From assembly GCA_965219095.1 (NCBI GenBank), contig CBDCMT010000001.1, positions 1,696,001-1,760,000 on the forward strand: a stretch of DNA of 64,000 bases, written 5' to 3'. Positions 1-64,000 of the stretch are shown one piece after another. The translations under genes were made by a program, and so were the position numbers. Every line of letters begins with the position of its first letter. Within the stretch, counting starts at the first letter, position 1. The stretch is from Bdellovibrionales bacterium. Its GTDB lineage: Bacteria > Bdellovibrionota > Bdellovibrionia > Bdellovibrionales > UBA1609. The notes beneath the pieces were generated by a model, which saw only the letters and a list, made by a program, of their open reading frames with translations, was not told the DNA's origin and searched no databases.

Positions 1-317
1 AGTTATGGACCTATGTTTCACCAACTTGGGCTGGTAAATTTATAGACAGTTGGACGAGACGAGTCATGCTTTCAAAAATTGAACCTATGAAAAGAGAAGC
101 AAAAACCATACGAAGACATAAGCTACTTATTCTTAATTACTTCAAGGCTAAAAAAACCTTCTCCTCAGGGATTGTAGAGGGTTTAAACAACAAAGTAAAA
201 CTCACTATGAGAAAATCTTACGGCTTTAGAACCTCTAAAGCTATAAAAATCGCCTTATATCATAACCTTGGAAAACTGCCAGAACCTCCGGGAACCCACA
301 GATTCTTTTGAGGAGGC
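1..317 (+). mobile_element. ISL3-family element, 3' part (runs off window start); transposase C-terminus 66..311
   Basis: Identical to 41878-42194; C-terminal motif SSGIVEGLNNKVK...SYGFR; right end ...ACCCACAGATTCTTTTGAGGAGGC. Confidence 0.93.
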
Positions 318-481
318 TGTTTTTTTTACAATGTGTAAAGGAAGAGTCATTAAAAAATGGAAAGGAAATGCAGGAAGTTTTCTCTTAGGTGATTAGAATA
401 TTCGTGACCGTATGCAAAAAAAATTTTTTATATTTTTTGTAAATGGAGAAGTGTTTCTTCTTGACATACTTTTTGATAGAC
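318..481 (+). mobile_element. IS110/IS1111-type element, right-end non-coding remnant
   Basis: Near-identical to 53509-53672; ends TTGACATACTTTTTGATAGAC. Confidence 0.88.
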
Positions 482-1682
482 ATTTTTATGTTCAAATTTA
501 AAATTTTAAAATTGACTTAAGGAAAAGCTTCAGTTAGGAGATTTTAAAAAAACTTCTTTTAAGGTGAGTTTAAGTTTTCATAAGATATGTTTATTTCATG
601 TACATCTATTTGTTGTGTGAATCGATTGATGGGTTAAAATAAGTGAAAAAAAGTGAGGGTAAAATTTAAAATGAAAAAAATCAGTTACACAATTTAATTT
701 ATAGGTTCAAATTAATTTACAAGCTTGATTCATCTTGTTGTTTTGCCCAAGATCGAGTGCATAATTTTTTAATCCTGCCCTCCTGATCGCAAAAAGTATT
801 CCAGGCCTCACAACAAGTATTCACTATATGGTCATAGTTTTTAAAACATGCATTCGATAATTTGATCCTTCGTAATTGTTGCCAGACTTGTTCCATGGGA
901 TTTAATTCTGGACTATCCGGACAAACTGCTCCAAAAATATAAGTGGATAAAAATTGTCTTTGCCTCACAACTCTAGGCCGTGTGCCTTTTCTTGCCCAAA
1001 TCCTACTCAAAGAACCTTGCTGAGCTTATTCTGCATTCATCCTGCCACCAAATCTCTATTTTATGAGTCTGAATCTTTTCTTTTATTTTCTCCACCTCTT
1101 CTGGAAAATGTTCCTTAAACTGTTCCATAGCTTCTTAATGAACTTTTAGGATGAAGAGAACGACCACTGATACATACAATATTAAGGCGGTCTAAAGAAA
1201 CATAAACCCCAGAAAGAGAATAGCAACAGTCAAATTCATCTGCTAAAAGTTCCTGTATTCCCTTTGCTCCTATGCTGCCTCCTTCTCTTTTGTCTTGAAT
1301 TTCATCTAACTTGATTTTGAACCTCTCTTCTTCTGTCACTGGCAAACGAGGCTTGCGTCCTCTGCCTTCTCGATCTATCAATCCCTCGTAATCAAAGTCT
1401 ACAAAAAAAGACTGTAACCAAGATTTGATACTGTGACGATGATAGAAAACCATATTTAGCTGTTTCTTGAATCGATTTTCCGTCTTGCATATGCTGCAAA
1501 GCTTGGAGTTTTATCTTGATGTTGGCACTTCTTTCTACTTTGTAAGTAGCCAGAAAATCATACCCTTGAATCTGTGTAACTAAATCTTTTTTCGACATGA
1601 CTCTAAAAATTTAACAGAGTTTGATCAAAAAGCCAGGACGCAATGAGTTAAAAGAATGTCGAATTAATTTTTGGAAATGGTA
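482..1682 (-). mobile_element. IS630-family element, degraded copy (ORF fragments 1392..1598, 1115..1453, 717..1010; internal deletion in the DDE domain)
   Basis: Near-identical to 56941-58351; WARKG...SPELNPMEQVW motifs; one TIR at 1655-1682 followed by TA, the other cut at TTCGAC|ATTTT by the IS1111 end. Confidence 0.92.
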
Positions 1683-1780
1683 TAAAGGAGAAATTAGCTT
1701 CTTCTATGGTTTGGTTAATTAATTGACAACACATCCTAGGCCTCTTAGGAAGGTCTAGTTGAGTGAGCATCTTTAATTTG

Positions 1781-1821
1781 GACCATACTCCAAATATATC
1801 GGATATTTTGGGAGTATGGTC
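1781..1821. repeat. Inverted repeat upstream of the AAA+ ATPase promoter
   Basis: GACCATACTCCAAATAT-N5-ATATTTTGGGAGTATGGTC. Confidence 0.7.
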
Positions 1822-1828
1822 TGAAAAA

Positions 1829-1857
1829 TTGACTTTTTTATCTTTTTTAGTTAAGAT
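1829..1857 (+). promoter_or_regulatory. Putative sigma70 promoter (near-leaderless transcript)
   Basis: TTGACT-17 nt-TAAGAT, 8 nt before ATG 1866; no SD. Confidence 0.55.
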
Positions 1858-1865
1858 AAAATAAA

Positions 1866-3029
1866 ATGTTTAAAAGAATGATTAAGCTCTCTAAAACAAA
1901 TAGTCTTTTTCTTTTTGGTGCAAGAGGGGTGGGAAAATCAACGCTTGTTAAAAATGATTATAACTCAAAACAAACTCTTTGGCTTGATTTCCTATCCTAT
2001 AAAGAAGAAGAGAGATTTTCACAAAATCCAGATGAATTGATATCACTTTTGGAAGATAATAACTATAAAAAAGTTGTTATTGATGAGATTCAAAAAGTTC
2101 CAAAAACTTTGGATGTTGTTCAAAAAATCATGATAGATAAGCCTAACATTCAGTTTATTTTAACAGGATCTAGTGCTAGAAAGATCAAAAGAGGATCTGG
2201 TAACTTACTGGCAGGCAGAGCCTTTGTATACCACCTCTATCCTTTTTCAATATTTGAATTAAAAAATAAATACAACTTAGTTGATATTTTAGAATGGGGA
2301 GGTCTTCCTGAGATTTTTATAAAAAAAAATAAATCAGAAAAAAGAAGGTTTTTAGATAGTTATTCTCAAACTTACCTAAAAGAAGAGATTCTGTTTGAAC
2401 AAATCATTCGAAACCTTAACCCTTTTAGAAGTTTTCTTAAAGTGGCATCCCAACAAAACGGTGAGCCTATAAACTATTATAAGATTGCTCAAGATATAAA
2501 TGTTGATAGTAAAACTGTTAAAAATTACTTTTCTATTTTAGAGGATACTCTTCTAGGTTTTGTTCTTCAAAGTTATCATAGATCGATTCGCAAACAAAAT
2601 AGAATATCTCCTAAGTTTTATTTTTTTGATACCGGAGTCAAAAGGGCTTTGGGAGCAGAACTTCAAATCCCTTTAAAAAAAAATACTTATGCTTTCGGAA
2701 AAGCTTTTGAACATCATGTAATTTTAGAGTGTCATTACTTGAATGAATACTTACAAAGAGATTTTAGTTTTTCGTATCTAAGAACAAAAAATCAAGTTGA
2801 GATCGATCTTGTTATTGAGAGGCCTGGTAAAAAAGACCTCCTTGTTGAAATTAAGTCTAGCGACAATATACAAGAAAGACATTTAACTCATTTAGTACGT
2901 TTTAAAAACCAATGGCCTAAAAAGTGCGAAGTTCAGGTTTGGTCTTTAGAATTTCGATCAAAATCCATAAAAGGTATTTCTTGTATCTTTTATAAAGACG
3001 CTTTAAAGAAGCTTTTTGCTATAAAATAG
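1866..3029 (+). CDS. AAA_14/DUF4143 ATP-binding protein with C-terminal PD-(D/E)xK-like domain
   Basis: GARGVGKS Walker A, IDEIQK Walker B, LTGSSA, LAGRA, PKFYFFDTGV, EIDLVIE...VEIK. Confidence 0.88.
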   Translation: MFKRMIKLSKTNSLFLFGARGVGKSTLVKNDYNSKQTLWLDFLSYKEEERFSQNPDELISLLEDNNYKKVVIDEIQKVPKTLDVVQKIMIDKPNIQFILTGSSARKIKRGSGNLLAGRAFVYHLYPFSIFELKNKYNLVDILEWGGLPEIFIKKNKSEKRRFLDSYSQTYLKEEILFEQIIRNLNPFRSFLKVASQQNGEPINYYKIAQDINVDSKTVKNYFSILEDTLLGFVLQSYHRSIRKQNRISPKFYFFDTGVKRALGAELQIPLKKNTYAFGKAFEHHVILECHYLNEYLQRDFSFSYLRTKNQVEIDLVIERPGKKDLLVEIKSSDNIQERHLTHLVRFKNQWPKKCEVQVWSLEFRSKSIKGISCIFYKDALKKLFAIK

Positions 3030-3078
3030 ATTTTCGAGTGAAAGTGCTAAAAATGTAATAGACGTTATATGATCTGAT

Positions 3079-3346
3079 AGTTACACAATTTAATTTAAAC
3101 CTATAAATTAAATTGTGTAACTGATTTTTTCATTTTAAATTTTATCCTCACTTTTTTTCACTTATTTTAACCCATCAATCGATTCACACAACAAATAGAT
3201 ATACATGAAATAAACACATCTTATGAAAACTCAACCTCCCCTCAAAAGAAGTTTTTTTAAAATCTCCTAACTGAAGCTTTTCTTTAAGTCAATTTTAAAA
3301 TTTTAAATTTGAACATAAAAATGTCGAATTAATTTCTGTAATTGGT
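3079..3346 (+). mobile_element. IS630 end remnant with fold-back hairpin (3079-3122)
   Basis: Reverse complement of ~56942-57195; TIR ATGTCGAATTAATTTCTGTAATTGGTA. Confidence 0.85.
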
Positions 3347-3386
3347 ATAATAGGAAAAAATGGCCTAAGCCTCGATGATTTAAGGC

Positions 3387-3857
3387 TCAAAATGACTTCT
3401 TTATAAATTTTTCTCTTATTTTTTCTAACAACAATTCTCTTTTGATTCTATAAATAATCAATTTTTCTTCTATATAATCAGATTCTATATTTTGAGGTTT
3501 TGAAAAATTGTCCTTTTTTGTAATAGCTTTTGTAACTTTCACAGCTGATTGGTTTTTATTTAAACTGATAAATTCTAGTTGGATTTTATAATAAAGACCA
3601 TAATGTAGAGGTTTGAGCAAGTTATGATGAAGAGTCCATACTTCGTTAAATTTATAGATATCAGTTTCAATGATCTTGCCCTTAAGAGATAGAACTTTGA
3701 ATTTATAATGAGAAAGAGCTTTCTGACTAGCTACAAAAAGAGAGTGGTAGTCCACATTGAAGACTTTAAAAGTTTCTTCTTTCTTTTGTTTTAACTCTGT
3801 AGATGCACAGCTTATAGCAAAAAAATATAATATAAGAGCAAAAGCCTTAAGCCTCAC
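3387..3857 (-). CDS. Hypothetical lipoprotein
   Basis: Signal peptide with lipobox AISC; 156 aa; coupled to upstream ORF. Confidence 0.7.
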   Translation of the reverse strand: MRLKAFALILYFFAISCASTELKQKKEETFKVFNVDYHSLFVASQKALSHYKFKVLSLKGKIIETDIYKFNEVWTLHHNLLKPLHYGLYYKIQLEFISLNKNQSAVKVTKAITKKDNFSKPQNIESDYIEEKLIIYRIKRELLLEKIREKFIKKSF

Positions 3858-3859
3858 TT

Positions 3860-4984
3860 TTACTTTACTTCAAACTCTAAAAGATTAGTTGTAAAAAATT
3901 GAGGATCTTGACTCACTTGAGGGTTTCGTCCTTGAAAGACCACTTGCCAAAAGTAATGTCCTTTTTCTAAATTTTCAAATTCAGAGACATCAATGCTAGT
4001 CCGCCAATTTTCAAAATGCATTTTTGATATAAGTTTTTTGATTTGAGTGAGTTTTCTTTTTTTATAATAAAAACTTTTTACTTTCCACAGAAGGACCTGC
4101 ATACCGTAAGCTTGTATGTGTTCAGTTTTTTTAGGTAATTCTGTAGAGAGGATACTCTTTGATAAAGTGAGGTCAGGAAGTAGAGAGAGAAACTCAGGGA
4201 TTTGATGAATTTGATCAGGGTACATAAGATGTAAGGACTGAGCCGATGGGGATTTGTTTTCAAGAAAGGTTTCTAAGTAAGCCTCCATATAGTTTTTTTT
4301 CATTTTATGAGTTAAAAGATTCATAATATGGGGTTTTTCAGAAGTGGGGGAGTTAAGTTCTAAATGGCGGTCCTTTTGAGCTTTTTTCATGTCAGTGAAT
4401 AAAAACTCATCATTTTTTCTATGAAGAGCTATATAAAATAAATTGTATGATTCATGATTTTTGTTTGCTATTAATTTATGTTTAAAAGAAAGTGGTATAA
4501 TATTTTGTGAATAGTCTAATTTGTAGAAAGATTTGGTTAGATGAGGCTCATACTTTAAACTTTGAAATTGAGATACAAAAGGTATGAGCTTAAAGTTTTT
4601 AGATAAAGATCTTAATTTTTTAATAGAAACTTTAGCATGAAGACTTTGAAGCCCTGTTTCGATAGAGATAAGGTTTGTTGAAAAGGATTTTTTTTCAACT
4701 GTTATAGTAATAAAACTAATTTTTTCTTTTTGTTTAGGAAAACTCAAAAAAGAAGGAACTTTATAAGTGCGACCCAATATTTTTATGGTTTCTAAAGAGC
4801 CTTGCATTTGATGATCTATATGGAAAAAGGGAATGGTATTAGAGTTTAAGCTGGGAACAGTGAAAACGTAATCTACAACACCGTCTTTAGGTAAATGGCC
4901 GAACCCTGAAATCTCTCCTTTAATTTCTTTAGAAAACCCCTTAAAAGAAAAAATAAAAATAAAAATAGTTATAATTTTACGCAT
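3860..4984 (-). CDS. Hypothetical exported protein
   Basis: 374-aa ORF, N-terminal signal peptide, G-rich SD upstream. Confidence 0.7.
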   Translation of the reverse strand: MRKIITIFIFIFSFKGFSKEIKGEISGFGHLPKDGVVDYVFTVPSLNSNTIPFFHIDHQMQGSLETIKILGRTYKVPSFLSFPKQKEKISFITITVEKKSFSTNLISIETGLQSLHAKVSIKKLRSLSKNFKLIPFVSQFQSLKYEPHLTKSFYKLDYSQNIIPLSFKHKLIANKNHESYNLFYIALHRKNDEFLFTDMKKAQKDRHLELNSPTSEKPHIMNLLTHKMKKNYMEAYLETFLENKSPSAQSLHLMYPDQIHQIPEFLSLLPDLTLSKSILSTELPKKTEHIQAYGMQVLLWKVKSFYYKKRKLTQIKKLISKMHFENWRTSIDVSEFENLEKGHYFWQVVFQGRNPQVSQDPQFFTTNLLEFEVK

Positions 4985-5222
4985 AAGCCCCCCTATAGTT
5001 CAGCCTAAAAAGCAGATTTTAACTTGTCAAGTAAGATTGAAATTAAAAGTTTGTTTAGATTCATAGTAAAGAGTTTATGAGGAATTGAGTTTTGAAAAAT
5101 AGACTTTAGTCTTGGTTTTTTAAAAATAAGGTTTATGTATAAAGTCTCATCCTCTCTAGTTTTAGGACTAGAAATGAAATTTTAAGTTTAAGTTTCTTAT
5201 AGAGTAGACCGAAGATTTAGAT

Positions 5223-5951
5223 ATGAAAAAGTTAAATTTATTTATTATAAGCTCTTTTCTTATAAGCTGTTCAGGATTTGAAGAAAGCACTAGCCTTAAA
5301 GAAAGCACTAGTTTTTCAAGTTCACATTGCTCTCCTATCACATCCTTACCTAAATTAGCAGGTGCTTTTTTTCACTACAACACAAGTCTTAAAGTACATG
5401 GTGATGAAATAACCATAAAAATGAATTTTTTTAAAGATAAAAAATGTGATTCTAGCATAGCACGTGTTACGTTTGAAGGTGACAGTTTAGAAAAAAAGAT
5501 TTTAGAGATGGATGATATTTTTCCTAATTTTAGAGAGGCCGTAACGGATTACGAAAAAGCTTTGGAATTAAAACTAAGAGTTAGAAGTTTAGAATTGTTC
5601 TTGAAGGATGATTTACTCTTACCTCTTTTAAGGGACGTTATAACACAGTATTTGCATTTAAATTGTAAAGTTACTTATGATGATTTAAGAGGTGATATTA
5701 TTTCATTAAATGGAATGGTTTGTGAAAAGCTTAAGTTGCCTAAGGTAGACACAGTTCTTTACTACTATATAGCTTTGAAAAAACAAAATTTTACTACTCT
5801 GAAACAAGACTGTACTCTAGAAAAGACTTTGAAGGAAGTGCCAGCTTTATTTTTAGGACACTATACCTGCATATCAGAAGGAGTTCCTCTTAATAGTCCA
5901 TCCTCCTCTTCAAAGGGGTGCATTCATCTTCTAGGTGAAATGAGTAAATAA
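5223..5951 (+). CDS. Hypothetical lipoprotein
   Basis: MKK...FLISC lipobox; several Cys. Confidence 0.7.
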   Translation: MKKLNLFIISSFLISCSGFEESTSLKESTSFSSSHCSPITSLPKLAGAFFHYNTSLKVHGDEITIKMNFFKDKKCDSSIARVTFEGDSLEKKILEMDDIFPNFREAVTDYEKALELKLRVRSLELFLKDDLLLPLLRDVITQYLHLNCKVTYDDLRGDIISLNGMVCEKLKLPKVDTVLYYYIALKKQNFTTLKQDCTLEKTLKEVPALFLGHYTCISEGVPLNSPSSSSKGCIHLLGEMSK

Positions 5952-6221
5952 AAGACAATATCTTCCGAAAAGTTCTGACTTAAAGTCATTGACTCATCAA
6001 TGTTTAAGAAAGATTGAATTTGAAATTAACAATAGACCTATGAAATGTCTTGACTGGCTAACCCTTGAAGTTATGATGAAAGAAAAGATTGCACTAGTGA
6101 ATTGATAATAGGATTTACATACTTACTACACTTCAAAAAAACTGAGGATGTCCGTAATCCCGTTAGACTTTCAGAAGGAACTTTTGAAACACGGTTAGTA
6201 TAGAAGCTCTAGAAGAGGATT

Positions 6222-6437
6222 TTATAAGCTTTCTTTGTCAGAAGTTTCAGTACTTTTAGGTGGTTTGATGGTCTTGTCAATTTCGTTGAAAGATAGCTGA
6301 GCTGTTTCTTTGGCTGTTTTGAATTCATTCATAATCCTCACAAGATATTTTGCAAGCTGAGGCAGTTCTTTAGGACCTATAAAAACAAGTACTATTAAGC
6401 TTAAAAATAAAACCTCTGAAAACCCTAAATTAAACAT
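6222..6437 (-). CDS. tatB: Sec-independent translocase subunit TatB (TatA/B family)
   Basis: MFNLGFSEVLFLSLIVLVFIGPKELP motif; start at ATG 6437 overlapping the upstream stop. Confidence 0.8.
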   Translation of the reverse strand: MFNLGFSEVLFLSLIVLVFIGPKELPQLAKYLVRIMNEFKTAKETAQLSFNEIDKTIKPPKSTETSDKESL

Positions 6438-7006
6438 TAATTCTTTTTTATACCTAAAGATTTTGAAAGGCAAGTCTTTTGAGCTTCTGGTTCAAAAACT
6501 TCTGAAATTAGAAGGTCAGAGTTTTCTCTTGGCTCTCCTAAACTTGTACTTCTTTTAATAAAACGCAATACAATTGTAAACGGATGAAAGTTTTCTCCTA
6601 GATCCTTATAAACGCTCTTGTGCTTTAAAGATAGATGGGAGAGCATGTTATAAGAAGATTCTCCCATTTGAGTATAGTAATTAAGTCCCATCAAAGTGTT
6701 CTGAAGCTTTTCATTGAAAAATCCTATCATGTAAAGACAACTGTCGGCTAAGTCTTTTAAAATCTTCTCTTTTTCAGAGGGATCTGTTTTTTCTAAGAAA
6801 GAAAAATACTTGTGAGCAAGTACTTTATTTTTAAGTTTTCCTGTATTTTCACATGTTTCAAAAAGATTATAGGAAAGAGTGTATAAATTTAAAAGAGAGA
6901 CAAGATACTCGTGCGTACTTTCACTCATTTTAGTTTGACATTTTTCACAAGCTTCCTTAAGGCTTTTATCAAAAAAATCTTCTAATTTTTCAGAGCTGAA
7001 TGACAA
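6437..7006 (-). CDS. Conserved hypothetical protein
   Basis: 189 aa; AGGAGG SD; LKDLADSCLYMIGFF...YYTQMGESSY segment resembles a conserved proteobacterial hypothetical family. Confidence 0.7.
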   Translation of the reverse strand: MSFSSEKLEDFFDKSLKEACEKCQTKMSESTHEYLVSLLNLYTLSYNLFETCENTGKLKNKVLAHKYFSFLEKTDPSEKEKILKDLADSCLYMIGFFNEKLQNTLMGLNYYTQMGESSYNMLSHLSLKHKSVYKDLGENFHPFTIVLRFIKRSTSLGEPRENSDLLISEVFEPEAQKTCLSKSLGIKKN

Positions 7007-7229
7007 AAACTACCTCCTTTCTTTTATTTTAACAAAAATCAAGCGATTTAAAAAAAAATAACTAGACTTTTGTAAAGAATGTCTCATTATGAGAATCCAT
7101 TGATGGGTTTTTTGAATTAATATCTCAAACCCAATTTAATTTGATTTGAAAAGAAAGAAATTTCTCAAATCAAATTTAAGCCATTTGAGATGAAAAACCC
7201 ATTTGATAGTTTGAGATGACATAAAGGAC

Positions 7230-8003
7230 TTAAAAGCATGTTTTTTCTACTTGTTGTGCAAGATTTTGAAAGGCTGATAGAAGATCTTGATCAGAAGAAT
7301 TATCTAAAAGGTTGAGTCCTTCTTCTGCACAAAGCCCTACATCTTGTGAAAAAGGAATAGTAGCTAGTTTAGGTAGCTTTTTTTCTTTTAAAAACTCATC
7401 TAAATACCCTTTAGGAAAAAGCTGTAAGGTTTCATGATGTGTTTTAAAATAAGCCATGTTTTCAATCACTCCTAAAACAGGAATCTCTAATTTATCGAAC
7501 ATATCAAGGGCTTTTTTAGCATCTATAAGGGATATGTTTTGAGGTGTTGTAACCACCAAAGCTCCTTGTACAGGAACTTTCTGAGCTATCGTTAAAGCCA
7601 CATCCCCTGTGCCAGGAGGAAGATCCACAATAAGGTAATCTAATTTCCCCCAAAGGACATCCCTTAAAAACTGTTCTAAAACTTTAAAAAGCATAGGACC
7701 TCTCCATATAACAGCCTGCTCTTCTGAGATTAAAAGTCCCAAGCTCATCAGTTTTAGGCCGTGAAATGTGAGGGGGTGAATTTTATCACCTTGAATCAAA
7801 GGCTTTTTTTGGGTTTTTAACATGTGAGGAAGGCTTGGGCCATAAATGTCTCCGTCTAAAAGAGCTGTTTTATATCCTTTTTCTTTTAAGCTAAAGGCTA
7901 AGGTTAAAGAGATGGTGGATTTACCCACACCTCCTTTTCCAGAACCCACAAGAAGGACGTTCCTAACTTCTTTTAAAGGTTTTTGTTTTTCAAAAAGGCT
8001 CAT
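7230..8003 (-). CDS. mrp: Mrp/NBP35 (ApbC) Fe-S carrier ATPase, short form
   Basis: SGKGGVGKST, DGDIYGPS, VIWRGPM, DLPPGTGD, VIENM. Confidence 0.93.
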   Translation of the reverse strand: MSLFEKQKPLKEVRNVLLVGSGKGGVGKSTISLTLAFSLKEKGYKTALLDGDIYGPSLPHMLKTQKKPLIQGDKIHPLTFHGLKLMSLGLLISEEQAVIWRGPMLFKVLEQFLRDVLWGKLDYLIVDLPPGTGDVALTIAQKVPVQGALVVTTPQNISLIDAKKALDMFDKLEIPVLGVIENMAYFKTHHETLQLFPKGYLDEFLKEKKLPKLATIPFSQDVGLCAEEGLNLLDNSSDQDLLSAFQNLAQQVEKTCF

Positions 8004-8057
8004 AATAAAAATCTCTTTGACTTTATAACATCTGGTAAGTAGCATAAGTCAAGCTTT

Positions 8058-9359
8058 ATGCAAAAAATTCTTAAGAGTTTTCAAACGATTGTATCCCTTA
8101 GTAAGAGAAGAGGCTTTATTTTTCAAAACAGTGAAATTTACGGTGGACTTAACTCTTGTTGGGATTACGGACCCCTAGGAGTTGAACTTAAGATGAATGT
8201 TAAGAAAGCTTGGTGGGAGAGTATGACAAGAAGATCTGATGTTGTGGGTTTGGATGCGTCTATTTTCATGCACCCTAAAGTTTGGGAGGCCTCAGGTCAT
8301 GTGGAAAGTTTTAATGATCCCTTGGTGGATTGCAGGAATTGTAAAAATCGCTTTAAAGTTGATGAGAGTCAAAACAAAACTTGCCCCCATTGTGGATCTC
8401 ACAATCTAACAGAAGAAAGGCATTTTAATCTTATGTTTCAAACTTATATGGGTTCTGTGCAAGATAAGACTTCTCAAGTGTATTTAAGACCAGAAACAGC
8501 ACAAGGAATTTTTGTAAATTTTGAAAACGTACAACAATCCATGAGAAAGAAGTTACCCTTTGGCATTGCCCAAATAGGAAAATCTTTCCGTAATGAAATA
8601 ACGCCTGGGAATTTTATCTTTAGAACTCGTGAATTTGAACAAATGGAAATGCAATTCTTTATCTCTCCTAAAGAAGATGAAAAATGGTTTCAAAAATGGA
8701 AAGAGCTTAGATGGCAGTTTTATAAAGATTTAGGTTTAAATGAAAAGAAATTACGCTTTCACTCTCATGATAAGAAGGAGTTAGCTCATTATGCTAAACA
8801 AGCAGTAGATATACAGTACGAATTTCCTATAAACTGGCAGGAGTTAGAGGGGATTCATAATCGCAGTGACTTTGATCTCTCACAGCACCAAAAGTTCAGT
8901 GGAAAAAAGTTAGAATATTTTGATGAAGTTCGTAAAGAAAAGTTTATTCCTTATGTTGTAGAAACAGCTTTAGGATGTGACAGACTATGTTTAGCTCTCC
9001 TGTGTGATGCCTATAAAGAAGAAAGTGTAGGAAAAGACAATCGTGTAGTTTTAAAACTTCACCCCAAACTTGCTCCCTGTAAAATTGCTGTATTACCGCT
9101 TTCCAAAAAAAATGAACTTCAAGAAACAGCTCATAAAATCAGGAATAATCTTTCTCAAAAATGGTCATGTGAATATGATGAATCGGGAACGATTGGCAAA
9201 CGTTATAGAAGACAAGATGAAATTGGCACTCCTTTTTGTGTGACCATCGATTTTCAAACCAAAGAAACCTCTCAAGTGACTGTGAGAGATAGAGATACTA
9301 TGAAACAAGAAAAGGTTCTCATCTCTCAACTTCCTAACTATTTTTTAGAAAAATTTTAA
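8058..9359 (+). CDS. glyQS: Glycine--tRNA ligase, homodimeric (alpha2) type
   Basis: EIYGG...[50 protein letters not shown]. Confidence 0.96.
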
Positions 9360-9557
9360 CAAATTTATTTTAGACTGAGCCTAGAAATTAAAAAAAAGGG
9401 AGAAACGATGAATCTTAGGAGTGGAAATCTAAAAAACTTGAACTATTCAATAAATCCTTCTTTTTTGAAAAGGTTTAAAGGGAAGAGAGTGAGCTTAAAA
9501 AAATTGAGAATCTATCAGGTCAGTAGTTGCAAAAAGAAAATAAGCCTAAGAAATCCC

Positions 9558-10466
9558 TCAAAGTCTTTTATTTTTATTATTAAGTGTTTTCAGAAGGGCT
9601 AAAAATTTGTCAGGATAAAGGGTTATCACACCTTGTGCGAAAACAGGCCAGATCATAGGAGAAGATTTATCTAGCTGAACAAAGATTTTCTTTTTCTGTC
9701 GTTTTAACTCCTTGATTAAAGATGGAGAGAAGACCTTTCTACCTCCTATCTTAAGGGGAGACAAAAAAACAGGTTCTTTTACTTTTATAAGAGGTTCTAA
9801 GTACAAAGATTCCATCATAAGGACAAACGGGATTTCAGATAAAGAACTTACAAATCTCCATTGAGGACGTTGAGTTTTTAAATATTTATAGCTTGCCATA
9901 GAGTCTGCAGATATAACAACTTGATTTTGAGCTTTGTGTTTTTCTATTATTTTTATAAGATCACCAAAACCATACGTATCTCTTAATCTTATTTTTAATA
10001 AAAAGGGTTTTTTGTAATTTTTTATGAAATCTTCAAATTTTATAAAATTTAGCTTCTTCCTTTTATTTCTAAAAGAAAATTCTCCTTTTTTATTCTTAAA
10101 ATAAAATCCTAAATTTAAATTTTTTATTTCACTCCATTTCTTCCAAGAAATAAAACCTTCACCTTCTGTTTGTACTTCAAGTCTATCATGACCATAAAGA
10201 AGCCACTGACCATCAAGAGTTCGTTTTAATTCTATCTCTAAAACAATTTCAGAAGAAAGCTCCTTAACTCTTCTAAAAGCCTCCTTACTATGACCAGGGC
10301 CTAAACCTCCGCCACCCCCTTGAGCTATAAGCCAGTATTTTCTTTCTTTTTCAAACCAACTACTTTTATCTTGAATTTTTTTTTGAAACCCTAACTGCCT
10401 CAAAGAAAAAATAGCTATTGTAGTTAAACAAAGAACTAAAAAAGAGATTTTTAGAACATATTTCAT
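9558..10466 (-). CDS. Glycerophosphodiester phosphodiesterase-family protein (degenerate catalytic motifs)
   Basis: IAQGGGG (vs AHRG), LEIELKRTLDG...HDRLE...T, GVITLYPD; N-terminal anchor. Confidence 0.7.
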   Translation of the reverse strand: MKYVLKISFLVLCLTTIAIFSLRQLGFQKKIQDKSSWFEKERKYWLIAQGGGGGLGPGHSKEAFRRVKELSSEIVLEIELKRTLDGQWLLYGHDRLEVQTEGEGFISWKKWSEIKNLNLGFYFKNKKGEFSFRNKRKKLNFIKFEDFIKNYKKPFLLKIRLRDTYGFGDLIKIIEKHKAQNQVVISADSMASYKYLKTQRPQWRFVSSLSEIPFVLMMESLYLEPLIKVKEPVFLSPLKIGGRKVFSPSLIKELKRQKKKIFVQLDKSSPMIWPVFAQGVITLYPDKFLALLKTLNNKNKRL

Positions 10467-10508
10467 ACAAAGTTTTTTACACGAAATTCTTTTGATAAGA
10501 GTTCTTTT

Positions 10509-11204
10509 TCATTTAAGCTCCTTACAGTAGTGAGTTCTTATAAAAGAATTAAAGGATAAATAGCTGCTATAATCGGAAAAAGCTTGTAATATAGTATGAG
10601 AGATTCTATCAAACACTAGTCCTACGAGCATTTCATCTTCCTTCTCTAAGCCTTGTTTTACCCTACAGTTTGTCTCATTTTCTTTGTTTTCATATTCAAA
10701 GAGATTCAGACTGCCTTTACTTTCTCTAAAAAGATGAGGAATGACTATCTCATTTAAGATTTTTTGATAACTATCAAAATGAGTTTCAAAAAAAGGTCTA
10801 AAGGCTATTTCTGAAAAAAAGTTTGTCTCAAATTGAGCCACATTAAAACACTTTACAAAATCCTTCAGAGATCCAATTCCCCTAAGCTTAAATAAAGGAC
10901 GGTCCTCTAAATCTTCTGATAAAGGGTATAAAGGCTTAGAAAAACTCTCTTCTTTAGGATGCCAGTCTTTCATTCCCTTATAATAATCATCATGCATGTA
11001 TTGTAAACCTTTCTCTGTAAGATGAGATGTAGAAGATTCAGAAAAAGGCATTCTAAATCTATCTGCTAAAAAGATCGTAAAATGTAATCCTGGCTTCATC
11101 ATTCTTGAAATCTCCGAAATATTTTGTAAAATTACGATATTTAGGTTGGACTGTGCTAAAAAAGTGAACTCCAAAGTCTCTTCTAGAACCTTATGGATAT
11201 TCAA
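10509..11204 (-). CDS. Hypothetical protein
   Basis: 231-aa ORF, TTG start with G-rich SD. Confidence 0.6.
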   Translation of the reverse strand: MNIHKVLEETLEFTFLAQSNLNIVILQNISEISRMMKPGLHFTIFLADRFRMPFSESSTSHLTEKGLQYMHDDYYKGMKDWHPKEESFSKPLYPLSEDLEDRPLFKLRGIGSLKDFVKCFNVAQFETNFFSEIAFRPFFETHFDSYQKILNEIVIPHLFRESKGSLNLFEYENKENETNCRVKQGLEKEDEMLVGLVFDRISHTILQAFSDYSSYLSFNSFIRTHYCKELK

Positions 11205-11254
11205 AGAACACCCACCCTTGTTTTACTCGTTGTGAGAAGATCAGGTCTCAAAGA

Positions 11255-11350
11255 ATTCAAAAACATTCATTTTATTTGCTGTGTTACATTGCTGTGTTAC
11301 ATTAAAGTGGAAGTCTTTTGTGTATGGAGACATTTATTTTTCAAAAAATA
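11255..11350 (+). mobile_element. Eroded ISL3 internal fragments
   Basis: Matches ~40833-40868 and ~40978-41020. Confidence 0.65.
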
Positions 11351-11437
11351 ATACGTTGCGATAGAAATGTTGCAATAAAAGCACTGTGTTAAACTGTAAT
11401 GTTTTTAAAATAAATTGAAAGTTAAATTGTAATAGTA

Positions 11438-11499
11438 GTCTATGAAAAAGAATGTCAAGAAAAAACACTTCTCCATTTACAAAAAATATAAAAATTTTT
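11438..11499 (-). mobile_element. IS1111-type right-end remnant
   Basis: Reverse complement of ~53610-53672 with few mismatches. Confidence 0.8.
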
Positions 11500-11612
11500 G
11501 GCTCCTCCCGGGAATCTGTGGGTAAAAAGTAGTAGAAATCCCCCAAAAGAGTTCATATTAATCAAAGTAAGAGTAAGACATCCTGTCTTGTATTTTTGAG
11601 TTCTTTGAGGCC
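11500..11612 (+). mobile_element. ISL3 left-end remnant
   Basis: GGCTCCTCCCGGGAATCTGTGGGT... matches 40688-40800. Confidence 0.88.
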
Positions 11613-11615
11613 TTA

Positions 11616-12170
11616 GGCATTGTTAAAAAATAACTTAGACATTTCAGATTTTATATCATAAGGTTTACATGTGCTATCAGAGAAAGATCGTCAATTAAGA
11701 TTAAAGCTCACAACGACTTTTCATTTATTAAACGAAAAGCAAGGAGGATTTTAGCTGCGGCAGAATCGAAAGCCTATGGTCGTGATGGCATAAGCAAGGT
11801 ATCAAAGTTTACAGGTTTATGTCGTCAGACTATTTACAGAGGATTAGAAGAGCTTTCTAAAGGAGTTAAAGATTCAAAGATTCGTTCAAAAGGAGGGGGA
11901 AGGAAGAAGAAGACTGCAGAGTATCCAGAGTTAGTTTCCGTTCTTGAAAGTTTAATGGAGTCTAGCACAAGAGGGGATCCTGAGAGTCCGCTAAAGTGGA
12001 GCAGTAAAAGTGTAAGAAATCTTAGTGAGGCCTTAAATTCACAAGGTTATAATATAAGCCCTCCCACTGTTGCAAGCATTTTACACGAACTGGATTACAG
12101 CTTGCAGGCCAATAGAAAGGTTTTGGAAGGAAAAAAAGCTCATGCAGATAGAAATAACAATTTGAGTTCA
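11616..12170 (+). mobile_element. ISAzo13-family element, truncated 5' half
   Basis: TIR GCATTGTTAAAAAATAACTTAGACATTT; TRGDPESPLKW, YSLQANRK motifs; matches reverse complement of ~22555-23106. Confidence 0.9.
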
Positions 12171-12177
12171 TTATTTT

Positions 12178-12279
12178 GTCTCCTCAAAAGAATCTGTGGG
12201 TTTCCGGAGGTTCTGGCAGTTTTCCAAGGTTATGATATAAAGCTATAAAAATCGCCTTATATCATAACCTTGGAAAACT
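12178..12279 (-). mobile_element. ISL3 right-end remnant ending in a 23-bp-arm fold-back hairpin
   Basis: Reverse complement of the ISL3 right end, then arms 12218-12240 and 12257-12279. Confidence 0.85.
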
Positions 12280-12280
12280 C

Positions 12281-13834
12281 TTATTTTACAAACACTTCGA
12301 AATCTTCTTTATGAAAAGAAGATTCAACTTTAAAAATAATGGACGTTTTAAACCTTTTTTCAATGAATTCTAGGGAATCTCTATCAGAATCATAAATCCA
12401 GTCAGCAATATCGTGATGACAATGAACAAAGCAACTTGTTATATTTTTTTTATACCCTACTAGCTCTCTTTCAAGAGAACGAAAGATCTCATTTCCTACA
12501 GTCATAGGAGATTTCACATAACCTTTTCCATGGCAATAACTGCAAGGCTGACAAAGTTGAGCCAATAAACTAGGTCGTGTCCGTTTTCTAGTCATCTGAA
12601 CCAAACTCAAATCAGACATAGACACAATAGTGACTTTAGAAGAATCCTTTTTACATTCTTCTTTTAAAAGGCTTAAAACCTGTTGTCTATGAGCTTGTTT
12701 TTCCATATCGATAAAATCAATGATAATGATCCCTCCAGAATTTCTAATTCTCAGTTGGTTGGTAATTTCTTTGCATGCTTCCATATTTGTATTCAATAAC
12801 GTTTCCTCTAAATCTTTTTTGCCAACATAGCGTCCTGTATTTACGTCAATGGCAATTAAAGCTTCTGCTTCGTCAAAAACGATGGAGCCACCGGATTTTA
12901 ACCAAATTTTCTTTTGTAAAGCTTGATTGATGGTCAAATCAAGATCGTACATGTCAAAGAGAGGACGTTCTTTTGAGTAAAAAGTTATTTTTCCCTCTAA
13001 AGAAGGAACGTACTGTAATATAAATTGATTGACTTTCTTATAAACTGTCTGACTGTCAATAAAAATTTGATCTACATTTTTACTTAAAAGATCTCTGAGG
13101 GCTCTTAACTCAAGATCCAATTCTTTGTAAACAATGCCTAGAGTTTTTCTTTTTACATAATTTCTTTGAACATCTTTCCATAGTTTTTTTAAATACTCAA
13201 AATCATCTTTTATAAGTTGTGATCTCACGCCTTCAGCAGCTGTTCTTAAAATAAACCCTCCTTTTTTAGGCCCTATAGAATCAATCATTTTTTTTAGACG
13301 TATACGTTCTCGAGAGTTTTCAATTTTTCGAGAGATTCCTAAATGATTTACCTGAGGCAAATAAACCATAAACCGCCCTGCTAAAGAGATATGAGTTGTG
13401 ATTCGTGCTCCTTTTGTTCCTAAAGGATCTTTAGATACTTGAACCATAATTTCTTGACCTTCTTTGAGAAGATCTTCTATTTTTTGAACTGTTTTTGTCT
13501 TAGGAAGAGAAAGTTCACTAAGCTCTTCCGGAGGTTTTTCTTCTAATTCTTTTTGGTCTTGAACTAAATCTTCCTCTATGTACAAATTTTCTTCGTCTTT
13601 TAAAGATTCAGAGATCACATTCCCAACATAAAGAAACCCTGAACAAGAGGATCCCAAATCTACAAAAGCTGATTGCATGCCAGGGATGATTTTAGATACA
13701 CGGCCTTTAAAAATAGACCCAACTATAGTCCTGAAAGTTCGGCGATCCACTTTAAGATCCTTAAGTTCTTTGTTCTCAATAAAAGCAATGCGAGTTTGAT
13801 TAGGTCTTACATTGATAAGTATTTCATTAGCCAT
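12281..13834 (-). CDS. rng: Ribonuclease G (Rne/Rng family)
   Basis: S1 domain GSIFKGRV...PGMQSAFVD; AIDVNTG; GGIIIIDFIDM; CSYCHGKG. Confidence 0.93.
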   Translation of the reverse strand: MANEILINVRPNQTRIAFIENKELKDLKVDRRTFRTIVGSIFKGRVSKIIPGMQSAFVDLGSSCSGFLYVGNVISESLKDEENLYIEEDLVQDQKELEEKPPEELSELSLPKTKTVQKIEDLLKEGQEIMVQVSKDPLGTKGARITTHISLAGRFMVYLPQVNHLGISRKIENSRERIRLKKMIDSIGPKKGGFILRTAAEGVRSQLIKDDFEYLKKLWKDVQRNYVKRKTLGIVYKELDLELRALRDLLSKNVDQIFIDSQTVYKKVNQFILQYVPSLEGKITFYSKERPLFDMYDLDLTINQALQKKIWLKSGGSIVFDEAEALIAIDVNTGRYVGKKDLEETLLNTNMEACKEITNQLRIRNSGGIIIIDFIDMEKQAHRQQVLSLLKEECKKDSSKVTIVSMSDLSLVQMTRKRTRPSLLAQLCQPCSYCHGKGYVKSPMTVGNEIFRSLERELVGYKKNITSCFVHCHHDIADWIYDSDRDSLEFIEKRFKTSIIFKVESSFHKEDFEVFVK

Positions 13835-13904
13835 ATAAATCTCTTTTCGACAATTCAAGAAAAAATCTTAAAACCCGATAAAGTAAAAAATAAAGGAGTG
13901 TGTT

Positions 13905-16199
13905 ATGTCTTCTTATAAAGAATTACTCGAAATCCTTAACTCTGAAAAAAATGATGAATTGATTTTAGAGTCAGGAAAACCCATTTTACTGAGAAAGCAA
14001 GACCAATGTCTTAAAATAACAGACGGTAATATCCCTTTAAATGAACTAAGGGAGCTTTTTAAAGAACTTCTGAGCGAGGATAAGAAAAGTTTTTTACAAA
14101 AAAAAGGAATGTTTTCTATTCCTTTTGATTATGAGAATAAAAAAATGAAATTAGAAATCCTTCAAGATACGGAAAGGATGATGTTGCGTGTTTCCCACAA
14201 CATACCCTCTTTAAATTCATGGGCCGATCTAGACTTACACTTTAGTTTAGAAGAAGTTTTAAATTTTTCAAGAGGACTTGTTTTGGTGACAAGTCCCCAA
14301 AAGTCAGGAAAAAGCTCCACTTTAAGGGCTTTTGCTGAAGAGTTCTCTAAAAAAAATAAAGAAGTTTTTATTTTTGAATCAAAACCTCATTTGAACCAAA
14401 CGAATTTAATTCACAATATTTCTTTTTGGAGTATGAATTCCATAAAAGAGTTTCGCCATATTGTGAATATAAATCCATACTCTGTTTTAATACTAGATGA
14501 AGTACAGGATTCGAAATGGGCTTTTGAAGCTTTACAGGCCAGCTTCAAAGGGCATCTTGTGTTAGTTAGTTTTGCACACTTAGGTGTTATTCCTTCCTAT
14601 AGACATTTTTTAGGCTTATTAAAGGAACACGAACCGAATATACGAGATAATCTAAAGGCTATTGTAAGCCAAACTTTATTCAACAAAAAAAACAAATTGC
14701 GAAAAACAATTTCCCAAGAGTTTTTAATTTTAAGACCAGATACAAAAGAAAACTTAGTTCGTATAGAAAAATTTTTGGAAACACAAATTTATTCACAAGA
14801 TTGGAGACCTTTTGAGATTGATATTGAAGAGCAATACGAAAGAGGTGAGGTCTCTGAAGCCACTAAAGAGCTTTTCTCAAAAGACATGTTAAGTTGGATT
14901 AAGACGGAACATTTAGGTGTGGGAGAAGAGGACAATAATGAAATCGAAAAAACTTCCGTTTTCCTCACTCCTGAAGAAAAAGTAGAATTCGTAGGTAATG
15001 ATGAGCAATCTCATATAACACGAGTCAAAGAAGTAAAATTTCAACCTCAAAAAACCCTAAAAGAGGAGCAAAGTACTTTTCCAATTTTAGAAAAAAAAGA
15101 AAGTACTCTAGAGTTATCAAGTGCTATTTTAAAAGACAAGAGAAAAGAAATTGAAAAAAAGACCTCAGATTTACCAGACAATGTTTTAGAAGAAAAGAAA
15201 GAAGAAACCAAGGAAGAGCTTTCAATCTTATCAAATAAATCTTTAAAGGAGGAGAAAATCTCTCAAACTCCAAAGACAGATCTTAGCAAGGTCAAGGAAA
15301 AGTTTATGGAAGGAGGAGAAAGTGATTTTAAAGATGATCTTGATTTATTGATAGAAGGCCAAACGGTTCTTACAAATCAAACAACCGAAGATAAGGAGAA
15401 TCTTAGTGAAACTATCTTTGAAAAGAAAGCAAAGTCGTCCAAAGATGAAGTTCTAAATGATGTGAAAAAAGCCTCTCATACAACTTCTCTAAAAGAAAAG
15501 TTTGATAACAAAGATAGAAAAAAGGAGAAGCAAGAAGAAAAACAAACTGAAGATAAGACTGAAGACAAAGTTATAACACTAGGGCTGAACCAAAATATCA
15601 ACAGTGAAGCTTCTTATAAAAACAAAGACTCTTTTTCAACTCAAAATGCAAGTTGGAATTTAGACATAAGCCAGATTACTGAAACAGAACTCAAAAATAA
15701 GGACGATAAAGAGGGAGAGGATTATTTATCAAATGAGTTTTCTCCTGTTCCTGTGGAAGAAGAAATTTATTTTCAAAATAAGGCAGAAAATCTCCTCAGT
15801 AGGGGAGAGGGGAGAGTTGTTGAAGAATATCTAGACGAAGAGCTTAGCCTAGTTTTAGATGACGTAACAGAAATTAAAGAAAAAAAAATCTTCTTTAAAG
15901 ATCCAACCTCTCATAAATCTCATAAAGAAACAAAGGAAAATCAAGACTCGTCTCATTATGAAAAAACATATAGTGAAAACCCTGCTATAAATAAAATTAT
16001 ACGCACCAAAGAAGAAGAAAGTAAAAAATCTATAGATATAAAAAGGAAAAGAAACAAAGAAAAATACTCTCAAGAAAGAAAGAAAGCTTCTATTGATATA
16101 AATATTTTTGATAGAAGATCAAAGATTCATGAAGTGATTAAAGATGCAAAAACCAATATTTCTAAGATTTTATTGAAAAAAACAGGATCAAAAAAATAA
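13905..16199 (+). CDS. Divergent PilT/PilU-like ATPase with a long charged low-complexity C-terminus
   Basis: GLVLVTSPQKSGKSSTL (Walker A-like), VLILDEV, GHLVLVSFAH (His-box-like), AIVSQTL. Confidence 0.7.
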   Translation: MSSYKELLEILNSEKNDELILESGKPILLRKQDQCLKITDGNIPLNELRELFKELLSEDKKSFLQKKGMFSIPFDYENKKMKLEILQDTERMMLRVSHNIPSLNSWADLDLHFSLEEVLNFSRGLVLVTSPQKSGKSSTLRAFAEEFSKKNKEVFIFESKPHLNQTNLIHNISFWSMNSIKEFRHIVNINPYSVLILDEVQDSKWAFEALQASFKGHLVLVSFAHLGVIPSYRHFLGLLKEHEPNIRDNLKAIVSQTLFNKKNKLRKTISQEFLILRPDTKENLVRIEKFLETQIYSQDWRPFEIDIEEQYERGEVSEATKELFSKDMLSWIKTEHLGVGEEDNNEIEKTSVFLTPEEKVEFVGNDEQSHITRVKEVKFQPQKTLKEEQSTFPILEKKESTLELSSAILKDKRKEIEKKTSDLPDNVLEEKKEETKEELSILSNKSLKEEKISQTPKTDLSKVKEKFMEGGESDFKDDLDLLIEGQTVLTNQTTEDKENLSETIFEKKAKSSKDEVLNDVKKASHTTSLKEKFDNKDRKKEKQEEKQTEDKTEDKVITLGLNQNINSEASYKNKDSFSTQNASWNLDISQITETELKNKDDKEGEDYLSNEFSPVPVEEEIYFQNKAENLLSRGEGRVVEEYLDEELSLVLDDVTEIKEKKIFFKDPTSHKSHKETKENQDSSHYEKTYSENPAINKIIRTKEEESKKSIDIKRKRNKEKYSQERKKASIDINIFDRRSKIHEVIKDAKTNISKILLKKTGSKK

Positions 16200-16200
16200 A

Positions 16201-16248
16201 GCCTCCTCAAAAGAATCTGTGGGTTCCCGAAGGTTCTTTTGATGAGGC
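16201..16248. mobile_element. 48-bp ISL3-derived fold-back mini-element
   Basis: GCCTCCTCAAAAGAA...TTCTTTTGATGAGGC; same as 23171-23218 and 63379-63426. Confidence 0.85.
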
Positions 16249-16387
16249 GTGCTTTTAAAGATTGTTATTACAACTTCATGTATTAAAATAAGTCAGACAT
16301 ATTTCAATGTGAAGCTTCTTGACTTTTAATTATAAAAATATAAGGTTTAGATTAAAGTTTTGAAATATTTTTGTCGAAGAAAGGGAT

Positions 16388-16632
16388 ATGAAAAAAATTC
16401 ATATAAAAGGGCTTTTCATAAGTTTTCTTATCATCTTATTCATTCCCTTACTTTTTTTTATTTAACTCATGTAGTGAACCCAATTTTGGTCAAAGTGATA
16501 ACGATAAATCAAGAAACACAACATAATGTTGAACTTGATTTTCAAGTTACTCCTGATTTTGTAGAAAAAAATAAAAAGCCTTACGATCAAAGAAACTGCT
16601 ACTGTTGATTTTTTATTTATCATTGATGTTTT
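16388..16632 (+). pseudogene. 5' part of a vWA-domain lipoprotein gene, cut by IS66
   Basis: MKKIHIKG signal peptide, SCSEPNF lipobox-like segment, ETATVDFLFIIDV (start of vWA MIDAS strand) across frameshifts. Confidence 0.6.
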
Positions 16633-16795
16633 GTAAGTCGGTTATCTGACCGCCCTTGACTCCTACGAGAGGTATATTTCTTAGATTTTAAAGGAAAAGT
16701 TTTTATTGATCTTGTTGTAAAACAAGCCTGTAAAATATTTCCCTAAGGCCTTCCCCGTTACAAAAGTATTAGAGAAGTTCTTAAAAGAATAATTC

Positions 16796-18326
16796 GTAAC
16801 TGCTCACCTACATTGTTCAGTTATCCCTAACTTTAGACCTGTTTTAAGATAAAAGTCTTGCTCTTACAGATTTTCTTTTAAATACTCTTTTCAAATGACA
16901 ATAAATAAGACCTCCATCAGAAATGAGATTAAAAATATAAGAAGTGACTTTGATAAGTTTGCAAAGAAAGGTTCTGTGCCTACTGAGATTTCTGTGATTG
17001 TTGAATCTCTCTTTAAGGTTGTGAACATTCTGATTGTTGTGCTTTTAGAAAAACAGGTTCGAAAAAATTCCAGCAACAGCGGTCTTCCTCCTTCGCAAGA
17101 TTTTAGTCGTCAAGGGAATCGTAATAAGAAAGCTAGTGGGAGTCAGAAAAAGGGCTCTAGGCTTATCAGTAAAGATACAAAACAGCGAGGAGACTGTCTC
17201 TCCCTCAGAGTGTTCTCAGTGTGGGATGTGTTTAAAGACAGCAGAGGTAAAAAGCCTTGAGAAGCGTAAAAAGATTGATATTTTTTATGAAATTCAGACC
17301 CATACTGTAACTTCTGAAGTTAAGGATTGTCCCTCATGTGGAGCTAGAAATAAAGGTCAATTCCCTAAAGGTATGAGTGGTCCTCTTCAGTATGGTGTAG
17401 GCATTAGAGCTTCCATCATCAATTTCATTATAGTTCAGATGCTGTCTTTTAGAGCGTGTTGGGGAACATTACATGGGGCTTATAGGTCGAATGATTTCTC
17501 CTGCAGTTATGTTGAGATACATTGCTGAATTAGGAGAGTTTCTTAAAAGTTGGGAAGAGCAGATGAAAGAAAAGATACTTGAATCAGAGGTCATTCATGT
17601 TGATGAGACCTCTATGAGGGTTAAGGGTAAAAACTACTGGATTCATACTTATAGTTCAGGAGAATTAGTCTTGCAGTTTCTACACCTTTCAGGTGGAAGG
17701 GAAGCCATAAAAGATATTGGTCTCTTGGATAGATATGGAGGAGTGCTTGTGCATGATTGTTGGAGTCCTTACTTTTGTTATGATAAGATAACTCATGCTT
17801 TGTGTGTGGCTCACCTTTTGAGAGAGCTTAAATTTATAGAAGAAAGCAATGGATTCAAATGGGCTACAAATCTCAAAAAACTTCTTAAAGAGACTGTGGA
17901 GTTAGTTCATAAAAAAGAGTCAAGAGTTCTGACTCAAAAAGAGTACGAAACTCTTCAGAGAAGGTATAGGAGTATTCTTACAAAAGGCTTAAAAGAGCTT
18001 CCAGAATTTCCTAAGAAAAATGGCAAGAAAGGACGAATAAAGCATACACAAGCTCAAAACCTTTGGCTGCGATTTAAAAAGTATGAAGCAGAAATACTGT
18101 GTTTTGCTAAAAGAAAGAACGTAGATCCTACTAATAACAGAGCTGAAAGAGATCTAAGAATGACTAAAGTGAAAAAGAAAGTGTCAGGGTGTTTCAGAAC
18201 AGAAGAAATGGCGAAATATTTTTGTCGTATTACCAGCTATGTTAAAACAATGAGAAATAGAGGGTATTCTTCTTTAGAAGCCATCTCTATGGCTTTAAAT
18301 AAAAACTTACGAGAGTGAGCAGTTAC
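16796..18326 (+). mobile_element. IS66-family single-ORF (ISBst12-like) element, frameshifted transposase 16895..18318
   Basis: TIRs GTAACTGCTCAC/GTGAGCAGTTAC; 8-bp TSD AATAATTC; NSSNSGLPPS, VDETS, HDCW, PTNNRAERDLR. Confidence 0.95.
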
Positions 18327-18377
18327 AATAATTCTTAGTTTTTTTTCGTAATTTTGATTTTTTTTGTGCTTTATTCT

Positions 18378-19817
18378 TTAAGAACGAAGCTCACTTGTAT
18401 ACTCAAAAGGCGTTTTAATAGGCATCTTATCGAGGGAGTTTCCCACAACCATTAAAATATAGTCCTTAGGATCTAATTCCACCTTCTTACAACTTTCCAC
18501 AATACTGTAAAGTACTGATGCTGTTTCAGTTCCTCTCTGAGTCCTTGACCCATGAAAGTTCTTTCTTCCCATCACAGAATGTCGAATCGTTCTTTCTGCT
18601 TCATTGTTTGTCATAGGAATTTTCTCATTTTCTAAGAATAAATTTAAGCCATCCCAGTGATTAAAGCTATAATCAATAGCCTTTTTTAAGCCACTCTCAG
18701 GACGAGCTTCTCCATAAAGTTTATAATACAGATCTTGCAGAGAAAGAACTAAATCCTTTGATTCTGTTTGTCTTAAACTTTTGAGCTCTTCATAAGTTTT
18801 TGCCTTTGATTCAACTTTAAAAATCTTCCCCATAAGCTTTAATACTTTTCCACACTCCTCAGGGTAATTCTGTTCTATGTCAATAAACTTTCTTATCACT
18901 GAGACCAGCAAAAAGCAAGATCAATTCCCTTTTCACCCTTAAAATGTGTTTTATAACTAACGTATCCATCTGTTAAAATAGGCCCCTTATAAGAGCCTAA
19001 GAGTTTTTTAATAGAACAGGCTGAACGGCTCTCACTAAAGTAATAAAAACTTCCTCCCTGATGACTTATAACAAACATGTAGCCGTCCTTTTGATGTGAA
19101 TTATTAATAGGCCATGGAGTTTCATCAATATGAATCGTTCTGTCTAGTTTAAGAAGTTCCTCTTTGATCTTTTCTCTCACAGGCTCTAAATAACAACTCA
19201 CAAAATAACAAAGATTATAAAGAGTCCTACAATTCACCTTCAAACCATCTGATTCCATCATTCTTCTTACTCTCTCTAAAGGAAGGTGATACAAGTACTT
19301 TTGACTCGCTACTTCTATTGCAAATTTTGGGGAGTACTTAGATCCTGGAACAATTTTCTTAGGAACAGGAGCTGATACTATGATCTCTTTTTCTCCCACT
19401 TTGCTTGCCTTCAGACGGTACTTGTAAAGATGATACTTCTTTCTAACATAGCTTCTTACATGAACATCAACCTCTCCTGACACGTCTTGAATCTTTAATT
19501 CCTCCCACTCACTGTCCTTAGGATAACCATACTGCTGTGCTATATCAGAAAGTTCTTCGTCTGTGAGCTTATGATCTACTCTTATCTCTTTTAAGGCCTT
19601 CACCTCCCCTTCTTTAGGAGCAGGAACTAAACTCTCAGATTCAAGAAGAATTGTCTTTTTAAGCTTCTTTCTACTACGAGAAGATAGTTTTCTTTTTTCA
19701 CTGGATTTTCCAAATACTATTTTCTTGAACTTACTAAGTAGCTCATCATTAAAAAGCTTTAATTGATCTTCTTTAGCCTTTTTCTTCTTAAGCTCATTTA
19801 ATTCTCCTTTTAAAAGT
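18378..19817 (-). pseudogene. tnpC: IS66 transposase TnpC, frameshifted
   Basis: ORFs 18896..19882 and 18378..18911; break at AFCWS where the 55405 copy reads through (AFCWSHARRKF). Confidence 0.88.
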
Positions 19818-19855
19818 GCCTCCTCAAAAGAATCTGTGGGTTCCCGGGAGGAGCC
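19818..19855 (-). mobile_element. 38-bp minimal ISL3 (left end fused to right end)
   Basis: Reverse complement GGCTCCTCCCGGGAACCCACAGATTCTTTTGAGGAGGC. Confidence 0.85.
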
Positions 19856-20072
19856 CTTTTTTATAAAGGTGAATGAATTCATTGAAAATCAACTTTATGT
19901 TTTCTGGATCTTTTTTCCTCTTGAAGAAATGAAGGAAGATGCTTGTACTCAGGGTTTTCACTTTTTTTTTAAATAAGGAAAAAGACTCATCTGCATACAT
20001 TAATGTCAACACGTCTTTTTTTGTTTGGCAAGCTTTTTTTTAAAAAAAAATTTAAAAAATAATCTAAAAAAA

Positions 20073-20402
20073 TTATCTTTTCTTAAGCTCGTACTTTCTT
20101 AAAATTGAACCATGAACTAAAAGATTCAATTCACTCCTTGTTAACTCGGGAGAACTTAAATCACTTAAACTCATAAACCTTTCTTTCTCCATCCTCTTTG
20201 TTAGTAAAACAAGACCACTCCCATCATAGAACAGCCCTTTTAATCTCTTTCTGTTAAAACCTAGAAAAAGATAAAGATCTCCCAAGTTGATCTCTCCTTC
20301 CATCTCACTTCTCACCAGATAACTCAACCTCTCAAAACTCCATCGCATGTCTATCTTTTGAGAGCAGACAAAAATACGGTAGCCTTCAGATAAAAAGATC
20401 AT
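20073..20402 (-). CDS. tnpB: IS66 accessory protein TnpB
   Basis: IDMRWSFERL...DLYLF...LFYDGSGLVLLTKRME. Confidence 0.9.
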   Translation of the reverse strand: MIFLSEGYRIFVCSQKIDMRWSFERLSYLVRSEMEGEINLGDLYLFLGFNRKRLKGLFYDGSGLVLLTKRMEKERFMSLSDLSSPELTRSELNLLVHGSILRKYELKKR

Positions 20403-20619
20403 AAACTCCTCACTAACTCTAAAACCTCTTCCCAATCTAGACCCTTTAAAACTAAGACCTTCTCTTTCATCACATGACTTTTCCTTTTTCAAAGAGACAG
20501 CCTTAAAAAGAGACTTCTTAGGGGATACTGTTGAAACATAAGACTTCTTCCAGTTATTGATTGTAGAGTAGAAGAAACCATTTTATCCTGAGTTCGCCCT
20601 TTAGCGAACACAAAGGCAT

Positions 20620-21220
20620 ACAATCATTAGCTACTTTTCTTGCGAAGAAAAGTACATATCCACAAAATGATCCTTTAAGATCAAATGCTCATTTTATTTC
20701 TATCCTTATATCAGATGATGATGATGATGGTTCACACCCACTACTTCACAACTCCTTTTGATTTTTCCCTCTCGATCCCTCTCTAAAAATTCAAAATTTT
20801 ATCAATAAAAAAGTCGCTATTCTTGGAAAGAGTAAAGTTTTTCAGTTTCATTCTATTGTTAGCCCCTCTGGAAATCTTTGCTCCACAGCACCGACAAGTG
20901 GGAAAGCTTATGAAATGTTATCAAATACAAATGATCTTGAAAACGATATCTTTCCAGGAAAAACTCTAAGTATTTGCAGTCCTGATTACGCAACAGTTTT
21001 AGATGGGATTGCAGATTCTATAAAGGACTCACAAGAGAGATTTTGCTAGAATGTTTATCTGTAGATGTCAACGACCATGGTGGCTTTAAAGATGATATTA
21101 AAATTTTACCTGATCCTAAAATCAAATTTACTTTGAATCCAGCTAAAAACAAAATCACTTTTGAAACACATCTTAATCCTGGATCCTATATTATACGTTA
21201 CAGTTGTGCAAGAAATTGAT
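20620..21220 (+). pseudogene. 3' part of a vWA-domain exported protein gene, frameshifted
   Basis: Manual translation: ILISDDDDDG...FQFHSIVSP...GKAYEML...SICSPDYATVLDGIADSI. Confidence 0.6.
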
Positions 21221-21289
21221 TTTTTAGTAGTTTTTCTTTAAATTCATACCTTTATAGGCTAGCTCTAATTCATAGCCGTTTAACATAAG

Positions 21290-21330
21290 GGTGGAATTTC
21301 TTTTAGATCTTCCTAAAATAAAATTCCACC
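21290..21330 (+). terminator. Stem-loop after the vWA pseudogene
   Basis: GGTGGAATTT...AAATTCCACC. Confidence 0.5.
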
Positions 21331-21395
21331 AATTTAAGTTCCTGTCTATAACTTTTTCTGTTTCTTGAGACCAGAGAGGGTGAGGGTCTTTTATG

Positions 21396-23144
21396 GTAAC
21401 TGTTCAGAAAAATTCTAGTTAGGTTTTCAGATTTTTTGAGTTAAGGTCTAGTTTTTATTCTAAGGTCTTGATAAATCGTCATTTGTTTTAAAAAATAGTT
21501 TCATATGACAATTCTTTCTTTAGATTCTAAAAACTTAAACGGAAGCACTATATGAGCAAGAATGAAAAGCCTAAAAACGAAGAGATTGCTCAGTTTTCTA
21601 ACAGAGCTAAACTCTTTTTCAAGAGAGGAAAAAGATTGCAAAATGAATATGAGAGTAAAGAAAATATCGATCGAAAATACAAACAGCTAAAGTCTGATAC
21701 ATACAAATGGAGATCAAAAAATAAAAAAGCTCTGACTTGCAAAGACTTTGTAAACGTTTGTTCAAATATCGAAAGGAGATTTATACCTTCATTAAGGCTG
21801 GGGTAGACCCCACTAACAACTATGGAGAGAGGGAAATCAGGCCTGCTGTACTTATGAGAAAAATTTCTTATTGTAATCGATCAGAGAAGAGAGTCCATAG
21901 GAGGTTATGATGAGCATCGCTAGAACTGCACAAAAGCAGAACCTGTCCTTCGTTGATATGACTACTGAATATCTCTCTAAGGAATTGTTAAAAAATAACT
22001 TAGACATTTTAGTGGGGTAGTATTTTATAATTCCACTCGCCATGAAATACTTCTCTCTTAATTTTTATAGATTCCATCTCTTTTTTAGACACTGTTTTTC
22101 CTTTCTTGTATTTCCTTTTATCTAAACAAGCTTTGACTTTTAGGCCTGATTTTGTTTTCGTCTTAGATATTAAATTGACTACAGTCATATAATTAATCAA
22201 AGGACGTCCTCTCCAATTTTTTGAAATATACGAAAAAAGACGATGTTCAATTTTATTCCATTTGCTTGTTCCAGGAGGAAAGTGACAAACATGAACTTTT
22301 AATCCTACTACATCACACCATTTCTGTAACTCATACTTCCATAGATGAAGACGATATCCATTACTTCCCTCACTGTCTGCACAAATTAAAATTTGTGCAG
22401 CATTAGGATAAGATTTTTTTCCCATATACCTCCACCACTTTTTAATGCTTGAAACAGCAAATTCTGCTGTATCAGCACTTACTCCTACATTGATCCATCC
22501 TGCATTTAAAGACAAATCATAAACACCGTAAGGTATTACTCTTGGAACTTCTGACTCAAATTGTTCATTTCTATCTGCATGAGCTTTTTTTCCTTCCAAA
22601 ACCTTTCTATTGGCCTGCAAGCTGTAATCCAGTTCGTGTAAAATGCTTGCAACAGTGGGAGGGCTTATATTATAACCTTGTGAATTTAAGGCCTCACTAA
22701 GATTTCTTACACTTTTACTGGTCCACTTTAGCGGACTCTCAGGATCCCCTCTTGTGCTAGACTCCATTAAACTTTCAAGAACGGAAACTAACTCTGGATA
22801 CTCTGCAGTCTTCTTCTTCCTTTCCCCTCCTTTTGAACGAATCTTTGAATCTTTAACTCCTTTAGAAAGCTCTTCTAAATCCTCTGTAAATAGTCTGACG
22901 ACATAAACCTGTAAACTTTGATACCTTGCTTATGCCACCACGACCATAGGCTTTCGATTCTGCCGCAGCTAAAATCCTCCTTCTTTTCGTTTAATAAATG
23001 AAAAGTCGTTGTGAGCTTTAATCTTAATTGACGATCTTTCTCTGATAGCACATGTAAATCTTACGACATAAAATCTGAAATGTCTAAGTTATTTTTTAAC
23101 AATGCTTAAACATTAAAATCACTAGAATTTAAGTGAACAGTTAC
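21396..23144 (+). mobile_element. Internally deleted single-ORF IS66-type element containing ISAzo13
   Basis: TIRs GTAACTGTTCA/TGAACAGTTAC; 8-bp TSD CTTTTATG; GVDPTNNYGEREIRPAVLMRK remnant ~21800-21860. Confidence 0.88.
21981..23106 (-). mobile_element. ISAzo13-family element (frameshifted, internally deleted transposase; main ORF 22009..22767)
   Basis: TIR core ATTGTTAAAAAATAACTTAGACATTT at both ends; TAA flanks; PPGTSKWNKIEHRLFS, FHGEWNY motifs. Confidence 0.93.
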
Positions 23145-23170
23145 CTTTTATGAGTAAATTCTTTTTTTTC

Positions 23171-23218
23171 GTCTTCTCAAAAGAACTTCCGGGAACCTAC
23201 AGATTCTTTTGAGGAAGC
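23171..23218. mobile_element. 48-bp ISL3-derived fold-back mini-element (diverged)
   Basis: GTCTTCTCAAAAGAACTTCCGGGAACCTACAGATTCTTTTGAGGAAGC. Confidence 0.8.
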
Positions 23219-23296
23219 TTTTTTATTAAAGAGGCTCAAGCTTAAAAAAAGATGTTTATAAAAATTTTCATGTAACGTAACAAAATTACAGTAAGC

Positions 23297-24433
23297 TTAT
23301 GAAAGTAAAGCTTGTTTTACTACAGGATCTTTGAATCTCCATATGACACTGTCAATAAAATAATGATGTATATTAATAAATACAGAAAAGCTTGCAATAA
23401 AAAAGAAAAAACTCCACTCTGAAGTTACATACTTATCTAATACATTGGGGACTAAGTCGAAAGAAAGAAATCCCAATAAAATTAAAAGAAAAACAATAAT
23501 AGTAATTTTCAATTGTTTTCTAAAATCTCCTAATTTAGAAGCATTTTGTTTTTCCAACTTGTAAACAAAAGGAAGATATTGCAAAGAATGAAAAAAAGGT
23601 ACGGCATATGCAAAGTATTCATGTTGAATGAACATGGGGAACCACCAAACATGCATAGCAACATAAGAGACTAAAAAATTAGGACTTGGCCATTTTTTCA
23701 GTTGTTTAAAATTTTTGAAACAAATAAAATACAGGAAAAACAAAAAACCAACAACAACAATCAACTGGGAAAAAAAGTATACACTTTCTCCCAGTTGGAA
23801 GGAGTAGTATTTTAATCCCCAATAATCATTATAGCTAGATTTTAGATTAGCATTTACAAGAGATACAATCCAAATACTATAAAGAGAAAATAAAATCATT
23901 TTTCTCTGAAGAGCATTCAAAAGATAATTATCATAATAAGAATATACCATCATACAGCCATAAACCTGCCTCGTATAATGCCAACCAACTGTTAAAAACA
24001 TAACATTAATAATAAAGTTCATAAGGTGGGAGCCTAAGCTAACATGAGAGGGTAGTTGAAAACCTAAATTCCACTGATCTAAAACCATATTTATATTATC
24101 TGTCCCTAATAATCCCGAGTAAGGCCCACTCATGCCTAAGTAAGCCCAAAACAAATAAAAAACAAGAATAAAGGGAATAAAAAGCAAGGCAAACCAATTA
24201 TGAAAAATAAAGGCTTTTCCTCGACTATATGCCAGTTTATAAGAGGCCATAAAATGAGGGTAATTAACCAAAACTTGCAGACTTGAAAAAGTCACCACAA
24301 AACTTGCAAAGTACTCATTAACAAACTGAACTTCTCTATAAAATTGAAATAAAACGAAAACTCCCCATACTACAAGACTGGCTCCACCGAGAAACCAAAA
24401 ATCAAAAGGCCTTGTTAGTAGTGACTTTTTCAT
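23297..24433 (-). CDS. Polytopic membrane protein with His motifs
   Basis: Many hydrophobic segments; NYPHFMASY, GWHYTRQVYG, HSLQY, HHYFIDSVIW. Confidence 0.75.
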   Translation of the reverse strand: MKKSLLTRPFDFWFLGGASLVVWGVFVLFQFYREVQFVNEYFASFVVTFSSLQVLVNYPHFMASYKLAYSRGKAFIFHNWFALLFIPFILVFYLFWAYLGMSGPYSGLLGTDNINMVLDQWNLGFQLPSHVSLGSHLMNFIINVMFLTVGWHYTRQVYGCMMVYSYYDNYLLNALQRKMILFSLYSIWIVSLVNANLKSSYNDYWGLKYYSFQLGESVYFFSQLIVVVGFLFFLYFICFKNFKQLKKWPSPNFLVSYVAMHVWWFPMFIQHEYFAYAVPFFHSLQYLPFVYKLEKQNASKLGDFRKQLKITIIVFLLILLGFLSFDLVPNVLDKYVTSEWSFFFFIASFSVFINIHHYFIDSVIWRFKDPVVKQALLS

Positions 24434-24536
24434 AAGTTTTTAAAGTATATCAAATTGACCATTAAAAGCACTATATACACAGCAAAGTCGTTGAAAAAAG
24501 ATTAAGGGGCAAAGCTCTTTCGTGTCATCTTAATGC

Positions 24537-25606
24537 GTCTATCAAAAAGTATGTCAAGAAAAAACACTTCTCCATTTACAAAAAATATAAAAAATTTTTT
24601 TTGCATACGGTCACGAATATTCTAATCATCTAAGAGAAAACTTCCTGCATTTCCTTTCCATTTTTTAATGACTCTTCCTTTACACATTGTAAAAAAAACA
24701 TATTCCTATTATGCGTCTATCTGAACCTTTTGTAACTGCTCACTCTCGTAAGTTTTTATTTAAAGCCATAGAGATGGCTTTAAATAAAAACTTACGAGAG
24801 TGAGCAGTTACTGTGTTTTTTACTTAGCCTCTTAAACTCTGCTTCATAACGTGCTTTCTCCTCCCCATAAGAACTGATAGCTTTATCTAAGCCTTCTAGA
24901 ACAAATATATCTCTTCTGCCCGTTTTAATTGAGTCTGCTTCTTAGCATCAAGATGGGAAGCTCGAAACAGAGCTGATCTTTGGTTTTTAACACGAACTCC
25001 TCTTTTAACCACATCTTCATACCCACTGACAATCTTACGAAGGTAAATGAATTCATCACCTGAGTGAAAAACTGGTTTCAAAAGGCCAGAGCGTAACAAT
25101 AAAACAAGTTTTTCAGCATCAATTTTATCAGTTTTAGCCCCTTCACTTAAAAGTTTGTTCCGAAGAGGATCACAGACTATGAACTCATCAACACTATCCT
25201 TTAATTCTGAATACAACCACTATCGAAGTTGTAGTCTCTTCGATAGTCAATATCTTCTTACCTTTCAGAGTTTTTAAATAGGCACGAAGATTCCCAAGAT
25301 CTGAAATCGTGTCCATAGTCTTAATATCTTTTGATTTGCCTGTCATCCTTGAAATGGCCATGTTACTTTGTGCCCAATCTACGGCTATATAGTGATCATA
25401 CATTTTATTTTCCTCCTTTGTTGGTTTGTTTATAAATAAAGTCTTGAAATCCTATTTTACATCTTTTTTTTGCTTTTCCCTTTGAGGCCTTAAAAACCAG
25501 GCCAGCTAAAGGGTTTAGAATTTGTCTCGAAAAGCTCACCTCCTTCTGCAAGTACTTTAGGGTCACTATCATGGCTTAAACCAGTGACCTGTCTTTTTGA
25601 TTTACC
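24537..25606 (-). mobile_element. IS1111-type element, internally deleted copy
   Basis: Reverse complement of 52080-52873 and ~53478-53672; identical ORF fragments 25194..25403 and 24896..25216. Confidence 0.92.
24732..24811. mobile_element. 80-bp palindromic mini-element from the IS66 right end
   Basis: 38-bp perfect arms and AGAG loop; arm equals 18289-18326. Confidence 0.92.
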
Positions 25607-25992
25607 GTCGAAATTAATTTTTGTAATTGGCGTAAGCAGTTACAAACATTCAAAGACAAGATGCCCTACTTCTTTGTCACACTAAATCATCAATTTTATG
25701 AGCTGCTTTAGGCGTTTTTACCCACAAATTCCCGGTAGGACTCAAACTTTTAACGCTAAGCAGTGCTTCTGGCGGACCAAGAGAAATGACAAAGTTTAAC
25801 AAGAAATAAGCCTAAACCAGATACCAGATCTATGACCACAAAAACTCAGTGAAATTTAGAAAACTATTTATTAATCCCCTCAAAAGCTAACTTAATAACA
25901 ACAGCTTTATGGACTAAAGGACTAAACATGGGTTGAAGGATAGCAAAGTTTTTTAAAGCTATTTTATGCAGAGCAATAAAACCTTCCTTTTT

Positions 25993-26022
25993 TTGACAAG
26001 GAACCTCTTTTTAGGAGATAGT
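25993..26022 (+). promoter_or_regulatory. Putative S10 operon promoter
   Basis: TTGACA-18 nt-GATAGT, about 135 nt before rpsJ. Confidence 0.45.
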
Positions 26023-26158
26023 GGTTCTCATTAGCCACTGTAATTTTTAGGCTTGAGCGAGAATCGTCACTTGTATGTGAAGGTGAAACTTTCTTCCTCC
26101 ACTAGAAGTTATAGGGATTTTTTATTTAAAAAATTAATAAAGAGGTTTTAAAAGGAAT

Positions 26159-26470
26159 ATGCAGAATCAACAAATACGAATTCGTTTGAAGTCTTTTGAT
26201 CACAAGCTTCTTGATCAATCCACAAAAGAGATTGTAGAAACTGTTCATCGTACAGGTGCAAAGATTCTAGGCCCTGTGCCTTTACCCGTAAAAATCAATC
26301 GTTACACTGTGTTGCGTTCTCCCCATGTGAACAAAAAATCAAGAGAGCAATTTGAGATTAGAACACACAAAAGACTTTTAGATATTTTAGAACCTAATCA
26401 GCAAACTGTGGATCAGCTTATGAAATTGGATCTTTCCTCAGGTGTTGATGTGGAAATTAAGTTAAGTTGA
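26159..26470 (+). CDS. rpsJ: 30S ribosomal protein uS10
   Basis: [10 protein letters not shown]...[20 protein letters not shown]. Confidence 0.98.
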
Positions 26471-26484
26471 TAGAAGGATTAGTG

Positions 26485-27387
26485 ATGGGTGAAGATAAAA
26501 AAATAGATAAGAATACAAGTAATAAGAGAGGGCCTATAGAGCCAGAAAATCAAACTCTAAAAGACAGTTTCTCTCAAAAAGAGAACGACTCTCAAGGAAC
26601 TTCTGAAGCTGAGAGACAATCAAAAAACTCTGGAGAAGTAAAAACAGAAAAACCATCTAAAGAGCTATCTCAAGAGAATTCTAAAGATCCTGAAAAAGAA
26701 AGCTTATCTGAAGTGCTTCAGAAACCTTCAGATAAAAAAGAACACTCTCATGCCGTTAAACTCAAGGGTTTATACGCTTTTAAAGAAGGCATGTCTTCTG
26801 TTTATGACAAAGAGGGGAAAAAAGTTCCCGTAACAGTTTTAAAGTATGAACCTATGATCCTATCTCAACTAAAAACTGTAAATAAAGAAAATCACAGGAC
26901 TGTACAGACAGCTTTTGTCCCTAAAAGCCCGTTAAAAACAAAAAAGTCTGAAAAAGGTCACTTTAAAAAAGCAGGTTTTCAAAGAGGCTTTCGTTATGTA
27001 AAAGAAATAGCTTGTGAGGAGAGTCTCTCAAAGACTGTGACTTTAGGTCAACTTGTAGATATTAATAGCTTATCTCAAGGAGATAGAGTGAAGCTTACTT
27101 CTCGTTCTAAAGGAAGAGGCTTTTCAGGAGTTGTGAAACGACATAACTTCGGAGGAGGGCCTGCTTCTCATGGTTCTAAAAGTTACCGTCGTGTAGGCTC
27201 TATTGGAAACATCCGAGCTCAAGGCCGTGTATTCAAGGGTAAGAAAATGCCAGGTCGCTACGGATATGAAAACCATACAAGAAAAAACGTTTTAGTTGTG
27301 GATGTTTTAGCTGATCAAAAAATAATTTTAGTAAAAGGGCCTGTAGCAGGAGCAAGATGCTCCTTAGTTTGTTTAACGAAGATGTAG
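26485..27387 (+). CDS. rplC: 50S ribosomal protein uL3 with long N-terminal extension
   Basis: KEGMS...VPVTV, SKGRGFSGVVKRHNF, GKKMPG; ATG 26485 after GAAGGA. Confidence 0.96.
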   Translation: MGEDKKIDKNTSNKRGPIEPENQTLKDSFSQKENDSQGTSEAERQSKNSGEVKTEKPSKELSQENSKDPEKESLSEVLQKPSDKKEHSHAVKLKGLYAFKEGMSSVYDKEGKKVPVTVLKYEPMILSQLKTVNKENHRTVQTAFVPKSPLKTKKSEKGHFKKAGFQRGFRYVKEIACEESLSKTVTLGQLVDINSLSQGDRVKLTSRSKGRGFSGVVKRHNFGGGPASHGSKSYRRVGSIGNIRAQGRVFKGKKMPGRYGYENHTRKNVLVVDVLADQKIILVKGPVAGARCSLVCLTKM

Positions 27388-27394
27388 GATTTTT

Positions 27395-28033
27395 ATGAAG
27401 ATGATAAAAACAGATATTTTGAATTGGAAAAATGAAAAAGTAGGACAAGTTGATGTCCCTAGTCCTGTCTTTCAAGCATCGTTACAAAAACACCTGCTTT
27501 ATGATGTAGTGAAATGGCAGTTAGCTTGTCGTCGTCGAGGAACTCACCAAGCAAAAACACGTGCCCAAGTCAGAGGGGGAGGTGCTAAACCCTTTCGTCA
27601 AAAAGGTACAGGACGTGCGAGGCAAGGCTCTTCTCGTTCTCCTCTTCTAGAAGGTGGGGGTGTGATCTTTCCTCCTTCTCCTAGAGACTATTCCTATTCC
27701 ATCAATAGAAAACAAAAACAAAAAGCTTTATGTGTAGCTCTTTCTTACTTGTATAAAAATAAGTGTGTTAAAGTTGTAGAAAGTATAGAGGTCAAAAAAT
27801 CTAAAACAAAGGAATTAGAAAACACTCTTAAGGGAGTGAATGTAAAAAAGAGTCTTCTTATTGATCATAAAATAGACAAAAAAGTTTTACGTGCTTGTAG
27901 AAATCTAAAGAACTATCGTTATGGAAATTGTGATCTTGTAAATGTCTATGAACTTTTGAAGTTCAATTACATTATTTTAACAAAACAAAGTTTGCCTCTT
28001 TTATCTAAAAGATGTGGAGTAGAGATAACATGA
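27395..28033 (+). CDS. rplD: 50S ribosomal protein uL4
   Basis: KPFRQKGTGRARQGS. Confidence 0.98.
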   Translation: MKMIKTDILNWKNEKVGQVDVPSPVFQASLQKHLLYDVVKWQLACRRRGTHQAKTRAQVRGGGAKPFRQKGTGRARQGSSRSPLLEGGGVIFPPSPRDYSYSINRKQKQKALCVALSYLYKNKCVKVVESIEVKKSKTKELENTLKGVNVKKSLLIDHKIDKKVLRACRNLKNYRYGNCDLVNVYELLKFNYIILTKQSLPLLSKRCGVEIT

Positions 28034-28308
28034 TATACCTTATTAAAAGGCCTTTAATTACAGAAAAAAATTCTCGTATGGGGGAGGATAAGGTTTATGC
28101 TTTTGAAGTGGATAAGAAAGCAACCAAAACACAAATTAAAGAAGCTGTGGAAAAGCTTTTTCAAGTAAAAGTAAGAGGCGTACGTACAGCAATTTGCCGT
28201 GGAAGAAGTCGCAAAACTCGCCATGGTTTATCTCATGTGCCTTATTGGAAAAAAGCTTTAGTTAAAGTTGATAAAAACGAAACAATATCCTTGTTTGAAG
28301 GAGTATAA
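28030..28308 (+). CDS. rplW: 50S ribosomal protein uL23
   Basis: RPLITEK...ATKTQIKEAVEKLF...WKKALV. Confidence 0.97.
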   Translation: MIYLIKRPLITEKNSRMGEDKVYAFEVDKKATKTQIKEAVEKLFQVKVRGVRTAICRGRSRKTRHGLSHVPYWKKALVKVDKNETISLFEGV

Positions 28309-28310
28309 AA

Positions 28311-29141
28311 ATGGGTATAAAAACATTCAAACCTTATACTTCCGGCCGTAGAGGGATGACAGGTTTTAATTTTTCAGAGATCACAAGGAAAAAACCCGAA
28401 AAATCTTTAACTGCATCTCTTTCTAAAAAAGGGGCTCGTAACAATTATGGCCGTATTACTATGAGAAGTAGAGGAGGGGGACATAAACGTCTTTATCGTT
28501 TAATTGATTTTAAAAGAAGCAAAGAAAATATTAGAGGCCGAGTGAAAACCATTGAGTATGATCCTAATAGAACTTGTCGCATTGCTCTTATAGCTTATGA
28601 AGATGGTGAAAAAAGTTATATTTTAGCCCCTACAAAGTTGAACATAGGTGATGTGGTTTTAAGTGGCCAAACAGCTGATGTGAAGCCAGGTCATTGTAAA
28701 AAATTAAAGGATCTACCTGAAGGAACTTTGGTTCATAACATTGAAATGTCTCCTGGAAAAGGAGGACAGTTGGTAAGAGGGGCGGGGGCGGGAGCAACTT
28801 TAGTAGCTCAAGATCATCCTTACACTCAGATCAAACTTCCTTCAGGGGAAGTAAGGCAAATTTTTTCTGAATGCCGTGCTACAGTAGGTCAAGTAGGCAA
28901 TACTGAAAATGAAAACATATCTCAGGGAAAAGCAGGACGTACTCGTTGGAGGGGCTTTCGTCCTAAAGTGCGCGGTATGTGCAAAAACCCTGTTGATCAC
29001 CCTGGCGGTGGTGGTGAAGGACGAAGCAAAGGTCATCATCCTCGAACCCCTTGGGGTGTTCCCTGTAAAGGACGTAAAACAAGAAATAACAAACGTACAG
29101 ACTCTATGATTTTAAAACGTAGATCTAAGAGAAAAAAGTAA
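28311..29141 (+). CDS. rplB: 50S ribosomal protein uL2
   Basis: [28 protein letters not shown]. Confidence 0.98.
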
Positions 29142-29154
29142 AAGGAGAAAATTT

Positions 29155-29433
29155 GTGGCACGTTCATTAAAAAAAGGACCTTTCATTGATCATCACTTGT
29201 TAAAAAAGATTGAACAAGCTAAATCAGGAAGTAAAAAAGTGATTAAAACATGGTCACGTCGTTCAACGGTCATTCCTTCTGCAGTGGGTTTAACTTTTGC
29301 TGTTCACAATGGTCGCAAGTTTGTCCCTGTTTACATAACAGAAAATATGATCGGCCATAAATTAGGTGAATTTTCTACAACAAGAACTTTTTCAAGTCAT
29401 GCTGAAAAAAAAACCAGTGTTAAAAAGAGTTAA
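29155..29433 (+). CDS. rpsS: 30S ribosomal protein uS19
   Basis: RSLKKGPF...KTWSRRS...GHKLGEF. Confidence 0.98.
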
Positions 29434-29448
29434 AGAGGTTTTAGAAAG

Positions 29449-30000
29449 ATGGAAGTAAAAGCAAGTTTAAAGTACGCAAGAATAGGAACTCAAAAAGCAC
29501 GTCTTGTGGCTGATGTCATACGTGGGAAAAACATTAACGAAGCAATTCGTGCTTTAAGTTTTATACCGAAAAAATCAGCTCCGCTTTTCAAAAAACTTTT
29601 AGAGTCAGCTGTAGCTAATGCAGAAACAAAAGAACTTATCGATATTGACCTGCTTTATGTAAAAACAGTTACAGTTGATCAAGGGCCTTCTTTACGAAGG
29701 TATAAGCCGGCTCCTCAAGGGAGATCAAAACCTATTCGTAAGAAAATGAGTCATTTTCATGTGGTTTTAAGTGAAAAACAAGGCCATAGGCTTTCAAAGA
29801 AAGTTCAAAAGCCATTTGAAAAAGTACTTCAAAACAAAACTTCAAGCATAGAGGGTTCACAAATAAAACCTCCACAAAAGAAAGTAGAAAATCATGCTCC
29901 AGAAGCTGAGGTGGAAAAAATCACAAACTTCTCAGAAAAAAGCACTATAGAAGAAGAAAAAACAATTCAAAAGAAAGGTGAAGATGGGTCAAAAAGTTAA
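29449..30000 (+). CDS. rplV: 50S ribosomal protein uL22 with C-terminal extension
   Basis: KARLVADVIRGK...SAVANA...QGR; about 73 extra aa. Confidence 0.96.
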   Translation: MEVKASLKYARIGTQKARLVADVIRGKNINEAIRALSFIPKKSAPLFKKLLESAVANAETKELIDIDLLYVKTVTVDQGPSLRRYKPAPQGRSKPIRKKMSHFHVVLSEKQGHRLSKKVQKPFEKVLQNKTSSIEGSQIKPPQKKVENHAPEAEVEKITNFSEKSTIEEEKTIQKKGEDGSKS

Positions 30001-30643
30001 TCCAATCGGTTTTAGAGTAGGAATCATTCGTAATTGGGATTCAAGAGGCTACACTAAAGGTGAGCTTTACATAAAGAATCTTCAAGAAGACATTCAGTTA
30101 AGGCAGTTTCTCAACCAACATCTTAAACACGCTAGTGTATCTAAGATTGAGCTAGAAAGAGCTCCTAAAAAAGTAAAAGTAATCATTTCAACAGCACGTC
30201 CAGGGATTGTTATTGGGAAAAAAGGTGTAGGAATTGATAAGTTAAAAGAAGACGTTCAGAAACTTACAGAAAACCAAGTTTTCGTGTCTGTTCAAGAGGT
30301 TAGAAAGCCTGATTTAGACGCTCAATTGATCGCTCAGAACATTGCCCTCCAAATTGAAAAGAGAGTGTCTTGGAGACGTGCTATGAAAAAAGCTGTTGTG
30401 GCAGCTGTAAGAAATGGTGTTCGTGGTATTAAAATTAAAATCGGCGGTCGTTTGGATGGTGCTGAAATTGCTAGAAAAGAGTGGTATAGTGAAAAAAGTG
30501 TTCCTCTTCATACTCTGCGTGCTGATATTGATTATGGAACGGCTACAGCAAAGACAACTTATGGTCTTGTAGGTCTTAAGGTGTGGGTTTATAGGGGAGA
30601 TGTACTCACAACTAAAGAGTTAGAGGAGGTGCAACGTGCTTAG
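29984..30643 (+). CDS. rpsC: 30S ribosomal protein uS3
   Basis: [11 protein letters not shown]...[12 protein letters not shown]. Confidence 0.98.
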
Positions 30644-31043
30644 TCCTAAGAAAGTTAAGTGGAGAAAACAGCATCGTTTAGGTTATGGTGGAAAAACAAC
30701 AAAAGGCGGTACACTTAACTTTGGTGATTTTGCTTTAAAGGCAGAGACGGGGGGCTACATCACTTCTCGACAACTGGAAGCAAGCCGTATTGCCATTAGT
30801 CGTTCTGTTAAGAGGGGAGGAAAGCTTTGGTGGCGTATTTTCCCTGATAGGCCTGTGACTAAAAAACCTGCTGAAGTGAGAATGGGAAGTGGAAAAGGAA
30901 ATGTTGAGTTTTGGGTTGCTGCAGTGAGGCCAGGTAAGATTTTATGTGAAATGAATGGAGTTACAGAAAAACAGGCTAAAAGAGCCTTTCAATTAGCTTC
31001 TTATAAACTACCCATAAAAACAAGATTTTTAACAAGGAGCTAA
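30636..31043 (+). CDS. rplP: 50S ribosomal protein uL16
   Basis: [13 protein letters not shown]. Confidence 0.98.
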
Positions 31044-31047
31044 GAAC

Positions 31048-31269
31048 GTGAAGTTTGTCGATATAAAGAATTTAACAAAAATAGAGCTTGAGAAAAAAGC
31101 TTTTATGACTCAAAAAGATTTGTTTCAGCTGAAAATGAAGCATTCTTTAGGACAATTGCAAAACCCTCTTGAAATTCGCAAACTACGAAGAGATATTGCT
31201 CGACTGAAGACAGTTTTAGGTGTTTTGAGAAGAAAAGAAAAGAAAGAAAAAGGGAGAAGTTCTATATGA
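31048..31269 (+). CDS. rpmC: 50S ribosomal protein uL29
   Basis: [19 protein letters not shown]. Confidence 0.96.
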
Positions 31270-31559
31270 ACAAGAAAAGAGGTTTACGGCATGAACTCAT
31301 AGGTATTGTAAAAAGTGATAAAATGGATAAAACCATCTCTGTTTTAGTGGAAAGAAGGGTAAAACATAAACGTTATAAGAAATATATTTTAAAAAACTCT
31401 ACCATGAAAGCTCATGATGAAAAGAATCAGGCTCAAAAAGGTGATAGAGTTTTAATTTATGAAACCAGACCTTTGAGTAAAACAAAAAGATGGAAGTTGT
31501 CAAAAGTTTTAGTAAAAGAAGAGGGAAAAAGTTATGATACAAATGCAGTCAAAGCTTAA
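31266..31559 (+). CDS. rpsQ: 30S ribosomal protein uS17
   Basis: SDKMDKTI...[11 protein letters not shown]. Confidence 0.97.
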
Positions 31560-31902
31560 AGTAGCAGACAATTCAGGAGCTAAAGTGATTCAGTGTATTA
31601 AAGTTCTAGGAGGATCTCGTCGCAGAACAGCTAAAGTGGGAGATGTTATTGTTGTATCTGTGAAAAAGACTTTTTCAAAGCCAAAAGTCAAAAAAGGTAC
31701 TATTCAAAAAGCTGTGATTGTAAGAACGATTCACAAAATCAACCGATCTGATGGAAGCCATATTCGTTTTGATGAAAACTCGGCAGTTTTGATCAATAAT
31801 CAAAATGAGCCTATGGGAACACGTATTTTTGGTCCTGTGGCTCGAGAATTAAGAGCTAAAAAATTTATAAAAATTATTTCATTAGCTCCAGAGGTTTTAT
31901 AA
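31534..31902 (+). CDS. rplN: 50S ribosomal protein uL14
   Basis: VADNSGAK...[12 protein letters not shown]...SLAPEVL. Confidence 0.98.
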
Positions 31903-32447
31903 TGAGAGTTTTACAAGACAGATATAAAAAAGAATTTGTACCACTTCTTATGAAGGCTTTAAAAGCTAAAAATGTTATGAAAGTACCTAAACTTTTAAAA
32001 GTAACTTTAAGTGTATCTATGGGGACAGAGGCTGTTAAAAATCCTAAAATTTTAAATGAAGTCGTCCAATCTTTAACAGCTATCAGTGGTCAAAAAGCTG
32101 TGATCACAAAAGCTAAAAAAGCAATTGCTGATTTTAAAATTAGAGAAGGAATGGCTTTAGGAGCTTGTGTGACTTTAAGGAAAGAAAAAATGTGGGCTTT
32201 TATGGAAAGGTTTATACACTTTTCTTTGCCTAGGGTTAGGGACTTTAGAGGACTTGCTCCTAAGGGCTTTGATGGACGAGGTAATTATAATATGGGATTA
32301 AAAGAGCAGTTGATTTTCCCTGAAGTGGATTATGATAAAGTGAGTAAAGTTCATGGTATGAATGTGACCTTTCACACTTCGGCAAAAACAGATGCTGAGG
32401 GAAAAGCTCTTTTAGACGTGTTAGGGCTTCCTTTTAGGAAGAAGTAA
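31902..32447 (+). CDS. rplE: 50S ribosomal protein uL5
   Basis: LPRVRDFRG...FDGRGNY...IFPEVDYDK. Confidence 0.98.
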
Positions 32448-32460
32448 AAAAGGAGAAAGA

Positions 32461-32850
32461 ATGGATACAATTGGAGATTTTTTAACACGCCTTCGCAATG
32501 CTGCTATGGCAGGACATGAAAAAGTTGATTTACCTAGCTCTAATTTAAGAGTAGGTTTAGCTGAAACTCTTGAAAAAAACGGTTATATTAAAGCATTTAA
32601 AGTTGTTGCTTATGGAGGACAAAAACTTATGCGTATTTATTTAAAATATAACAAAAAAGGACGTCCTGTCATCTCTCATATGGAAAGAGTGAGTCGATCA
32701 AGTCGTCGTGTTTATAAGAAGGCAAGTCAGTTAAAGTCCATACGTTCTGGCTATGGTCTTGCCATAATCAGTACAAACCAAGGTATATTGAGTGATAAAC
32801 AAGCCCGTGAAGAAAACGTAGGTGGTGAAGTTTTATGTTATATATGGTAA
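32461..32850 (+). CDS. rpsH: 30S ribosomal protein uS8
   Basis: DTIGDFLTRLRNA...GGEVLCYIW. Confidence 0.98.
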   Translation: MDTIGDFLTRLRNAAMAGHEKVDLPSSNLRVGLAETLEKNGYIKAFKVVAYGGQKLMRIYLKYNKKGRPVISHMERVSRSSRRVYKKASQLKSIRSGYGLAIISTNQGILSDKQAREENVGGEVLCYIW

Positions 32851-32878
32851 AAGAAAAAAGGTTAAGGAGCAATCAATT

Positions 32879-33424
32879 ATGTCAAGAGTAGGTAAAGAGG
32901 CTATTGAGTTAAACGATAAAGTTATCGTTTCTATTGAAGGTAGCCAAGTAAAGCTCAAGAGCGGAAAGTATGAAAAGCATCTTTTTCTTAAGGGTGGCAT
33001 AACAGCTGAACAAAAAAACCAACAAATCATCGTTAAACGTACTGATGATGAAGCTCAGTCAAAAGCCTATCATGGTCTTTTTCGTTCTTTGATTCAAAAT
33101 TTTGTAATAGGTATATCTCAAGGCTGGCAAAAAACGTTAGAACTTAAAGGTGTAGGTTATAAAGCTCAAGTGTCTGGGAAGATATTGAAACTGAACTTAG
33201 GCTACAGCCATCCCATTGAATATAACATACCTCAAAATATAGAGATTAAAGTAAACAAACAAACTCAAGTTGTAATTCAAGGTCCTGACAAAGAACAAGT
33301 AGGCCAAGTAGCAGCACACATTCGTAGTTATAGAGTTCCTGAACCTTATTTAGGAAAAGGAGTAAGATACTCTGATGAAGTGATTCGTCGTAAAGCAGGT
33401 AAATCAGCTACAAAAGGAAAATAA
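32879..33424 (+). CDS. rplF: 50S ribosomal protein uL6
   Basis: MSRVGK...LGYSHP...PEPYLGKGVRY. Confidence 0.98.
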   Translation: MSRVGKEAIELNDKVIVSIEGSQVKLKSGKYEKHLFLKGGITAEQKNQQIIVKRTDDEAQSKAYHGLFRSLIQNFVIGISQGWQKTLELKGVGYKAQVSGKILKLNLGYSHPIEYNIPQNIEIKVNKQTQVVIQGPDKEQVGQVAAHIRSYRVPEPYLGKGVRYSDEVIRRKAGKSATKGK

Positions 33425-33427
33425 AAG

Positions 33428-33796
33428 ATGAGAATTCATATAACTAAAAAATTATTTCCTAGAACGAAAGGACGCTTAAAAAGAAGAGCACGTCTTAGAA
33501 AAAAGATAACAGGAACAACTCGTAGACCTAGGTTAGCTGTTTTCAGAAGCCATCTTCACATTTACGTTCAAGCTATTGATGACGAAAATCATAGAACTCT
33601 TTATCAGTCCTCTAGTCTAAATATGAAAGAAAAAATCAAGCCTGTAGACAGGGCTAAGAAAATAGGTCATAAGATTGCTAAAAAACTTATAGAAGGCCAA
33701 ATTAAGAAAGTAGTTTTTGATCGTGGTGGATATATTTATCATGGACGTATAAAAGCAGTAGCAGAAGGTGCTAGAGAAGCGGGCTTAAAGTTTTGA
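33428..33796 (+). CDS. rplR: 50S ribosomal protein uL18
   Basis: RPRLAVFRS...VFDRGGYIYHGR. Confidence 0.97.
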   Translation: MRIHITKKLFPRTKGRLKRRARLRKKITGTTRRPRLAVFRSHLHIYVQAIDDENHRTLYQSSSLNMKEKIKPVDRAKKIGHKIAKKLIEGQIKKVVFDRGGYIYHGRIKAVAEGAREAGLKF

Positions 33797-33811
33797 AAAA
33801 AGGAGTGTAAA

Positions 33812-34279
33812 GTGGAAAAAAGAAGAGACGAGGAGTTTAAAGAAAGAGTTGTTTCTATTCGACGTGTAGCTAAAGTTGTAAAAGGAGGTAGGAGATTTGC
33901 ATTTTCAGCTCTTGTTGTGGCAGGTGACGGAAAGGGCCGTGTAGGAATAGGAAAAGGAAAAGGACGTGAAGTTTCTGATGCTATTAATAAAGCATCTCAC
34001 TCAGCAAAAAAAGCAGTTCAACCTTTTTATTTAAAACAAGGACGCACCATATCTCATGAAGTCGTAGGTCAGTTTGGAGCAGCAAAAGTTTTACTTATTC
34101 CAGCTTCTGAGGGAACAGGGGTCATTGCAGGAGGTTCTGTGAGAGCTGTTTTAGAGTCTTTAGGAGTTAAGGATATTTTAACAAAATGTGTAGGGACAAA
34201 TACCCCTCATAATGTTGTTTTAGCAACTTTAAATGGTCTTTCAAAGCTAAAATATGTAAAAGAAGGTGATGATGTATGA
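33812..34279 (+). CDS. rpsE: 30S ribosomal protein uS5
   Basis: [19 protein letters not shown]. Confidence 0.98.
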
Positions 34280-34476
34280 GTCAGGTTTTTAGAGTCAAAC
34301 GTATTTTAAGTACGAACAATTTAGAAAGATCGCAAAAGGAAGCTTTAAGATGTTTAGGTTTAAGGAAAATTGGCTCTGAAGTTGTTGTAAAAGACAACCC
34401 TGCTATGCGGGGCCAGATTTTAAAAGTACAGCATTTAGTCAAAGTTTCCTGCGATAAGAAAAGTAAGAGAAGTTAG
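34276..34476 (+). CDS. rpmD: 50S ribosomal protein uL30
   Basis: LGLRKIG...[16 protein letters not shown]; position between rpsE and rplO. Confidence 0.93.
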
Positions 34477-34496
34477 AAATTAAGAGGAGTTAGAAA

Positions 34497-34946
34497 ATGT
34501 CTTTGTTATCTCAATTAAGTCCTGATCCTAAAAGTAAGAAAAAATCCATTCGTGTGGGAAGAGGTCGAAGCTCTAAGAGGGGATCTACTTCAGGCAAAGG
34601 TCATAAAGGACAAAAAGCTCGTTCAGGGTTTTCTTTAAAAAGAGGCTTTGAAGGAGGACAGATGCCTTTGTCTCGCAGGCTTCCTAAGTTTGGCTTTAAT
34701 AATAAGAATTTCAAAACATCTTATGAAATTGTAAACATAAAACAATTAGAAAAAGCTTTTAAAGATAAACAAGAGGTTAGCTCTGAAAGCTTAAAGAAAA
34801 AGGGTCTTATTCTCTCTACAAAAAGAGTTAAAATTTTAGGAAGTGGAGAGTTAAAAAAATCTTTAGAGATCAAAGTCCATAAGGTCAGTCGTTCGGCACA
34901 AAAAGCCATTGAAAGCTCTGGCGGAAAGGTACAGGTTATTTCATAA
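34497..34946 (+). CDS. rplO: 50S ribosomal protein uL15
   Basis: GHKGQKARSG...FEGGQMPL. Confidence 0.98.
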   Translation: MSLLSQLSPDPKSKKKSIRVGRGRSSKRGSTSGKGHKGQKARSGFSLKRGFEGGQMPLSRRLPKFGFNNKNFKTSYEIVNIKQLEKAFKDKQEVSSESLKKKGLILSTKRVKILGSGELKKSLEIKVHKVSRSAQKAIESSGGKVQVIS

Positions 34947-36259
34947 TGGCACCAAAATTTATTCCTGCAGAGTTAAAAAAAAGAATCTTCTTCACTTTAA
35001 TGTGCCTTCTTATTTTTCGTTTTGGAGTAGCTCTTCCTACTCCAGGAGTTAACGGCCAAGAATTAATTGATTACTTTAACCAACAAGGAGGAAGTCTTTT
35101 TGGTGTTTTTAATACTTTTACAGGAGGAGCTTTTGAACGTTTTAGTGTGCTTTCTTTAGGGATTATGCCTTATATTTCTGCATCTATTATTTTCCAAATC
35201 TTACAAACAGCTATACCCACTTTAGAAGCTCTTAAAAAAGAGGGCGAGCAGGGGAGAAAAAAGCTCAACCAATACATTCGCTACTCAACAGTGCTTATTG
35301 CTTTTGTTCAAAGTTATGGTCTTACAAAGTTTCTACAAAACACACCAGGCCCTGCAGGTCCTATAGTACAAGTAGAATCCTTTGGTCCCATTCCTTTTGA
35401 ACTAATGACCATGCTGACTTTGACGGCAGGAACTTGTTTTCTTCTATGGCTTGGTGAATTAATGACAGAGAGAGGTGTGGGCAACGGAGTAAGTTTGATC
35501 ATTTTTGCTGGTATTGCAGCAGGGATTCCTTCAGGCACAGTGACTTTATGGGATCAGATTTCAAGAGGGGAGCTTAGCGGAATTTTAGGTCTTGGTTTGG
35601 TTTTATTTATGTTTGCAGTAGTTATGGCCATTGTTTTTATGGAAACAGGTCAAAGGCGCATTCCTGTTCAATATTCACAAAGAGCTGGTGCAAAACCAGG
35701 CCAAGCAAAACAAGTAAGCCACCTCCCTTTAAAGATTAATTTTGCAGGTGTGATTCCTCCTATTTTTGCAAGTAGCTTACTGCTCTTTCCTGCCACTTTA
35801 ACTCAATTTACTGACAATGAATCTGTTAAAAATTTTGCTGAAAACTTCTTACAGCCCACAGGTGCTTTATTCTCAGTTTTATTTGTAGCTTGTATTGCTT
35901 TCTTTTGTTTTTTTTACACAGAAATTGTTTTTAATGCAAAAGAAGTTTCTGACAATCTTAAAAAACATGGAGGCTTCATTCCTGGCATTCGTGCAGGGCA
36001 AAGTACTTCTCTTTATTTAAGGAAAGTGTTAGACCGTCTTACAGTTGTTGGTGCTATTTATCTTAGCTTGATTTGTATTTTACCCACCATTTTAATCAGT
36101 CAATTTAATTTACCTTTTTATTTTGGAGGGACAGGTTTGTTGATTTTAGTCGGTGTGATTCTGGATACTACACAACAGATTCAATCTCACTTGATCACAG
36201 CTCAGTATGATACGAGTTTTGGAGGGGTTAAGATGAAGACAAGACGAGTAAAGTACTAG
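34946..36259 (+). CDS. secY: Preprotein translocase subunit SecY
   Basis: LGIMPYISASII, GVGNGVSLIIF, AGVIPPIFA, GGFIPGIR, FGGTGLLI. Confidence 0.98.
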   Translation: MAPKFIPAELKKRIFFTLMCLLIFRFGVALPTPGVNGQELIDYFNQQGGSLFGVFNTFTGGAFERFSVLSLGIMPYISASIIFQILQTAIPTLEALKKEGEQGRKKLNQYIRYSTVLIAFVQSYGLTKFLQNTPGPAGPIVQVESFGPIPFELMTMLTLTAGTCFLLWLGELMTERGVGNGVSLIIFAGIAAGIPSGTVTLWDQISRGELSGILGLGLVLFMFAVVMAIVFMETGQRRIPVQYSQRAGAKPGQAKQVSHLPLKINFAGVIPPIFASSLLLFPATLTQFTDNESVKNFAENFLQPTGALFSVLFVACIAFFCFFYTEIVFNAKEVSDNLKKHGGFIPGIRAGQSTSLYLRKVLDRLTVVGAIYLSLICILPTILISQFNLPFYFGGTGLLILVGVILDTTQQIQSHLITAQYDTSFGGVKMKTRRVKY

Positions 36260-36315
36260 CTTTTTTTGTCATCACATAAAAGTGTTTTAAAAGATTTTTT
36301 AGAAAGAAAGATGTA

Positions 36316-36969
36316 TTGAAAGAGTCTGTTACAGTTTTACTTTTCGGCCCCCCTGGATCAGGTAAAGGAACTCAAGCTGTTTTTATGAAAGAAAAAAAAG
36401 GCTACTTTCACATTAGTACAGGAGACCTGATAAGAGGAGCTATGGAAGATAAGGAGTTTTCTAAGAAAGTGAGAGCTTATTCCGACAGAGGAGAGCTTGT
36501 CCCTGATGATATTATACTTTCTTTAATAGAAAAGGTGTTTGAGGGACTTTCAGAGACTGATTGTGTGGTTTTGGATGGTTTTCCTAGAACACTAAATCAA
36601 GCTTTAGCTCTTGATGAGCTTTTAAGTAAAAAGAAGCGTTCTCTGAAAGAGGTGTTTTTCCTTGATGTATCCTTAGATATCTTGAAGGAGAGGCTTTCAG
36701 GACGTAGGAGTTGTCCCAGTTGTGCTGCTGTATATCATATCAGTCAGTTTAAAAGGATGAAAAAAAAGGGCTTTTGTGACGTATGTGCTACTTTTCTTGT
36801 ACGAAGGCAGGATGATAGACCTCAGGTGATAGAAAAGAGATTTCAGGTCTATAGGAAAATTATAGCTCCCCTAGAGGATTTTTATTCTAAGAAGGGGATT
36901 TTGAGAAAAATTGATGGGGGGGGAGGTCCTGAGCACATTTTTGAGCAAATAAATAGCTTTCTAGCTTGA
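36316..36969 (+). CDS. adk: Adenylate kinase (Zn-lid type)
   Basis: GPPGSGKGTQ, HISTGD, LDGFPR, CPSC...CDVC. Confidence 0.96.
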   Translation: MKESVTVLLFGPPGSGKGTQAVFMKEKKGYFHISTGDLIRGAMEDKEFSKKVRAYSDRGELVPDDIILSLIEKVFEGLSETDCVVLDGFPRTLNQALALDELLSKKKRSLKEVFFLDVSLDILKERLSGRRSCPSCAAVYHISQFKRMKKKGFCDVCATFLVRRQDDRPQVIEKRFQVYRKIIAPLEDFYSKKGILRKIDGGGGPEHIFEQINSFLA

Positions 36970-37043
36970 AAAAATGGTCTTTTTAAGTTAAAAGAGTAGG
37001 AGTTAGTTTTTTATGTTTTTTGTAAAATTTTGGATTTAGAGGT

Positions 37044-37157
37044 ATGAAAGTAGGAGCATCGGTAAAGAAAATTTGTAATAAGTGTAAAATCATCAAACGG
37101 CGAGGTGTAGTTCGTGTTATTTGTGAAAATCCCCGCCATAAACAAAGGCAAGGTTAA
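37044..37157 (+). CDS. rpmJ: 50S ribosomal protein bL36 (not in ORF track)
   Basis: Manual translation [43 protein letters not shown]. Confidence 0.96.
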
Positions 37158-37159
37158 TA

Positions 37160-37531
37160 ATGCGTATTAGTGGTGTGGATTTACCAAAAGAAAAAAGAAT
37201 TGAAGTGGCTTTAACTTACATTTATGGCGTAGGTCGTTCTTTAGCCAAAGAAATCTGTAAGAAAGCTAATTTTCATGAAAAGCTAAGAACAAAAGACCTT
37301 ACTAATGAACAAGGTGTAACTTTAAGACAACTTCTTGATAAGGAGTATAGAGTTGAAGGAACCTTAAGACGTGAGATGGGTTTATCTATTAAGCGACTTA
37401 TGGACTTGAATTGTTATCGTGGTATTCGTCATAGAAAAGGACTTCCTGTAAGAGGCCAAAGTACAAGACAAAATGCACGTACACGTAAAGGTCCACGTAA
37501 AACAGTAGCAAATAAGAAGAAGGCGGTTTAA
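37160..37531 (+). CDS. rpsM: 30S ribosomal protein uS13
   Basis: ALTYIYGVG...[15 protein letters not shown]. Confidence 0.98.
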
Positions 37532-37535
37532 TTTT

Positions 37536-37961
37536 ATGGTAACAAAACAACAGACGACAAAAGGTTCTTCGCAAACTAAAACTAAAAGAGTGGCTAAGAA
37601 AAAAGCTCAAAGAGCAGCCCCTCAAGGACATTGTTATATTAAAGCAAGTTTTGGCAATACAATTATAACAATCACTAATGCATCAGGATCGACTGTTTGC
37701 TGGTCGACAGCAGGAACTATGGGTTTTAAAGGAAGCCGTAAGGGAACACCTTTTGCAGCTCAAACTGCTGCAGAATCGGTAGCAAAAACAGCTGTTGCAA
37801 GAGGAGTTAAGTCTGTGGATGTTTTTGTAAAAGGACCGGGAGCTGGCCGTGAGTCTTCCATTAGAGCTTTATCTTATAATGGTTTAAAAATAACTTCTCT
37901 TCGGGATACAACGCCTATTCCTCATAACGGATGCCGCCCCCCTAAACGCAGGAGAAAATAA
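37536..37961 (+). CDS. rpsK: 30S ribosomal protein uS11
   Basis: [14 protein letters not shown]...[11 protein letters not shown]. Confidence 0.98.
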
Positions 37962-37988
37962 AACTATTAATTGAAAAGGGAGATAGCT

Positions 37989-39476
37989 ATGGAAACAAAT
38001 AACAATTTACAGCCTCATTACCATAAGGTTTGGTCGGATTTAATACAACCTAAGGACTTTCGTGTTGATCAAGACACTTTCACCCGTAAATACGGTAAAT
38101 TTATTATACAACCTCTTGAAAGAGGTTTTGGACAAACTTTAGGAAATTCATTACGAAGAGTTCTTTTAAGTTCTATGATGGGATCTGCTCCTGTGGCTGT
38201 AAAGTTTGACAACGTTGTTCATGAATTTAGTACTTTACCTGGAGTTTTAGAAGATATTACTGATGTGATTCTTAATTTGAAGGAAGTACGTTTTCAGCAA
38301 TTTGTTCCTGAGTCTGTACATTTAAGATTTTCTAAAAAAGGTCCTGGTAAATTCTTGGCAAGTGATATTCAAACTACGGATAAAATCAGTATTATCAATC
38401 CAAATAAAGTTATAGCTAACTTAGATGAAACAGGAAGTATAGAAGGAGAATTGATTCTTAATTTTGGTCGTGGCTATGAACCTTCTGAAGCTCATAAAGA
38501 TAAAGATTTTCCTGCAGGTTTTATTGCTATGGATTCTGTATATAGCCCTGTTCGCCGTGTGAACTATTCTGTACAGAACACAAGAGTAGGACAAAGAACA
38601 GATTATGATTCTTTAACTTTAGAAATTTGGACTCATGGAAATATGATCCCTCAAGAGGCTATTGCTTTAGCATCAAAAATTCTTAAAGAGCAACTTCAGG
38701 TTTTTATCACCTTTAATGAGAACACGACTTTTGGAGAAACTGAACAAGATGATTCTGAATCCGATCCTATCAATCCTATTTTCTTCAAACTTGTCGATGA
38801 ACTAGAACTCTCAGTAAGAAGTACTAATTGTTTGAAAAATGCGGACATTCGTTTTATTGGTGAACTTGTTACTCGTACAGAGATAGACATGTTAAAGACA
38901 AAGAATTTTGGTCGTAAATCTTTAAATGAAATCAAAGAAGTTCTTCAACCTATGAATCTTTTCTTAGGAATGAAAGTTCTTGGTTGGCCACCTAAAAATT
39001 GGGATCGCAAAGGCCCTCCTCCTGGTTATGAAAATAAAGAGGAGTTAAACACTCCTTTAAAAGAAATAAAAGTACCACCTACTTATGAAGGACAAGACTA
39101 TGATGAGAACGTAATGTCACCTAATAAAACTTCTTCTTCTCCTCCTCCTACGCCTCCTACTCCTACTCCTATGCCTCCTCCTCCTACTCCTACTCCTACT
39201 CCTACTCCTACTCCTCCTCCTACTCCTACTCCTATGCCTCCTACTCCTACGCCTCCTACTCCTACTCCTACTCCTACTCCTACTCCTACTCCTACTACTC
39301 CTACTCCTCCTACTCCTACTCCTACTCCTACTCCTACTCCTACTCCTCCTACTCCTCCTCCTCCTCCTATGCCTCCTACTCCTCCTCCTACTCCTACTCC
39401 TACTCCTACTCCTACTCCTACTCCTACTCCTACTCATGAAAAACAGGAGGATTCAGAAGGGGAAAATAAAGAGTGA
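37989..39476 (+). CDS. rpoA: RNA polymerase alpha subunit with Pro/Thr-repeat C-terminal tail
   Basis: PLERGFGQTLGNSLRRVLLSS, TRVGQRTDYD, LELSVRSTNCL, KNFGRKSLNEI. Confidence 0.97.
   Translation: METNNNLQPHYHKVWSDLIQPKDFRVDQDTFTRKYGKFIIQPLERGFGQTLGNSLRRVLLSSMMGSAPVAVKFDNVVHEFSTLPGVLEDITDVILNLKEVRFQQFVPESVHLRFSKKGPGKFLASDIQTTDKISIINPNKVIANLDETGSIEGELILNFGRGYEPSEAHKDKDFPAGFIAMDSVYSPVRRVNYSVQNTRVGQRTDYDSLTLEIWTHGNMIPQEAIALASKILKEQLQVFITFNENTTFGETEQDDSESDPINPIFFKLVDELELSVRSTNCLKNADIRFIGELVTRTEIDMLKTKNFGRKSLNEIKEVLQPMNLFLGMKVLGWPPKNWDRKGPPPGYENKEELNTPLKEIKVPPTYEGQDYDENVMSPNKTSSSPPPTPPTPTPMPPPPTPTPTPTPTPPPTPTPMPPTPTPPTPTPTPTPTPTPTTPTPPTPTPTPTPTPTPPTPPPPPMPPTPPPTPTPTPTPTPTPTPTHEKQEDSEGENKE
39141..39434 (+). 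repeat. In-frame CCT/ACT microsatellite (98 codons, P/T/M only)
   Basis: (CCTACT)n with CCTCCT, CCTATG and CCTACG variants. Confidence 0.97.
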
Positions 39477-39958
39477 GACATAGAATTCATAAAAAGGGCT
39501 TTCATAGAGATTCGGCACAAAGAAAGGCACTCATAAGAGGCTTAGTGTGTTCTTTAGTAGATCACAAACGTATAAAAACCACCTTAGCTAAGGCTAAAGA
39601 GCTTCGCCGTCATGTAGAAAAGGCAGTGACTTTAAGTCGCAAAGGAGGAGTTCATGTCCATCGAGTTCTTCTTTCAAAATATCCTCATAAACCCACAGTG
39701 AAATCTTTAGTTAATGAAATAGGACCGCAAATGAAAGATCGTCCAGGAGGCTACACCCGTATTTTAAAGTTAGGAAGAAGACAAGGAGATCAAGCTCCTA
39801 TGGCTATAATTGAATTTGTTAACTATAAACAAGAAAAGCCTGCAGAGCTTTCTCGTACAGAGAAAAAGAACCAAGAAAGGAAAAAAATCTTAAAGAAAAA
39901 GGAAAAAAGACGATCTGTGCGAGAAATGAAAGAGTTATCTCGCAAAATTAATAGATAA
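39473..39958 (+). CDS. rplQ: 50S ribosomal protein bL17
   Basis: MRHR...IKTTLAKAKE...RPGGYTRI. Confidence 0.97.
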   Translation: MRHRIHKKGFHRDSAQRKALIRGLVCSLVDHKRIKTTLAKAKELRRHVEKAVTLSRKGGVHVHRVLLSKYPHKPTVKSLVNEIGPQMKDRPGGYTRILKLGRRQGDQAPMAIIEFVNYKQEKPAELSRTEKKNQERKKILKKKEKRRSVREMKELSRKINR

Positions 39959-40015
39959 CAACTTTTTTAAGTTTCTTTAAGGGATCTCTATTTCTATTAA
40001 AAACCGGAGGGTTGT

Positions 40016-40567
40016 TTGGTAAGTTTAAAGCAAGGGTTTAGTTTTTTCTTAGGCGTAGCTCTTATTTTTAGCTTTTATTTCTATAAGCAAACAGCTCTTT
40101 TTAAAAAAGAGTCCTTGGTTTCTATATGTCAAGATGTATCAAAGATTTTAAAGCCCCTTTCTTTTCCCCTAGTGGAAAATTCTCTTTCAAAAATAGGCTT
40201 TTCTCATTTTGAAGATCAAATGTATTTGATCCATTTTTGGAGATCTGACTGTGCTCCTTGCTTGGATGAATGGCCTGAGTTAATTAAATTTGTCAAAAAA
40301 AGCCACATTCCTTTGGTTAGTCTTACAAGTGATTCCAAAGAAAGTGTGATTAGTTTTTTTAAGTCTTTAAAATTACCCCTTCATGAAAATAAAGTCTATT
40401 TAGGCTTAGATCAAAGTGATCTGATTCGAAAGATGTTTTCCGTAAGGTTCCTTCCTCAAACTTACCTTATCGGCCCTAGAGGGAAACTTCTGAGAATTTT
40501 TATAGGAAAAGAGAACTGGAACAGAGAGAAAATGCTAAATTATTTTAAAAGTAAAGACTTTTGTTGA
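40016..40567 (+). CDS. TlpA/ResA-like thioredoxin-fold protein
   Basis: N-terminal anchor; HFWRSDCAPCLDEWP; LPQTYLI. Confidence 0.8.
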   Translation: MVSLKQGFSFFLGVALIFSFYFYKQTALFKKESLVSICQDVSKILKPLSFPLVENSLSKIGFSHFEDQMYLIHFWRSDCAPCLDEWPELIKFVKKSHIPLVSLTSDSKESVISFFKSLKLPLHENKVYLGLDQSDLIRKMFSVRFLPQTYLIGPRGKLLRIFIGKENWNREKMLNYFKSKDFC

Positions 40568-40687
40568 CTGAAATGTATTTACAGGCTCTCTTTTAACGTT
40601 TTTTGATTTTCCAGAATCAACTTACTAACAGAATTCTATAAAATGGCCTGTGAACTTTTGTAAGTTCTTAGAATCATTAAAAAATTT

Positions 40688-42194
40688 GGCTCCTCCCGGG
40701 AATCTGTGGGTGAAAAGTAGTAGAAATCCCCCAAAAGAGCTCATATTAATCAAAGTAAGAGTAAGACATTCTATCTTGTATTTTTGAGTTCTTTGAGGCC
40801 TTTACTGGCCTCTATCACCTCCGGTGATTGAACTCAAAAACATTCATTTATTTGCTGTATTACATTAAAATTTTAAAAAAGAAGCACCTACTTCCCAGAT
40901 GCCTTAAAATGTTATTCAAAAAAAAAAAAAGGAGGGAAGAGATGCTTTTGAAGACTATACTAAATGATTGTTTAAGATGGAAGTCTTTTGTATACGGAGA
41001 CATTTATTTTTCAAAAGATAGAAAGTCAATTAATGTTCCTATTAAGGCTCGTAAAAATGGCCAAGCTTTTTGTAGTGTTTGTAAGAAGCCCTGTTCAGTG
41101 TATGACAGCAGTAAATCATCACGGGACTTTGAATCCCTTCCTATTTTAAGTTACAGGGTGTTTTTTGTTTATTTTGTAAGAAGAGTTAATTGTCCTTGCT
41201 GTGGGGTAAAAGTTGAGTATTTACCTTGGGCCGATGGTAAGAAGAGTTTAACGATCTTTTACATGAAGTACTTAGCAGACTGGTGTCGTCACCTGTCTTG
41301 GAAAGAGGTTTCTTGTAAGTTTCATGTCAGTTGGAATCAGGTCTATGCTTCGGTAGAATGGGTCGTAGAATATGGTTTAAAACAAAGGGTTTTAAAGGGA
41401 ATACAAGCTATAGGTGTAGATGAAATACAATGGAAAAAGAACCATCAGTATCTCACCTTAGTCTATGAAATAAGCAAAGAAAGTGTTCGTTTGCTATGGA
41501 TAGGAGAAAAAAAACAGAAAAGAGTTTTAGAAAATTCTTTGATTTACTAGGAGAGAAGTCAAAAGAGATACGGTTTGTGTGCTCTGATATGTGGAAGCCT
41601 TATTTAAAAGTCATAAAGGAGAGGGCAAGTCAAGCTTTGAATATATTAGATCGGTTTCATATCGTAGCAAGACTCAATAAGGCTTTAGACGAAGTGAGAG
41701 CTTCAGAACACAAAAAAATGAAAGAAGATGGGTATGAACCCCTTTTAACAAAAGCTAGATGGCCCTTGTTAAAAAATGCAGAAAATTTAAAATCTTATGA
41801 AAAAGTAAAATTAAGGCATTTAATACAGTACAATTTAAAAAGTATCCGCTGTTATCTTTTAAAAGAAGACTTCCGACAGTTATGGACCTATGTTTCACCA
41901 ACTTGGGCTGGTAAATTTATAGACAGTTGGACGAGACGAGTCATGCTTTCAAAAATTGAACCTATGAAAAGAGAAGCAAAAACCATACGAAGACATAAGC
42001 TACTTATTCTTAATTACTTCAAGGCTAAAAAAACCTTCTCCTCAGGGATTGTAGAGGGTTTAAACAACAAAGTAAAACTCACTATGAGAAAATCTTACGG
42101 CTTTAGAACCTCTAAAGCTATAAAAATCGCCTTATATCATAACCTTGGAAAACTGCCAGAACCTCCGGGAACCCACAGATTCTTTTGAGGAGGC
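40688..42194 (+). mobile_element. ISL3-family element, full length; transposase (ATG 40942) frameshifted near the A-run at ~41510
   Basis: TIRs GGCTCCTCCCGGGAATCTGTGGGT / ACCCACAGATTCTTTTGAGGAGGC; Zn finger, IGVDE, CSDMW, DRFH. Confidence 0.95.
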
Positions 42195-42528
42195 TAATAA
42201 AATTAACAACTTAGCCGTCACTGTCTATCTTAAAATTTCCTGAAAGTTCTCTAAGGTTCCTTCATTTTTTACTCTGAACTCACTCTAAACAAACTAAGTA
42301 TGTGACAAGTTACTTGTAGTTTTATAAGAGCTTAGCTTTTGTACTTACTTTTGAAAGCCAGGATTTAATTGTTGTATTATCTCTAGCGACATCCTTTCTG
42401 GTACTTTCTTATTTTCTTATTTTCTTGTTTTTACAGTAGATTAGCAAAGGATGTCGCAGTGAGGCCGTTTGAAAGAAATTCTCTTAAAATCACTTGAAAA
42501 GAAAGTTTTTTTATATTATTACAACCGT

Positions 42529-43228
42529 ATGCCTTTTAAAAAAACCCAATCATTCAATTCCTAAAGCTGTATGGGCTTCGATTCAAGCTGTTGCTAAAGA
42601 AACTCAAGAACTGGCAAAGTCTCAAAAAGAGAATGCCAAAGCTCAAAAAGAGACTGACCGCCAACTCAAAGAATCTCAACAAGAAATCGCTAAAGCCCAC
42701 AAAGAAACAGAGCGTTTGTTAAAAGAGTCAAAACTTGAGACCGATCTTCAGTTTAGAAAGTCTGATAAACGTATAGCAAAGTTAGACGAACTTTTCACAG
42801 GTCAATGGGGAAAGCTTATGGAGGCTCTGGCAAAAGGTGATTTAGTTAAACTTCTTCAAGAAAGAAATATTGAAGTACAGAGAATTCTTCCAGAGTCTTT
42901 TGGGACATGGAATGGGAAACCTTTTGAATTTGACATTATTGCAGTTAATGGCAGTGAAGTAGTTGTGACAGAAGTCAAAACCACCTTACGTATAAGAGAC
43001 TTAACTCATTTTTTAAAAAAGCTAGCAGATTTTAAAAAAATGTTTCCTGAATATAAAGACAAAAAAATCTACGGTGCTGTAGCTTATCTTAAATCCAATC
43101 AAAGTTCAGCTAGAAAGGCTGAGAAAGAAGGTCTTTTTGTGATTCGAGTTGTAGGGAACAGTGCTAGTATTATAAATCTCAAAGGCTTTAAACCAAAAAA
43201 CTTTAGTAATACCAATTCCAAAAAATAA
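42529..43228 (+). CDS. Coiled-coil plus PD-(D/E)xK nuclease-fold protein (DUF3782-like); ATG is out of frame with the body
   Basis: QKETDRQLKE heptads; WGKLMEAL; EFDIIAVNG...EVKTTL; YGAVAY. Confidence 0.7.
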
Positions 43229-43240
43229 TTCGACATTCTT
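43209..43240. mobile_element. Isolated IS630 terminal inverted repeat
   Basis: TA|ATACCAATTCCAAAAAATAATTCGACATTCTT. Confidence 0.75.
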
Positions 43241-43794
43241 TTGTAGCATAGGTTCCGGAAGAGATCTCCAAAAGGCTTAAGCCCTCAAAATCCATAGGAC
43301 TTAAGTTAACAAATTGTTGGTTATTTTTTGCTTCTAACTTCTACTGTCTTTTTCCGATCGCTAAGTAAAAACTCTATCTTCTTCCATATTTTAAGTTGTT
43401 ACTTCTTATCTTCTTAGCTACTTTTATTTTCTTTCTTAGGCTAAAGCTACCACATTAAATCAATTGATTCTCACCCTCTAGCTTACCTTGTACTAAAACC
43501 TCCATAAGCTTTCCCTATTGACCGATCGTAAAGAGGGGAGGGACTCCCAATTTGAGAAGTTAAATGGAGCTTTTTTAAAAGATGTGAGCTGTGTCCACAA
43601 TAAAGGAAAAAGTGTGTCTAGAATTAGACAAAACAAAAGAGATGTCAAAGCTTAAAAGCACTTAAGATCATTTCATTTTTTCTTATTCAGAAAAAATATT
43701 AAGAAAGTGTCTGCCCCCCCTAAAAGCTTATCTTTCACTCTATCTTAAGATTTTCTTATTGGGGAGGACTATTTTCTACTTTTAACTACTTATA

Positions 43795-43820
43795 AAAAAC
43801 GCCTCCTCATTTGAGGAGGC
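43795..43820 (-). terminator. Intrinsic terminator formed by an ISL3-end-like palindrome
   Basis: Minus strand GCCTCCTCA-AA-TGAGGAGGC-GTTTTT, about 40 nt after stop 43862. Confidence 0.65.
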
Positions 43821-43861
43821 CTTAAAAGAAACTAAGGACAACTAAAAGGGGAAGAAAGAAA

Positions 43862-44856
43862 CTAAGGACAACTAATAGTTTCTTTTGAAGTTAGGGCATT
43901 CACAGCATCAATAACAATATAAGGTTCGTTTTGAAGTGATTTTGTAAAAAAAGTTATTTGCTGATTATTATTTTTTCTTGAACATAAATAATCAATAGCT
44001 CTGGCTGCTATTTCTAATTCAGAAATATATTCTCCTTCTAGAGTTACAAGAGAAGCCACATCTTTTGCATTTAAAATAGCTTGTTTTGCATTTAAAATAG
44101 CTTGTTTTGCTTCTTCATCGTTGTTTCCAAATAAATTTTGAGTACTACTGAACAGCCCTGCAGAAGGACCATTTTCACTACTTTCATGAAAAGAATCACC
44201 TACTCCTTCAACTCCTTCTTCTGCAACTTTTGCTGTTCTCTCACTTGTTGATTTGAATGTATTACCTACTCCTTCAACTCCTTCTTCTGCAACTTTTGCT
44301 GTTCTCTCACTTGTTGATTTGAATGTATTACCTACTCCTTCAACTCCTTCTTCTGCAACTTTTGCTGTTCTCTCACTTGTTGATTTGAATGTATTACCTA
44401 CTCCTTCAACTCCTTCTTCTGCAACTTTTGCTGTTCTCTCACTTGTTGATTTGAATGTATTACCTACTCCTTCAACTCCTTCTTCTGCAACTTTTGCTGT
44501 TCTCTCACTTGTTGATTTGAATGTATTACCTACTCCTTCAACTCCTTCTTCTGCAACTTTTGCTGTTCTCTCACTTGTTGATTTGAATGTATTACCTACT
44601 CCTTCAACTCCTTCTGCAACTTTTCTGCAACTTTTGCTGTTCTCTCACTTGTTGATTTGAATGTATTACCTACTCCTTCAACTCCTTCTTCTGCAACTTT
44701 TGCTGTTCTCTCACTTGTTGATTTGAATGTATTACTTACTCTTTTTGCTTGTACAGCTCCCATGCCTTCTCTTGTTCTTTTTTCTTCAGTTGTTGAACCT
44801 GCTTGAACATGAAATGACAAAAGCAAGCCAGTCACTAATACGATGGTTTTTTTCAT
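43862..44856 (-). pseudogene. Exported protein with 22-aa tandem repeats and DUF2388-like C-terminus; frameshifted in one repeat
   Basis: Signal peptide MKKTIVL...VQA; AGGAGG SD; repeat EEGVEGVGNTFKSTSERTAKVA; C-terminus ILNAKDVASLVTLEGEYISELEIAA. Confidence 0.7.
44199..44735. repeat. 66-bp tandem repeat, 8 units
   Basis: Units start at 44201, 44267, 44333, 44399, 44465, 44531, 44597 (74 bp variant) and 44671. Confidence 0.96.
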
Positions 44857-45250
44857 TTTTTCCTCCTTTTGTTATTTTATTTGTTTTTTGTTTACCTTCT
44901 ATTCCTATCTTTATTACTTACTACTTATAATTATTTGAACTCTTAATTTTCATTAACTCCAAGGTTTTTCTTTCTATAAAAGATTATTTTTCAAATTGCA
45001 AGCAATATTTTGCAGTGCAAAAAAAATATAAAAAATAATGCAATAAATCATTTCCTAAGACGTAGCTTGTTACATTAAAACAGTCTCATACAGGGGGGGT
45101 CAGAGAGGATTAAAAAAGTTTAGTAATAACACGTTTAGTCATGCTTTTTCAGAGCTGTTTTTTCTCTTTTTTTGTCGTAATATGCCCTTTACTTAGACAC
45201 AAGAGCTTTAAATTTATGAACAAGCAGGCAAGTAAAAGTTTAGAAACTTT

Positions 45251-47113
45251 ATGAAAAAAACAAATCAATACTTTCTGCAAGTCTTTTTTTCTTTCCTTTC
45301 TATGCTTTTTTTATCATCTCTCATACGTGTAGTATTTTTCCTATGGAATCGAAACCACTATAATACCGATCTTACGCAACACAGTTTTTTTAGTCTATTT
45401 TTTAGCGGGTTCAATTACGATCTCTTAAGCCTTTTTATTATCAACACACCCTTTCTTCTTATAGCCTCAGGATTTTTGATAAAAAAACGGGGGGAGTTTT
45501 ATAAAAAAATAGGCTCTCTTTTTTTTATCATACCTAATGCTATTTATATTCTTTGGAATATTATTGATGTTAAAGCTTTTCACTACTCTTCCGAAAGAAT
45601 AACGTTTTCTGTTTTCTACAGCTTTCTCAAAGACATTATAGAGCAAAACTTTTACATTTATTACAGCATCCAGCACTGGCATTACTTTTTCCCTGTCACA
45701 GTTTTCTTTTTCGGGTTTTTATGGCTCTTTTATTGGTTAGGAGATGTTGATACAAAAGCCATCACCCCTTACAGAAATAAGCTCAAATTTCTCATACCCT
45801 TCACTATTTTGTTCTTTTCTGTAACCTTCTTTATTGGTTTAAAAAATTCAGAAAACATCAAAATTCCCTCTGCTTTTGTTCTCAATAGTTTTGCCTACAG
45901 TGTTTATGACAAATTTTTTAAAAAAGATATTTATTCAAAGATGAAACTTCTTAACCCTGCAGAAGCCATTTCAAACGTTCAATACAAAGGAACTAACTTT
46001 CAAGAAAAAAAAGTTCATGACAATATTATAATCATTGTATTAGAAAGTATGAACATTGAGTTTCTAAATACAGAATACACTCCTTTTTTAAGCTCCTTAT
46101 CCAAAAAATCTTTTTATTTTCCCAACCATTTCTCTAATGTAAGATCTAGCTTTAAAGCTTTAGCTAACATTCTTTTAGGAACCCCTTACATTGATTTTGA
46201 TGATATAGACAAAAAATGGGAAGGTTTAGGGACTTTACTTGCTAGAGAAGGTTATCATTCCTTCTTTTTTTCTCCTGGTTCTAAGAACTCTATGATGTGG
46301 GATAAAGTCAATGTAACGGCTGGAATTCAAAACCATATTGCCAAAGAAGACTTTCTTAAAAAATATCCTAAAAGCCCTATAAGCCAGTGGGGTGTTTACG
46401 ACGAAGCTTTCTTTCACTTTACAATAGACAAACTTTCAAATCATTTTAAAATATCAAATCAAAAACCTTTCCTCTCTCTTATCTTCACTATCCAGTCCCA
46501 TGCCCCTTATGACATCCCTGAAAAGGATAGAAAAAGATTACAATTTATTGAAAGCAAAATCTTAAGAAGTATACGTTATATCGATGACTCTCTTAAAAGC
46601 TTTTTTAAAAGTGCTCAAACAAAAAAATGGTACAAAAATACTTTATTTATTTTAACAGCTGATCACACCCAGCCTCCTGTTTTAAAAAACATTTATGAAA
46701 CAGCTTTAGGACGTCATAGAGTGCCTTTAATTCTTTTTCACCCCAACAAAAAAATCACACCTTATACATCCCAGAAACTCACTCAACACTCAGACATTTA
46801 TCCCACTATTTTAAGCTATCTAGGCTTAATTCAAAAAAACAAACAATACTTCGGACGATCGGTCCTAGATTCTATCTCCAAAGGAAGGGTTTTTTTAAAA
46901 GAAGACAATAGCTTTATTCTTGTAGAGGGAAAATATGCCTACTACTACTATATCAGTGAAGAAAAAGCACAACTCTTTCAATGGAAAGATTTTTTAAGAC
47001 AAAACCCTTTAAAAAACAAGTTGTTAACGAAAAAATATGAGAAATTGACAAAATCTTACATTAAATATTATGAACTCAAACATAAAGCCCTTAAAAAGAA
47101 TAATCCCCCCTAA
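45251..47113 (+). CDS. LTA synthase-family (sulfatase/phosphoglycerol transferase) membrane protein
   Basis: N-terminal TM segments; NIIIIVLES, WGVYDE, TIQSHAPY, NTLFILTADH, QHSDIYPTIL. Confidence 0.88.
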   Translation: MKKTNQYFLQVFFSFLSMLFLSSLIRVVFFLWNRNHYNTDLTQHSFFSLFFSGFNYDLLSLFIINTPFLLIASGFLIKKRGEFYKKIGSLFFIIPNAIYILWNIIDVKAFHYSSERITFSVFYSFLKDIIEQNFYIYYSIQHWHYFFPVTVFFFGFLWLFYWLGDVDTKAITPYRNKLKFLIPFTILFFSVTFFIGLKNSENIKIPSAFVLNSFAYSVYDKFFKKDIYSKMKLLNPAEAISNVQYKGTNFQEKKVHDNIIIIVLESMNIEFLNTEYTPFLSSLSKKSFYFPNHFSNVRSSFKALANILLGTPYIDFDDIDKKWEGLGTLLAREGYHSFFFSPGSKNSMMWDKVNVTAGIQNHIAKEDFLKKYPKSPISQWGVYDEAFFHFTIDKLSNHFKISNQKPFLSLIFTIQSHAPYDIPEKDRKRLQFIESKILRSIRYIDDSLKSFFKSAQTKKWYKNTLFILTADHTQPPVLKNIYETALGRHRVPLILFHPNKKITPYTSQKLTQHSDIYPTILSYLGLIQKNKQYFGRSVLDSISKGRVFLKEDNSFILVEGKYAYYYYISEEKAQLFQWKDFLRQNPLKNKLLTKKYEKLTKSYIKYYELKHKALKKNNPP

Positions 47114-47216
47114 TACCTCTGATTTTCATTTCAATTTGAAATAAGCTAAGGAGTTTTATCATCTTGACAAATTTTACTTTCATTCCATGTTATAATAGAT
47201 ATGAGAAGGACTTTTT

Positions 47217-49487
47217 ATGTTACACCCTAGAATTCAAAAAACCTTAGGCGAAGCTGTAAATATAGCAGTAAATAACTCTCACGAGTTTGTTGCCTTAGAA
47301 CACGTTCTTTTAGCTTTAACACATAACCACCATGCTAGAAGAATTTTAGAATCTTGTGGTGTGAGTATTGCAAATTTAAGAAAAGATATTTTAGATTTCT
47401 TAAGCAGTCACTATAAGGTAGAAGGAAGCTCTCAAATACTTAAGCAGCCTATGGAGCCACCCCAGACAACTCTCTCTTTACAAAGAACGTTGCAACAAGC
47501 CATCATACAAGTTCAAAGTTGTGACAAAAAAGAAGTGGAAGAATCACATCTCTTAGTCGCTTTTTTTAGTGAATCTGAATCTTATGCTGTATATTTTCTC
47601 AAAAAACATGGAGTAACAAGATATGAACTGGTCAAGCTCTCAACTATAGTACAAAGAGAGATGGAAAGCCATAAAGCCTCCCCTCAAGAACAAGAGTCTC
47701 TGAATCCCCTAGAAATAGACACTCAAGACCAAGATCAAGCTTTTCATGATCCTCTCAACCTTTTTTGTGAAAACTTAAACGAAACAGTTTTAAAAAAGAA
47801 TCACCACACTCTCATAGGAAGACAAAAAGAATTAGAAAGAGTCCTCCATATTATGTCGAGAAAAAACAAAAATAATCCCCTTTTTGTAGGAGAACCCGGG
47901 GTGGGAAAAACGGCTTTAGCTTATGGTCTAGCTGAAAAAATTGTAACCAAACAAGTCCCTCAAGCTTTACGAAAAGCCAAACTCTATGCTTTAAATCTCA
48001 ATACTCTTCTTGCAGGAACTAAATACCGAGGAGATTTTGAGGGACGTTTTAAAGCTATTATTGACAGCCTAAGAAAAAAACATAAACCTATCCTCTTTAT
48101 TGATGAGATCCAGGGTATCATGGGGGCAGGGAGTACTTCAGGAAGCCCCTTAGATATGGCAGGCCTTTTAAAACCTTTTTTGAATGAAGGTCATATAAGA
48201 TACCTAGGAGCCACCACTTATAAGGATTACAGAAAAAGCATTCAAAAAGATTTAGCTCTTTCGAGACAATTTCAAAAAGTAGAGATTAAAGAACCTTCTA
48301 AAAAAGAAACTTTAGAAATTCTAAAAGGCCTCAGGTCTCAGTACGAATCTTACCACAAAGTTAAATACTCTGATGAAGTTTTAAGTTCTATTCTTGAACT
48401 TTCCCATAAATATATAAGAGAGCAATTCTTCCCTGACAAAGCCTTAGATGTTCTCGATGAAGTAGGAGCAAAAGTACACCTTCAAAAAAGAAGAATAGTA
48501 AAAATTGAAGATATCGAAAAAACCATTTCTTTTATGACAAAAATTCCTCAGGAAACAGTATCACAAAATGAAGTGATTTTATTAAAGAACTTAGAAGAAA
48601 ACTTAAACCAAGTTATTTTCGGTCAAAAAGAGGCTGTAGGTAAACTTTCTACGTCTATTAAACTCTCACGTTCTGGCTTAAAATCTAAAAATCAACCTAT
48701 GGGATCCTACCTTTTTATAGGTCCTACAGGAGTAGGAAAAACAGAGCTTTCAAAACAATTAGCCGAAAAATTAGGTATCGATTTCTTACGTTTTGATATG
48801 AGTGAGTACATGGAAAAACATTCTATCTCTCGCCTTATAGGCTCTCCTCCGGGTTATGTCGGCTATGAAGAGGGAGGACTTTTAGTAGAAGAAGTTATCA
48901 AGAAACCTTACTGTGTTTTACTTCTAGATGAAATAGAAAAAGCTCATCCAGATGTTTTAAATCTTCTTCTTCAAGCTATGGACCGAGGTGAAATCACTGA
49001 TCCTAATGGCAAAATTGCTAGCTTCAAAAATTTAATTCTCATTATGACAAGCAACATAGGTGCTTTTGAAACTCATCGAGGTCTCTTAGGCATTCACAGA
49101 AGCAGAGAAGAATCCTCTAGTCTCTCCTTACAAACTGTTAAAAAAAGCTTTAGTCCTGAGTTTTTAAACCGCTTAAGCTCTATTATAGAGTTTAAACCTC
49201 TTCACAAAGAGATTTTGCTTTCTGTTATAGAAAAATTTCTTAATGAATTAAAGGTGCAGCTTTTAGAAAAAAACATTCACCTAATCTGGGATAAAAAAGC
49301 AAAGAATTTCATTTATAATAAAGGCTATGACTCCTCTTATGGGGCAAGGCCCTTTAGCCGTACAATTGATAAACATGTGAAAAAGCCTCTTGTAGATGAA
49401 ATTCTCTTCGGAAGTATCTGTCACGGCGGAAGTGTGAAAATCACAACAAAAAAGGGAGGTGAACTTGACTTTCTCTTCAAAAAATAA
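47217..49487 (+). CDS. clpA: ATP-dependent Clp protease ATP-binding subunit ClpA
   Basis: Clp N-domain; GEPGVGKT; AGTKYRGDFE; GPTGVGKT; RFDMSEYMEKH; no M-domain. Confidence 0.93.
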   Translation: MLHPRIQKTLGEAVNIAVNNSHEFVALEHVLLALTHNHHARRILESCGVSIANLRKDILDFLSSHYKVEGSSQILKQPMEPPQTTLSLQRTLQQAIIQVQSCDKKEVEESHLLVAFFSESESYAVYFLKKHGVTRYELVKLSTIVQREMESHKASPQEQESLNPLEIDTQDQDQAFHDPLNLFCENLNETVLKKNHHTLIGRQKELERVLHIMSRKNKNNPLFVGEPGVGKTALAYGLAEKIVTKQVPQALRKAKLYALNLNTLLAGTKYRGDFEGRFKAIIDSLRKKHKPILFIDEIQGIMGAGSTSGSPLDMAGLLKPFLNEGHIRYLGATTYKDYRKSIQKDLALSRQFQKVEIKEPSKKETLEILKGLRSQYESYHKVKYSDEVLSSILELSHKYIREQFFPDKALDVLDEVGAKVHLQKRRIVKIEDIEKTISFMTKIPQETVSQNEVILLKNLEENLNQVIFGQKEAVGKLSTSIKLSRSGLKSKNQPMGSYLFIGPTGVGKTELSKQLAEKLGIDFLRFDMSEYMEKHSISRLIGSPPGYVGYEEGGLLVEEVIKKPYCVLLLDEIEKAHPDVLNLLLQAMDRGEITDPNGKIASFKNLILIMTSNIGAFETHRGLLGIHRSREESSSLSLQTVKKSFSPEFLNRLSSIIEFKPLHKEILLSVIEKFLNELKVQLLEKNIHLIWDKKAKNFIYNKGYDSSYGARPFSRTIDKHVKKPLVDEILFGSICHGGSVKITTKKGGELDFLFKK

Positions 49488-49528
49488 CATAATAGTTATG
49501 TTGAATGTAAGATGAAGGAGGTGTTTTT

Positions 49529-50473
49529 ATGAGATCAATGGTAACTTTTTTTACTCGCACGTCACTGTTTCTTGTGATCAATGCTCTTGTTTTCATTACA
49601 TTAATGGTAACAGTGAACTTAATTTTTTCCTTTTTTGACATTCAAGCACCAGACCATTTAACCTTTTATCTTATCTTTGCTATTTGTTTCGGTATGGGAG
49701 GGTCTGTCATATCTCTTTTCTTGTCAAAGTCCATGGCTAAAAGATTCATGAAGCTAAGTGTAATTGATGAAGAAAGCCTTCAACAAGATGAAAAACAAAA
49801 ATGGCTTTTAGAAAGAGTACATTATTTCAGCCGTAAGGGCGGTCTTAAAAAGATGCCTGAAGTAGCCATTTACCAGTCTCAAGAACTTAACGCTTTTGCA
49901 ACAGGACCTTCTAAGAATGACTCCCTTGTAGCCGTATCGTCAGGACTCCTTTCTAGTATGTCATCTTCAGAAGTAGAAGGTGTTTTAGCTCATGAAGTAA
50001 GTCATATTACTAATGGGGACATGGTCAGTATGGCCTTACTGCAAGGTGTTATCAACACATTGGCGATTTTTATCGGTCGTATACTAGCGAAAATGGTCAT
50101 GGAGCTTTTAAAAACAGATTCAATTCTGATTTACTTTGTACTTATTTCTGTTTTTGAAATCTTACTCACCCTTTTAGGATCCATAGGTGTTTACAAATTC
50201 TCACGTTGGAGGGAGTTCAGGGCCGATAAAGGAGGAGCAAGACTTGCGGGCAAAGAAAAAATGATCTCAGCTCTTCAAGCTTTACAAAGATACTCTGACA
50301 TCAACAATCTAGCTTTTCAACAAAATACAAGTGTTGAAAGTCGTAAACTTGACACCTTTAAAATCTCAGGAAAACAAAAAACATCTCTTGTAGCAAGGCT
50401 TTTTAGTTCTCACCCTCCTTTAGAAAAACGTATCCGTGCTCTTGAACGTTCAAGAATTGGTATAAGTAGGTAA
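49529..50473 (+). CDS. htpX: Membrane zinc protease HtpX
   Basis: NAFATG, AHEVSH, NGDMV, FSRWREFRAD, SHPPLEKRI. Confidence 0.95.
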   Translation: MRSMVTFFTRTSLFLVINALVFITLMVTVNLIFSFFDIQAPDHLTFYLIFAICFGMGGSVISLFLSKSMAKRFMKLSVIDEESLQQDEKQKWLLERVHYFSRKGGLKKMPEVAIYQSQELNAFATGPSKNDSLVAVSSGLLSSMSSSEVEGVLAHEVSHITNGDMVSMALLQGVINTLAIFIGRILAKMVMELLKTDSILIYFVLISVFEILLTLLGSIGVYKFSRWREFRADKGGARLAGKEKMISALQALQRYSDINNLAFQQNTSVESRKLDTFKISGKQKTSLVARLFSSHPPLEKRIRALERSRIGISR

Positions 50474-50540
50474 AAACAAATTGAGTTATTATGCAACAAT
50501 AGTGCTATGAGTCGAAAATAGTGGAGTTATTTTTAAGGTA

Positions 50541-50688
50541 ATACCAATTACAGAAATTAATTCGATATTTTTATATTCAAATTTAAAATTTTAAAATTGA
50601 CTTAAGGAAAAGCTTCAGTTAGGAGATTTTAAAAAAACTTCTTTTGAGGGGAGGTTGAATTTTCATAAGATATGTTTATTTCATGTAT
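50541..50688 (-). mobile_element. IS630 end remnant
   Basis: TA|ATACCAATTACAGAAATTAATTCGATATTT... matches 56941-57088. Confidence 0.85.
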
Positions 50689-50793
50689 AGTGCTTCCGTT
50701 TAGGTTTTTAGGTTCCTAAGATGGAGAAGTTATCAGTTATCAAAGTTTCTAATTTTACAGGGGTTTTGTGCTTCCTTCATAAGGAGTCTATTT

Positions 50794-51930
50794 TTACTTT
50801 CGTTTTATGTACATTTCATACCAGAAAGAGGATACCTCAGGAGGTAAAGATTGATCTCTTTGGGCCATAAATAAAGCTATAGGGAAGGCGTTATTTTGTA
50901 AAATGATATTTAGTTTTTCTTTATTTGATTCATAAGCCTTTTTATTTTTAAGATCTTTCAGCATTTTTAAAGCTCTTATAATGAATTCTTGTTCGTATCT
51001 AAAAAGCCCTAATTCATCTCTCATCATTCTTATTAGCTTTTTCTCTTTTAGGGGGGCTTCAGGAGATTCTTGAAAGCACTCCCTTGTGATGGATAAAATA
51101 AAGCTAGAAAAAAGTTCTAAGGGGTTATCTTTGTCAATTTTAAAATCATGAAAAGATTTAAGAACTTTAGCTAGATGGCTTTCGGCATGATTGAACGCTC
51201 CTTTTAATATAGGGGCAATGACAGAGAGAACATGAAAGTTGTTAGCCTCAATGAAAGGTAAAGAAGGATCATTAAGCCTTAGTATTTTTATGAACTCCTC
51301 TCTTCTTCTATGAATAGAACTGTGAACTAACTCTCCGACAGATTTTGGAATGGCTTGTCTTAAACTTTCTTCTAAAACAAAATCCAGTTTATAGGAGAAA
51401 CGTATTGCCCGTAAAATACGTATGGGATCTTCCTTGAGTCTTATTTTAGGGTTTCCTATCATATGAATGGTTCTTTCTTTGATATGCTTTAAGCCATTAC
51501 AGTAATCAATAAGGCCTTCTTTAAAAGGATCGTAGAAAATAGAATTGAGGGTAAAATCTCTTCTAAAAGCATCTTCTTTAGGGGTACCAAAAACATTGTA
51601 ATTGATCTTTTTTTGAAAAGCTAAGGCATTGTCATTGAGGTCTTTATGTAAGCCACCTTCTTTTCTAAATGTAGAGACTTCAAAAAGTGCATTTCTTCTA
51701 CGCACTAAAATAAGTTTGAAACGTTTTCCAATAATATAGGATTGGGGAATAAGGGCTTTGATGTCTTTTGGAAGAGCAGACGTGGCAATATCAAAGTCTT
51801 TAGGCTTATAGCCTAAGAGGATATCCCTAATACAACCCCCTACCAAATAGGTTGTGTAGTTTTGAGATTGTAAAATACGTATGATATCAAGAGCTTGAGG
51901 ATCAATATTATTTTTATTAAAACCATTCAT
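50794..51930 (-). CDS. pcnB: Poly(A) polymerase I
   Basis: LVGGCIRD...KDFDIAT; IIGKRF PAP signature; RRDFTLN; EDPIRILRA. Confidence 0.88.
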   Translation of the reverse strand: MNGFNKNNIDPQALDIIRILQSQNYTTYLVGGCIRDILLGYKPKDFDIATSALPKDIKALIPQSYIIGKRFKLILVRRRNALFEVSTFRKEGGLHKDLNDNALAFQKKINYNVFGTPKEDAFRRDFTLNSIFYDPFKEGLIDYCNGLKHIKERTIHMIGNPKIRLKEDPIRILRAIRFSYKLDFVLEESLRQAIPKSVGELVHSSIHRRREEFIKILRLNDPSLPFIEANNFHVLSVIAPILKGAFNHAESHLAKVLKSFHDFKIDKDNPLELFSSFILSITRECFQESPEAPLKEKKLIRMMRDELGLFRYEQEFIIRALKMLKDLKNKKAYESNKEKLNIILQNNAFPIALFMAQRDQSLPPEVSSFWYEMYIKRK

Positions 51931-52079
51931 GTTAATCTACTTATAAGGGCTTTTTTAGAATAAAGGACATTTGTGTGCTGTCGTCAAGAGGAATTTTTTA
52001 TCAGATGGAAGAACAAGAGGAAAAAGGTGTTTGAGCCTGTAAAGAGCCTGTAATACCAATTACAAAAATTAATTTCGAC

Positions 52080-53672
52080 GGTAAATCAAAAAGACAGGTC
52101 ACTGGTTTAAGCCATGATAGTGACCCTAAAGTACTTGCAGAAGGAGGTGAGCTTTTCGAGACAAATTCTAAACCCTTTAGCTGGCCTGGTTTTTAAGGCC
52201 TCAAAGGGAAAAGCAAAAAAAAGATGTAAAATAGGATTTCAAGACTTTATTTATAAACAAACCAACAAAGGAGGAAAATAAAATGTATGATCACTATATA
52301 GCCGTAGATTGGGCACAAAGTAACATGGCCATTTCAAGGATGACAGGCAAATCAAAAGATATTAAGACTATGGACACGATTTCAGATCTTGGGAATCTTC
52401 GTGCCTATTTAAAAACTCTGAAAGGTAAGAAGATATTGACTATCGAAGAGACTACAACTTCGATAGTGGTTGTATTCAGAATTAAAGGATAGTGTTGATG
52501 AGTTCATAGTCTGTGATCCTCTTCGGAACAAACTTTTAAGTGAAGGGGCTAAAACTGATAAAATTGATGCTGAAAAACTTGTTTTATTGTTACGCTCTGG
52601 CCTTTTGAAACCAGTTTTTCACTCAGGTGATGAATTCATTTACCTTCGTAAGATTGTCAGTGGGTATGAAGATGTGGTTAAAAGAGGAGTTCGTGTTAAA
52701 AACCAAAGATCAGCTCTGTTTCGAGCTTCCCATCTTGATGCTAAGAAGCAGACTCAATTAAAACGGGCAGAAGAGATATATTTGTTCTAGAAGGCTTAGA
52801 TAAAGCTATCAGTTCTTATGGGGAGGAGAAAGCACGTTATGAAGCAGAGTTTAAGAGGCTAAGTAAAAAACACAAAGATATTAGCAATCTTAGTAGCATT
52901 CCAGGAATTGGTTCTATCAAGGCTATCAAGATTGTAGCCAGGGTTGTAGTGCCTCACCGATTTAAACGTAATTCCTGGTGGAGTGGACTGCGGACTTGTA
53001 AAGCTACATAAAATGAGTAGTGGAAGGTCTTATGGAACTAAGAAGTCTAGGTTTTGCCCACAAATGAAAAGTGTTTTTAAGATAGCTGCACTCTCAGTTA
53101 TAGGAAATAACAATGAATTTAATGATTTTTATGAAGAATTGATCAAAAAAAATTTACCACCACACACTGCTAGAAATGCTACCAACTAGAAGAATTGCAG
53201 CTTTAACTTTAGGTGTTTTCAAGTCTGGGAAAAAATATAAACCTTATGGAGAACGTAAAAATGTAAATAATAATAAAACAACCTTATAAAATCATCTGTT
53301 TAAAGTTTCTTGCATAGTAAGTAACAATACAAATAATGACTTTATGAGGTGAGGATAGATAGCTTAATAAAAATGATATTTATAAAAAATTCATTTCGAC
53401 GAATAGCACATCCTCTATTCCTGAAATTTACTATAATCTAAGGTTTTAAATCTTTGGAATTCATGATTTAAAACTAAAAAAGGTTCAGATAGACGCATAA
53501 TAGGAATATGTTTGTTTTACAATGTGTAAAGGAAGAGTCATTAAAAAATGGAAAGGAAATGCAGGAAGTTTTTTCTTAGGTGATTAGAATATTCGTGACC
53601 GTATGCAAAAAAAATTTTTTATATTTTTTGTAAATGGAGAAGTGTTTTTTCTTGACATACTTTTTGATAGAC
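52080..53672 (+). mobile_element. IS110-family, IS1111-type element; transposase 52283..53289 frameshifted
   Basis: IAVDWA, IEE, KTDKIDA (RuvC-like DEDD), SIPGIG, SSGRS; sub-terminal IRs ATCAAAAAG 52085-52093 / CTTTTTGAT 53660-53668; GAC at both junctions. Confidence 0.93.
53335..53542 (+). ncRNA. Predicted bridge/seek RNA of the IS1111-type element
   Basis: Hand-folded stems enclose loops with target matches (AAAAATG, ATTTCGAC) and donor matches (ATTTAC, GATAGACG). Confidence 0.7.
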
Positions 53673-53755
53673 ACTCTAAAAATTTAACAGAGTTTGATTA
53701 AAAAGCCAGGACGCTATGCGTTAAAAGAATGTCGAATTAATTTTTGGAAATGGTA
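53673..53755 (-). mobile_element. IS630 transposase-start-side end
   Basis: Matches 58269-58351; followed by TA. Confidence 0.88.
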
Positions 53756-53863
53756 TAACAAGGTAAGAATGCATTCCTCCTTGGAATACATGAGTCCAGA
53801 AGAATTTAAACAAAGGAGGGCTTTAAGAGTATAAAAACTGTCCACTTTTTTGGGGGAAGCTCA
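53756..53863 (+). mobile_element. IS3-family 3' end remnant
   Basis: YNKVRMHSSLEYMSPEEF; end CTGTCCACTTTTTTGGGGGAAGCTCA. Confidence 0.8.
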
Positions 53864-53974
53864 CTTTATTTTCCACTTTTATGCACATTCGAAAAACTCC
53901 TCCCAGTTCTTCTAAAGCAATACCTCTTCTTGTAGAACAGTTAAGAGTAGCCTAAAAAAGTAGGCTATAGTTTG

Positions 53975-54007
53975 AAAAAGGCTGAGAACACAAATCCCAG
54001 CCTTTTT
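53975..54007 (-). terminator. Intrinsic (possibly bidirectional) terminator
   Basis: AAAAAGGCTG...CAGCCTTTTT downstream of the 54052 stop. Confidence 0.7.
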
Positions 54008-54051
54008 AAGTTAACAGACAGAAGTTAAAAGATTATTATTTAATCTTCTTT

Positions 54052-54885
54052 TTAATGATCCCAAGATTTAATGCCATAAACATAAAAGGATTTATAATCT
54101 TTATCTATAAACCGAATCATATAAGTACCCCTAAAAACAGAAATAAAAGTCTCTTCTTTTTTATGGTCAGAGTCATGATCAACGAATTCGTGATAATAGG
54201 CATAGCCCCAGTTAACATCTGGTTTGTTGTGGTGGTTCATACCCAATTCTAATTGGTTCCAACCATTATCAGAAAATCTTAAAATTTTAGCATATTCATC
54301 AAGATTTTTTGATGTGAAATATTTACACTCAGTTTTTACATTATGATGATGTCCATATGAACCACAAAACGTATCAAACCATTTATTGTAAGGTTTAGTA
54401 TATACTTGTCTTACCTTCAAATCCTGCATTTCCTTATTAGTGAGATCCCATGCAAGATGGTAATTTTGCCCTTCAGGATTAATTTTAATTTTGTCGAGAT
54501 TGACACTGACTAGAGTTTTTTCTTCCACCTCAATAAATTGTCTTGTTTCACTATAAACTAATAAATAAACTCCTGCTTCAAGAGAAATCCCTTCGTTTAA
54601 TTTTTGTTTTGTTAAGTTATGGCAACTATATCTTTCAGGAAGTTCAAGATTTCCTCCACAGGCGAAGATCTCATAGTCAGAAGATTGACCGTCTCCTGGA
54701 GTTCCATTGACCTTTAATGTCCCTTTACTTTTAGGGGGAGATATACTGCTAATAATGAAGTTTCCATCATGCATTTCCCATGGAGTTTGTAAAAGTAAGC
54801 TCTGGCTTCCTTCTCCTACGACGTCCCCATAAGAAAGTCCTCCTAAAGACATCAAAAATAAAAATGTTAGTATTAATTTTTTCAT
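54052..54885 (-). CDS. Hypothetical exported protein
   Basis: Signal peptide MKKLILTFLFL...SYG; AGGAGG SD; 277 aa. Confidence 0.75.
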   Translation of the reverse strand: MKKLILTFLFLMSLGGLSYGDVVGEGSQSLLLQTPWEMHDGNFIISSISPPKSKGTLKVNGTPGDGQSSDYEIFACGGNLELPERYSCHNLTKQKLNEGISLEAGVYLLVYSETRQFIEVEEKTLVSVNLDKIKINPEGQNYHLAWDLTNKEMQDLKVRQVYTKPYNKWFDTFCGSYGHHHNVKTECKYFTSKNLDEYAKILRFSDNGWNQLELGMNHHNKPDVNWGYAYYHEFVDHDSDHKKEETFISVFRGTYMIRFIDKDYKSFYVYGIKSWDH

Positions 54886-55198
54886 AACGTAAAATCCCTC
54901 CTTTTCTAAGTTTTTTGTTATGTTGGTTTCTTAAGTCTTATTTTTTAAACTCAAAGGAAAAGACTCTTATCCTTTATGAAAAAGAATAACTTCGTATGAA
55001 AAAAAAAAGAAGAGTTAACTTTCTGCATCATGATTCTGCTTATAAAATTAGAATCTGTTTGCTAAATTAAAAAACCTAGTAAAAACAAAAGCTTTTTGTT
55101 TTTAAAAGTATTTTTCTCTGAAAAGAACCTTTTAAGTGGACCTTATTTATGAATTAAGCTCTACTTAACTTTCATTTTAAGAATGATGTGATTTCAAG

Positions 55199-56099
55199 GT
55201 AAGTTGGTTTTTTAACAGCCCTTGACTCCTATAAGGAGGATATTTCTTAGATTTTAAAGGAGAAGTTTTTATTGATCTTGTTGTAAAAAAAGCCTGTAAA
55301 ACATTTCCCTAAGTCCTTCCCCGTTACAAAAGTATTAGAGAAGTTCTTAAAAGAATAATTCCTAGTTTTTTTTCGTAATTTTGATTTTTTTTGTGCTTTA
55401 TTCTTTAAGAACGAAGCTCACTTGTATACTCAAAAGGCGTTTTAATAGGTATCTTATCGAGGGAGTTTCCCACAACCATTAAAATATAGTCCTTAGGATC
55501 TAATTCCACCTTCTTACAACTTTCCACAATACTATAAAGTACTGATGCTGTTTCAGCTCCTCTCTGAGTCCTTGACCCATGAAAGTTCTTTCTTCCCATC
55601 ACAGAATGTCGAATCGTTCTTTCTGCTTTATTGTTTGTCATAGGAATTTTCTCATTTTCTAAGAATAAATTTAAGCCATCCCAGTGATTAAAGCTATAAT
55701 CAATAGCCTTTTTTAACCCACTCTCAGGACGAGCTTCTCCATAAAGTTTATAATACAGATCTTGCAGAGAAAGAACTAAATCCTTTGATTCTGTTTGTCT
55801 TAAATTTTTGAGTTCTTCATAAGTTTTTGCCTTTGATTCAACTTTAAAAATCTCCTCCATAAGCTTTAATACTTTTCCACACTCCTCAGGGTAATTCTGT
55901 TCTATGTCAATAAACTTTCTTCTCGCATGAGACCAACAAAAAGCAAGATCAATTCCCTTTTCACCCTCAAAGTGTGTTTTATAACTAGCGTAGCCATCTG
56001 TTAAAATAGGCCCCTTATAAGACCTCAAGAGTTCTTTAACAGAACAAGCTGAACGGCTCTCACTAAAGTAATAAAAACTTCCTCCCTGATGACTTATAA
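55199..56099 (-). mobile_element. IS66 (tnpABC type) 3' part, second copy; tnpC fragment 55405..56028
   Basis: Near-identical to 16633-16795 plus 18335-19071; shows the empty AATAATTC site. Confidence 0.92.
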
Positions 56100-56779
56100 A
56101 CCTGAGTTTCGACTTTTATATGTTTTTCAGAAGCCCCTGTTCTTGAGTTTTAAGTTGAATGGAGGGTTTTTTAGGTTTTAAGCAAGTAAGAGATGAGAGT
56201 ACCTAAAAGATTGATGACAAAGTTTTGTGGGCTACGATGGCGAGAATGCTCAAGATGAAACTCTCCTTTTAACACTCCAATCACTGACCTCCACAACAGA
56301 ACATTTTTTCAACATCAACTTGTCAAATAAGGGAATCAATTTATTCTCCATATTTAATTTGACGTTTGTAATAAGCTTAACTCCCTTCTTTAAAAGCTTT
56401 TTGATTAGGAAAATAAGGTTTAAGATAGACTTTTGCAAACTGGTAAAAGGCTTTAAAATTCCTAAAGCCAGAACTTTGGAAAAGTAAGATAAAGAGTGAC
56501 AATTTCTCTGGGAGATAAGCAGAAGAAAAACCTCCTTTATTTTTGGCAAACCAGTTCTGGATTGTTGTACGAGAGGGGTTAAAAAATCATCGACAAGAAC
56601 ATAAATTGATATGATATAATTAGAATTAGAATTAAACATCTTAGACCTCCTTGTATGTTTTTTTATAACTCTCAAGTTGTTTTTCCTTGTAAGTTGCTTC
56701 TTCAAGACATCTTACAAAGAACTGAGATGTTTGTTTATATCAGCTAGCCTTTAGACCTGAAAAAAGTCGAAACTTGGGT
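56100..56779 (-). mobile_element. IS982-family element, internally deleted
   Basis: 18-bp TIRs ACC(T/C)(G/A)AGTTTCGACTTTT; IYVLVDDFL and KLITNVKLNMENKLIPLFDKLMLKK motifs. Confidence 0.85.
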
Positions 56780-56780
56780 T

Positions 56781-59700
56781 AATAAACATTGGAAGTTTGA
56801 CAAAACAAAAAAGGGATTTGTTCTAGAAGAAGGGCGAAGGCCTGCAAGCTATATTGTGGCAAGCTCAGATACTCGATCTTATGATGACTATGGAAAGATT
56901 GTAGAAATTCCCCTAGTTAATAAAATAAGAAAGAGAATTAATACCAATTACAGAAATTAATTCGACATTTTCATGTTCAAATTTAAAATTTTAAAATTGA
57001 CTTAAGGAAAAGTTTCAGTTAGGAGGTTTTAAAAAAACTTCTTTTAAGGTGAGTTTAAGTTTTCATAAGATAAGTTTATTTCAGGTATATCTATTTGTTG
57101 TGTAAATCGATTGATGGGTTAAAATAAGTGTAAAAAAGTGAGGTTAAAATTTAAAATGACAAAAATCAGTTACACAATTTAATTTATAGGTTCAAATTAA
57201 TTTACAAGCTTGATTCATCTTGTTGTTTTGTCCAAGATCGAGTGCATAATTTTTTAATCCTGCCCTCCTGATCGCAAAAAGTATTCCAGGCCTCACAACA
57301 AGTATTCAGTATATGGTCATAGTTTTTAAAACATGCATTCGATAATTTGATCCTTCGTAATTGTTGCCAGACTTGTTCCATGGGATTTAATTCTGGACTA
57401 TAAGGAGGTAAAGGCATCAGGGATAAATTCTTAGGAACTATCAAAGTCTCTGTGGTATGCCAACTGGCTCTGTCCATTAAAACAATTCCATGATAGTTTT
57501 CTTGAATATTTTTAGATATCTCATCTAAGTGAATTTGCATCATCCCTGAATTACATTCCGGTAAAACCCAAGCACAGCCTTTATCTTTATCCGGACAAAC
57601 TGCTCCAAAAATATAAGTGGATAAAAATTGTCTTTGCCTCACAACTCTAGGCCGTGTGCCTTTTCTTGCCCAAATCCTACTCAAAGAACCTTGCTGGCTT
57701 ATTCTGCATTCATCCTGCCACCAAATCTCTATTTTATTAGTCTGAATCTTTTCCTTTATTTTCTCCACCTCTTCTGGAAAATGTTCCTTAAACTGTTCCA
57801 TAGCTTCTTAATGAACTTTTAGGATGAAGAGAACGACCACTGATCCATACAATATTAAGGCGGTCTAAAGAAACATAAACCCCAGAAAGAGAATAGCAAC
57901 AGTCAAATTCATCTGCTAAAAGTTTCTGTATTTCCTTTGCTCCTATGCTTCCTCCCTCTCTTTTGTCTTGAATTTCATCTAACTTGATTTTGAAGTTCTC
58001 TTCTTCTGTCACTGGCAAACGAGGCTTGCGTCCTCTGCCTTCTCGATCTATCAATCCCTCGTAATCAAAGTCTACAAAATACTGTAACCAAGATTTGATA
58101 CTGTGACGGTGATACAAAACCATACCTGCTGTTTCTTGAATCGATTTTCCTTCTTGCATATGCTGCAAAGCTTGGAGTTTTATCTTGATGTTGGCACTTC
58201 TTTCTACTTTGTAAGTAGCTAGAAAATTATACCCTTGAATCTGTGTAACTAAATCTTTTTTCGACATGACTCTAAAAATTTAACAGAGTTTTATCAAAAA
58301 GCCAGGACGCAATACGTTAAAAAAATGTCGAATTAATTTTTGGAAATGGTATAAGGACTGGGAAAATAACAATTATTCAGGAGTTACGGGAGTTACAAAA
58401 AGATTGCTAGATTTTTGGCATCAAGCCCCTGAAGATTGTGGAAGGCAGTTTTCTTTTTTCTTTTGTCAGCTAGAAGCCATTAAAACACTAATCTTTTTAG
58501 TAGAGGCACCTGAGCATTTAAAAACAGGATTAAAAATTCCAAAAGATGAGTCTTTAAATAGGCTTTGCTCTAAAATGGCCACAGGAACGGGAAAAACAGT
58601 TGTTATGGCTATGACCATCGCTTGGCAAATTCTAAATAAAGTGAATTATCCAAGGGATACTCGCTTTTCAAAGAATATTTTTGTTGTAGCTCCTGGCTCA
58701 ACGGTCTTAGATAGGTTAAAAGCGTTAGAGTTAGGGGGTGAAGAAAACTATTACCGTGAATTTAAAATTATTCCAAATGAGTTTATGGAGAAGATGACTC
58801 AAGGAAAAGTTTTAATTAAAAAGCGTCATCAACTTCAGTGGGAGACAGAAGAAAAACTATCTAAAAGAAAGTCAGTAGATAAAAGAGGGGCAAAGAGTGA
58901 TACAGCTTATGTAAGAGAAGTATTAGAAAATTTAGCTAACCAAAATATTGTCGTTATAAATGACGAAGCTCATCATGCTTGGAGAAGACGATCAGAGCTT
59001 AAAATAAAGAAAACCGATGAAATGACAAAGCAAGAAGCAGAACAAGCTACTAAATGGATTGAGGGGCTTGATCGTATCAATAAAACTCTAGGCATTATTA
59101 ATGTCTTTGATTTTTCTGCAACCCCTTATGCTCCAGCAGGTAAAAAAGCTGATGAGAAAGATTTATTTGAATGGATAGTGAGTGACTTTGGACTAACAGA
59201 TGCCATTGAAGCTGGTTTAGTTAAAACCCCTCGATTTGCTATTGGAGATGATGCTAGTATTGATGTAAAAAACAAAAAAACTAGGCTTTATCATATTTAC
59301 GATAGTGATGAAGTTCGCCCTGATTTAAACAGAAAGACAAAGGAAAATGAATCCTTACCCGATATTGTAAAAATTGCTTATACACACCTCTCTCATGACT
59401 GGGATAAAAAATTTAATCAATGGAAGAACAGTTGTAAAAATGATAGTGAGTTTAGACCGCCTGTTATGATTTCTATCGTAAATAGAAAAGAAACTGCTGA
59501 TAGAATTGAGTTTAGCTTTAAAGAGGAAAATATTCCTTTAGCTAATCAGTTTAACAACCCAAATAAAATGATTAAGATTTACTCTGACTTAGAAGAACGT
59601 AAAGATAAAGCGACAGGCTCAAATAAAGCCTATCAAGAAGAAGTATTTGAAAAGCTCCATACTGTTGGAAAACTTAAAGGTATCGGACAGGATATTCATC

Positions 59701-60908
59701 ATATCATTGCAGTGGCTATGCTTTCAGAGGGTTGGGATTGCAAAACAGTAACTCATATTATGGGTCTTAGGGCTTTTAGCAGTCAGCTTTTATGTGAACA
59801 GACCGTAGGCCGAGGTTTAAGAAGAACTTCTTATGAATTGAACGATAAAAAAATATTTGATCCTGAATATGTTAGTGTTTTAGGAATACCTTTTTCATAT
59901 TTGCCTCAAGAGGGAGATGATAAAGATCTAAAACCAGAAAACCCAAAAAGTGCTATTTTTCCAGAGCCTAAGAAAGTGGAGTATGAAATCTCTTGGCCGA
60001 ACGTTAAAAAAATTGAAAAAGAGTTAAAACCAGAGCTTAAGATCGATTTTAAGAAAATGGGAATATTTAGAGTAGATGTTTCAAATATTCCTCGCATCAA
60101 TGAAATAGCTCCTGTTATTGACAATAAACCTCGGTATGAAGATATTTCTGTTACAAGCTTACAAGAGTTTTTTGAAAAAAATTACGAGCCAGATCGTATG
60201 CAGACTCTGATATTAAAAATGACGGGAGAAGTATACGAAAAATTAAATTTAGATTGGCAAAGGAAAGTTTTAAAGAAGGAGGCTATAAAGCAAATTTTTC
60301 ACTTATTTGAACAGTTTATAGAATCTCATAAGTTTAAAATAACTCCTGAATATGAAAAGGAGAGAAAAGATTTAATGGTTATGATCAAAATGAATGAGAT
60401 TGTAAATAAAATTTTCCACTCCATTCAAAAAGACTCTGTCGAAAAGCTCACAGTTATTTATGGTCAACCTAAATTTTCTTCAACTAAAGACTGCTCAGAG
60501 TGGTGGACAAAAAAAGATACGGATATTTTCAAAAAAACTCATATGAATTTATGCGTCGTTGACAGTGGATGGGAACGAGCTCATGCTAGAGAGCTTGATA
60601 AAAATGAAAATGTTGAAGCTTGGGTTAAAAATGATCACTTGGGATTTGAGGTTGATTATATTGATGAAAAAGGAAAGCAAAGAGTTTATATTCCAGATTT
60701 TATCATTAGGCTTGTTAATGGAGTTCATATTGTTCTTGAAGTAAAAGGAATAAAGAAAAAGCGTGATATTCAAAAGTGGGATTTTATGGAAGATTGGTGT
60801 AATGCTATCACTCAAGACTTAGGGGCAAATTGGTGCTTTAGAAAGTCTCAAGATTCTACAGGAGGCATTGTTCATAAGATCATTGGTGAGATTCTGTCTG
60901 ATTCTTAA
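56781..60908 (+). pseudogene. Type III restriction enzyme Res subunit (BPTD_3080-like), split by IS630; main ORF 58404..60908
   Basis: KMATGTGKT, DEAHH, FSATP, MLSEGWD, YIPDF...LEVKG; N-terminal piece 56781-56940 rejoins in frame. Confidence 0.88.
56941..58351 (-). mobile_element. IS630-family element, full length (orfA 57788..58267, orfB 57202..57801)
   Basis: TIRs ATACCAATTACAGAAATTAATTCGACAT / ATGTCGAATTAATTTTTGGAAATGGTA; TA TSD; WWQDE, MDRASWH, LPPYSPELNPME. Confidence 0.95.
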
Positions 60909-61640
60909 TCTGTACTATTGACCTACAACTTCCATGTGCTATGACTCTTCCTAAAAAATTAATTATGGATTTTGCAGGGCTTTGTTGTACGCTGAGCCTC
61001 TGAGCTTAACTAAGGTCTAGTGTTCATTGATAAACAGAGATGCTTTCCTGTAATCTAAGACCGTTAGAAATACAAAACAAGGATGGTTTGGAGGTTTTAT
61101 GGGAAAAAGTAGTTTTGTTTTTACCTATGATTTGGATGTTAAAAATTGATTTTGAACTTAAAAGATGAAAATCTTAGAGATAACTTTTGGTCCAAGATGT
61201 CTTAAGTTGACTTGAACCTAATGTTTTATTTGAGCTTTCTATGATAGGGGGCTGGCAGAGATTAAAGTTATATCAAATATGAGCAAAGTTAAAGAAACCA
61301 TATTTAAAAAAATCAAAGGAGATAAGTGAAAATGTGCATAAAAGGGAAAGAGTTTAAAAAGATTCTTTATAACTCAAACAATGGAACAAAAACAGAAAAA
61401 TTAACAACTTTCTTAAATGAATTGAAAGGTCCTATAACAATTCCTATAAATTGATTTGTAAACTTTTGTAAGTTTGCAGAATCACTAAAAAACAAAAAGA
61501 AAATAATAAATTAACTTACCCATCTATTCCCGAATGTTAAGACTTTTCCCCTACATTGAACCTAGTTGATCACGAAAAAATTCCGTACAAGAACGCATAT
61601 GAGAATCACGATAGTTTTGATTAAAAACAAACTTTAATTT

Positions 61641-62941
61641 CTTTTGTACTTACTTTTGAAAGTCAGGATTTAATTGTTGTATTATCTCTAGCGACATCCT
61701 TTCTGGTACTTTTTTATCTGGTACTTTCTTATTTTCCTGTTATAGTACAGTAAATTAGCAAGGGATGTCGCAGTGAGGCCATTTGAAAGAAATTCTCTTA
61801 AAATCACTTGAAAAGAAAGTTTTTTTATATTATTATAACCGTATGCTTTTAAAAAAAACCCAATCATTCAATTCCTAAAGCTGTATGGGCTTCGATTCAA
61901 GCTGTTGCTAAAGAAACTCAAGAACTGGCAAAGTCTCAAAAAGAGAATGCCAAAGCTCAAAAAGAGACTGACCGCCAACTCAAAGAATCTCAACAAGAAA
62001 TCGCTAAAGCCCACAAAGAAACAGAGCGTTTGTTAAAAGAGTCAAAACTTGAGACCGATCTTCAGTTTAGAAAGTCTGATAAACGTATAGCAAAGTTAGA
62101 CGAACTTTTCACAGGTCAATGGGGAAAGCTTATGGAGGCTCTGGCAAAAGGTGATTTAGTTAAACTTCTTCAAGAAAGAAACATTGAAGTACAGAGAATT
62201 CTTCCAGAGTCTTTTGGGACATGGAATGGGAAACCTTTTGAATTCGACATTATTGCATTTAATGGCAGTGAAGTGGTTGTGACAGAAGTCAAAACCACCT
62301 TACGTATAAGAGACTTAACTCATTTTTTAAAAAAGCTAGCAGATTTTAAAAAAATGTTTCCTGAATATAAAGACAAAAAAATCTACGGTGCTGTAGCTTA
62401 TCTTAAATCCAATCAAAGTTCAGCTAGAAAGGCTGAGAAAGAAGGTCTTTTTGTGATTCGAGTTGTAGGGAACAGTGCTAGTATTATAAATCCCAAAGGC
62501 TTTAAACCAAAAAACTTTAAGTAAAAACTCTATCTTCTTCTATGTTTTAAGTTGTTACTTCCTATCTTCTTAGCTACTTTTATTTTCTTTCTTAGGCTAA
62601 AGTTATCACATTAAATCAATTGATTCTCACCCTCTAGCTTACCTTGTACTAAAGCCTCCATAAGCTTTCTGACCGATCGTAAAAAGGAGAAGCTCCAATT
62701 TGAGAAGTTAAATGGAGCTTTTTTAAAAGATGTGAGCTGTGTTCACAATAAAGGAAAAAGTGTGTCTAGAATTAGACAAAACAAAAGAGATGCCAAAGCT
62801 TAAAAGCACTTAAGATCATTTCATTTTTTCTTATTCAGAAAAAATATTAAGAAAGTGTCTGACCCCTTAAAAGCTTATTTTTCACTCTATCTTAAGATTT
62901 TCTTATTGGGGAGGACTATTTTCCACTTTTAACTACTTATA
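61641..62941 (+). repeat. Dispersed ~1.3-kb duplication, copy 2
   Basis: Near-identical to 42336-43794. Confidence 0.92.
61843..62524 (+). CDS. Coiled-coil plus PD-(D/E)xK protein, second copy; ATG out of frame with the body
   Basis: Near-identical to 42529-43228. Confidence 0.65.
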
Positions 62942-63035
62942 GTTTCTTTCATTCTAAGAAAGAAGGAAAACAAATCAAATAAAGTTTGATGACAAAAGGA
63001 AATTTGTATCAAAAAGACGAGAAAAAAGGTGCAAA

Positions 63036-63322
63036 ATGAAAAAACAAGAATCCCATTTGAGGGTTCCTAGAAAGACCTTTTTTTAAATTAAAAGAGCTTT
63101 TAGTAAAATCCCATAAAATCCCTTATAGTAGAAAAATCAAAGCCAAAGATATTTTCAAAAAAGCCCCTTCTCTTATAACAGAAGATCCCCTATTTGAGCT
63201 TAAGAGATGAAACACTTTCTAATCAGGATCGTATCGAGATGAGGTTTAAGGAGTAGCAAAAAGAAAATCCAAAAGCAGCTTTAAAAGATGAGTTTTTAGG
63301 TCAGCTTCTTAAAAAAATCTAG
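63036..63322 (+). pseudogene. Frameshifted small hypothetical gene
   Basis: MKKQESHLRV...RKIKAKDIF...ETLSNQDRIEMRF...KDEFLGQLLKKI across frames. Confidence 0.4.
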
Positions 63323-63513
63323 GGCGTGTCCTCATTTACCTAGACCTTTTTCAAGACCTTAGGCGTGTTGAATATTTAGCCTCCTCAAAAGAACCTCCGG
63401 GAACCCACAGATTCTTTTGAGGAGGCGAAATTTCAAAGCTATGCTATCTATAGCATGTATGTTTATTTGGCTTAAACTTCAAAGTAAAGGTCCAGTCAAA
63501 TGAGGACACGCCC
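63322..63513 (+). mobile_element. IS5-family non-autonomous derivative containing an ISL3 mini-element
   Basis: 16-bp TIRs GGGCGTGTCCTCATTT; TA flanks in CTAG context; transposase tail NFKAMLSIACMFIWL. Confidence 0.85.
63379..63426. mobile_element. 48-bp ISL3-derived fold-back mini-element
   Basis: GCCTCCTCAAAAGAA-N18-TTCTTTTGAGGAGGC, perfect 15-bp IR. Confidence 0.88.
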
Positions 63514-64000
63514 TAGTCTCAGTTACTTTCAAGTAAAAAAAAAAGTGTGATTCAAATGGCCCTCTATGAGACTTGACAGAACGAAAGATTTCCAAAAAAT
63601 TAAACATTTCCAGTTCAGAAGCTAAAAAACAAAAAAACCAAGCAATTCAATCACTTAGAAGGAATTTAACCCCCATGGGGGTTAGCACCTCCCCTATAGT
63701 GAGGGGGGAATTTTCCATGTCCGGTCAAGATCAGCTCTATTTGTTCGAAGAAATAGGAAAAAAGAATACCCATGCAAACCCCTTGAAGTTAAAAAAACCG
63801 CTTCATAAAAGAAAAGGAGGCCATATTCATGTATAGAGTACAAATGTAGCTACAGGTCAAAAAATCGTCTTCAAAGAGCTTTAAAAAGCTACTTTCAAAG
63901 CCTGAAATTTAGCTGTTTTGTACATTTTTTTTTAAAAAAGAAGAAGAAATAGCTTAATGGATGAAGAAAAAAGTCTTTTTTTTAATAGCCCTTCTAAGAT

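Follow-up and report, generated by a model that had tools for sequence, protein, structure and literature searches.

An IS110-family element in the genome of a Bdellovibrionales bacterium was probably inserted into other mobile elements by RNA-guided recombination, re-aimed within its own lineage and spread as cargo of a resident IS630, as judged from sequence comparison. Guidance by RNA is likely because the predicted guides match the fixed positions that the element occupies, and the genome likely retains a record of guide re-aiming as it took place in nature. The analysis covers a stretch of 64,000 nucleotides (the window), the genome that contains it (G000; 3.11 Mb in two contigs, 34% GC, 94% complete) and relatives of the element from other genomes and metagenomes.

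Organization of the element and of IS630 in the window

The best-preserved view of the element, which has an IS1111-type layout, lies at 52079..53671 on the plus strand and carries a 60-bp leader deletion. Its ends consist of a 6-bp left extension (52079-52084) and a 3-bp right extension (53669-53671) outside perfect inverted 9-bp sub-terminal repeats (52085-52093 and 53660-53668), and a -35 box is located at 53652-53657 (+). Between them are a DEDD recombinase pseudogene (52283..53289, +; PF01548) with four frameshifts common to most or all other copies, and a predicted bridge/seek RNA with a target-binding and a donor-binding loop (53346..53508, +), proposed from covariation and fold. Upstream stands the outer half of an IS630 left terminal inverted repeat (TIR) in a rare variant with an extra T (52056..52078, +), preceded by TA at 52054-52055. 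Downstream, the right end (53671) passes into a terminal piece of IS630 of ~80 bp that runs from the start-codon site to the right TIR (53672..53753, +), with TA at 53754-53755 beyond it. The preliminary description of this DNA overlooked this right junction; its IS630 segment matches guide B (described below) at 8/9 positions, and the two flanks form the left and right ends of a hybrid composite.

Further copies in the window are reduced. A right-end remnant without guide region is present at 318..480 (+), retaining the -35 box (461-466) and the right sub-terminal repeat (469-477). An ISL3 end abuts it at 317; the ISL3 identity rests on repeat D3 and the ORF at 41496-42188, whose score of 164 is below the cut-off of 180. 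From 481 the remnant is followed by an IS630 copy broken at its left TIR (481..1680), in which the outer 22-23 bp are gone and an internal deletion is found; its first 95 nt are identical to an empty IS630 at C1:560611, and the right target guide of guide A, read as its reverse complement, is identical to bases 481-489. A second copy, internally deleted and lacking the target loop, occupies 24538..25607 on the minus strand. It is chimaeric, with an IS630-TIR left flank (25608..25630, -), of the same rare variant as 52056-52078 and supported by repeat I1 (819 nt, 100%), and a MITE-like repeat as its right flank. Another right-end remnant is followed by a degenerate IS481-type terminal repeat (11439..11499, -).

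An unoccupied IS630 is found at 56944..58349 (-; NF033545 143.7 bits, cut-off 100), with intact ends and a split ORF (159 + 199 aa). Its TIR site (56961-56974) is a one-mismatch variant and its start-codon site the non-matching ATG variant. The junctions on which the preliminary description had based an insertion of an IS1111-type element into the IS630 TIR are all present: the right end at 318-480 leads into the inner left TIR from 481, the outer 23 bp of the TIR precede the left ends at 52079 (+) and 25607 (-), and the intact empty TIR is seen at 56944-56972, with the break at 56966.

Other features of the window include an RNA polymerase alpha subunit (501 aa) whose C terminus carries a long extension of tandem repeats (37971-39476; repeat D1, 39084-39479) and a 66-bp tandem repeat array that overlaps a 135-aa ORF (44109-44842). 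Neighbours of IS630 copies are an 834-aa ResIII-domain protein with a weak TnsA-like match (58404-60908) and an AAA_14/DUF4143 ATPase (1866-3029).

Family placement of the recombinase

The window fragment matched the N-terminal RuvC-like DEDD domain PF01548 with 31.2 bits (cut-off 29), and the C-terminal PF02371 was found on nearly all of the 120 homologues listed. Residues D9, E56, D92 and D95, which by position we take to be catalytic, are invariant in nine aligned sequences, including a G000 fragment. The SG motif is present in 8/8 full-length aligned rows and, in G000, only in a shifted frame. Intact relatives scored 116 and 115 against NCBIfam NF033542 (cut-off 140) in a full-length alignment with an E value of 1e-33; the sub-cut-off scores point to a diverged clade.

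Several features of the IS1111 group were observed. The sub-terminal repeats (9 bp, perfect) lie inside the 7-17 bp range given in the accessible text of PMC11208160 and are shorter than the usual 11-13 bp of PMC11187229 (accessible text). The extensions of 6 bp on the left and 3 bp on the right, without target duplication, agree with the 7/3 or 6/3 pattern of the group, and the predicted guide RNA lies 3' of the transposase with its top-strand guide first. The leader is also long (200-260 bp), and the 3' non-coding region measures 380 bp. In the GL-P----S(t)G motif, K replaces P in 8/8 full-length rows; on this account, the element is filed in the IS110 family as IS1111-type by layout only, not as a settled IS1111 member. 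A reconstructed circle junction is predicted to combine the perfect -35 box at 53652-53657 with a weak -10 box 17 bp further on.

Intact relatives of the recombinase are 79-85% identical to the window pseudogene, three of them (P0001-P0003) at 82-85% over its N-terminal fragment, and no intact copy was found in the G000 assembly. The four frameshifts are present in 17/19, 12/15, 14/14 and 16/16 of the copies spanning them, in all guide classes; short-read contigs, which may stem from the source sample, carry the same frameshifted letters. A phmmer search of PDB chains with an intact relative returned no match.

Prediction of the guide RNA

Relatives were drawn from genome and metagenome contigs, and 63 of the 79 loci gave a conserved cassette 3' of the ORF. 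In its first stem-loop, 13 of 16 consensus pairs show two-sided change. The window copy folds with two internal loops, its fold energy being unremarkable (z -1.4). A guide RNA in the leader was considered and rejected. Rfam contained no family for the predicted RNA at 53346-53508. Across relatives, its guides vary in step with both target and donor, as in other IS110-family elements.

Two loop segments of 9 and 8 nt, delimited by covariation, are the putative right and left target guides (RTG and LTG), a function that we infer from the family. In relatives, the RTG matched the element's own right flank at 6.5/8 positions compared with 3.6 after shuffling (n=43), taking the best of three registers in real and shuffled pairs alike, and the LTG matched its own left flank at 3.7/5 non-core positions compared with 1.5 (n=40). 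None of 2000 permutations reached either real value, in a set of loci that are not independent owing to kinship. The top-strand guide comes first, the order reported for IS1111 seekRNAs (PMC11187229, accessible text).

In the window copy, the RTG of guide A (53367..53375, +) is complementary at 9/9 positions to the right half of the IS630 left-TIR site. The LTG (53394..53401, +), common to guides A and B, forms Watson-Crick pairs at 6/8 positions of the TIR site and 7/8 of the start-codon site, plus one core wobble. The left donor guide (53488..53495, +) is identical to the element's right end plus core. A right donor guide is predicted at 53426..53433 (+), where an alignment read by eye gives an imperfect, wobble-dependent fit to the left end. 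Another candidate for the right donor guide, near 53598, was rejected since the motif there is conserved whatever the donor.

Insertion sites across the genome

A census of G000 with strict end patterns retrieved 37 left and 35 right junctions. The left junctions comprised the IS630 left TIR (24), an internal IS630 site (4), an IS481 TIR (4), an ISAzo13 end (1), a MITE-like repeat of 7-8 copies (1) and other sequences (3). Among the right junctions, 14 fell in the internal IS630 site, 7 in the IS630 left TIR, 7 in IS481-type ends, 3 in the MITE-like repeat and 4 elsewhere. The internal IS630 site overlaps the transposase start codon, with its core at 58265-58266 in the empty copy of the window. 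Some other repeated mobile element flanks 34/37 left and 31/35 right junctions, against a genome repeat background of 35% (the share of G000 in 31-mers with at least three copies). The junctions are precise, in a single orientation and without target duplication, and removal of the element restores the empty site exactly. The identity of the target families was supported by their transposases: IS481 (NF033577, 281.8; cut-off 224), ISAzo13 (NF033519, 541.2; cut-off 200) and IS630, for which NF033545 was above its cut-off and TA was present on both sides of 49/50 full-length copies.

The census also clarified several details of the preliminary description. Insertion sites were mostly IS630-related. 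The element nevertheless cannot be called a specialist of the IS630 TIR, given that several guides occur among its copies and at least five mobile-element sites are occupied. The right flanks at 24537 and 11438, recorded there as non-IS630, indeed are not IS630, yet they are other mobile DNA, namely the MITE-like repeat and an IS481-like end. The shared GAC core did not hold: relatives show a dinucleotide, which is CG in the donor and either CA or CG at the target, so a three-letter core was rejected and the three-letter identity is partly coincidence.

Common ancestry of the window's two left junctions, of which the preliminary description had warned, was borne out. Both carry the rare TIR variant (one substitution and one extra T), which was seen in three occupied ends and one empty end among 140 TIR-like matches. 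Descent of all TIR insertions from one event was not borne out: 3 of the 7 right flanks at occupied TIRs, including that at 481, are closer to an empty IS630 (0-2.5 differences) than to another occupied one (3.5-4). Of the other four flanks, one is tied, and three, including a duplicate pair, are nearest each other or tied. Several TIR insertions thus look independent on flank divergence, and several leader haplotypes were found at the TIR as well as at other targets. The right TIR of IS630 had no junction genome-wide, though 34 empty copies match guide A there at 8/9, which points to few founders or to strict distal pairing.

A 3-bp core duplication was observed once at a left junction (G000 C2:1423838) and once at each of the two empty IS630 sites; these are possibly footprints of imprecise recombination.

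Guide variants and their targets

The cassette search in G000 gave 28 rows: 18 complete cassettes, 3 partial ones, 3 5' halves cut by other insertions, and 4 unrelated or diverged sequences. The complete cassettes were assigned to guide A (7), B (7), B' (2, one a segmental duplicate) and C (2). Guide A spells a 14-bp site (14/14), and all 47 of its genomic matches are IS630 TIRs. Guide B, with the same LTG, spells a 13-bp site (13/13), whose 25 matches are without exception the IS630 start-codon site in its GTG form. In 20,000 draws of shuffled guide letters, at least 20 sites were reached only 59 times for A and 7 times for B; among the three-substitution neighbours of A, 2/540 had at least 10 sites, B being one of them. 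Occupied sites follow the guides: TIR right junctions lie on the guide-matching variant in 7/7 cases, compared with 47:39 matching to non-matching empty sites, and start-site right junctions in 14/14, compared with 25:61, the junctions not all being independent.

Guide-programmed targeting of IS630 is therefore very probable as a reading of these matches, and the 14/14 agreement supplies a mechanism for the specific TIR targeting claimed in the preliminary description. A history of unprogrammed, chance insertion, happening once or twice and multiplied by IS630, would be in keeping with a genome of which 35% is repeated, with the shared ancestry of some occupied ends and with the unoccupied right TIR. 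This explanation is extremely unlikely in view of the guide-target identities of 14/14 and 13/13 in a register validated on relatives, the at least five distinct mobile-element sites and the several independent TIR flanks.

Guide C has no perfect target anywhere in G000. Its left guide matches the MITE-like site at 7/8, while its right guide matches two right flanks at 5/9 and 3/9 in register, and a fit to either flank, judged by eye, requires a one-base bulge. This leaves the IS481 and MITE-like insertions less well explained. Ten copies retain both ends, of which 4 are chimaeric and 6 concordant. Among the concordant copies, the best Watson-Crick fit is given by the resident guide in 2 cases; in 3 it fits by wobble (two of these being one segmental duplicate), and in 1 it does not fit, so cis agreement between resident guide and insertion site is imperfect. 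A dead guide-A copy sits precisely in a MITE-like site that guide A does not fit, a placement that suggests either trans activity or subsequent conversion. For ISEc11, activity in trans was demonstrated (PMC11187229, accessible text).

The target loop has itself received insertions. In 5/7 guide-B copies, an IS1634-family element (identity confirmed for one copy) is inserted in the bridge RNA at the opening bases of the RTG, in at least two orientations (e.g., G000 C1:308829-310535 and C1:171189-172890, and three more); the re-aimed guide B may have created an AT-rich insertion hotspot. In an intact relative from genome G043, a group II intron (RF02005; L215:2408-2643) is inserted at the RTG start, the same spot as IS1634 in G000.

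Possible route of retargeting

Guides A and B differ at 3 of the 9 RTG positions, and two of the three differences are A-to-G in the RNA. Outside the guide, divergence is 2.0% between A and B, 1.8% within A and 2.3% within B. With wobble counted, guide B pairs at 8/9 positions of the TIR site and at 9/9 of two ISAzo13 end variants; guide A reaches only 5/9 at the start-codon site. Since B would keep the TIR by wobble and gain the start-codon site, it may be a broadened guide that was reachable by tolerated steps. The A-to-G changes would retain TIR pairing through G.T wobble while the start-codon site is gained, and retargeting could pass through intermediates that are tolerated, selection favouring landing sites that are plentiful and do no harm. 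For ISPpu10, an A-to-G change in the RTG giving a G.T wobble supported insertion, at one position only (10.64898/2026.03.19.712850, accessible text), and IS621 is described with low mismatch tolerance (PMC11208160, accessible text). Among our relatives, wobble is represented by few examples (L042, L045, L049 and L080), all U.G. No A-to-B intermediate was found among the 18 complete cassettes.

Wobble-bridged retargeting within the lineage is accordingly offered as a tentative proposal, in which both the direction and the tolerance are inferred. Under the same proposal, the genome could record bridge-RNA reprogramming in progress, its non-autonomous copies acting as a guide library altered by wobble-tolerated A-to-G changes, with IS630 as the carrier. 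It is conceivable, at somewhat below even chances, that one guide kept the old IS630 TIR site while gaining new IS630 and ISAzo13 sites. With comparable reserve, the hitting of both IS630 ends might have made IS630 a carrier that amplified the dead invader together with its guides.

The guides could also have been imported on sister elements or templated from target DNA and then recombined onto a common scaffold. The missing intermediate would agree with such an origin, as would the gene conversion evident within about 80 nt of the guide and the distance of guide C, which differs at 6/17 guide positions and 3 hairpin positions. We consider this origin unlikely, as the targets of A and B both lie in the same resident IS630, the two guides have a common LTG, there is no between-guide divergence outside the guide, and a DNA-level relative is absent from the 40 related genomes searched. 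Guide-target identity stops at the guide edges, which neither shows nor excludes templating.

IS630 as probable carrier of the element

Movement of the element between IS630 ends, suggested as hitch-hiking in the preliminary description, is probable and draws support from hybrid composites, junction imbalance and shared rare alleles. Two complete hybrids, consisting of the outer left TIR, the element and the last ~80 bp of IS630, were identified (window 52056-53753 and C2:1168782). The skew between left and right junctions is opposite at the two sites (24:7 at the TIR, 4:14 at the start codon), the surpluses being unequal under strict patterns (17 vs 10). With looser patterns, 25 of 26 left outer flanks (24 with TA) and 18/18 right outer flanks (all with TA) are distinct, an observation that alone does not prove composite transposition. 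One SNP is present in 15/19 occupied but 7/41 empty right ends of the same variant. Three copies, two of them in the window, have the rare TIR variant in common and are almost identical inside, yet their flanks differ. A source of transposase is available, as 18/50 full-length IS630 copies have an open frame (357-368 codons).

The proposed sequence of events would begin with recombination between a TIR-inserted and a start-codon-inserted copy, giving a unit of outer left TIR, element and IS630 right end. An intact IS630 transposase would then have moved this hybrid in trans. Dead copies would also have moved with recombinase and guides supplied in trans, and gene conversion would have shuffled guides and flanks. 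Spread as IS630 cargo would have come after the recombinase broke.

Copy-to-copy recombination is common (4 of 10 two-ended copies are chimaeric), and part of the pattern may therefore be rearrangement. Guided targeting without any hitch-hiking would explain the data by independent insertions into pre-existing IS630 copies, with hybrids formed by rearrangement or gene conversion. This accords with chimaeras that include non-IS630 combinations, with leader and 3' haplotypes shuffled across target and guide classes, and with the several TIR right flanks nearest to empty IS630 copies. Rearrangement, however, would keep left and right counts roughly equal, contrary to the skews observed, and the three ends with the rare TIR variant have different flanks, leaving little outside homology for conversion. 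The SNP also argues against it, although an older IS630 population could produce the same distribution. On balance, we regard this alternative as distinctly unlikely and favour carriage by IS630. No contiguous empty composite flanks were found in G000 among 26 x 18 pairs, and the contigs of four runs from one study showed neither a circle junction nor a joint from which the element or composite was missing, which is not evidence of absence.

Immobilisation of IS630, the other outcome raised in the preliminary description, found no support. Truncated-TIR composites appear to have moved, and 18/50 full-length IS630 copies are uninterrupted, 17 of them with a guide-matching TIR. An element acting mainly as a suppressor, which immobilises IS630 by cutting at the TIR and the start codon in an arms race, would make sense of the choice of two functional sites and of the non-matching variants (39 at the TIR, 61 at the start site). 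We judge it very unlikely, because the 18 open-frame IS630 copies keep a matching TIR in 17 cases and a matching start site in 11, the truncated-TIR composites appear amplified and other families are also targeted. In view of these open-frame copies, an interpretation of the non-matching forms as IS630 escape variants was not supported; these forms are commonest in copies with a split ORF.

Relatives and comparison with known systems

A DNA search of 40 related genomes returned no real relative of the element. A protein search of 108 family genomes identified relatives in 10, and a metagenome scan added 11 relatives above 35% identity among 80 loci. Genome G111 contains 12 intact copies (L203-L213) with one guide at one position of a REP-like repeat target, a clean and, from its intact copies, probably active system; in G043 the guide regions are disrupted. 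The guide is monomorphic in the multi-copy relatives L033/L034/L036, L038/L040/L041/L080 and L064/L065, and outside G000 no guide polymorphism was seen in G111 or the other multi-copy relatives examined. No IS630-TIR-targeting relative was noticed when the relatives' flanks were read by eye.

Targeting of the ends of one IS by another is already known. Muller et al. 2001 reportedly described that IS1383, of the IS110 family, targets the inverted repeats of IS1384, likewise a specific insertion of an IS110-family member in the terminal repeat of another IS. With this direct precedent, the IS-on-IS end targeting put forward in the preliminary description is less novel than it appeared there. The present case differs in its target, which is IS630 together with the start-codon site and the IS481/ISAzo13 ends, and in that the guides can be read out, several in one genome. 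IS4321/IS5075, of the IS1111 group, reportedly insert in Tn21-family TIRs (Partridge and Hall 2003); they share with our element the sub-terminal repeats and a fixed position and orientation in a transposon TIR. Unlike in IS4321/IS5075, the target here is a simple IS630, only one of its two TIRs is used, and the truncated end appears still mobile, carrying the invader.

Among elements with a characterized guide RNA, ISEc11, ISKpn4 and ISPa11 encode their seekRNAs 3' of the transposase and include 6/3 extensions as an occasional form (PMC11187229, accessible text); the downstream RNA, guide order and 6/3 extensions resemble those of our element, whose clade differs in having K for P in the GL-P motif. 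The same accessible text reports natural re-direction between ISEc11 and ISXne4, with transposases 72% identical, whereas the re-aimed copies described here are ~98% identical outside the guide and reside in one genome. The IS621 bridge RNA has two loops with target and donor guides around a dinucleotide core, and a catalogue of 16 naturally occurring guide variants from different genomes exists for IS621 relatives (PMC11208160, accessible text). The predicted RNA shares this two-loop arrangement and differs from that account in its location at the right end, its CG/CA core, its reverse guide order and its 9-nt RTG. In the literature searched, subscription journals, ISfinder/TnPedia and supplements aside, we found nothing on IS110 elements targeting IS630 and nothing on guide polymorphism within a genome.

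The new part of this work is thus guide polymorphism within one genome, with a putative wobble-bridged path from A to B. Natural retargeting of IS110 guides is unsettled, the cases on record being comparisons between distant elements. In G000, three guide sets on one scaffold occur in one genome beside occupied and unoccupied target variants, providing ready-made pairs for rules of mismatch and wobble and for stepwise retargeting, which bears on off-target prediction for bridge recombinases. The composites suggest that a host element invaded at its TIR is not necessarily silenced, and that a mobile unit can arise instead. If true, these proposals would describe concrete mutations by which RNA-guided recombinases could acquire new targets in nature, and would show how one IS can convert another into a cargo transposon. 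The surprise is limited, since the basic behaviour was known and all recombinase copies are dead.

Additional end types and mini-elements

A further type of left and right end, short and next to a MITE-like repeat, uses the same target sites (G000 C1:327060, C2:890881, 959405, 1317763, 599913, 1227962 and 526136, among others) and is possibly a miniature non-autonomous derivative. The left donor guide of one copy is joined internally, at the core, to a short-type right end (G000 C2:715148), as though the element had inserted into a donor-like site in its own RNA gene. Earlier guide sets are suggested by an older, diverged group of left ends with T-rich flanks, by a pair of copies without the first frameshift and by two partial cassettes whose left guides differ (G000 C2:522033, 2387571, 868213, 625745 and 1617300, among others).

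Near-palindromic mini-elements made of doubled ends were observed at 24730-24811, 16193-16248 and 63371-63438 in the window and at G000 C2:1617271-1617312. Such doubled ends were seen for several IS families, including ISL3, IS630, the left end of the IS110-family element and one unidentified family.

Follow-up and report, generated by a model that had tools for sequence, protein, structure and literature searches.

The window (the whole stretch of DNA that was analysed, 64,000 nt) includes a ribosomal protein operon with the gene order rpsM-rpsK-rpoA-rplQ, in which the RNA polymerase alpha subunit is encoded by rpoA, flanked by rpsK and rplQ as expected of a bacterial RpoA (Table 1). In the following, G000 denotes the genome under study (3.1 Mb in two contigs, 34% GC; assembly 94% complete), other G numbers denote its relatives, and P0003 and P0123 are the nearest RpoA proteins. 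Three Pfam domains were matched above their cut-offs, RNA_pol_L over residues 41-236, RNA_pol_A_bac over 71-186 and RNA_pol_A_CTD over 258-320 (PF01193, PF01000 and PF03118), and the gene is a bona fide bacterial rpoA by every membership test. As in canonical RpoA, whose solved full-length chains measure 305-368 aa (E. coli, 329 aa; 7ye1_A, the best match, 338 aa), the NTD, linker and CTD could be aligned with the solved chains up to the WPP motif, which occupies residues 333-335. The alphaCTD retained the residues equivalent to E. coli R265, N268, C269, G296, K298, S299 and W321 in the alignment to E. coli chains, and these were invariant among the relatives aligned; we take the first six to be the DNA-contact residues of the E. 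coli alphaCTD.

Table 1. Coordinates of the features discussed, numbered from the first letter of the window.
Feature	Position	Strand	Basis or remark
uL3 N-terminal charged extension, ~92 aa	26485..26760	+	alignment with relatives
uL22 C-terminal extension, 73 aa	29779..30000	+	unseen in 33 other genomes with uL22
rpoA, RNA polymerase alpha subunit, 495 aa	37989..39476	+	ATG 37989 to TGA 39476; single copy in genome
alphaCTD to WPP motif, residues 258-335	38760..38993	+	Pfam and alignment to solved chains
Proximal tail segment, 13 aa, KNWDRKGPPPGYE	38994..39032	+	12/13 identical to P0003/P0123
Non-repetitive stretch, predicted disordered, with terminal NCT codon run (ACT TCT TCT TCT)	39033..39140	+	sequence, predicted structure
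Pro/Thr microsatellite, 98 codons	39141..39434	+	TRF, codon count
Acidic end HEKQEDSEGENKE and stop codon	39435..39476	+	sequence
rplQ (bL17, 161 aa), GTG start 39473 overlapping the rpoA stop (GTGA)	39473..39958	+	ORF, Pfam

The initial annotation had described a continuation of RpoA for about 160 aa past a normal alphaCTD, and this was borne out: 160 residues follow WPP, 98 of them microsatellite, with all three domains intact, whereas the corresponding stretch is ~6 residues long in E. coli, mostly 16 (range 16-59) at named Bdellovibrio loci and 25 in the median relative bearing an ABC-F protein. The same annotation had reported a 294-nt, 98-residue tract built almost only of CCT and ACT codons, an acidic end whose stop overlaps the rplQ start, and a preserved frame. 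Codon counts agreed with it (58 CCT, 35 ACT, 3 ATG and 2 ACG), the overlap was as described, and the tract is a multiple of three within a single 495-aa ORF. An AlphaFold run with a 50-sequence alignment predicted the usual NTD and CTD and zero helix or strand beyond residue 322, with pLDDT falling from 88 in the block 331-340 to 73 in the block 341-350. The tail, within which no Pfam match was found, is predicted to be disordered and lies beyond all conserved domains. At the end of the gene, an SD-like AAGGGG (39457-39462) sits 10 nt upstream of the rplQ start and may serve rplQ as its ribosome-binding site; the C-terminal length of bL17 is ordinary for the order. Elsewhere in the operon there was no rplX (uL24) between uL14 and uL5, no rpsN between uL5 and uS8 (31534-32850) and no rpsD ahead of rpoA (37536-37989). 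PF17136 (uL24) was found in none of the five Bdellovibrionales genomes tested and in 10 of 14 controls.

At the DNA level, the tract was reported by TRF as a repeat of period 6 with 48.5 copies (score 367), and it is the sole run of at least eight such codons in the 3.1-Mb genome. Overall, CCT accounts for 64.5% of proline codons and ACT for 36.7% of threonine codons in the genome, against which the homogeneity of the tract has p ~9e-12 (Pro) and ~2e-13 (Thr), values that overstate the true surprise in that the rpoA core itself favours the same codons more than the genome does (15/17 and 11/21). Such uniformity indicates that the tract is a DNA repeat rather than an old protein linker. It encodes 11 runs of at least two prolines, the longest of five, and its other two reading frames would give poly-Leu and Ser/Tyr. 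The NCT codon run at the end of the preceding stretch is the likely seed of the repeat. A phase-variable contingency microsatellite was also considered and is unlikely: changes of its 3- and 6-nt units, located 3' of all domains, would not turn the frame or expression on and off. Loss of mismatch repair was likewise rejected as a cause. Both mutS and mutL are intact in G000, so no repair defect accounts for the slippage, and of the six long-tailed genomes first sampled G017 alone lacks the two genes.

The best named matches were Bdellovibrionales at ~60% identity (at most 62% in the genome scan). No close strains with other tract lengths were found, as the metagenome scan gave relatives at 47-56% and the genome scan at no more than 62%. 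The nearest proteins, P0003 and P0123, are 66% identical to the RpoA of G000, and they have a tail of 75 aa that shares with G000 the start (12 of the first 13 residues) and the acidic end and lacks the Pro/Thr tract; the tail is therefore older than the tract. When relatives' RpoA were aligned, a check suggested in the initial annotation, the tract proved private to G000. P0003 and P0123 differ from each other at 5 of 334 core positions, while their 75-aa tails differ at 10 positions and by one indel. From this comparison the tail appears to evolve ~10 times faster than the RpoA core, and only the first 13-16 tail residues look constrained.

Long tails were observed elsewhere in the order. 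Among 40 relatives, 38 had a complete RpoA (G012, with no full match, and G020, at a contig end, were left out), and their tails measured 219 aa in G031, 172 in G016, 136 in G017, 88 in G006, 66 in G002, 62 in G024 and 7-50 in the others; a wider draw added G057 (211 aa), G043 (98 aa) and G064 (64 aa). Within genera the length differed 2-3 fold (219 vs 98; 211 vs 64). Composition was diverse: proline makes up 41% of the tail in G000 and Asp/Glu 33% in G017, the tails of G017, G031, G043, G006 and G002 are acidic, G016 carries PKPDVLGPST repeats and G057 G/Q/Y repeats. Furthermore, several long tails contain young DNA repeats of their own, namely a 30-nt unit x7.5 at 95% in G016, a 156-nt unit x2.1 at 94% in G031 and a further 27-nt unit x5.6 at 94%. 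In a FastTree phylogeny of 25 concatenated proteins, from which the tails were excluded, G000 was sister to G002, G016 and G017 (support 97-100), G031/G043 and G057/G064 formed separate clades, and tails of at least 60 aa needed five changes on the 51-genome tree. Long tails of unrelated chemistry recur in at least three clades of Bdellovibrionales, and the number of origins is approximate, because G000, G006 and G017 are biased in composition and FastTree can join such branches. A long tail is also dispensable, since G021, G042 and G050 are equally reduced genomes with tails of only 7-9 aa. As a separate observation, the RpoA of G057 (L267) ends in a G/Q/Y-rich repeat tail which presumably resembles prion-like low-complexity domains, and its congener G064 has the 64-aa tail.

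G000 is a reduced core swollen by mobile DNA: it contains 69 near-full ISL3 copies of at least 1000 nt and 9 response regulators, compared with 15-85 response regulators in 32 of 40 relatives and 3-15 in the long-tailed genomes. FliG was absent from G000 and was found in none of the five reduced genomes tested. The gene content suggests that the G000 lineage may be host-associated. Small genome size alone was tried as a predictor of tail length and was weak (rho -0.41); G021 is 1.2 Mb with a 7-aa tail and G000 is 3.1 Mb.

Taken together, it is rather probable that the tract expanded by slippage in a pre-existing, unconstrained tail and was tolerated under drift, the first of the origins offered in the initial annotation. 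Codon homogeneity, the absence of the tract from the nearest RpoA, the unrelated repeats in other lineages, and 69 ISL3 copies alongside 9 response regulators all favour it. The short ancestral tail of a normal, single-copy alpha would have gained a Pro/Thr DNA microsatellite by likely recent replication slippage, the patch of NCT codons seeding hexamer slippage together with larger block duplications. Selection may have been limited to frame and solubility, so that the Pro/Thr frame was kept over poly-Leu or Ser/Tyr, and it may still preserve the first 13 tail residues together with the acidic end, which could double as the rplQ ribosome-binding site. Weak selection could tolerate the tract in view of the predicted disorder of the tail and its position beyond every conserved domain, and drift in a possibly host-restricted, non-motile and regulator-poor lineage would let a costly, slow-to-translate tail persist. 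The losses of ABC-F, YebC and EF-P modification (see below) would then be marks of the same erosion and not the cause of the tail.

Several points count against this reading. Reduced genomes usually lose sequence, and with mutS and mutL intact slippage has no repair defect behind it. Of 25 operon proteins, C-terminal lengthening in long-tailed genomes was limited to RpoA, plus uL22 (+73) in G000 alone, and the frames of uS2 and bS6, long in every relative, showed no extra length in the long-tailed genomes. In an orthologue comparison that sampled ~420-440 kb per genome, only 2 of 68 orthologues (RpoA and uL22) were at least 30 aa longer at the C-terminus in G000 than in G003; against G016, 6 of 158 were longer and 5 of 158 shorter. 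Genome-wide protein bloat was accordingly rejected, the median C-terminal difference being 0 in both comparisons (68 and 158 pairs). Growth that recurs at a single site could reflect selection just as well as a hotspot, and the most Pro-Pro-rich of the ORFs of at least 150 aa should be costly in G000. In addition, disruption of ribosomal protein extensions in M. pneumoniae was reported to affect fitness (10.1101/2021.12.18.473270).

A possible but doubtful alternative is that a long disordered tail is selected for generic physics, as a solubility bristle, a spacer or a source of weak multivalent contacts, on proteins that are abundant and critical for assembly where drift has damaged the proteome, so that length and disorder matter and the sequence does not. 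The same two sites, the RpoA C-terminus and the uL3 N-terminus, grow in at least three clades: the uL3 extension is ~54-98 aa in long-tailed genomes and at most ~41 aa in the others compared, with the exception of G021 and G120, where it is also long despite short RpoA tails. Most of the reduced relatives have a long uL3 extension. Net charge was negative (-4 to -43) in all seven profiled G-genome tails of at least 62 aa. In the literature, terminal low-complexity regions of ribosomal proteins have been argued to be functional (Ntountoumi 2019, PMC6821194; Xue et al., 10.1101/2021.12.18.473270). In the genome-reduced M. pneumoniae, 11 of 52 ribosomal proteins, including uL22, are extended (10.1101/2021.12.18.473270). 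The RpoA tail resembles such extensions in being terminal, predicted disordered and of low complexity on an abundant, essential subunit; however, those described in the two works are mostly Ala/Glu- or Lys-rich, while the tail of G000 is Pro/Thr and belongs to RNA polymerase. RpoA does not seem to rank with the ten commonest bacterial annotations given in Table 1 of Ntountoumi 2019 (PMC6821194). Against selection for generic physics, G021, G042 and G050 are as reduced and have tails of 7-9 aa, length varies 2-3 fold within genera, and Pro/Thr and G/Q/Y chemistries are too unlike to behave alike.

The tail also bears on polyproline translation. RpoA is the most Pro-Pro-rich ORF among those of at least 150 aa in G000 (14 runs, the next having 7), and its tail contains 13 XPPX runs, the kind of motif that the EF-P/Uup-YfmR/YebC network resolves (PMC12856214, PMC11162784, PMC11611912). 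Of this network only EF-P was found in G000, encoded by one efp gene (C1:243069-243626; loci L144 and L185), whose presence the initial annotation had proposed to check. The EF-P d3 loop contacts the E-site codon through G144-D145-T146 (E. coli 144-GDT-146) (PMC12856214, PMC11611912). In G000 the d3 loop I reads SDLSQKSIT instead of TDPGxKG[ND]T, the motif being lost in 1 of 30 aligned EF-Ps, that of G000 only, and the activation loop reads PGKGN, not the proline-braced PGKGP. With TIGR00462, 37 of 40 relatives showed both LysRS and a presumed EpmA, and G000 showed LysRS alone; EpmA of G002 likewise matched only LysRS in G000 by tblastn. EpmB, present in 3 of 5 genomes tested, was not found in G000 or G006, and yebC, found in 37 of 41 genomes, was not found in G000. 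When ABC-F, YebC and EpmB of relatives were searched against G000 by tblastn, neither an orthologue nor a remnant was detected; EarP gave no match in G000, and the control genomes were equally silent. Although the assembly is 94% complete, it is unlikely that the absences of epmA, epmB, yebC and ABC-F are due to gaps alone, because four unlinked absences coincide with a matching change in EF-P. From its gene content, then, G000 seems to be without most of the factors that aid ribosomes on proline runs. The EF-P-dependent control that the initial annotation had entertained is therefore not supported: XPPX motifs and efp are there, but the activation route was not found and the d3 loop I is eroded, which makes control through EF-P modification improbable. 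Other proteins with PPP persist in G000 (22 of 1269 long ORFs). A purge of Pro-Pro from the proteome is no more than possible: losses exceeded gains (41 vs 22 against G016; 14 vs 9 against G003), but proline as such is 8-12% scarcer, and for PxP, taken as the control, the figures were 36 vs 30 and 17 vs 12, respectively. An apparent second polyproline gene at C2:594 kb was rejected as an antisense frame of a glycine-rich gene. In G016, yebC (L226, C1:1136771-1136935) lies in a frame of 180 aa, matches the profile at only 55 of its 160 positions and is possibly decaying.

A second rival builds on these losses. It holds that in lineages without ABC-F a hard-to-translate rpoA end (poly-Pro in G000, poly-acidic elsewhere) slows or aborts the last codons and so tunes the output of alpha and the coupled bL17, which we consider improbable. 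Six of 41 genomes gave no ABC-F match (PF12848), and in the first 39 genomes the six without it had exactly the six longest RpoA tails. A sample of 146 genomes from across the order yielded 142 with an RpoA match, 111 of them new; with frames taken from stop to stop, a few of them cut by contig ends, RpoA frames of at least 400 aa were seen in 7 of the 10 genomes that lack ABC-F and in 0 of the 132 that have it (3 of 6 and 0 of 105 among the new genomes). Moreover, E. coli ABC-F proteins rescue poly-Pro and poly-acidic sequences (PMC11162784), tmRNA and SmpB are present in G000 (tmRNA by Rfam; missed by ARAGORN), and the rpoA stop overlaps the rplQ start. On the other side, three genomes devoid of ABC-F, G042, G050 and G128, carry short tails (9, 8 and 23 aa), G024 combines ABC-F with 62 aa, and only five independent pairs are available (sign test p 0.125-0.25). 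The loss of ABC-F is accompanied by few response regulators (3-13), and lifestyle is a confounder because that loss co-occurs with loss of regulators and flagella. In addition, the G/Q/Y tail of G057 is not a known stall type. As for the coupling to bL17 translation proposed in the initial annotation, the overlap is real, but among the other long-tailed genomes examined only G002 and G017 share it, and rplQ is separated from rpoA in G016, G031, G006, G043, G057 and G064. It is unlikely that Bdellovibrionales losing ABC-F repeatedly grow a hard-to-translate alpha tail as a built-in brake on alpha and bL17. G000 would be the extreme case, in which neither ABC-F nor YebC, but only an unmodified EF-P with an eroded loop, helps to make the most polyproline-rich protein. 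Were this true of G000, its ribosome would be tolerant of proline runs or an unknown rescue factor would exist.

It is very unlikely that the tract was inflated by assembly error or that the tail is missing from the mature alpha through stalling or proteolysis. The region was found in four runs of one study, as contigs throughout, and these runs are possibly the assembly's own source. In run X1, contig one matched 37500-39120 with 0 differences and had 90 extra letters toward the tract; contig two matched from 39444 with 0 differences and had 38 extra letters before it, which places its beginning at 39406. This is the last of the k=31 branch points that the assembled tract predicts, and contig one would stop at 39210, another of them (the first being 39204). 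Public contigs thus appear to enter the tract from both sides, but in these four runs, with repeat letters skipped in the comparison, none spans it. On the point of spanning reads raised in the initial annotation, the contigs indirectly support the presence of the repeat, and 294 nt is its length as assembled. The full-length RpoA was absent from a 15-billion-protein collection under either of two starts, unlike bL17 and uL22 of the same contig, and no RNA run was among the runs matching the region. Against an error stand the contigs terminating within the tract, one of them at a predicted branch point, the flanks without differences, a length divisible by three, a return into an acidic end like that of the nearest RpoA, and ACG and ATG interruptions that recur in block context, unlike sequencing noise.

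Pro/Thr linkers, (PT)n, that are extended and disordered typify secreted glycanases, and a tract of the same composition led to the least credible reading, a specific Pro/Thr tether or phosphorylated repeat code (glycanase linker- or Pol II CTD-like), possibly under EF-P control: efp is present and the tail has 38 Ser/Thr-Pro motifs in G000 and 9 in G016, yet other long tails have 0-2, P0003/P0123 lack the tract, nothing folded follows it, Pro/Thr chemistry is not kept in relatives and the EF-P modifying enzymes were not found. The tether that the initial annotation had suggested gained no support. A glycanase linker joins two folded domains of a secreted protein, whereas RpoA of G000 has neither a secretion signal nor a second folded domain (no structure after residue 322 and no Pfam match in the tail) and its tract is recent and private, so an interdomain linker of this type was rejected. 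A repeat code like that of the Pol II CTD is very unlikely as well, the repeat consensus not being conserved across relatives.

A literature search with little coverage of subscription journals returned no description of a repeat tail on RpoA, although the supplements of PMC6821194 may list RpoA low-complexity regions. What is new here is the order-wide pattern of tails, the association of that pattern with ABC-F loss, and the erosion of the polyproline rescue system. In reduced bacteria, repeats have grown again and again at the C-terminus of this essential RNA polymerase subunit, and expansion by slippage under drift is the preferred reading. The natural panel of tails (Pro/Thr, acidic and G/Q/Y; 8-219 aa) could be used to ask if such extensions are neutral or useful. 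G000 itself, whose RpoA has 14 proline runs and whose rescue system appears to have decayed, is a direct test case for the bacterial need of modified EF-P, ABC-F and YebC.

Further repeats and mobile DNA were observed close to the operon and elsewhere in the genome. An ISL3 transposase in two overlapping frames lies just behind the operon (40828-42188). It is followed by a protein (42494-43228) with a coiled coil and a PD-(D/E)XK-like part (Hjc hit), which contains 21-nt repeats and has 11 copies in the genome. On the minus strand at 44198-44856, a gene with a signal-peptide-like start carries a 66-nt (22-aa) repeat x8.1 and is frameshifted inside the array (period 140 = 66+66+8). At G000:C1:622122-623597 there is a CRISPR-like array with a 72-nt period, a 37-nt repeat, variable spacers and apparent spacer duplications.

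Follow-up and report, generated by a model that had tools for sequence, protein, structure and literature searches.

A predicted two-loop bridge/seek RNA in the right end of a probably relic IS1111-type element, aimed at an IS630-family repeat in a Bdellovibrionales bacterium

Does the long non-coding right end of an IS1111-type insertion sequence in a Bdellovibrionales bacterium encode a guide RNA, and at which DNA would such an RNA be aimed? The question is raised by one copy of the element (IS110 family), which occupies positions 52080-53672 of the window, that is, of the whole 64,000-nt stretch of DNA that was analysed. In relatives, as described in PMC11208160, PMC11208158 and PMC11187229, the element excises as a circle and its DEDD recombinase binds an RNA with two loops. 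The joined ends are read by loop 2 and the target by loop 1, each through pairing with both DNA strands, and strand exchange takes place at a shared core (PMC11208160, PMC11208158, PMC11187229). The comparisons reported below indicate that the right end very probably encodes an RNA of this kind at approximately 53335-53542, aimed at an IS630-family repeat, and that the system is probably a relic.

The element starts with GGTAAATC and ends with GATAGAC. Its ends were set by comparing junctions from within the genome, about 40 for the left end and about 40 for the right, in which the inner sequence was constant and the outer flanks differed. The 9-bp subterminal inverted repeats ATCAAAAAG and CTTTTTGAT sit 5 and 4 nt from the element ends, and those of homologs read ATGAGAAAG and CTTTCTCAT. 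Non-coding DNA amounts to 383 nt downstream of tnp (the initial annotation had given about 380 nt) versus a leader of 203 nt upstream of the transposase frame. Subterminal inverted repeats with short terminal extensions and a longer non-coding region 3' of tnp are both features of the IS1111 group. The coordinates of all parts are collected in Table 1.

Table 1. Parts of the element at 52080-53672, its flanks and the truncated second copy (window positions).
Feature	Position	Strand	Description
Truncated right-end fragment, second copy	318-481	+	followed at 482 by ATTTTTATG, the right half of target a
Left flank	52053-52079	+	first 27 nt of IS630-type terminal inverted repeat, TTTCGAC variant; ends in left half of target
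Left end and leader	52080-52282	+	boundary from differing left flanks before GGTAAATC in about 40 genomic copies
Subterminal inverted repeat, left	52085-52093	+	ATCAAAAAG
GGTCAC block, left end	52097-52102	+	
DEDD transposase pseudogene	52283-53289	+	ATG 52283, TAA 53287-53289; frame changes near 52465, 52775, 52984 and 53185
Bridge/seek RNA gene (predicted)	53335-53542	+	outer stem 53335-53341 with 53536-53542, enclosing target loop and donor loop
Target-binding domain	53351-53415	+	stem GAGGAT with ATCCTC
Right target guide	53367-53375	+	ATAAAAATG, reverse complement of CATTTTTAT
Left target guide	53393-53400	+	ATTTCGAC; with G 53401, the first base of the left end
Donor-binding domain	53416-53508	+	stem TATTCCT with AGGAATA; hairpin 53443-53452 with 53465-53474
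Right donor guide	53426-53431	+	ATTTAC
Left donor guide	53488-53495	+	GATAGACG, the circle junction
Handshake position	53495-53497	+	GCA
Right-end tail	53543-53672	+	GTGACC 53595-53600; TTGACA 53652-53657; element end GATAGAC at 53672
Subterminal inverted repeat, right	53660-53668	+	CTTTTTGAT
Right flank	53673-53756	+	last 84 nt of IS630-family element, from site b to terminal inverted repeat at 53731-53756

The left-end block GGTCAC and the block GTGACC of the right-end tail are complementary to each other. The counterparts in homologs are GGTCTCC and GGAGACC, or GGCCTC and GAGGCC at locus L079. The two blocks could be either a second inverted repeat or an RNA pairing in which both partners change. 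The window holds further end fragments of the same element family near 11438, 24537 and 25606; among them, one right end reads CATAGAC and one left end has the TTTCGAC flank variant. The truncated fragment at 318-481 is abutted by the 3' end of a transposase-like ORF (window 1-317, ending ...GTHRFF), of which homologous locus L031 carries a full copy of 363 aa.

Some IS1111 members are known to target inverted repeats that belong to other transposons. The element analysed here resembles them, with an IS630-family insertion sequence as host. The commonest left flank, ATACCAATTACAGAAATTAATTCGAC, is a pattern found 114 times in the genome, where it mostly runs uninterrupted into ATTTT[TC]ATGTTCAAATTT. 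An element of about 1.3 kb, present in about 100 copies, begins with this pattern as its first 26 nt; its ORFs match DDE_3 (95.4 bits) and the IS630 family transposase model NF033545 (143.7 bits, cut-off 100). Because its two ends have ATACCA.TT.CA.AAATTAATTCGACATT in common, the site falls within the inverted repeat of this host element. The placing of the target in an IS630 terminal inverted repeat, proposed from the window alone, was thus borne out, the site being 26 nt from the end of the host element. A literature search for an IS1111 element aimed at IS630 repeats returned no such title or abstract opening.

Target a was read from three internally deleted copies (C1:222877-224137, C2:1421822-1422534 and C2:2394665-2393405), with AATTAATTCGAC on the left and ATTTTTATG on the right. 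With a slash marking the point of insertion, the target that the two loop-1 guides would jointly specify is approximately AATT(T)CGAC/ATTTTTAT, 26 nt inside the terminal inverted repeat. Unlike the known repeat-targeting IS1111 elements, the element also uses a second site in its host: site b, TTTTTTCGAC/ACTCTAAAAAT, falls at the start of the first ORF of the same IS630 element, about 1.3 kb beyond target a. Two other sites belong to two other repeats, GGTTAAC/GCATTAAG (site c) to one and CATATAAC/GTCTATTACA (site d) to a second. Comparison of occupied with empty sites (AATTCGAC/ATTTTTATG, TTTTTTCGAC/ACTCTAAAAAT and GGTTAAC/GCATTAAG) showed that insertion is site-specific and that target duplication does not extend beyond the shared core. 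The window copy has an a-type left flank in the TTTCGAC variant and site b, ACTCTAAAAAT, as its right flank; the IS630 interior between the two sites is missing, and the right target guide, which is of type a, has no match to ACTCTAAAAAT.

Some observations concern the host element and its sites. Site b falls at the start codon of the first ORF of the IS630-family element, at window positions 58250-58267 and genome-wide. The empty site b occurs in two forms, CGACACTCT and CGACATGACTCT; the junctions and the type-b guide described below agree with the short form alone. A doubled GAC (CGACGAC...) was seen at some empty or occupied sites, C1(-)367429, C2(-)1430819 and C2:1423839; imprecise excision or insertion may have left it behind as a footprint. 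An apparently complete IS630-family element lies at 56920-58340 of the window. Its ORFs overlap on the minus strand, at 57788-58267 (helix-turn-helix domains) and 57202-57801 (DDE_3); the overlap points to a frameshift arrangement.

To turn to the RNA, all 14 motif coordinates of the initial annotation were confirmed, and the outer stem, two domain stems and inner hairpin that it had drawn by eye recurred in the minimum-free-energy fold of 53290-53690. In this fold AAUGACU paired with AGUCAUU, GAGGAU with AUCCUC and UAUUCCU with AGGAAUA, and the 10-bp hairpin formed (z-score -2.14; 3 of 100 shuffles folded as well). Both loop-1 guides match flanks and the left donor guide matches the circle junction; three of the matches are longer than had been noticed. 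ATTTCGACG (53393-53401) equals the left junction. Pairing of the right donor guide comprises six Watson-Crick pairs and one G-U pair and stops short of the shared C. The right target guide had been matched to CATTTTT at 481-487, read as the right target flank. The match itself holds, but C481 is the last base of the truncated copy at 318-481 and no part of the flank, and the flank belongs to that copy, not to the one at 52080-53672.

According to the proposed mechanism, loop 1 would read the target. Its 5' side, ATAAAAATG, would pair with the top strand of the shared C and the right flank, and its 3' side, ATTTCGAC, which has the sequence of the left flank and the C, would pair with the bottom strand. 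Loop 2 would read the joined ends of the element itself (GATAGAC/GGTAAAT) in the same manner, and the DEDD recombinase would use the RNA to join circle junction and target, exchanging strands at the shared C. Transcription, binding to the recombinase and chemistry we infer from published IS1111 and IS621 work.

As a control for chance, 5000 dinucleotide shuffles of 53335-53542 were made and those reaching the observed match length were counted. The numbers were 163 for the right target guide, 872 for the left target guide, 1478 for the right donor guide and 386 for the left donor guide. The summed match length was reached by 50 of the 5000 shuffles, and all four lengths together by 2. Judged from the window sequence alone, the guide matches are modestly better than chance, since single matches occurred in 3-30% of shuffles. 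The warning in the initial annotation that short AT-rich matches can arise by chance was justified, and the comparison with shuffled sequence that it had suggested spoke modestly for the sum and weakly for any one match. The weight of the case rests on the comparative tests given below and not on the window sequence.

A scan of 51500-54500 against Rfam at E <= 10 gave no family match, with only chance-level hits outside the RNA. A promoter scan gave no promoter-like site directly upstream of the RNA and nothing convincing. Joining of the ends would put TTGACA (53652-53657) 17 nt before TAAATC (52082-52087), and the homologs have TTGACT-17-TAAAAT; this arrangement appears to be a junction promoter of the kind described for the IS1111-type family. 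As the scan showed no promoter-like site just upstream of the RNA and the junction could supply one, the RNA may be cut from a junction-driven transposase transcript.

The RNA region was aligned for about 20 genomic copies, and 19 were used for a column test after the two most diverged had been left out. In the two loop-1 guide segments 10 of 24 columns were variable, versus 20 of 217 elsewhere (Fisher one-sided p = 1.2e-4), and loop 2 hardly varied. In nine copies AAAAATG was replaced by TTAGAGTG or GTAGAGTG; three substitutions, with a fourth in two copies, turn ATAAAAATG into guides of the (A/G)TTAGAGTG type. The reverse complement of this type-b guide, CACTCTAA, is exactly the right flank of site b. 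To judge by this identity, the three changed bases redirect the RNA from target a to site b of the IS630-family element. A third loop version has ATAATAGCG as right and ATGTTAAC as left target guide; its predicted target had 0 matches in the genome at <=1 mismatch. Another loop-1 version, with other letters at both guide positions, was seen in a contig of sequencing run X2, so the sampled population may hold more guide variants than the assembly.

Across the genome, guide type was not associated with the resident right flank. Copies with type-a guides had right flank a once, b three times, c once and another flank once; copies with type-b guides had a three times (two of these being one duplicated segment), b four times, and neither c nor any other flank. 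Such a lack of association could arise if RNAs act in trans on donor ends that are identical, if copies undergo recombination or gene conversion with one another, or through half-match events. A tentative reading, for which we would not claim even odds, is that one IS1111 lineage diversified its target loop within one genome into at least three versions, two of them aimed at the inverted repeat and the transposase gene start of the same IS630-family element. On this reading the guides would form one common pool acting in trans, as all copies have the same donor ends, and such a pool would explain why the guide of a copy fails to predict its own flank. IS630 interiors were perhaps deleted. RNA-guided or half-match events between sites a and b may have caused such deletions, and the window copy, with site a on its left and site b on its right, may be one of their products.

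The transposase frame of the window copy is broken. It spans 1007 nt, or about 335 aa if read through, and full-length relatives have 331-341 aa; by tblastn, residues 5-334 of homolog P0001 were placed in frames 3, 1, 3, 1 and 2. PF01548 matched 52467-52787 with 31.4 bits (cut-off 29). PF02371 matched only a fragment at 52745-53008, with 20.4 bits, just below its cut-off of 21.3, and NF033542 gave 114.8 bits versus a cut-off of 140. P0001, which is 82% identical over 107 aa, has both PF01548 and PF02371 above the cut-offs. The RNA gene could nevertheless still be active if a recombinase that we did not recognise acted in trans, or if the frame changes were bypassed. Diversified guide segments among copies otherwise 95-100% identical would agree with activity, the hybrid flanks (left a, right b) could stem from RNA-guided events, and half-match recombination is reported for IS621 in a preprint (10.64898/2026.08.31.748434). 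However, four other full-length transposase alignments in the genome had no indels versus the window, with longest open frames of 107-116 aa. The longest open frames were 88-127 aa across the 14 regions examined, and no intact copy was found among 20 matches in the genome, whose open frames were <=149 aa. A search of the genome with PF02371 gave two short fragments and nothing more. A search for sequencing runs containing this sequence turned up four of DNA type, all from one study, and none of RNA. Their contigs repeat the window sequence across the places of frame change, and these runs may underlie the assembly itself. Continued activity is thus improbable. Because every transposase copy found shares the four frame changes and no intact copy was found, the IS1111-type system is probably a relic, most likely extinct in this genome.

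Whether the right end ever encoded a guide RNA was judged from homologs. In 40 related genomes no close copy was found, the best match having 34% identity. A search of 5.8 billion proteins gave 432 relatives, of which the full-length ones (331-341 aa) carry both Pfam domains; the nearest full-length relatives are unnamed metagenome proteins, one of them labelled Bacteriovoracaceae. Alignment A1, of 34 relatives, led to 79 loci in species-representative genomes, drawn from 80 of 564 confirmed relatives. These loci belong to many phyla, with identities from 84% (Bdellovibrionales MAGs) to 46%. The non-coding region of the window was found by nhmmer (E <= 0.001) in 42 of the 79 loci, and 39 matches reached the right end. 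The left end was found by nhmmer in three loci only. A Smith-Waterman search with the reversed right end often matched coding sequence and was dropped in favour of a motif search, by which right ends, left ends (C/GATAAAATGAGAAAG...GGTCTC in most) and loop 1 were located.

The 30 non-identical RNAs (alignment A2) gave an RNAalifold consensus with the outer stem, a loop 1 made of a stem, an inner GCU-AGC stem and a small hairpin, and a loop 2 made of a stem, an inner stem and a hairpin. In these 30 RNAs, 94.6% of cells were paired on the consensus, versus 42-50% when the 3' partners were slid by 1-3 columns. Compensatory double changes occurred in 35 of the 44 consensus pairs, and the observed values were reached by 0 of 500 shuffles. 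Of the predicted helices only that between the two donor guides showed no covariation, and it is probably spurious.

Covariation of guides with flanks, the comparison that the initial annotation had recommended, was measured in 35 sequences with 26 distinct loops. The set consisted of the window and the 39 loci minus five in which the loop pattern was missed (L060, L084, L102, L085 and L056). Four of the loops had no left flank and two had too little right flank, leaving n = 22 and n = 24. The right target guide matched its own flank at 7.83 of 9 positions versus 4.37 for other flanks, and its own flank was best or tied in 23 of 24 cases. The left target guide matched its own flank at 6.36 of 9 versus 3.48, and its own was best or tied in 16 of 22. 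For either guide, the observed sum was reached by 0 of 100000 permutations. The right flank of the window was entered one base off (480-491), so that it counted 8/9 in place of 9/9. The loci are not independent lineages and some targets are similar, which counts against the covariation test and not for it.

In loop 2, the left donor guide has the same ATAG[G/A]C as the right end of the element in 30 of 30 RNAs, with A in five; the match of the right donor guide is partial, with CGATAAA in most homologs and GTAAAT in the window. At the nearest relative (L053, 84% amino-acid identity) the loop-2 guides are those of the window and the loop-1 guides are others, and its left guide ACTTCC matches its own left flank. 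In IS621, bases after the core that match the partner DNA after strand exchange have been termed handshake guides (PMC11208158). The 3 nt after the loop-2 core agreed with the opening three bases of the right flank at 49 of 81 positions versus 32.7 expected, a match reached by 0 of 100000 permutations, and the bases after the loop-1 core (CGAT) equal the start of the left end. In the window itself, the bases after the loop-2 core (GCAT, 53495-53498) equal the start of the site c right flank, GCATTAAG, and not that of sites a or b, so the handshake position may still reflect an older target.

The analysis thus yielded sequence matches, a conserved fold, covariation of the guides with flanks and ends, and the guide order of IS1111. 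That the right end is merely protein-binding DNA, with subterminal repeats and transposase sites, and that the flank matches are by-products of AT-richness or of target DNA carried along, would suit the many shuffles with single guide matches and the inverted-repeat blocks that the tail 53543-53672 has in common with the left end, but is scarcely credible: compensatory changes in 35 of 44 pairs and covariation of both guides with unrelated flanks in other phyla are unexpected for a DNA-binding site, and the guides lie 170-300 nt inside the element and so are not carried-over flank. The conserved fold with its compensatory changes and the covariation of guides with flanks argue for a two-loop bridge/seek RNA of the IS1111 type, as was first proposed, and those refuting conditions of the initial annotation that the analysis covered all turned out in favour of this reading.

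The mechanism and the location of the RNA are not new, and the claim of novelty made in the initial annotation was too strong, since bridge/seek RNAs in IS1111 right ends have been published. Durrant et al. 2024 placed a predicted bridge RNA in the right end of IS1111 elements in 93.0% of cases (PMC11208160), and Siddiquee et al. 2024 demonstrated IS1111 seekRNAs experimentally for ISEc11, ISKpn4, ISPa11 and ISPst6 (PMC11187229). As described there, the IS1111 seekRNAs also lie in the longer non-coding region downstream of tnp, accompany subterminal inverted repeats, and have two matches that overlap in the target (PMC11187229). At 331-341 aa, the full-length relatives of the broken transposase fall within the 330-350 aa of that group; the short form of seekRNA is loop 1 alone, of about 80-96 nt (PMC11187229). 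The order within each loop, right or bottom guide before left or top guide, had been read correctly and is that of IS1111, with the top-strand complement 5' of the bottom-strand complement (PMC11187229, section 9). Unlike the four elements of that report, the present one belongs to another lineage, has an IS630-family inverted repeat as target and has only broken transposase copies in this genome.

With the bridge RNA of IS621 and IS110, as presented in PMC11208160 and PMC11208158, the predicted RNA has in common two internal loops, for target and donor, each of which would read both strands around a shared core, and handshake-type bases past the core. It differs from the IS621/IS110 form in that it lies in the right and not in the left end, the guide order within the loop is reversed and the subterminal repeats are long. 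IS621 has the core CT; the shared core here seems to consist of one C, and the G that follows is frequently, though not invariably, shared as well.

The element in this genome appears dead; it is a case of a mobile element that has specialised in disrupting a different one. To the bridge/seek RNA systems under development as genome-editing tools it contributes a natural example that is well documented. In its widespread subfamily the RNA scaffold is strongly conserved, and the targets of more than 20 distinct natural guide pairs are known, and the handshake-type covariation is extended to an IS1111-type RNA. Within one genome, three substitutions would have been enough to switch the RNA to a new site, a case of natural retargeting.
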